Shown here piece by piece: positions 1-21,930 of a DNA stretch of 21,930 nucleotides. How positions within the stretch are numbered: the first letter of the stretch is position 1; each line of letters opens with the position of its first letter. The translations under genes were made by a program, and so were the position numbers. This DNA is from Terriglobia bacterium (GTDB taxonomy: Bacteria > Acidobacteriota > Terriglobia > UBA7540). The DNA lies in NCBI GenBank assembly GCA_030038235.1, contig JASHPE010000208.1, positions 1-21,930 on the forward strand. The letters are read 5' to 3'. Under the pieces are notes generated by a model that did no database searches, had not been told where the DNA came from, and worked only from the letters and a program-made list of their open reading frames with translations.

Positions 1-317
1 ACGATGACACCCACAACCTATTCCAGGAAGCGGACTTGGACCATGCTCACCTCTAGCGCCTGTTGACGGCTCGATCGTATTTCGCCCACTCGCCGGGAGC
101 GAGCACGAAACCTTCCTGACGTCCCGCCGACAGCGGTCTGGTTATTCGCGATATGGCATTGCGACTGCAATATCGACCGCGGTAAGCAGCCACGCAAGAG
201 CCAATGAGGCGGCCAAGTCGCCGGAAGCCGTAATCCGGCGATTACGGAGAAGTGCGCCCGCACAGCCGGCAAGGGTTCCAGTCTTACGAGCGAGCTGCTC
301 AAAAAAGGAGAACAACC

Positions 318-1181
318 ATGCCGAGTCAGGCTTCGGCGTGTGCAGCTCAAACTTCGAGATCGGTTACACCGCCCAGGCAGAATCAGGGGGGCGCGAGACG
401 TGTCAGTTACAAGACCCAGGCAGCGCGTGCTGCTCTCACTGCAGAGCGCAGGCGCGAGCGGGACGAACTCGCTCTCAAGCTGATGGGGCTGGTGCGCCGA
501 GTGGCTCGCGAGATGTGCGACCATCTTCCGGCGCACGTCGACGTGGACGACCTGATGAGCGCCGGAACGGTCGGTCTTCTCGAAGCCATTCGGCGATTCG
601 AGTCCGGCAAGCAGGTGAAGATCGAGACTTATGCGCGTTATCGCATCCGCGGCGCAATTCTTGACGCCCTTCGCGAGCTCGATCCGGCGTCGCGCGACAT
701 GCGCCGCAGGAACAAGCAGGCGGAGCGGGTTTTCCAGAATCTGAGCAATCGGCTGGGGCGCCCCGCAACTGACGGTGAGATGGCGGATGCCATGCACTTG
801 AGCTTGAAGGAATGGTACCGCGTGGTGAACGAATTCCGCAGCTCGGGCGTGGAGTGGCTGCGGCCTACGGTGATGCCGAGCCTGCAATGCGTCGAACCGA
901 ATGATCTGCCCGCCACGGGTCAGCGAAACCCGTTTGACCTCTGCTACCGACGCGAGCAACGCGATTTCCTCAACCGGGCGCTGAGCACGATTTCTGAGCG
1001 CGACCGCAAGGTCCTCTCCCTGTACTACGAGCACAACCTAACCATGAAACAGATCGCTGACCAGCTCGGCATCGATGAGTCGCGCGTCTCGCAGATCCAT
1101 TCCGCGGCGTTGAACCGGCTTCGCAGCCGAGTACGATCCATGGTGCGGCCGGCCCTCGATTCGACCCACGTCGCGGCTTAA
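318..1181 (+). CDS. fliA: RNA polymerase sigma factor, FliA/WhiG (sigma-28) family
   Basis: ORF 252..1181. By-eye match to FliA in region 2/3 (DDLMSAGTVGLLEAIRRFE, YARYRIRGAILDALRELD) and the region 4 HTH (LSLYYEHNLTMKQIADQLGIDESRVSQIHSAALNRLR). Start set at ATG 318, 7 nt after GGAG (307-310). GTG 252 is possible but has no SD. Confidence 0.85.
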   Translation: MPSQASACAAQTSRSVTPPRQNQGGARRVSYKTQAARAALTAERRRERDELALKLMGLVRRVAREMCDHLPAHVDVDDLMSAGTVGLLEAIRRFESGKQVKIETYARYRIRGAILDALRELDPASRDMRRRNKQAERVFQNLSNRLGRPATDGEMADAMHLSLKEWYRVVNEFRSSGVEWLRPTVMPSLQCVEPNDLPATGQRNPFDLCYRREQRDFLNRALSTISERDRKVLSLYYEHNLTMKQIADQLGIDESRVSQIHSAALNRLRSRVRSMVRPALDSTHVAA

Positions 1182-1233
1182 TCTGCACGCACGCCCGTTG
1201 CCGCCGCAGGGCATCCGATGGTACAAACAATTC

Positions 1234-1485
1234 ATGACCCGACACGAAGGCAAGACTTTTGAGAACGAGAACGTGGTCCTCGACGAGGGCGTCTTCATCA
1301 ACTGCGTCTTCAAGAATTGCAGCCTCGAATACAGCGGCGGCGACGTGTACGTCCAGGCCTGCCAGGGCGACGGATGCCAGCTCATCTGGCGCGGCGCAGC
1401 GCAGCGCACCGTCTTCCTGCTGCAAGGCCTCGGCCTGATGGCGCAACCTCCGACTCCGCCCGCCCCCACCACGCGGGTCCAGTAG
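1234..1485 (+). CDS. small hypothetical protein (83 aa), pentapeptide-repeat-like core, Pro-rich tail
   Basis: ORF 1198..1485 trimmed to the first ATG. Strong G/C third-position bias in this frame supports coding. VVLDE-GVFIN-CVFKN-CSLEY shows a 5-residue periodicity like one coil of a pentapeptide-repeat beta-helix. No family recognised and no clear SD. Confidence 0.5.
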   Translation: MTRHEGKTFENENVVLDEGVFINCVFKNCSLEYSGGDVYVQACQGDGCQLIWRGAAQRTVFLLQGLGLMAQPPTPPAPTTRVQ

Positions 1486-1581
1486 GGCGCGACGCGTCTC
1501 AGCGCGACACAAACCGGCGCCCGTGAGGGCACTGGCGCTTCAGAGCTTCCCGACTTGGCGGCGGCTTTATACTGGAATGTT

Positions 1582-3381
1582 ATGCCTTCGCGCCGCCGAT
1601 TCCTCAGCAGACTTGCCGCTTTGGGCGCGCTCGCGCTACGTGATGCCGCGCCCTATGCGCGGATCGGGCGTGCCGCGGACGCCAGGCCCAGCCGACCTGC
1701 CGCGCCGGCGAGCGTGCCGGTCCGCTACATCGACGTTGCCTCCGCGGCAGGCATCGACTTTCTGCAGGACGCGACTGCCACCGCGCAGAAGTACTATCTG
1801 GAAACCATGGGCACCGGCGTCGGCTGGATCGACTACGACCAGAACGGCCTGATGGACCTCTACTTGGTACAGTCGGCGGCGACCGACATCTACAAGCCGC
1901 CGCGCCCGCTGCGCTCTGCGCTCTATCGCAACAACGGCGACGGCACTTTTACCGACGTGACCGAGAAGGCGGGCGTCGGCAGTTCTGGGCTCTACGGCCA
2001 GGGCGTCGCGGTCGGCGACTTCGACAACGACGGTTTCCCCGATCTCTATGTGACTGGCTACGGCCGCTCGATTCTCTATCGGAACAACGGCGACGGTACT
2101 TTTACCGACGTGACCGAGAAGGCGGGCGTGACCAACACTGGCGGCTGGGGTACGAGCGCCGGCTGGTTCGATTACGACCGCGACGGCTATCTCGATCTCC
2201 TGGTCTGCAACTACATCGAGTGGTCGCCCGAGAACAACATCTGGTGCGGCGATCACAAGGCGGGATTTCGCGCCTACTGCCATCCTAACAACTACAAGGG
2301 CCAGCGGCTCAAGCTCTACCGCAACAATCACGACGGCACTTTCAGCGACGTCAGCCGTAAGTCGGGCGTGGGCGTTCCCGAAGCCAAGGGAATGGGCGTG
2401 GTGCTGGCCGACCTCAACAACGACGGCTGGACCGACATCGCGGTGGCCAATGATACGTGGCCGAACTTTCTCTTCATCAATCAGAAGGACGGCACGTTCA
2501 AGGACGTCTCGTTCATCTCCGGTCTCGCCGCCAGCGAAGACGGCAAATACGAGGCCGGCATGGGCATCGACGCCGCCGACCTCGACGGCGACGGCTGGCC
2601 CGAGATTTACATCACTCACCTCGACCACGAACTCAACCGGCTTTACCACAACAACCGCGACGGCACGTTTGACGATGTCACCTACCCGAGCGGCATCGGC
2701 AATTCGGCCATCGATCTCAGCGGCGTGACCATGAAGTTCCTGGATTACGATAACGATGGCTGGACCGACATCTGCCAGTTGAACGGCGCCATGCTCGACA
2801 ACATCAGCCTTTATCATTCCGAGGTCACCTACAAAGAGCCGATGCTGATGTATCGCAACATGGGCGGAGGCAAGTTGAAGAAAGTATCCGATCAACTCGG
2901 TCCGGACTTCGTGCGGCCCATCGCGGGACGCGGCTTGGCCGTGGCGGATTACGACAATGACGGCGATCTCGATCTTGCCATCAACGTACGCGGCGATCGC
3001 GCCGAATTGCTGCGCAACGACGGCGGCAATGCCAACAACTGGCTGCAGGTACTGCTGGTCGGAACGAAGTCGAATCGCGACGGCGTGGGCGCCTCGCTGC
3101 GGCTCGTCTCCGAGGGCTTCGCCCAGGTCAAGCAGCGCCAGGGCGGCATGGGCTACATGTCGGCGAGCGACCCGCGCATCCACTTCGGGCTGGGCGGGCG
3201 CAAGGAGATCGAGTCGCTCGAAGTCAGTTGGCCGAGCGGCGCTGTTGAGAAGCTCGACAAGGTTCCGGTCAACCAGATCATCACCGTAAAGGAAGGCGAA
3301 GGGATCGTGCCGCGCTCCTTCCCCCCGACAGCTGCCTCACGAGAAGCGGGCCGGACCGGCGGCGCCCATCTGATAAAATGA
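1582..3381 (+). CDS. Tat-signal FG-GAP/VCBS repeat protein with C-terminal UnbV/ASPIC domain (CRTAC1 family)
   Basis: ORF 1555..3381 trimmed to ATG 1582. Twin-arginine signal MPSRRRFLSRLAALGALAL. Repeats YRNNGDGTFTDVTEKAGV (x2), DYDNDG and DLDGDGWPE. C-terminal NRDGVGASLRLV...GYMSASDPRIHFGLG...VSWPSG. No SD; TATACT at 1568-1573 ends 8 nt before the ATG, so a leaderless mRNA is possible. Confidence 0.85.
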   Translation: MPSRRRFLSRLAALGALALRDAAPYARIGRAADARPSRPAAPASVPVRYIDVASAAGIDFLQDATATAQKYYLETMGTGVGWIDYDQNGLMDLYLVQSAATDIYKPPRPLRSALYRNNGDGTFTDVTEKAGVGSSGLYGQGVAVGDFDNDGFPDLYVTGYGRSILYRNNGDGTFTDVTEKAGVTNTGGWGTSAGWFDYDRDGYLDLLVCNYIEWSPENNIWCGDHKAGFRAYCHPNNYKGQRLKLYRNNHDGTFSDVSRKSGVGVPEAKGMGVVLADLNNDGWTDIAVANDTWPNFLFINQKDGTFKDVSFISGLAASEDGKYEAGMGIDAADLDGDGWPEIYITHLDHELNRLYHNNRDGTFDDVTYPSGIGNSAIDLSGVTMKFLDYDNDGWTDICQLNGAMLDNISLYHSEVTYKEPMLMYRNMGGGKLKKVSDQLGPDFVRPIAGRGLAVADYDNDGDLDLAINVRGDRAELLRNDGGNANNWLQVLLVGTKSNRDGVGASLRLVSEGFAQVKQRQGGMGYMSASDPRIHFGLGGRKEIESLEVSWPSGAVEKLDKVPVNQIITVKEGEGIVPRSFPPTAASREAGRTGGAHLIK

Positions 3382-3420
3382 ACCGGAAAAGGCGGAGCGT
3401 ATGCCCTGGGGGAGCTTCTT

Positions 3421-5721
3421 TTGATTCTTGACATCCTCACCCATTGGCTTCTGGCGGGCCTTCGTTTTCTCGCTGAAGAATCGGACCTACAACTGTCGCG
3501 CTGGCGGCTGGCGAGCGAGACGGGTCATCGCGCGTTCAGTGAAGGCCGCTACGGCGACGCCGAGGCGGAATATCGGACCGCGCTTGCCGAAGCGCAGCAA
3601 TTCGGGAAGAAGGACGTGCGCCTCAGCGAGGCTTTGAACGATCTGGGCGAGGCGTGCCGCGTTCGCGGCAAGCTCGACGAGGCCGAGCAGCTTTTCCGCG
3701 AAGCGCTGGAGATCCGCGAAGCCGAGCTCGGCTCCGACGATCCTAGCGTAGCGCAGACGCTGAACAATCTGGCGGCGGTCTTGAGCGCCAAGGGGCAATT
3801 TGACGAGGCCGCTCCCCTCTACCGCCAGGCGATCGATGTGGAGGAGTACTCGCTCGGGCGGGAGCATCCGGTCGTCGCCACCAGCCTGAATAATCTCGCT
3901 CTCGTTTACCGTCTGCAGGGCGAGCATGCGCAGGCATTGCCGCTGCTGATCCGGGCGCTCCGGATCGGGGTCAGCGCCACCGGCCAGGAACATCCAAACG
4001 TCGGCACTTGCTACAACAATATTGCCAGCGTGTGCTTTGCCGCCGGGCTGGTGCCTGCGTCCGAGACCTTTTTCAAGCAAGCACTGGCCATAAAGCAGAA
4101 GACCCTGGGCCACCTCCATCCCGAGGTGGCGGTCATCCTGGAAAACCTGGGCGAGTTGAGCCTGGTGCAGGGCAGAGACGCGGAGGCTGAGGGGCTTTTC
4201 CTGCGAGCGCAGGCCATCGAGGCTATTGCCAGCAGCGCGGGTCCGCCTCCCGGCGTGGGCGAAGAGGACCTCGCACGCGTCGCCGCCGAGGGCCCACTGG
4301 CGGACCTCGAGGTGGGCGACGTATCGGCCACTCTATCGGCGGTCAGCGATACTCTGCTGGAAGAGCGGCCGCCCGCCGCGGTTCCCCGCGAGCCTGATCT
4401 CGGGGCGGAGGAGAGTCCGGCGGCGATAGAATCAGCACCTGAGCCGTCGATCGCTGAGCGTGCAGTGCAGGTGACTCGCGCCGAGCCCTCCCTGGCTCCC
4501 GGCGCTGAAGCTGAAGCCGCTGAGGCTCGCCACGCGCGCGTTCGGCCGGAGATTCGTCCGGCGCCGGAGCCTGGGCCGAAGGTTGTGGAACCGGAGCACG
4601 ACGCCGGGCCTGTCTCCGGCCCGTCCGCCGTCGACGACGGCGGCGCCGAAGCGCGCATCCGGTCGTGGATTGCCGCGCGCGAGGGCGAGCTCGGCGCGCA
4701 CGATCCGGGATTGCTGCCGGGACTCAATCGGCTGGCGCTCCTCCAGCAGTTGCTCGGACGCTACGTTGAGGCTGAACCCGTTTATCGGCGAATCGTTGCG
4801 ATCAAAGAGAAAGCCTTCGGCGCGAATCATCATGCGCTGGTCTCTACGCTTCAGCGCCTTGCCGAGATCTATTTGGAGCAAGGCCGCGCGGATGATGCCG
4901 AGGCGTACTGGAAACGTATCCTCGCGCTCGACGAGGCGCAGTTCGGCGAGGAGCACGCGGCGGTGGCGGCCGATCTCGCCCGCTTGGGCGAGTTCGCGCA
5001 GGCACGAGGGCGGCTTTCCGAGGCGCGCGGGCTGTATCGCAAGTCCTGGCGGGTATGGGAGGACACCGGCGGGCGCGAGCACGTGGAAGTGGCGCGCACT
5101 CTGGAGAAACTGGCGCAGGTGGAGAAACAGCTTGGCGAGGGCGCACAGGCGGCATCGCGCCTGCGGAGGGCGCTGGAGATCAGCGAAAGCGCGTATGGCG
5201 GACCGCATCCGGCGCTTGTGCCGGGTTTGAATCGCCTGGCTGCGCTCTATAAGGAAGCGGGCAAGCCCGCGGAGGCCGAGGTCGAACTCCGCAAAGCCCT
5301 CGAGATCCAGGAGCGCGTCTTCGGCCCGGACCACCTGAACGTGGCGTTGACCCTGAACAACCTGGCGGTGTTTTACACGCGACAGGGACGCCGCCAGGAA
5401 GCCGAGCAGCTCTTCCTGCGCGCGCTGGGGATCAAGAAGGCTGCCCTCGGCGAGCGCCATCCGGGGCTGGGCCCGACGCTTGACAATCTGGCGATGTTCT
5501 ATGAAAACGAGCAGCGCGACGAGCTTGCTGAGAAGTACTTCCTTGAGGCTGTGGAAGCTTTCGGCCGCGGCGCCGGCACGGAGCGCTCCGGGCTGCCCCA
5601 GTGTCTTGAGCACTACGCGGGTCTGATGCGCAAACGAGGACGTGCCGACGATGCCGACGATCTCGAGGCCCGAGCGCGCAAGATCAGGGCGCGCACCGCG
5701 GGGAATGCGGGCGCCTCCTAG
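3421..5721 (+). CDS. tetratricopeptide repeat protein (kinesin-light-chain-type TPR_12 repeats), two TPR blocks with low-complexity linker
   Basis: ORF as given. TTG start lies 6 nt after GGGGGAG (3408-3414). Repeated 42-aa TPR units (LNNLAAVLSAKGQFDEAAPLYRQAI, LNNLALVYRLQGEHAQALPLLIRAL, LNNLAVFYTRQGRRQEAEQLFLRAL). Ala/Glu/Pro-rich linker at roughly aa 270-420. Confidence 0.85.
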   Translation: MILDILTHWLLAGLRFLAEESDLQLSRWRLASETGHRAFSEGRYGDAEAEYRTALAEAQQFGKKDVRLSEALNDLGEACRVRGKLDEAEQLFREALEIREAELGSDDPSVAQTLNNLAAVLSAKGQFDEAAPLYRQAIDVEEYSLGREHPVVATSLNNLALVYRLQGEHAQALPLLIRALRIGVSATGQEHPNVGTCYNNIASVCFAAGLVPASETFFKQALAIKQKTLGHLHPEVAVILENLGELSLVQGRDAEAEGLFLRAQAIEAIASSAGPPPGVGEEDLARVAAEGPLADLEVGDVSATLSAVSDTLLEERPPAAVPREPDLGAEESPAAIESAPEPSIAERAVQVTRAEPSLAPGAEAEAAEARHARVRPEIRPAPEPGPKVVEPEHDAGPVSGPSAVDDGGAEARIRSWIAAREGELGAHDPGLLPGLNRLALLQQLLGRYVEAEPVYRRIVAIKEKAFGANHHALVSTLQRLAEIYLEQGRADDAEAYWKRILALDEAQFGEEHAAVAADLARLGEFAQARGRLSEARGLYRKSWRVWEDTGGREHVEVARTLEKLAQVEKQLGEGAQAASRLRRALEISESAYGGPHPALVPGLNRLAALYKEAGKPAEAEVELRKALEIQERVFGPDHLNVALTLNNLAVFYTRQGRRQEAEQLFLRALGIKKAALGERHPGLGPTLDNLAMFYENEQRDELAEKYFLEAVEAFGRGAGTERSGLPQCLEHYAGLMRKRGRADDADDLEARARKIRARTAGNAGAS

Positions 5722-5807
5722 TGGTCACTCAGTTTGACGTGGCACGGGCGTCCCGCCGTGAATGGCCGCGGCCAAGATGGCCGTGCCACCTCAAACTGAG
5801 TCACGAC
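5721..5807. repeat. imperfect inverted repeat (27-bp arms, 24/27 paired, 33-nt spacer) between convergent gene ends; possible bidirectional terminator / REP-pair-like element
   Basis: Arm 5721-5747 GTGGTCACTCAGTTTGACGTGGCACGG pairs with arm 5781-5807 CCGTGCCACCTCAAACTGAGTCACGAC. The spacer contains the palindromes GGCCGCGGCC and GGCCA-AGA-TGGCC. GTGG precedes a short GC hairpin at the inner edge of both arms. Confidence 0.6.
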
Positions 5808-5822
5808 CAGGAAGTCGGTGCT

Positions 5823-6650
5823 TCAGCGATGAGATCGATCGAGCAGATAGACCGCGCGCCGCGGCTCCTCTTCGGGCGGCGAGAGGAAGTCGGTGACGCG
5901 GTAGCCTCTCTCGAAATAATGCTGAAAGACGCGCCGCATCTCGAGGCGCCAGCGCCGCCCGAGATCCAAGTCAAGGGCACGCATGTGATCGGGATTGGAG
6001 GGAATTTCGACCAGCAGGCGACGATCGGAAAGTGTCAGGCGCAGACGGCGATTCAGCGGGAACGCGCGCGCGTCCCACTCGACCTCGTTGACTGCGGACA
6101 GCGCGCCGAGCGTGACGCCGGGTCGCCGGCCGCCGAGCGCGTTCTCAACGTGAGGGCTGGCGATATGCCATTCCGCCACGAAACGATCGCTCGGCAGTCC
6201 GCATTCGATCTTGCTATGAAAGCTTCCGTAGCAATCGGGCAGGTACTCGCGGACTTCAGCACCCAGGCGATGAATGTTCAACGAGGCATTGCGGCTTTGC
6301 AGCGGATCATACGTCCAGGCGATCGTCCTTACGCCTTGCTTCAGGGCGATCCGCCGATGCTCCAATTTCATCCGAAGACCCAGGCCGAGATCGCGGAATT
6401 CCGGCCTTACGGCCATGAGGTGCGACCAGTGGATCAGGCGGCCATTGCGTCGCGCCAGGAAGGCATAAAGAAAGCCGGCGAGGTGACCGCCCGAAAAAGC
6501 TCCAAGCACCGCTCCGCCATTCTTGGCGGTGATCAGCAAGAGTTCAGCCGACGCGCCGGCCGAGCCCCAGACTGTTTGCTGGATGCGCTCGCATTGCTGG
6601 AACTCCGCGAGCGCGCGAAGAGGACGCACAAGGATTCGCGAGCCGGCCAT
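5823..6650 (-). CDS. GNAT-superfamily acetyltransferase-like protein (uncharacterised COG3375-like family)
   Basis: ORF 5823..7073 trimmed to ATG 6650 (MAGSRILVRPL...), 1 nt after the stop of the upstream zinc-ribbon gene. Core HWSHLMAVRPEFRDLGLGLRMKLEHRRIALKQGVRTIAWTYDPLQSRNASLNIHRLGA resembles a GNAT fold family. The upstream 141 codons of the ORF overlap the zinc-ribbon gene and are not credible. Confidence 0.7.
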   Translation of the reverse strand: MAGSRILVRPLRALAEFQQCERIQQTVWGSAGASAELLLITAKNGGAVLGAFSGGHLAGFLYAFLARRNGRLIHWSHLMAVRPEFRDLGLGLRMKLEHRRIALKQGVRTIAWTYDPLQSRNASLNIHRLGAEVREYLPDCYGSFHSKIECGLPSDRFVAEWHIASPHVENALGGRRPGVTLGALSAVNEVEWDARAFPLNRRLRLTLSDRRLLVEIPSNPDHMRALDLDLGRRWRLEMRRVFQHYFERGYRVTDFLSPPEEEPRRAVYLLDRSHR

Positions 6651-6651
6651 G

Positions 6652-6867
6652 CTAGTCGCCGCACATGCCGCGCCGCCGCGCGCCACACGGGCACGGTCCG
6701 CTCTCGGCCACGGCTTCACCCGAGGGGCCGGAGACCGCAAACACGGACAGCAGACGGTCCAACTTGCGGCCCTGGCAGCTCTCGCATACGACTCTGTCAC
6801 GGTCGGAACGCACGATCTTTTCAAATTGCGCGCCGCAATCGCGGCATCGATACTCAAAAATCGGCAT
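6652..6867 (-). CDS. FmdB-family zinc-ribbon protein (CxxC_CxxC_SSSS type)
   Basis: 71 aa. MPIFEYRCRDCGAQFE ... VVCESCQG gives the two CxxC pairs typical of the family. GGGGGAG SD (complement of 6875-6881) lies 7 nt upstream of ATG 6867. Confidence 0.85.
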   Translation of the reverse strand: MPIFEYRCRDCGAQFEKIVRSDRDRVVCESCQGRKLDRLLSVFAVSGPSGEAVAESGPCPCGARRRGMCGD

Positions 6868-7025
6868 GTCAACACTCCCCCGATCGCATCCGAAATTTCC
6901 ATTTTAATGTATGCTGTACGTCGAAGCGAGCACCGGGCGGCCCTGGCGCTCCCGCGCGTGTCGCGCGGCATTGACAAAAGCTGCTGAATTCGCGGAGTTT
7001 TTTCGATTTTTTTCATTGAAATCTC

Positions 7026-7054
7026 TTGACACGGTTGGGGACATTCATTACAGT
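7026..7054 (+). promoter_or_regulatory. sigma-70-like promoter candidate for the HU gene
   Basis: TTGACA (7026-7031), 17-nt spacer, TACAGT (7049-7054). T-rich UP-like tract (GAGTTTTTTCGATTTTTTTCATTGAAA) immediately upstream. About 60 nt upstream of the HU ATG. Confidence 0.4.
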
Positions 7055-7118
7055 GTGCCCTGACCTCATGCAAGGCTGACGCTGAATATTATTGGAGAGA
7101 GAGGAGAGCAAAACCCAA

Positions 7119-7418
7119 ATGGCGAAAGCGATGACCAAATCGCAAGTCATATCGCACTTGGCGGAAAAGGCGGGTGTCCAAAAGAAGTCCGCCGCGGCGG
7201 TGTTGGAAGAGATCGCGACTCTGGCGACACGCGAAGCCAAGAGCTCGGGACAGTTCACAATTCCGGGGCTCGGCAAAGTGGTGAAGGCAAACCGGAAGGC
7301 GCGGATGGGACGTAATCCGCAAACGGGCGAGCCCATCAAGATCGCGGCCAAGACCGTGGTGAAGTTCCGCCTGGCTAAGGCGTTCAAAGACGCGGTCGTT
7401 CCCCCCAAGAAGAAGTAG
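7119..7418 (+). CDS. hup: HU-family DNA-binding protein
   Basis: ORF 7092..7418 trimmed to ATG 7119 (GAGGAG at 7101-7106). MTKSQVISHLAEKAGVQKKSAAAVLEEI ... GFGKV-type arm (IPGLGKVVKANRKARMGRNPQTGEPIKIAAKTVVKFRLAKAFKDAV) is classic HU/IHF. Lys-rich tail. Confidence 0.9.
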   Translation: MAKAMTKSQVISHLAEKAGVQKKSAAAVLEEIATLATREAKSSGQFTIPGLGKVVKANRKARMGRNPQTGEPIKIAAKTVVKFRLAKAFKDAVVPPKKK

Positions 7419-7425
7419 TCCTGTG

Positions 7426-7457
7426 CCGGGCGGCGGACTTGAGAGTTCGCCGCTCGG
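7426..7457 (+). terminator. GC-rich hairpin downstream of HU (terminator candidate, no U-tract)
   Basis: CCGGGCGGCGGAC-TTGAGA-GTTCGCCGCTCGG forms a 13-bp stem with two G-T wobbles, starting 8 nt after the stop codon. No T-run follows it. Confidence 0.3.
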
Positions 7458-7539
7458 AACCTCACACCTCCGTTAGATGAAGAGCCGTGTCTCACGAGGC
7501 CGACTCGGGGGTAGTGTGCGCGGATACCCGCGGCGTCCT

Positions 7540-7643
7540 GATTTCACACCTAGGGGCGGCCCTCGTGGCCGCCCAACGGATGGCGCGCGCAACAGGTACT
7601 ATACAATCGGGCGGCCACGAGGGCCGCCCCTAGGTGTGAAATC
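7540..7643. repeat. perfect 35-bp inverted repeat with 34-nt spacer; each arm contains its own 8-bp hairpin
   Basis: 7540-7574 GATTTCACACCTAGGGGCGGCCCTCGTGGCCGCCC is the exact reverse complement of 7609-7643. Each arm contains the hairpin GGGCGGCC-CTCGT-GGCCGCCC, preceded by CTAG. It lies between the convergent HU and anti-sigma genes and ends 6 nt from the anti-sigma stop. Confidence 0.8.
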
Positions 7644-7648
7644 GGGCG

Positions 7649-8200
7649 CTATTCTTCGCGGAGGACGACGTAGGCCGTGAACGCCATGAGCGCCAGCAGG
7701 GCTCCGGCGCTCGCGATCACCAGATACGCGGAGGATTGACCGCCCAGGCCCTGCGCGATGTCCTGAAACATCCGGCCGCTGCGCTCGACCCATTCGCCCG
7801 CAATCGACGCCGGCGTGTGCGCCGGGGCAAGGATCTTCGCGGCGCTCAACCAGCCTGCAATCCGCGGCCACTGCCAGAGGGTCAATCCGAGGGCGGTCAG
7901 CAAGGCCGCGGCTTGGGCGAAACGTTCCACCCATGCGATCGGCTGCGTTGCCTGCGCTTCCGCCGCCCGGCGCGCCGCCAGTTGCGCCTTCCACCACACC
8001 AGGCCCGCGCTCGGAAGGCGGACTTCCGACTGCGCCAGCGCCTCCTCATGAAGCATGGCCTCCGCAACCAGCGCCACTTCCGCACAGACCTCGCAGCCTG
8101 CGGCGTGCTTCCGCAGTTCCTCGCCCCACGCGCCCGACCAGCGGCCGCGCCGCACGGCGTCCAGGACCTCCTGCTCGCGATGGCACTGCGGAATCTTCAT
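7649..8200 (-). CDS. zinc-binding anti-sigma factor (ZAS, HxxxCxxC), membrane-anchored
   Basis: ORF 7649..8308 trimmed to ATG 8200, which overlaps the sigma stop as ATGA (8200-8197). HAAGCEVC matches the HX3CX2C motif. Two hydrophobic segments (AAALLTALGLTLW, YLVIASAGALLALMAFTAYVVL). Confidence 0.8.
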   Translation of the reverse strand: MKIPQCHREQEVLDAVRRGRWSGAWGEELRKHAAGCEVCAEVALVAEAMLHEEALAQSEVRLPSAGLVWWKAQLAARRAAEAQATQPIAWVERFAQAAALLTALGLTLWQWPRIAGWLSAAKILAPAHTPASIAGEWVERSGRMFQDIAQGLGGQSSAYLVIASAGALLALMAFTAYVVLREE

Positions 8201-8790
8201 GACCCTGCCTTCATCTTCGACTCTTCGCCGGACGAACGCAACACTTCGGCGAGTTTTCGCCGGGCGCGAAACAGCAGCAGCCGGATGCTCTTCGATCTCA
8301 GGCCGCACACCTCGGCGATCTCATTATGGCTGGAGCCTTCCACGTACGCCAGCCACAGCAACTGGCGCTCGCGCGGCTTCAAGTGGGCGAGCGCACGCCC
8401 CATGTCGGAACTCTGCTGCACGCGCTCCGCGGTTCGGTCGTGCGCGCGCAGCGTTTCCGTGGTCTCCACGTCCACCCGCTCGGCGCGCGGCGTTCGCCGC
8501 CAATGGTCTCGCGCCAGATTGGTGCCGATGCGGAAAAGGAAATTCTTCTGATAAGCCTCGTCGTCGGATTTCAGACTGGCGCGCAGGAAGCGATAGTAAC
8601 TCTCCTGCGTCAGGTCCTCGGCCAGCGCACGGTCGCCCGTCAGCCGCGCCAGATAAGACCAAAGCGGGCGAGCCGTTCTCTCGTAGAAGAGTCTGAACGC
8701 CTGCTCGTCCATTTGGAACGCTTCTTCAGCCGCACCGACCTTAGAACTTTCCAGCTCCGTCAAGGTGATTTCCCGCGTCGACATACTCAC
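8197..8790 (-). CDS. ECF-type RNA polymerase sigma factor (sigma-70 group 4)
   Basis: Region 2 (LFYERTARPLWSYLARLTGDRALAEDLTQESYYRFL) and region 4 (LKPRERQLLWLAYVEGSSHNEIAEVCGLRSKSIRLLLFRARRKL). Start is GTG 8790 or ATG 8784. Confidence 0.9.
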   Translation of the reverse strand: MSMSTREITLTELESSKVGAAEEAFQMDEQAFRLFYERTARPLWSYLARLTGDRALAEDLTQESYYRFLRASLKSDDEAYQKNFLFRIGTNLARDHWRRTPRAERVDVETTETLRAHDRTAERVQQSSDMGRALAHLKPRERQLLWLAYVEGSSHNEIAEVCGLRSKSIRLLLFRARRKLAEVLRSSGEESKMKAGS

Positions 8791-8827
8791 ATTGTGCCAT
8801 CCTGCTCGATTCGGCGCCAGCGTACGA

Positions 8828-9013
8828 CTGTACCGCCGGTGTCCTCACCGGCGATGTGCACGGAATCCGCTGTAGCGCCGGTGTCCTCACCAGCGATGTG
8901 CATGAAATCCGCTGTAGCGCCGGTGTCCTCACCGGCGATGTGCATGGAATCCGTCTACAGCGCGGAATCCGCCGGTGAGGACACCGGCGCTACAGCGAGC
9001 ACCGGCGCTACAG
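8828..9013. repeat. 3 tandem 42-bp GTAG-hairpin units plus two inverted partial copies (BIME-like cluster)
   Basis: Units at 8828-8869, 8870-8911 and 8912-8953, with consensus CTGTAGCGCCGGTGTCCTCACCGGCGATGTGCATGGAATCCG. Each carries the hairpin CGCCGGTG-TCCT-CACCGGCG. Inverted partial copies at 8970-8995 and 9000-9013. 8912-8937 and 8970-8995 form a perfect 26-bp inverted repeat with a 32-nt spacer. Confidence 0.8.
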
Positions 9014-9017
9014 CCGT

Positions 9018-9899
9018 TCAGCGACCGGCCGGCGCCAACCGGGAATTGCCTTGCGCCGCCGGGCTGATCAGGCCCAGGTGCTTCGCGATGCCATAGGAGA
9101 GCAACGCGGAGCAGAAGAACCCGATGCCGACGGTCAGAAACAGAGTGCCGATGATCAGCAGGCCCTCGCCCGCGTCCGGGACGAGATTGCGGATCCACAG
9201 AAACCCGATGCCGGCCGGACCCAGGATCAAGCCCGCCGTCAATGACCACAGAATGCGGGTCACAGCCACCGGTGCGCGCGCCTCAATCGCGGGCGGCGTC
9301 CATTCCAGCAGCCGCCGTCCGGCGTCAGACTCCATATAGCCGCGGAGTTCCTCACCCGAGGCGAACTTCTCGATCAGCTTCGTGTGGACGTCCTCGTGTA
9401 CCTTGAAACTCTTGTTCCAGCGGCGATTTTCCAGAACCGTCCGCATCACCACGAGCAAGGCCAGCAGGCAGCAGACGAACACAGCGAAAGGGATAAGCCA
9501 GCCTAAGAGCATGTCCGTACTGTTCTGCTGGTTCCCGAATCGCCACGACTGCGGGCTGACGAAGGATCGCGGGTCGGCCTTGACCAGCGGATGGCTCTCC
9601 AGGAACGCTTCGAGCTCCGGGTGTTGTTGGAGGTAATTCGGATCAACCATTCGATGCGGGTCCGAAAACACGTCTGCTTCGACGTCCGGGTGTGCGTCGA
9701 GGAAGCGATCCAGGGCGCCGCGCTCGGAATCGATGTCTGGCTGGCCGGCAGGAGCAGCTTGGTGCGTTCCGAGTGTCTCGGCATTCGATTTCTGAAGACC
9801 CCGAGCAGATGTTGCGCCGGCAGTGGCCATCCACGTCAGAATCGCGGCCGCGCCGGCCCAGGTCAAAATCGTTTTCACCCGTTTCAAACTTTGCGTCAT
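9018..9899 (-). CDS. membrane protein with signal peptide, helical periplasmic domain and 3 TM segments (hypothetical)
   Basis: ORF 9018..9920 trimmed to ATG 9899 (AGAGGGG 8 nt upstream). Signal-like N-terminus ILTWAGAAAILTWMATAGATSA. Repeated HP-motifs (FLDAHPDVEADVF, YLQQHPELEAFLESHPLVKADP). TM segments include LLGWLIPFAVFVCCLLALLVV. No family recognised. Confidence 0.65.
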   Translation of the reverse strand: MTQSLKRVKTILTWAGAAAILTWMATAGATSARGLQKSNAETLGTHQAAPAGQPDIDSERGALDRFLDAHPDVEADVFSDPHRMVDPNYLQQHPELEAFLESHPLVKADPRSFVSPQSWRFGNQQNSTDMLLGWLIPFAVFVCCLLALLVVMRTVLENRRWNKSFKVHEDVHTKLIEKFASGEELRGYMESDAGRRLLEWTPPAIEARAPVAVTRILWSLTAGLILGPAGIGFLWIRNLVPDAGEGLLIIGTLFLTVGIGFFCSALLSYGIAKHLGLISPAAQGNSRLAPAGR

Positions 9900-10081
9900 G
9901 GTCTTAACCCCTCTCTTCATCAGGCCGTCTCGTTGATGTCGGCCTTGGGTGTGAGCCTTCGATCAGGTTCCCACCGATATAACGGTGTTAGCCCGGTTTG
10001 GTTAACAGGCTCTCTGACCGAAAGAAGTGGCGACTTGGACCACGCGGCCGGCCATCCTGCCTGCGCTGCGCCCACGCCACC

Positions 10082-10153
10082 GTAGCGCGGCATCCTCTGC
10101 TCACCCTAGCGCGGGCACCCTGCCCGCTGTGGCGCGGACGTCTCATCCGCGCC
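10082..10153 (+). repeat. three tandem mini REP-like hairpins at 23-24 nt spacing
   Basis: (1) GTAG (10082) followed by a degenerate stem. (2) CTAG (10106) followed by GCGGGCA-CCC-TGCCCGC. (3) GTGG (10129), overlapping the stem of GGCGCGGA-CGTCTCA-TCCGCGCC. Confidence 0.5.
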
Positions 10154-10329
10154 CGGACTCCCCGTCGGTCGGTGCCTTATTTTTTTCAGGAGATTAGGCT
10201 GTGGAAAACTCCGTTAGGGGAAGCGGGTCGAGGCCTCAGGACGGGACTTGGGCGGTCCTGGCGAACCACTCGCACGAGTATTTGGCGGTCCAAGTCACTG
10301 ATTCGAAGACAAAAGGCTGGGGAGGAGTA

Positions 10330-10356
10330 GGGAGTTGGGAATTGTTGGGAGTTGGG
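10330..10356 (+). other. canonical G-quadruplex motif G3N4G3N7G3N4G3 in a C-poor, AT-richer promoter-upstream region
   Basis: GGGAGTTGGGAATTGTTGGGAGTTGGG, plus an extra GGGG run at 10319-10322. Only one C occurs in about 48 nt of the + strand here. Confidence 0.35.
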
Positions 10357-10426
10357 AGCCTAGTGTGTTTCGGGAGTCGAAAAGTTCAAAGTCGAAAGTT
10401 GAGAAACCAAAAATACCGACGTTCGC

Positions 10427-10455
10427 TTGACATAAGTACGATCTTGAGCTATATC
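10427..10455 (+). promoter_or_regulatory. sigma-70-like promoter candidate for padR
   Basis: TTGACA (10427-10432), 17-nt spacer, TATATC (10450-10455). About 40 nt upstream of ATG 10497. Confidence 0.4.
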
Positions 10456-10496
10456 TTAAGTTGGTTCGTAAGATGGACAGAAAGGAGACACCAATC

Positions 10497-11117
10497 ATGG
10501 ATTACGAAAGTTGCAGGACTGAAGCCAGAACGCGGTTTAGTCGCTGGCGCAGAATGCATTCTGTGGAGGGCTTTATGCGACATGGCAGGCATGGCAGAGG
10601 ATGGTTCGGCGGCGGGGAATGGCCGGGCATGGGTCCGTGGGGTCGCGGGTCGAGATTCTTCGACACCGGCGAAGTGCGGCTGGCGATGCTCTCCCTGCTC
10701 GAAAGCGGCCCGAAGCACGGTTATCAGCTCATCAAAGACCTGGAAGAGCGTTCCGGGGGGCTTTATCGGGCCAGCGCCGGCGCAGTCTATCCCAATCTGC
10801 AGCAACTCGAGGATGAGGGTCTCGTCACGTCGGAGACTCAAGACGGCAAGCGCGTCTACACGCTAACGGACGCGGGTCGGGCGGAACTGGAACGTGAAAA
10901 GGATCGCGTGAGCCAGATCTGGAACCGCACGAAGGAATGGGGAGTGTGGGCGCCTGGCCACGGACCCGAAGGCGCCATGGTGGCCACCACGGGAGCCATG
11001 GTGCTGAAGGCCGCCTTGCAAGCTGTGAAGCGAACCGGAGGCAACGCCGAGGAGGCCACCCGGATTCGGGATATTCTTGACCGGGCGCGACGGGAAATCG
11101 AGGGAATCGGGAAGTAG
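10497..11117 (+). CDS. PadR-family transcriptional regulator
   Basis: ORF 10461..11117. Winged-helix core LAMLSLLESGPKHGYQLIKDLEERSGGLYRASAGAVYPNLQQLEDEGLVTSE...YTLTDAGRAEL. Start at ATG 10497 (AAGGAG 10482-10487). Alternative ATG 10575 (GGAGGG 10565-10570) is plausible because G/C third-position bias is weaker before it. Confidence 0.85.
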   Translation: MDYESCRTEARTRFSRWRRMHSVEGFMRHGRHGRGWFGGGEWPGMGPWGRGSRFFDTGEVRLAMLSLLESGPKHGYQLIKDLEERSGGLYRASAGAVYPNLQQLEDEGLVTSETQDGKRVYTLTDAGRAELEREKDRVSQIWNRTKEWGVWAPGHGPEGAMVATTGAMVLKAALQAVKRTGGNAEEATRIRDILDRARREIEGIGK

Positions 11118-11118
11118 G

Positions 11119-11214
11119 GAGTCGGGTGTCGGGTCATCGGATGATCGGGTGATTGACGCGATGGCCTCGATGACGCGATGGTTCAATCATCCGATGGCCC
11201 GATCACCCGACCCT
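11119..11214. repeat. imperfect inverted repeat built of CGGGTGAT/CATCGGATGAT-type short repeats between convergent genes (possible bidirectional terminator)
   Basis: 11119-11139 (GGAGTCGGGTGTCGGGTCATC) pairs imperfectly with 11194-11214 (GATGGCCCGATCACCCGACCC). Inner ATCGGATGAT..TTGA pairs with TCAATCATCCGAT. Direct repeat GACGCGATGG occurs twice. Confidence 0.3.
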
Positions 11215-11218
11215 CGAA

Positions 11219-12010
11219 TTACTGTTTTTCCGCCACAAACTGCGTAGTGGTTCCGCGCAACTTGTCGTTCACTGCGACGGCCATAGTCTTGCCGGTTCCA
11301 CTGATGCCGAGGCGCACGACGCTGGTCACTTTGCCGTCGCGTTTATGGGTTTCCTCGATCGTGTTCTTGCCCAACCGTTTCACCGAAACAGTCGTCGTGC
11401 CCGGATCGCCTTTATACGGCGCGTCCGTTCCGTCCAGCTTCGCGGAGTAAGACTGCCCGGTCGGAGAGGTCATGTTCAGGGTATCGCCTTCCAACTTGTA
11501 GGTGATCGTCAGCCCGTTGTCGGAGAAGTTTGTGAACTTCGAGGTTCGCCACGAGCCCGAAATTGCGTGCGACCCCGCTGGGCCCGGGGCGACCCGAGTG
11601 ATTTCTCCCTTACCAGTAACCGGGGGTCCGCCGTTGGTTTGGCTACTATCGCTGAACTCGAATGTCGCCGTTTTGCCGTCAGGAGCGATGATGGTCTTTG
11701 AGGTTCCAACCACGTTCCCGTCCTTCTTGTCGGTCTCTTCGATGGTGTGATCATCGACGACCGTGACGCTCATGGTGTCGATGTATTTGTTTCCGGTCAC
11801 CTTCTGGTCCTGCCCGTCCGCCTTGATGTCAACGGGCGGGACGCAGGTCTTGCACTGATACATGCCATTCTGCAACAGGAAAACATCGGGCTTCTTCGGC
11901 ATTTGCACTTTGCTGAGGTCAGCCTTCCAAGTGCCATCGAACGGGCTTTGCGCCAGCGCCATGACTGGTGTCAGCAGCAACCAGCATCCGAACGTGAGCG
12001 GTTTCTTCAT
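11219..12010 (-). CDS. secreted beta-rich protein with internal duplication (hypothetical)
   Basis: ORF 11219..12013. ATG 12010 lies 8 nt after GGGAGGG. Signal peptide MKKPLTFGCWLLLTPVMALA-QS. Two related halves (DDHTIEETDKKDGNVVGTSKTIIAPDGKT and GKNTIEETHKRDGKVTSVVRLGISGTGKT). Confidence 0.75.
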   Translation of the reverse strand: MKKPLTFGCWLLLTPVMALAQSPFDGTWKADLSKVQMPKKPDVFLLQNGMYQCKTCVPPVDIKADGQDQKVTGNKYIDTMSVTVVDDHTIEETDKKDGNVVGTSKTIIAPDGKTATFEFSDSSQTNGGPPVTGKGEITRVAPGPAGSHAISGSWRTSKFTNFSDNGLTITYKLEGDTLNMTSPTGQSYSAKLDGTDAPYKGDPGTTTVSVKRLGKNTIEETHKRDGKVTSVVRLGISGTGKTMAVAVNDKLRGTTTQFVAEKQ

Positions 12011-12347
12011 CACTTATTCCCTCCCTGTTTTTGGGGCCGGTTCTCCGGTCCGGGCATCCTGAGCGCCGACAGTATACACCCGCCGTGGTTTGGGCGCGGA
12101 GCTTCGGTTGGCGTGAGAACGTCCTTGCCCGAAGGGGCCGCGCAGATTCAGGTCAACCCCTGCGGGGTTGGTTCGTCCTCCTCCGCACCTTGATCCGTAG
12201 GTTTCACCTGCGGCTATTCACGGTCAGGCACCTTCGGGGCCGCGTCGGTCGTGCCACACCATGATTGGGATTCCAAAGACTGAAGGCGTGCGGTATAGTT
12301 CTCGCTCGATCGATGCCGGGCCGAATTGGCCATCGAAGGTGATCCCC

Positions 12348-13613
12348 ATGCAAAGACGCTTCGCACAAACGCCGGGACGACATCGGCTGCGTTTCAGATT
12401 GCCAAGCACGATTCTCCGCCGGCCGGCTCTGCTCGCCATTCTTCTGCCTGCGTCCCTGGCCGCGGCGCAGAGCCAGTGGGAGCCGCTCAATCCCGTCACC
12501 GGCGTGCAGCAGCAGAGCGACGGCGTGCTGCTGACCATGCAGGCGGGCGTGCTGCGTCTCCAAGTCTGCAGCGATTCGATCATCCGCGTGACTTACGCCA
12601 CGGTTCCGCCCCTGCCGAGCCGGCCCGATTACGTGGTGATTAAATCTGACTGGGCGCCGGTGAAGTGGACCTTTGGGATCAACGCCGACGCGGGTACCGT
12701 GATCCTGGCTACGAACGCCCTGAAGGTGACGGTGGCGCGCTCGACCGGCGTGATCGCGTTCAGCGATGCGAGCGGCGCGCGACTGGTGGAGGAAGATTCT
12801 CGCAAGCTCACGCCCGAGCGGGTGAACGGAGACCGCACCTACCGTGCCGAGTCGTTTCTGAACATCTATGGGTCGCCGGAAGCGCTCTATGGCCTGGGAC
12901 AGCACCAGGCGGGCGTGTGGAACTATCGCGGTGAATCGGTTGAGCTTGCGCAGGAGAATACCAACATCGCGGTGCCGCTGCTGGTATCGAGCAAAGGCTA
13001 CGGCCTGTTCTGGAACAACACCTCTCGCAGCCGGTTCGACAATCGCTTCGAGCATTCGCTCTACATTACGTCCGAGGTGGCGGATACCATCGACTACTAC
13101 TTCATCTATGGGCCCGAACTCGACAAAGTGATCGCCGGCTATCGCGAGCTGACCGGCGAGGCGCCGATGTTCGGTCGCTGGGCCTACGGCTTCTGGCAGT
13201 GCAAGAATCGCTACAAAAGCCAGGACGAGATTCTGGCCGCGGCGCATCAATATCGCGAGCTGCACATCCCGGTCGACAACATCGTCCAGGACTGGTTTTG
13301 GTGGAACCGCAAAGGCGAGCACGTCTTCAACTCGAATTATCCCGATCCCAAGGGCATGGTGGACGATCTCCACCGCAATCATTTTCACTTGATGATCTCG
13401 GTGTGGCCGTTCTTCGAGCCACCGTCCGCGGCTTACGATGAGATGGACCGGCGCGGCTGGTTCATCGCCAAGACGCTTTACTCGAAGCCCCCTTATCATG
13501 CGCAGGGAATGGCGCGACGCCACGAGCGCGGAAGCGCGCGCTTACTACTGGCAGTTGATGAACGATGCGCTGTTCAGGATCGGCATCGACGCCTGGTGGC
13601 TCGACACCGATGA
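12348..13613 (+). CDS. glycoside hydrolase family 31 (alpha-xylosidase/alpha-glucosidase-like), N-terminal fragment of a frameshifted gene
   Basis: ORF 12261..13613 trimmed to ATG 12348 (GAAGGTG upstream). Signal peptide LLAILLPASLAAAQS. GH31-like N-terminal and barrel start (YGLGQHQAGVWNYRG, VPLLVSSKGYGLFWNN, FGRWAYGFWQCKNRYKSQDEILAAAHQYRELHIPVDNIVQDWFWW). Similarity ends near 13514; the remaining codons look like out-of-frame read-through. Confidence 0.8.
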   Translation: MQRRFAQTPGRHRLRFRLPSTILRRPALLAILLPASLAAAQSQWEPLNPVTGVQQQSDGVLLTMQAGVLRLQVCSDSIIRVTYATVPPLPSRPDYVVIKSDWAPVKWTFGINADAGTVILATNALKVTVARSTGVIAFSDASGARLVEEDSRKLTPERVNGDRTYRAESFLNIYGSPEALYGLGQHQAGVWNYRGESVELAQENTNIAVPLLVSSKGYGLFWNNTSRSRFDNRFEHSLYITSEVADTIDYYFIYGPELDKVIAGYRELTGEAPMFGRWAYGFWQCKNRYKSQDEILAAAHQYRELHIPVDNIVQDWFWWNRKGEHVFNSNYPDPKGMVDDLHRNHFHLMISVWPFFEPPSAAYDEMDRRGWFIAKTLYSKPPYHAQGMARRHERGSARLLLAVDERCAVQDRHRRLVARHR

Positions 13614-14748
13614 GCCCGAAACCGAAGGGCGCGAGGAGAACATCCTGCTCGGGCGTCGGATCGCAATCGGCAGCGGCGACCGCTACGCCAACCTCTATCC
13701 GCTGATGCATACCGAAGGAGTCTACGACGGCCAGCGGCAGGCGAGCGAGCAGAAGCGCGTGTTCATCCTCTCGCGATCGGCCTTTGCGGGGACGCAGCGC
13801 AACTCCGTGGCGGCGTGGTCGGGCGATATCAACTCGGATTGGGTCAGTTTCCGGCGCCAGATTCCCGCCGGGCTGAATTACGCGCTGTCGGGCATGCCGT
13901 ACTGGACCACCGACATCGGCGGATTCGTCTCCGGCAATCCGGACGACCCCGCCTATCGCCAGCTGTTCGTGCGCTGGTTCCAGTACGGCGCGTTCTGCCC
14001 CATCTTCCGCATTCACGGAACGCGCGCCGGCAATCGCAACGAGTTGTGGTCGTACGGGCCCGAAGCGCAGGAGATCCTGATCAAAGTCGACAAGCTGCGC
14101 TACCGGCTGATGCCCTACATCTACTCGCTCGCGGCCATGACCACCCGCAGCGCGTACACGCCCATGCGTCCGCTGGTGATGGATTTTCGCACCGACGTCC
14201 GCGCCGAGAACGTCGGCGACGAATTCATGTTCGGTCCGGCGATCCTGGTGAGTCCGGTGACGGAGCCCGATGCCACTTCACGCCGGCTCTACCTGCCGCA
14301 GGCCACGTGGTACGACTTCTGGAGCGGCGCCACGGCCAAGGGCGGTGTCGAGGTGGACGCTGCGGCGCCGCTCGATCGCATTCCGCTCTACATCCGCGCC
14401 GGGTCGATCGTCCCCCTGGGTCCGGAAATGGAGTACGCGAGCGAGAAGCCCGCCGATCCCATCGAGTTGCGCGTCTATCGAGGCGCGGACGGCGACTTCA
14501 CGCTCTACGAGGACGAGAACGACAATTACCATTACGAGAAAGGCGCGTTCGCGACCATTCCCATCCATTGGGACGACGCGCACCAGCAATTGCAGATCGG
14601 GACGCGGCAGGGGAATTTTCCGGGAATGATCGAGCGCCGGACATTCAACGTGGTGTGGGTCAGGGACGGGTACGGCGGCGGTCCGGGCGCAGCCGCCGGC
14701 GACAAGTCGATTGACTATGACGGCAGCGCCGTCACCGTGAGCCCGTAA
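13438..14748 (+). CDS. glycoside hydrolase family 31, C-terminal fragment (catalytic region onward)
   Basis: ORF as given, but GH31-like sequence starts only at about 13516 (DATSAEARAYYWQLMNDALFRIGIDAWWLDTDEPE, nucleophile region). Continues FILSRSAFAGTQRNSVAAWSGDI, YWTTDIGGF, FCPIFRIHG and the distal beta-sandwich. Confidence 0.8.
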   Translation: MRWTGAAGSSPRRFTRSPLIMRREWRDATSAEARAYYWQLMNDALFRIGIDAWWLDTDEPETEGREENILLGRRIAIGSGDRYANLYPLMHTEGVYDGQRQASEQKRVFILSRSAFAGTQRNSVAAWSGDINSDWVSFRRQIPAGLNYALSGMPYWTTDIGGFVSGNPDDPAYRQLFVRWFQYGAFCPIFRIHGTRAGNRNELWSYGPEAQEILIKVDKLRYRLMPYIYSLAAMTTRSAYTPMRPLVMDFRTDVRAENVGDEFMFGPAILVSPVTEPDATSRRLYLPQATWYDFWSGATAKGGVEVDAAAPLDRIPLYIRAGSIVPLGPEMEYASEKPADPIELRVYRGADGDFTLYEDENDNYHYEKGAFATIPIHWDDAHQQLQIGTRQGNFPGMIERRTFNVVWVRDGYGGGPGAAAGDKSIDYDGSAVTVSP

Positions 14749-14758
14749 AAGCCCGGCG

Positions 14759-16888
14759 CTACCAGCCGGAGTTGCTGCTCCAAGCATCCACCAGATTCGC
14801 GATGTTCACGCTTCCGAGACCGGTTGCAAAATCCCAACCGCCCGCGGACGGGTAGGCCACTTCCAGCTTTGTGATCGACGTGGAAAGCACGCCATAAGTC
14901 TCGCCGGAGACCGTGTAGCAATCGTCATCGCCTTTGCACGGCACGTCGTTGTCGCCAGTCGTGATGTCATAAAACACGCAGGTCGCGCCGATCGTCTTAC
15001 CATTGGAAGTGTTGCAGGCACTGAGATTGCCCAGGTTCGGGTCACTGGTGGTGCCGTATTCTGCCTCGGCCATGGAATAAAGAACGTAATTGGGATTGCC
15101 TTGTCGGGAGCCTGTTTTCTGATCCACCAGCGCCTGGATACCTGCGAAGGCGGGCGAGGAGAACGATGTGCCGCCGGCGCTGTTGTAGTAGGAATCTTTG
15201 GGATTCTGGTAGTCGCAGGGAAGTCCGCCCTCACTCGTATCGGACATGCAATAGACGTAGGCGTGCGTGTAGAATCCATCGCCCGCGAAGAGAGAGACAT
15301 CGGGCAAGTCGCGCCGGCTGCTGGGGTTGATTCCGTAAACTCCGACTTGCCACGACGGCCTGTCGTAGACAGTGCTCGGCCCGCCGCTGCCCGCGGCCAC
15401 GTAAAGGTCCGACTGCCCGGCCTGGCTGTTGCAAAAGGCGCCGCCGCTCGAATACCCCTCGAACGTGAAGAGAATGCTGCTGGCGCAGGAATCGTTATAG
15501 GTCATCTCGGGGACGTACGAGAGCGCCGACTCGTAACCATAGCCGTTGGTCTTGGTCCAGTACTCGCTCGTGGTGCCGTCGACGTAGTCAATAAAATCGG
15601 TGCCGCCCACGGCTACGTCGTACGGGGTAGACGCAGTGCCGTCGACGGCGATGCCATGGGTGGCAAAGTGCAGACCGGCGTCGCACTCCGCCGCGCCCTC
15701 GTCCCCGGCCGCTACAAACACCGACGTCCCTTCGGCTACGGCCTGCTGCCAGAGCTTTTCGTAGGCGGCGTTGCCGGTCGTTCCGTACGAGGCTTCGCAT
15801 CCGCCGTAGCTGTCGCTCATAATGGGCGGCGGCGAGGAGTTGTTCAACAGATTGTGGCCGGCGATCAGATCGGCGAACGTGGTTTTGGTGTCGCGGCAGG
15901 AGGCGAGTTCGATGGAGGCGTCCGGCGCCACGGCTCCGGACCATTCAGCGTCGAGGGCCGCTTCGCTCTCGTCATCGTTGGTTCCGGGGTCGAAACAGTT
16001 CGCCGGCCCGGATTCGGGATTAGGATGAATCTCGGTGAAGGTGCCGGCGTAGGACGAGAGTCCGAAGGCGGATCGAAATGTGGTCCAATCGGCGGCGTTC
16101 ATATCGGAGTCTTCCAGCACCACGATCGTCTGGCCGGCGCCGCGGATAGGATTCAACCCGTTCCAAAGCGGATTCAAGTTGTAGATGGTGGCGAAATCCT
16201 GCGGCCCCAGCTCATAGAATTCGAAACCCTCGTACGGAAAGGAGAAGTGCCGCCGCATGTGATTGCGCGGACGGAAGTCGTGCAGGGCGGCGAAGCCCGC
16301 CACCACGGGCTGAAGCGCCGCCGGAATCTGCGGATCGCTGGCATTGGCGATGTGCCGCTCGCCGCGCACGTCGTAGTAGTGGATTTCGGTGTGGAAGGCA
16401 TCGCGAATCTGGCCGGCGGTGGCGGTCACGTCCATCGCCATGCCGCTCGGGTACACCAGATTTACGTGCAAGCCGTGCGACTCGAGCCAATTCGAAACCG
16501 TGCTGATGTCCTCCGCGGCAGGTCCGAATCGCTCGCCAAACTCCCGGGCCGTGAGCCACCGATGGAACTTCGCGGAACGAGGGTTGTGGAGATCGTCGAT
16601 GAGATCAACGAGCGCCCTTTCGCGCTCCGGACTGCGCTTGAGTTGGAGCAGCAGATGGTCGAGGAGCAGTCCGTCCGGAACCGGTCCGCCATCGAACTCG
16701 GCGCGAGCCATGGGATGGGTGTTGCCGGCGAGCGTCACGAGTCGAGTATCGTCAACGGGCTGCACGATCTGGGGCGGAGCTGTGTGCGAGCCCACACTAT
16801 TGCCAGACCGGAGGTCCGGAGCAGCCCAAGCGACCACGCTCGCGACGACGACGACTGTCGCGAGGATACACACGCACCGTTTCATCAT
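14759..16888 (-). CDS. S53-family serine peptidase (sedolisin/kumamolisin-like) with pro-kumamolisin activation domain and signal peptide
   Basis: ORF 14759..17971 trimmed to ATG 16888 (AAGGGGGA just upstream). Signal MMKRCVCILATVVVVASVVAWA. Prodomain (HRWLTAREFGERFGPAAEDISTVSNWLESHGL). Catalytic motifs SDSYGGCE, FVAAGDEG and SAGGTSFSSPAFAG. Confidence 0.9.
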   Translation of the reverse strand: MMKRCVCILATVVVVASVVAWAAPDLRSGNSVGSHTAPPQIVQPVDDTRLVTLAGNTHPMARAEFDGGPVPDGLLLDHLLLQLKRSPERERALVDLIDDLHNPRSAKFHRWLTAREFGERFGPAAEDISTVSNWLESHGLHVNLVYPSGMAMDVTATAGQIRDAFHTEIHYYDVRGERHIANASDPQIPAALQPVVAGFAALHDFRPRNHMRRHFSFPYEGFEFYELGPQDFATIYNLNPLWNGLNPIRGAGQTIVVLEDSDMNAADWTTFRSAFGLSSYAGTFTEIHPNPESGPANCFDPGTNDDESEAALDAEWSGAVAPDASIELASCRDTKTTFADLIAGHNLLNNSSPPPIMSDSYGGCEASYGTTGNAAYEKLWQQAVAEGTSVFVAAGDEGAAECDAGLHFATHGIAVDGTASTPYDVAVGGTDFIDYVDGTTSEYWTKTNGYGYESALSYVPEMTYNDSCASSILFTFEGYSSGGAFCNSQAGQSDLYVAAGSGGPSTVYDRPSWQVGVYGINPSSRRDLPDVSLFAGDGFYTHAYVYCMSDTSEGGLPCDYQNPKDSYYNSAGGTSFSSPAFAGIQALVDQKTGSRQGNPNYVLYSMAEAEYGTTSDPNLGNLSACNTSNGKTIGATCVFYDITTGDNDVPCKGDDDCYTVSGETYGVLSTSITKLEVAYPSAGGWDFATGLGSVNIANLVDAWSSNSGW

Positions 16889-16996
16889 CGTTTCCCCCTT
16901 ACAACTCGATGCGCAAATCGCGCCCTGACAGCAGTTTCGCGACCTTCCGCGCGTAGATTCTCCGGCCGCCCGCAAAGACCGCCGGTCAGTCAACCC

Positions 16997-17025
16997 AATG
17001 TAGGAGGACTCAAAGTCAGCGTCAA
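16997..17025 (-). promoter_or_regulatory. sigma-70-like promoter candidate for the sedolisin gene
   Basis: On the - strand: TTGACG (17025-17020), 17-nt spacer, TACATT (17002-16997). About 100 nt upstream of ATG 16888. Confidence 0.3.
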
Positions 17026-17191
17026 TGGCCTTATCAGAGTCTGTAACATCGAACCCGATGTAGCTGTTTAGTAAATGGGTTTCTCGGAAACGTAATGCCA
17101 GGTTTGTTAAAACGGGTTCAGCGGTTGAGGAAATTTGTTTGACGCGACCGCACAGTCCGGTGCATAACAAGGCTCGACTCGTGCCTGATCC

Positions 17192-18550
17192 ATGAAGCGC
17201 AACCTCCTCCTCGTCGCCCTCGCTATAGCTGCAATCGCAGCGGTGGCAAGCCTGGCGCGCGATTGGCGCTGGCCCGGAATCCCGCCTGCCGGACTGCTCG
17301 TCTTGCGCTGGATCGCGCTGGTTGCGTTCGCCGCTTATGCCGTGGCGCGGCGGTCGCTGACCACCTGGATTCTGCTCGGACTGCTGGCCGGCGCAGAGAT
17401 CGGTCACGACGCGCCCGCCGCTGCGCTGCACCTCGCGATCCTGGGTCAGATCTTCCTGCGCTTGATCAAGACCATCGTGGCGCCGCTGCTGTTCGGCACG
17501 CTGGTGAGCGGCATCGCCGGGCATGCGGACCTGAAAAAGGTCGGACGCATGGGAATCAAGGCGCTGATCTTCTTTGAGGCCGTCACCACGCTGGCGCTGT
17601 TCATTGGCCTCGCCGCCATTAACATCACGCGCGCGGGCCAAGGTGTGTCGATGCCGGCCGCGATTGAATCCGCGGCGCCGGCGGTGGCGCGTCCGACCGC
17701 CGCCGAGCTGATCCTGCGAATCTTCCCGGAAAACATCGCCAAATCGGTAGGCGAAGGCGAGTTGCTGCAGGTGGTGGTCTTCAGCCTGATCTTCGGAGTG
17801 GCGCTGGCGCTGGTCAAGATCGAGAAGCGCCGGCCGATGCTGGCCTTCGCCGAGAGCCTCGCCGAAGTGATGTTCAAGTTCACGAACATCGTGATGCTTT
17901 TTGCGCCGCTCGGCGTGGCCGGAGCCATGGCCTACACCGTGGCGCACAGCGGTCTCGGAATGCTGGGCCATCTGCTGACGCTGGTCGCCGCCCTCTACGC
18001 GGCGCTGGCGGTCTTTCTGCTCGGAGTGTTGCTGCCGGTCGCGCTCCTGGCACGCGTCCCGATCGGCCGATTCGTGCGCGCCATGGGGGAGCCGGCCACC
18101 ATCGCGTTTGCCACGTCGAGTTCGGAAGCGGCCCTGCCCAGCGCCATGGAGGCGACCGAGGCGATGGGCGTGGCGCGCGAGGCCGTCGCCTTCATCATCC
18201 CGCTAGGCTACAGCTTCAATCTGACCGGCACTACGTTGTACCTCGCTCTCGCATCGATTTTTGTGGCGCAAGCCGGCGGATTACACCTCGGATTGGGTCA
18301 GCAGATGCTGATCATGCTGGCGCTGATGCTGGCCAGCAAAGGCGTGGCAGGAGTCTCGCGCGGGGCGATCGTGGTGCTGCTGGGCATGGCGCCCGCTCTC
18401 GGTCTGCCAGCGGCGCCTGTCTTCGTGCTGCTGGGAATCGATCCGCTGATGGACATGGGACGCACCGCGGTCAACGTGATCGGCAATTGCCTGGCCGCAG
18501 CGGCGATCGCGCGCTGGGAACATAGTCCGATCGAGGCTGCCTGCGAATGA
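17192..18550 (+). CDS. dicarboxylate/amino acid:cation symporter (DAACS family, GltP/DctA-like)
   Basis: ORF as given. Family motifs FLRLIKTIVAPLLFGTLVSGIAG, FATSSSEAALP and GIDPLMDMGRTAVNVIGN. Multiple TM segments. Confidence 0.9.
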   Translation: MKRNLLLVALAIAAIAAVASLARDWRWPGIPPAGLLVLRWIALVAFAAYAVARRSLTTWILLGLLAGAEIGHDAPAAALHLAILGQIFLRLIKTIVAPLLFGTLVSGIAGHADLKKVGRMGIKALIFFEAVTTLALFIGLAAINITRAGQGVSMPAAIESAAPAVARPTAAELILRIFPENIAKSVGEGELLQVVVFSLIFGVALALVKIEKRRPMLAFAESLAEVMFKFTNIVMLFAPLGVAGAMAYTVAHSGLGMLGHLLTLVAALYAALAVFLLGVLLPVALLARVPIGRFVRAMGEPATIAFATSSSEAALPSAMEATEAMGVAREAVAFIIPLGYSFNLTGTTLYLALASIFVAQAGGLHLGLGQQMLIMLALMLASKGVAGVSRGAIVVLLGMAPALGLPAAPVFVLLGIDPLMDMGRTAVNVIGNCLAAAAIARWEHSPIEAACE

Positions 18551-18579
18551 CCAATGACAAATGACCGATGACCGATGAC
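18547..18579 (+). repeat. heptanucleotide tandem repeat (NNATGAC x5) overlapping the symporter stop codon
   Basis: ATGAC at 18547, 18554, 18561, 18568 and 18575. The first copy contains the TGA stop. The 7-nt period places TGA in all three frames. Confidence 0.6.
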
Positions 18580-18723
18580 TAAGAACCAGCCTGTTACCAA
18601 TCGAGTCAACGAAACGCCCCAACCGGAAAAACTCCTTGACTTTGTATGGGGGGGCAGGATTCTAGGTGCGCTATCGTGGGGGAATCATCCAGCAACCAGT
18701 CAGGGAAGGCGGAGGCGAGAATC

Positions 18724-20148
18724 ATGCACAAGATCAAGCGGACGTTCGTAGTTTCAGCGAGCTTTTTGTCCGTCCTGCTGGTGACGGCGATTGCAGCGCC
18801 GGCCCAGACGTTCGATACGCTCTACAGCTTCGACAGTACAGACGGCAAATACCCTTACGCCGGGCTGGTCCAGGCCACCGATGGGAATCTATACGGGACA
18901 ACCTTATACGGCGGATCAGGTGGCTGGGGGACGGCCTTCAAAATCACGCTGGGTGGCACGCTGACAACGCTTCACAACTTTTGCCTTCAGAGCGAATGCA
19001 CGGACGGGAACCTGCCTTACGCGGGGCTGGTGCAAGCCGGCGATGGAAACTTGTACGGGACGGCGTCCGGTGGTGGTGCCAACGGGTACGGGACCGTCTT
19101 CAGGATCACCTCAAGAGGCACACTTACCATTCTGCACAGCTTCGACAATACGGACGGGGCCAACCCTTACGCGGCGCTGATCCAGGCCACAGATGGAAGC
19201 TTGTACGGGACGACCTATGGTGGGGGGGCCAACTCTTGCTTATATGGTGGAATGAGTTATGGCTGTGGCACGGTCTTCAAAATCACTCTAAGTGGCACCT
19301 TCACGACTCTGTACAGCTTCGACGGAACGGACGGGCAGAACCCCTTCGGAGGGTTGGTCCAAGCCACCGATGGGAACTTCTATGGGACAACACAGTTAGG
19401 CGGGGACACCAACGTAGGCGCCGGGACGGTCTTCAGAATCACTCCGGGTGGCACACTGACCACCCTTCACAGTTTTTGCGCGCAATACCCGGATTGCTCG
19501 GACGGCGCCGGCCCCGAGGCGGGGTTGATCCAGGCCACCGACGGGAACTTCTACGGCACAACGCTCTCGGGCGGAGCCAACGGCCCGTATTATGGAACCG
19601 TCTTCAAAATCACCCCAACTGGCACCTTGACGACGCTTTACAGCTTCGGCGGAGAGGACTACAACCCATCCGCGGCCCTGATCCAAGCGACCGACGGCAA
19701 CTTTTATGGGACGACCATCAACACGGTCTTCAAGATCACCCCAAGTGGCACTTTGACGACGGTCTACAATTTCGACGGCACCGACGGCAGCGGCGCCGAC
19801 CCCTTCGCGCCGTTGATTCAGGACACCAACGGAAATTTTTACGGGACAACATCGAGTGGCGGGGCCTACGGTCCTTATGGCACGATCTTCGGGCTCACTG
19901 TGGGTCTGGCCCCGTTCGTGGAAACACGGCCCACCTCTGCCAAAGTGGGAAAGCCCATCGACATCCTCGGAACCAGTCTGAAGAGCGCTACCAGCGTCAC
20001 ATTTAACGGGACAGCGGCTACGTTCACGGTGGTTTCCAGGTCCTTAATCACCGCCACCGTACCCGAGGGCGCCACCAGCGGCACCGTCCAGGTGACCACG
20101 CCCGGCGGCGCGCTTTCGAGCAATGTGCCGTTCCACGTAGTTCACTAA
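18724..20148 (+). CDS. secreted GloVer (Gloeo_Verruco) tandem-repeat protein with C-terminal IPT/TIG domain
   Basis: ORF 18646..20148 trimmed to ATG 18724 (GGAGG 18711-18715). Signal peptide FLSVLLVTAIAAPAQT. About 7 repeats of the type DG.NPYAGLIQATDGNLYGTT..GG..GYGTVFKITP.GTLTTLHSF. C-terminal VGKPIDILGTSLKSATSVTFNGTAATFTVVSRSLITATVPEGATSGTVQVTTPGG. Confidence 0.85.
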   Translation: MHKIKRTFVVSASFLSVLLVTAIAAPAQTFDTLYSFDSTDGKYPYAGLVQATDGNLYGTTLYGGSGGWGTAFKITLGGTLTTLHNFCLQSECTDGNLPYAGLVQAGDGNLYGTASGGGANGYGTVFRITSRGTLTILHSFDNTDGANPYAALIQATDGSLYGTTYGGGANSCLYGGMSYGCGTVFKITLSGTFTTLYSFDGTDGQNPFGGLVQATDGNFYGTTQLGGDTNVGAGTVFRITPGGTLTTLHSFCAQYPDCSDGAGPEAGLIQATDGNFYGTTLSGGANGPYYGTVFKITPTGTLTTLYSFGGEDYNPSAALIQATDGNFYGTTINTVFKITPSGTLTTVYNFDGTDGSGADPFAPLIQDTNGNFYGTTSSGGAYGPYGTIFGLTVGLAPFVETRPTSAKVGKPIDILGTSLKSATSVTFNGTAATFTVVSRSLITATVPEGATSGTVQVTTPGGALSSNVPFHVVH

Positions 20149-20180
20149 TTCTGCGCGTGATTCAGTAACTCTGAACGACA

Positions 20181-20564
20181 AGCCCGCGAAGCGGGCGCAA
20201 GAGGGTAGCCCACGGCGCGAGCTGTGGGATCCGGAACCGGTCCTGCGTATCCCCCAGCCCCGAAGGGGCGAAAGAGGTAGCCCACAGCGCCAGCCTGTGG
20301 GATCGGAACCGGTCCCGCGCATCCCCTGCCCGAAGGGGCGAGCTTTTTTAGCCTACTGCGAGAGCCTATTTCATCTGAAACAGTTCCGCGCATCTCCCAG
20401 CCCCGAAGGGACGAAAAGAGGGTAGTCCACAGCGCAAGCTGTGGGATCGGAACCGGTCTTGCGCATCCCCTAGCCCCGGAGGGGCGAAAGAGGGTAGCCC
20501 ACAGCGCGAGCTGTGGGATATCCGAAACACCCCAATCCCCACAGCCCCGGTAGGGGCGAAAGAG
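20181..20564 (+). repeat. REP/BIME-like array, + orientation: 4 full and 2 truncated copies of a 72-74 bp double-hairpin unit
   Basis: GTAG at 20205, 20277, 20422 and 20494, each followed by CCCACAGC-N4-GCTGTGGG or a close variant. Each is preceded by GCCCC-GAA-GGGGC-type hairpins (20182, 20257, 20328, 20400, 20473, 20544). A unique 55-nt insert (20343-20397) with a T6 run interrupts the array. Confidence 0.8.
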
Positions 20565-21014
20565 CTATGACCATATGTACCGGTCATCATACGTAACGCC
20601 ATGTGCCTTCAGGAAGGCAACGAATTCCTCCTGAAATGTTACCCTCCGATGGTGCTGCTCCTGATTCGCAATATACCGGACCACGGCGGGCTCCTGGGAG
20701 TGGCTGACGCTGAAGGCGGCGTAGCCCGTCTGCCAATCAAAGGCCGTAATCCGGCGGAGGCGATGCACCCAGCGCGACGAATTGGTTTTCACCACGCGCA
20801 GAACATCGGCGGTGGCAAGCGTCGCCGGCATGGACCAGAGAAAATGAACGTGATCGGGCCGGGCGCCAGCCGCGTGCAGCGATCCACCCAGCTCGCGCAC
20901 GATGCCGCCCACATAAGCAAGAAGGTCGTCCCTCAGCGGGGCCAAAATCAGCGGTTCGCGATTTTTGGTGCTGAAAATGACGTGCGTCAGAAGGTTTGCA
21001 TAAGTATGGGCCAT
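20565..21014 (-). CDS. IS200-like HUH/Y1 tyrosine transposase, REP-associated (RAYT-like), stand-alone
   Basis: ORF 20565..21215 trimmed to ATG 21014 (MAHTYANLLTHVIFSTKNR...). HUH motif in PDHVHFLW. Catalytic Tyr in FDWQTGYAAFSVS. C-terminal YIANQEQHH. The ORF part upstream of 21014 is a translation of the repeat array. Confidence 0.85.
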   Translation of the reverse strand: MAHTYANLLTHVIFSTKNREPLILAPLRDDLLAYVGGIVRELGGSLHAAGARPDHVHFLWSMPATLATADVLRVVKTNSSRWVHRLRRITAFDWQTGYAAFSVSHSQEPAVVRYIANQEQHHRRVTFQEEFVAFLKAHGVTYDDRYIWS

Positions 21015-21293
21015 GTTCTTTCGCCCCTCCGGGGCTTTCCGGGGGATCGTTGTACCTATTGTCCCGCAGCCTACGCTGTGGGCTACCCTCTTTCGCCCCT
21101 TCGGGGCTGGCGGAGGATGATCGCTCGTTCCGCGATCCCACAGCTTACGCTGTGGGCTACCCCCTTTCGCCCCTTCGGGGCTGGCGGAGGATGAGCGCCC
21201 GTTCCGCGATCCCACAGCTTACGCTGTGGGCTACCCTCTTTCGCCCCTTCGGGACTGCCGGAGGATGGGCGGCGACGGGCCCGTTCCGCGATC
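21015..21293 (-). repeat. REP/BIME-like array, inverted orientation: 3 full and 2 truncated copies of the same unit
   Basis: Hairpins at 21063-21082, 21137-21156 and 21211-21230 (CCCACAGCTTACGCTGTGGG), each followed by CTAC (the complement of GTAG). GCCCCTTCGGGGC-type hairpins at 21022, 21095, 21169 and 21243. Confidence 0.8.
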
Positions 21294-21361
21294 TTGTGTG
21301 TCTCCGCCACGCGCGAGGATGTTCCGTCATTCCGGTCTAAGCTTCGCGGACTGGTGTCATT

Positions 21362-21695
21362 TCAAGGCCACTGAATGAGCCGGCCGGCCGCCGGTCGGAT
21401 CGGCGATATCGACGACGCTTCGAGTAAGGCCTGCCGATACTGCGGCCAAGGTCTTTGATCGAGCCGCAAGACTACCACGGCGAACCCCGGATAGGAACGC
21501 AGCGCTCGTCCGGCGGACTCTGCAGAACCCCGATCGCGAGTAACGATGCAGTCGAAGCCGGATCCGATCGCGGCGGTGACCAACCTCCATTTTGAGGGCT
21601 TTCCAGCCGCGATTTGCGGCGGTGTCGCGGGAGACGCCAAATTCACCGAGCACAGCGGCAAGGTGTACGTCAACGTTGGCGTCAAGCAGCCAAAT
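21362..21695 (-). pseudogene. decayed PIN-like (DUF5615/Mut7-C-like) toxin gene downstream of DUF433
   Basis: One frame reads IWLLDANVDVHLAAVLGEFGVSRDTAANRGWKALK. After about 21577-21593 the similarity continues in another frame: LVTAAIGSGFDCIVTRDRG...GFAVVVLRL...PAAGRLI. No ATG/GTG/TTG lies between the in-frame TGA (21710-21708) and LLDANV; only ATT 21695 or CTG 21689. Confidence 0.5.
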
Positions 21696-21930
21696 GAAAC
21701 GAGTCCGTCAGCTCGGAGGCAACTTTCAACACTTCAGGGAGGGCTTCATGCGGGAAGGCGCAGTCGAAAGCCTCATCGATATCCTGCAGAGACATGCCGT
21801 TCGCCATGCACTCCAGAATGAGCGCAACCGACAGCCTTGTACCGCGAATCGCCAGCTTTCCCCCGAGAAGTTGAGGGGCAGCAACGATCCACTGATAATC
21901 CTTGAACTGCACGGACTGATTATTGGACAC
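21682..21930 (-). CDS. DUF433 domain protein (antitoxin-like), possibly truncated by the window edge
   Basis: APQLLGGKLAIRGTRLSVALILECMANGMSLQDIDEAF..FPHEAL matches the DUF433 core (GG.P.IRGTR+.V..+L). The ORF reaches the last base of the window (GTG at 21930), so the true start may lie outside. Confidence 0.8.
   Translation of the reverse strand: MSNNQSVQFKDYQWIVAAPQLLGGKLAIRGTRLSVALILECMANGMSLQDIDEAFDCAFPHEALPEVLKVASELTDSFHLAA

Follow-up and report, generated by a model that had tools for sequence, protein, structure and literature searches.

The window, that is, the whole stretch of 21,930 nucleotides analysed here, comes from a soil acidobacterium and contains a solitary gene for a Y1/HUH tyrosine transposase placed between two arrays of a 72–74 bp repeat unit, with four full units on the + strand at its left, three full units on the − strand at its right, and truncated copies at the start and stop codons. 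The neighboring genes encode a TIG-domain repeat protein and a DUF433 protein, and no tnpB-sized ORF adjoins the Y1 gene in the window, in keeping with the first-pass annotation, which had described the gene as lacking a tnpB partner. In Tandem Repeats Finder, the left array spans 20181-20519/20564 with a period of 72 and 4.7 copies; the right array spans 21062-21271 with a period of 74, 2.8 copies, and 93% matches. The two arrays are mutually inverted, as had been proposed: we found 19 inverted pairs of up to 79 nt. Two words of the unit, GGTAGCCCACAGCGNNAGCTGTGGG (with ≤3 mismatches) and GCCCCGAAGGGGCGAAAGAGG, each occur six times against 0.00 expected. We then scanned the whole window with the R1 model, a covariance model trained on 130 related units and applied without filters, which gave no significant match away from the units around the Y1 gene. 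This model and the repeat search agree with the earlier count of four full and two truncated copies on the left and three full and two truncated copies on the right. The features of the locus are as follows.

20175..20230, + strand: full unit L1 (R1 model 56.7 bits, E=1.8e-12); hairpin 1 GCCCGC-GAA-GCGGGC, linker GCAAGAGG, tag GTAG (20205-20208), hairpin 2 CCCACGGC-GCGA-GCTGTGGG
20248..20303, + strand: full unit L2 (R1 model 50.7 bits); hairpin 2 with a 5-nt loop or a one-base insertion
~20320..20390, + strand: degenerate unit L3, a repeat copy at 73%, below R1 model detection; hairpin-1 remnant, then a T-run, with hairpin 2 decayed to TAGCCTACTGCGAGAGCCTATTTC
20391..20447, + strand: full unit L4 (R1 model 49.8 bits), starting GTAGTCCACAGC
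20464..20519, + strand: full unit L5, inner (R1 model 68.7 bits; RF01687 45.9 bits on the − strand, 20472-20517)
20536..20567, + strand: hairpin-1-only remnant, GCCCCGGTAGGGGC-GAAAGAG (R1 model weak, 11.4 bits)
20565..21014, − strand: Y1/HUH tyrosine transposase gene, 149 aa (Pfam Y1_Tnp, IS200 model, ISDra2 TnpA)
21005..21044, − strand: hairpin-1-only remnant, GCCCCGGAGGGGC-GAAAGAAC, with the ATG directly after (R1 model 19.4 bits)
21061..21116, − strand: full unit R1, inner (R1 model 50.1 bits; RF01687 40.4 bits on the + strand)
21135..21190, − strand: full unit R2 (R1 model 65.7 bits; RF01687 49.5 bits on the + strand)
21209..21264, − strand: full unit R3 (R1 model 64.2 bits; RF01687 44.1 bits on the + strand)
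21265..21293, − strand: spacer-like remnant of a further unit, outermost (third repeat copy, 77% identity)

A module opens with hairpin 1, continues with a purine-rich linker of 8 nt and a tag of 4 nt, and closes with hairpin 2, which has 8 bp and a GNRA-type loop. Folded as single-stranded DNA, each unit forms two hairpins on either strand, with z = −4.3 to −5.0 relative to shuffles. Hairpin 2 of the inner unit L5 ends about 47 nt from the Y1 stop codon, and that of the inner unit R1 ends 48 nt upstream of the ATG. The remnant at 20536-20567 abuts the stop codon (CTA, 20565-20567) and has its inverted repeat partner at 21005-21034; this layout recurs in the homologue loci L001, L002, L039, and L140. 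The hairpin-1 remnant before the ATG is likewise kept in homologue loci, and GGAGG in its 3′ arm is likely the ribosome-binding region. The hairpin-1 remnant with its T-run at 20323-20340 scores as terminator-like. CRISPR-like or protein-coding repeats were considered and found no support, the units being without that kind of spacer variability.

The Y1 protein and its family

Translation of the 149-aa ORF gives the motifs reported in the first-pass annotation, namely HUH as DHVH (DHVHFLW) and the W motif as WQ (WQTGYAAFSVS); the catalytic Tyr lies within RYIANQEQHH, and the C-terminal tail is ~30 aa. The suggested profile search assigned the protein to the Y1 superfamily, with Pfam PF01797 (Y1_Tnp) matched at E=3.2e-19 and 69.7 bits (cut-off 23) over profile positions 3–121 of 121. 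The NCBIfam IS200 model NF033573 was passed marginally (56.7 bits vs a cut-off of 55), and the model of classical RAYTs, REP_Tyr_transpos (NF047646), was failed at 24.9 bits vs 80. By sequence, the best solved relative is ISDra2 TnpA (2XM3, E=3.4e-4), whose DHVH and KYIESQ align with DHVH and RYIANQ of the window protein; no RAYT chain appeared among its PDB matches at E≤0.01. An AlphaFold2 model from a 23-sequence alignment reached a pLDDT of 44.8, which is too poor for fold comparison with IS608/ISDra2 or RAYT.

We found 1888 homologues, and the best 120 of the 1888 are ~149 aa long. A longer reading of the ORF from a GTG start extends to 21215; the ATG start at 149 aa is favored because these best 120 homologues start at the equivalent ATG. 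H55, H57, and Y114 are invariant or nearly so in 30 homologues, in which WQ is also intact and invariant. Homologues from three phyla agree without exception in HUH, WQ, Tyr, and 26 further columns. By the motifs and lengths that Quentin et al. (2018; PMC6006769) give, the window protein fits their TnpA-Y1 subclass 1.2, which is IS200-like. Its Y motif, YIANQEQHH rather than YIxxNP, and its low RAYT model score place it outside the classical RAYT clades. Of the earlier proposal of a RAYT with cognate REP arrays, the solitary Y1 gene with inverted cognate repeats is well supported by the related loci, but the enzyme is no classical RAYT.

Gene and inverted modules in homologue loci

All seven loci sampled by protein (L001, L002, L004, L126, L128, L129, and L131) carry one inverted unit pair at a fixed distance from the gene, ~46–48 nt before the ATG and ~45–50 nt after the stop. 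In the window and in the ~20-kb flanks of L001, L002, and L004, no units were found away from the gene. We also examined 76 evaluable metagenome loci with homologues of 47–77% identity, looking for hairpins 35–75 nt from the gene and pointing inward. A strict regular expression for GTAG plus hairpin recovered both sides in just 8 of 75–76 loci (two filter versions); this low yield arose because the tag varies (ATAG, GCAG, TTAG, and others), not because hairpins are absent, and we turned to an AG-anchored pattern, with the other strand as control. An AG-tagged 8-bp hairpin was then found on both sides in 42/76 loci and on one side in 23/76, that is, on at least one side in 65/76 loci vs 7/152 other-strand control windows; the other 11 loci had no tagged hairpin under the AG-anchored criterion.

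The tag across the family is NNAG, and the GTAG singled out in the first-pass annotation, which is present in the window units, is just one of its variants. Tag and stem change with the protein lineage. The terminal inverted repeats in homologue loci are ~95 nt long and are copies of one module. One homologue, at L004, has HVR instead of HVH and an insertion in the upstream hairpin, and is a decaying Y1 gene. The data show co-inheritance of the gene with its inverted modules, the spacing staying fixed among homologues of 47–80% identity. The same comparison supports the earlier suggestions of a non-proteobacterial lineage and of a unit longer than classical REPs.

Origin of the arrays

Across the loci compared, arrays are not the basic state, most relatives having exactly one unit per side. 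One locus, L140, has six tandem upstream units with an identical hairpin 1 at 72–88-nt spacing (most steps 72 nt), followed by a copy of its hairpin 1 before the ATG; tandem arrays also occur in L052, L122, and the Lentisphaera of the Rfam seed. The outer and inner hairpin 1 form direct repeats 72 nt apart, with identical sequence in the window lineage. The tandem arrays of the window are probably local amplifications between two like hairpins: the outer copy of hairpin 1 would have slipped against the inner one, or exchanged unequally with it, to yield arrays with a 72–74-bp period.

Gene-less doublets

A search by DNA pattern listed at least 120 genome stretches. Among these, 71 are gene-less convergent doublets and 8 have an adjacent Y1 homologue; the rest comprise 37 single or same-strand units, 3 wide pairs, and 1 chance match. 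The doublets have the architecture of the gene-bearing loci minus the ORF, measure 190–290 bp, and are REPIN/MITE-like; they are dispersed in genomes of Acidobacteriota, Planctomycetota, and Verrucomicrobiota, with up to at least 6 unit-bearing loci per MAG among the matches listed. Within one genome, doublets are 86–93% identical over exactly the doublet, and their flanks are unrelated. Since the copies are just 86–93% identical, any activity would be old or slow. The doublet ends showed neither a conserved target site nor a duplication, and the compared loci yielded no empty site, no cleavage site, and no instance of transposition. A 1453-bp repeat, 99.2% identical at two sites on one contig (L026/L091), was first read as having mobile doublet ends; it was dropped, as it is an IS that contains units, with an rve-type transposase and with separate terminal inverted repeats that lie ~41 nt beyond the units.

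Insertion sequence, host repeat, or REPtron-like module

We consider it likely that the locus is a REPtron-like module, in which a single-copy IS200-like (TnpA-Y1 subclass 1.2) gene lies between inverted cognate recognition modules for single-stranded DNA. An alternative is an ordinary autonomous IS200-type insertion sequence with tnpA only, selfish, multi-copy, and horizontally moving, of which the gene-less doublets would be MITE derivatives. The pass of the NCBIfam IS200/IS605 equivalog cut-off, the nearest solved relative (ISDra2 TnpA), and the MITE-like look of the doublets agree with it, as do the differing gene neighborhoods of homologues of 64–80% identity and the fact that the gene with both inner units, a discrete module, is the sole DNA common to the window and the homologue loci. 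The ends of IS200/IS605 elements, however, are different hairpins on the same strand, and those of the window are ~95-nt inverted repeats, copies of one module. No near-identical second copy is on record either: the best metagenome match is 77%, and the 90% cluster of the window protein has one member on one contig (MAGs may collapse or lose repeated copies). The identical copies and same-strand LE/RE hairpins that the first-pass annotation had named as marks of an ordinary IS were not seen. More generally, several near-identical full copies per genome were not found in the MAG and metagenome data, and the gene behaves as single- or low-copy and stably located, MAG incompleteness being a caveat; the identical proteins P0013 and P0111 always lie at the same locus, with one same neighborhood on 12 and 15 contigs, respectively. 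Subclass 1.2 is reported to have 1.7 copies per genome at 36% identity, vs 4.8 at 99% for true IS200 (PMC6006769). Weighing these points, we regard an ordinary IS as unlikely.

A second alternative takes the repeats as extragenic palindromes that serve the host (as mRNA stabilisers, protein-binding sites, or transcription barriers) and the Y1 gene as a mere relic of their origin that has ceased to act on them; the arrays would then be kept for a cis effect on neighboring genes. Host roles of classical REPs are documented (PMC3733652), copies within genomes have diverged to 86–93% identity, some Y1 genes are decaying (that of L004), and the T-run after the hairpin-1 remnant at 20323-20340 is terminator-like. 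Yet the Y1 protein is clearly constrained across three phyla, and tag and stem co-vary with its lineage. Neither would have been kept if the enzyme had ceased to read the hairpins, which makes the relic explanation improbable.

Covariation of the hairpins and Rfam RF01687

Rfam already catalogues the 46-nt core of the repeat, under RF01687 ("Acido-Lenti-1 RNA"), and classes it as an sRNA. The window has four matches at 40.4–49.5 bits vs a gathering score of 37, and related loci have 24 more, the scores in window and related loci together spanning 40–59 bits. The Rfam family and the window unit are the same in sequence and structure, but the units have their tag, GNRA/GNA loops, and wobble pairs on one strand, and RF01687 is filed on the other. 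Weinberg et al. (2010) rated the motif "probably RNA" on covariation and added a group II intron or reverse-transcriptase note for Lentisphaerae (PMC2864571); such a link found no support here, no such gene being present in the window. The description of RF01687 (Rfam; PMC2864571) does not mention the Y1 gene link or the doublet organisation, and we found no published link between RF01687 and a Y1 enzyme in the literature.

The stems covary strongly: 93.9% of cells are paired vs 80.2% in shuffles and 23–48% in slid controls, 11/13 pairs change on both sides, and the covariation score is 0.337 vs 0.102. Hairpin 2 occurs with 27 distinct stems, and hairpin 1 with 38 distinct arms. On the tag strand, where the loops are GNRA or GNA, wobble pairs outnumber A.C by 11:2 in hairpin 2 and 8:2 in the outer hairpin, and Weinberg's published alignment in Rfam orientation has A.C vs G.U at 38:8, all counts being of sequences and not of independent events; the inner hairpin 1 has no strand bias (3 G.T vs 6 A.C). 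The wobble pairs favor the tag-bearing strand, opposite to the Rfam orientation.

It is very improbable that the units encode a structured sRNA, or portions of one, with an incidental or RNA-level regulatory Y1 association: all full units score at or near the RF01687 gathering score, and the strong covariation, the GNRA-type loops, and the grade given by Weinberg et al. would suit it, but inverted unit pairs on both strands at fixed spacing around a transposase gene, convergent doublets (71 among the at least 120 stretches listed), and tandem arrays are unexpected for an sRNA gene, the wobble pairs contradict the Rfam orientation in the published seed as well, the region 20100-21400 has no sigma-70-like promoter and few terminator-like matches, none at unit ends, and single-strand-DNA hairpins to which a Y1 enzyme binds would be expected to covary just as well. 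The hairpins may have a role at the RNA level.

A REPtron-like model

Together, the comparisons, which cover about 200 related loci, and the doublets indicate that the RF01687 repeat is the DNA partner of the Y1 enzyme and has spread mostly as gene-less pairs through three phyla. If it works like IS608/ISDra2 TnpA and E. coli TnpA-REP, the enzyme of the proposed REPtron-like module would bind hairpin 2 in single-stranded DNA such as the lagging-strand template, read the tag at the hairpin foot, and cleave and rejoin nearby through its tyrosine; it would also mobilise or copy the gene-less doublets in trans. From these relatives we infer transposition of the units by the Y1 enzyme. Hairpin 1 beside the ATG may hide GGAGG and so keep expression low, as in IS200. 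We tentatively advance a wider reading, quite possibly correct, that subclass 1.2 is a separate RAYT-like lineage with four-hairpin REPIN-like doublets and that RF01687 is a DNA element filed on the wrong strand, not an sRNA.

If this is true, each protein lineage is paired with its own NNAG tag and stem, which amounts to a natural specificity code for single-strand-DNA endonucleases that recognise both sequence and structure, and a RAYT-like subclass 1.2 has spread through Acidobacteriota and the PVC phyla. A function and a partner would be given to a Y1/HUH group that the main superfamily survey lists without repeats, and RF01687, routinely reported by annotation pipelines, would most likely be a single-strand-DNA transposase substrate annotated on the wrong strand. 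To our knowledge, REPIN/RAYT-type systems have been studied almost only in Proteobacteria; they would now extend to abundant soil and water phyla. HUH enzymes serve as DNA-tagging tools, and the many natural combinations of protein, tag, and stem would make recognition rules testable in vitro and offer new specificities of practical value.

Comparison with known systems

IS608 has its guide sequence at the 5′ foot of a hairpin, the position that the tetranucleotide tag takes at hairpin 2 in the window. The locus differs from IS200/IS605 elements in that it lacks same-strand end hairpins and tnpB, and multiple near-identical copies were not found. The acidobacterial TIRYT/TIRtrons (Di Nocera et al., 2013; PMC3733652) likewise have a tyrosine transposase gene between long terminal inverted repeats, of which some are double-palindromic and recur in the genome. 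Membership in TIRYT found no support, since the TIRYT proteins aba1552, aba3477, and tsa392 are RAYT-like (MPEHVHLL..WQ..YD), longer, and of a different clade; their common GGGGWSAS motif is absent at the window locus.

The REPtrons and REPINs of E. coli and Pseudomonas (PMC3733652, PMC6006769) are closer in organisation. REPtrons share with the window a solitary, low-copy Y1 gene at a fixed locus with inverted tagged hairpins at its flanks, and REPINs resemble the gene-less copies of related genomes, dispersed mainly as inverted doublets able to fold into a long hairpin. In contrast, the window protein belongs to another Y1 branch, with Y---Q--HH instead of YIxxNP and the REP_Tyr_transpos model failed; its unit has two hairpins per arm and four per doublet strand, the family tag is NNAG vs the GTAG of REPs, and the hosts are Acidobacteriota and PVC phyla.

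With subclass 1.2, the window protein shares DH[IV]H, WQ, Y---Q--HH, the ~30-aa tail, low copy number, and length, 149 aa vs a median of 148 (PMC6006769, Table 1). Quentin et al. (2018) list this subclass as "REP: no" and as distributed in Cyanobacteria/Bacteroidetes, and we found no acidobacterial entries in the supplement of PMC6006769. Unlike subclass 1.2 as published, the clade of the window protein has a conserved flanking repeat and occurs in Acidobacteriota, Planctomycetota, and Verrucomicrobiota.

Inverted arrays of a two-hairpin unit flank a Y1 transposase gene

The Y1 gene of the window lies between arrays of a repeat unit with a 72–74-bp period, which run on the + strand to its left and on the − strand to its right.

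Features of the locus and parts of the unit
20565–21014, − strand: Y1 transposase ORF, 149 aa, with motifs DHVHFLW, WQTGYAAFSVS and RYIANQEQHH
About 20320–20390: decayed unit in the left array
Unit, part 1: hairpin 1, GCCCC-GRA-GGGGC
Unit, part 2: linker, GAAAGAGG
Unit, part 3: tag, GTAG, at the 5′ foot of hairpin 2
Unit, part 4: hairpin 2, CCCACAGC-GNNA-GCTGTGGG
Unit, part 5: spacer, about 27 nt

Two diagnostic unit patterns occur six times each in the window, with zero occurrences expected by chance. We ran a covariance model built on 130 related units (R1), unfiltered, on the window and recovered four full units to the left and three to the right of the gene, along with two remnants consisting of hairpin 1 only, which directly abut its stop and start codons; no further significant unit was found elsewhere in the 21.9 kb. 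With the decayed unit, these counts show that the first-pass annotation had described the locus accurately. The base composition is even along the window, and the Y1/unit module is therefore not compositionally foreign to it.

The window protein resembles TnpA-Y1 subclass 1.2

The first-pass annotation had read the ORF as a Y1 transposase and proposed a Y1_Tnp profile search; the protein covers the whole Pfam Y1_Tnp profile (E = 3.2e-19), and its catalytic residues are intact. Its score is just above the cut-off of the NCBIfam IS200/IS605 model (56.7 bits; cut-off 55) and far below that of the REP-associated tyrosine transposase (RAYT) model (24.9 bits; cut-off 80). By sequence, the closest solved structures are ISDra2 TnpA chains (E = 3.4e-4), in which the HUH and tyrosine align, and the same search returned no RAYT chain at E ≤ 0.01. 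The confidence of an AlphaFold2 model was too low for use. Of 1888 relatives, the top 120 measure about 149 aa, stand at 64–80% identity, and fall into small clusters.

All sequence features of TnpA-Y1 subclass 1.2 are present in the window protein. The motifs of this subclass are DH[IV]H, WQ and YIKNQKEHH; its members have a median of 148 aa, with a tail of 30 aa, and occur in 1.7 copies per genome at 36% identity. It is entered as "REP: no", with Cyanobacteria and Bacteroidetes as hosts (Table 1 of Quentin et al., 2018, PMC6006769). The acidobacterial "TIRYT" proteins (Di Nocera et al., 2013, PMC3733652) form part of a separate, RAYT-like clade. The earlier reading of a RAYT with cognate REP arrays holds for the flanking inverted units of tag and hairpin but not for the RAYT sequence model.

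The unit corresponds to RF01687 on the opposite strand

At the Rfam curated threshold, the core (46 nt) of the full units is reported as RF01687, "Acido-Lenti-1 RNA" (type sRNA), matched in the window on the strand opposite to GTAG. This motif was described on the basis of 89 acidobacterial and Lentisphaerae sequences and graded "probably RNA" from covariation, with occasional nearness to group II introns as the sole context noted (Weinberg et al., 2010, PMC2864571). A literature search on the name found no transposase link. The published Rfam/Weinberg seed also has copies from Rhodopirellula baltica (NC_005027) and a Geobacter genome (NC_009483), so that the family is already wider than its name.

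We aligned 150 units taken from the protein-first loci; 93.9% of cells in this alignment were paired, compared with 80.2% in shuffles and 23–48% with slid partners, and 11 of the 13 pairs had changes on both sides; a pattern-derived unit set aligned with MAFFT points the same way. Since the unit DNA folds equally well on either strand, we used the asymmetry of wobble pairs as a strand test. On the strand carrying the tag, the ratio of G·T to A·C was 11:2 for hairpin 2, 8:2 for the outer hairpin 1 (far from the gene) and 3:6 for the inner hairpin 1 (next to the gene), the last of which is not significant. The alignment of Weinberg et al., recounted in the Rfam orientation, contains 38 A·C and 8 G·U among 70 unique sequences, an excess that places the wobble pairs on the opposite strand. 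On the tag strand, hairpin-2 loops are GNRA in 132 of 165 copies, and outer hairpin-1 loops are GNA in 92 of 130. All of these numbers count sequences and not independent events; taken together, the wobble counts and loop types still indicate that the structured strand is the tag-bearing one, the reverse of the Rfam annotation. This outcome fits single-stranded DNA and RNA alike.

The unit accompanies the gene in protein-first samples

Seven loci picked by protein identity alone all carry an inverted unit pair, one per locus. Read along the gene strand, the upstream module begins with the outer hairpin, the linker and the tag; hairpin 2 comes next, then some 25 nt, the inner hairpin 1, a further 8 nt or so and the ATG. 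The mirror image of this module follows the stop codon. The only DNA that these loci share with the window is the gene and inner units (68–73% identity); the other surroundings are unrelated. At locus L128 (3091–4535), an IS3-family element (HTH_Tnp_1 and rve) lies between the Y1 gene and its now displaced downstream unit. A BrnT/BrnA toxin–antitoxin pair lies upstream at the same locus.

Scanning metagenome contigs protein-first yielded another 80 loci (47–77% identity), which were examined for an AG-tagged, CC-initiated, inward-pointing hairpin of 8 bp, allowing no more than one mismatch, 35–75 nt off the gene end. This hairpin was present on both sides in 42 and on one side in 23 of 76 evaluable loci; the same windows on the other strand, taken as control, contained it in 7/152. 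Its distance from the gene varies little (medians: 46 nt ahead of the ATG, 52 nt past the stop), and 27 different stems were seen. The tags were GTAG (36), GCAG (22), ATAG (20), TTAG (15), AAAG (6) and others; as the variant follows lineage, the conserved portion is NNAG. Loci L004 and L005 (9560–10700) contain a 147-aa Y1 homologue with HVR for HVH and with WETGY, which looks decayed; a palindromic insertion with 42-nt arms (CTGTCATTCTGAGCGAAGCGAAGAATCTGC...) interrupts the hairpin 2 upstream of it, and outside the units, on both sides, are REPIN-like doublets of another GTAG family, GTAGGGGCGAGGC-GGYG-GCCTCGCCC.

Gene-less doublets are dispersed in three phyla

An exact-pattern scan of species-representative genomes for GTAG plus a window-type hairpin 2 gave at least 120 stretches, hosted by Acidobacteriota, Verrucomicrobiota and Planctomycetota, all of which were searched with R1 and an HMM and classed.

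Classes of stretches among the matches listed
Gene-less convergent doublets (inverted unit pairs): 71, inner gap median 104 nt
Adjacent Y1 homologue, 45–59% identity: 8
Wide pairs: 3
Single or same-strand: 37, of which 10 at block edge
Chance match: 1

The doublets repeat every element of the gene-bearing loci except the ORF and are also called RF01687 by Rfam. Several MAGs give 4–6 separate loci each among the matches listed. Doublets from the same genome are 86–93% identical over exactly the doublet width (187–290 bp), with unrelated flanks. In one family (L014, L019, L021 and L083) the two outer hairpins differ, and the difference is kept across copies and genomes, which suggests that the doublet is copied as one unit. 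On one Bryobacterales contig, a 1453-bp element is found at two sites (L026, 867–2320; L091, 5300–6760) with 99.2% identity; it has terminal inverted repeats of its own (CCCTAATCCGTCCGTAAGCTT), an rve/IS481-like transposase and, subterminal at each end, one Acido-Lenti-1 unit in inverted orientation.

Probable origin of the arrays

Most relatives carry a single unit on each side of the gene; in the window there are 3–4 upstream of it and 5–6 downstream. At locus L140 (1520–1952), six tandem units with the tag ATAG, not GTAG, precede a 69%-identical Y1 gene at a spacing of 72–88 nt (most steps 72 nt), and only one unit follows it. Arrays with other periods occur at L052 and L122, and Lentisphaera sequences in the Rfam seed are spaced by 69, 74, 110 and 115 nt. 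In the window and L140, the outer and inner hairpins 1 are identical in sequence and form direct repeats 72 nt apart; in array-free loci they differ. Unit likeness is 93% inside the right array versus 78% across arrays. From these direct repeats and the higher likeness within an array, we infer that the arrays probably arose by local amplification, through slippage or unequal exchange between the hairpin-1 repeats, and not by repeated insertion.

A resident gene is favoured over a mobile insertion sequence

In a collection of 15 billion proteins, the window protein is the sole member of its 90%-identity cluster and is seen on a single contig. Two relatives were each recovered from different samples, one on 12 contigs and the other on 15, and in every case their neighbours and the distances to them were unchanged. 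The ends of IS200/IS605 elements are two different hairpins on the same strand, whereas those of the window locus are inverted copies of one module. An ordinary insertion sequence, which the first-pass annotation had named as the alternative, would occur as identical copies with same-strand ends; the single-member cluster, the constant neighbourhoods and the inverted ends instead favour a gene of low copy number at a stable position, like those of REPtrons. This assignment is not final, because MAG assemblies can lose repeated copies.

Other features of the window and neighbourhoods

A second, unrelated GTAG palindrome family, GTAG-CGCCGGTG-TCCT-CACCGGCG, occupies 8830–8993 with no Y1 gene nearby, and it is absent from the 133 loci searched. 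A glycoside hydrolase family 31 (GH31) gene at 12261–14748 is split into two overlapping ORFs, probably by a frameshift, pseudogene formation or assembly error.

Further features
8830, 8872 and 8914, + strand: direct copies of the second palindrome, 42-bp spacing
8970–8993, − strand: inverted copy, making the cluster BIME-like
12261–13613: GH31 ORF, N-terminal and first TIM-barrel part
13438–14748: GH31 ORF, remainder

A 500-aa secreted-looking protein (18646–20148) has GTLTTLxSF...YGTT repeats of about 42 aa and an IPT/TIG domain at its end; its DNA contains 126-bp direct repeats (19597–19652 and 19723–19778, 84% identical). Just past the right array are a DUF433 gene and a neighbouring, unassigned 107-aa ORF (21362–21930), and at two other loci, L129 (1–403) and L005 (10876–11382), the Y1 gene has a DUF433/DUF5615 pair or a DUF5615 gene no more than about 2 kb away. 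Such pairs are common, so this nearness may be coincidence.

Proposed mechanism and comparison with known systems

As judged by comparison of the loci, the inverted modules are inherited along with the gene, doublets without the gene are dispersed, unit stems covary, and tag and stem change with the protein lineage. By analogy with what is established for IS608/ISDra2 TnpA and E. coli TnpA-REP (overview in PMC6006769), the Y1 enzyme would bind hairpin 2 on single-stranded DNA, read the four bases at its 5′ foot, and cut and rejoin via its tyrosine, acting in trans on doublets. No insertion event, target site or cleavage position was seen in the loci and doublets compared. The inner hairpin 1 holds GGAGG, 11 nt before the ATG, and may occlude the ribosome-binding region in the manner of IS200.

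REPtrons, REPINs and GTAG-tagged REPs are already known, PVC bacteria included. What appears to be new relative to the literature searched is the pairing of subclass-1.2 Y1 proteins with a conserved repeat, the four-hairpin doublet form of this repeat, its range over Acidobacteriota and PVC phyla, and its identity with the other strand of Rfam RF01687. The doublets and gene-bearing loci are organised in the same way as REPINs or MITEs and their autonomous partner.
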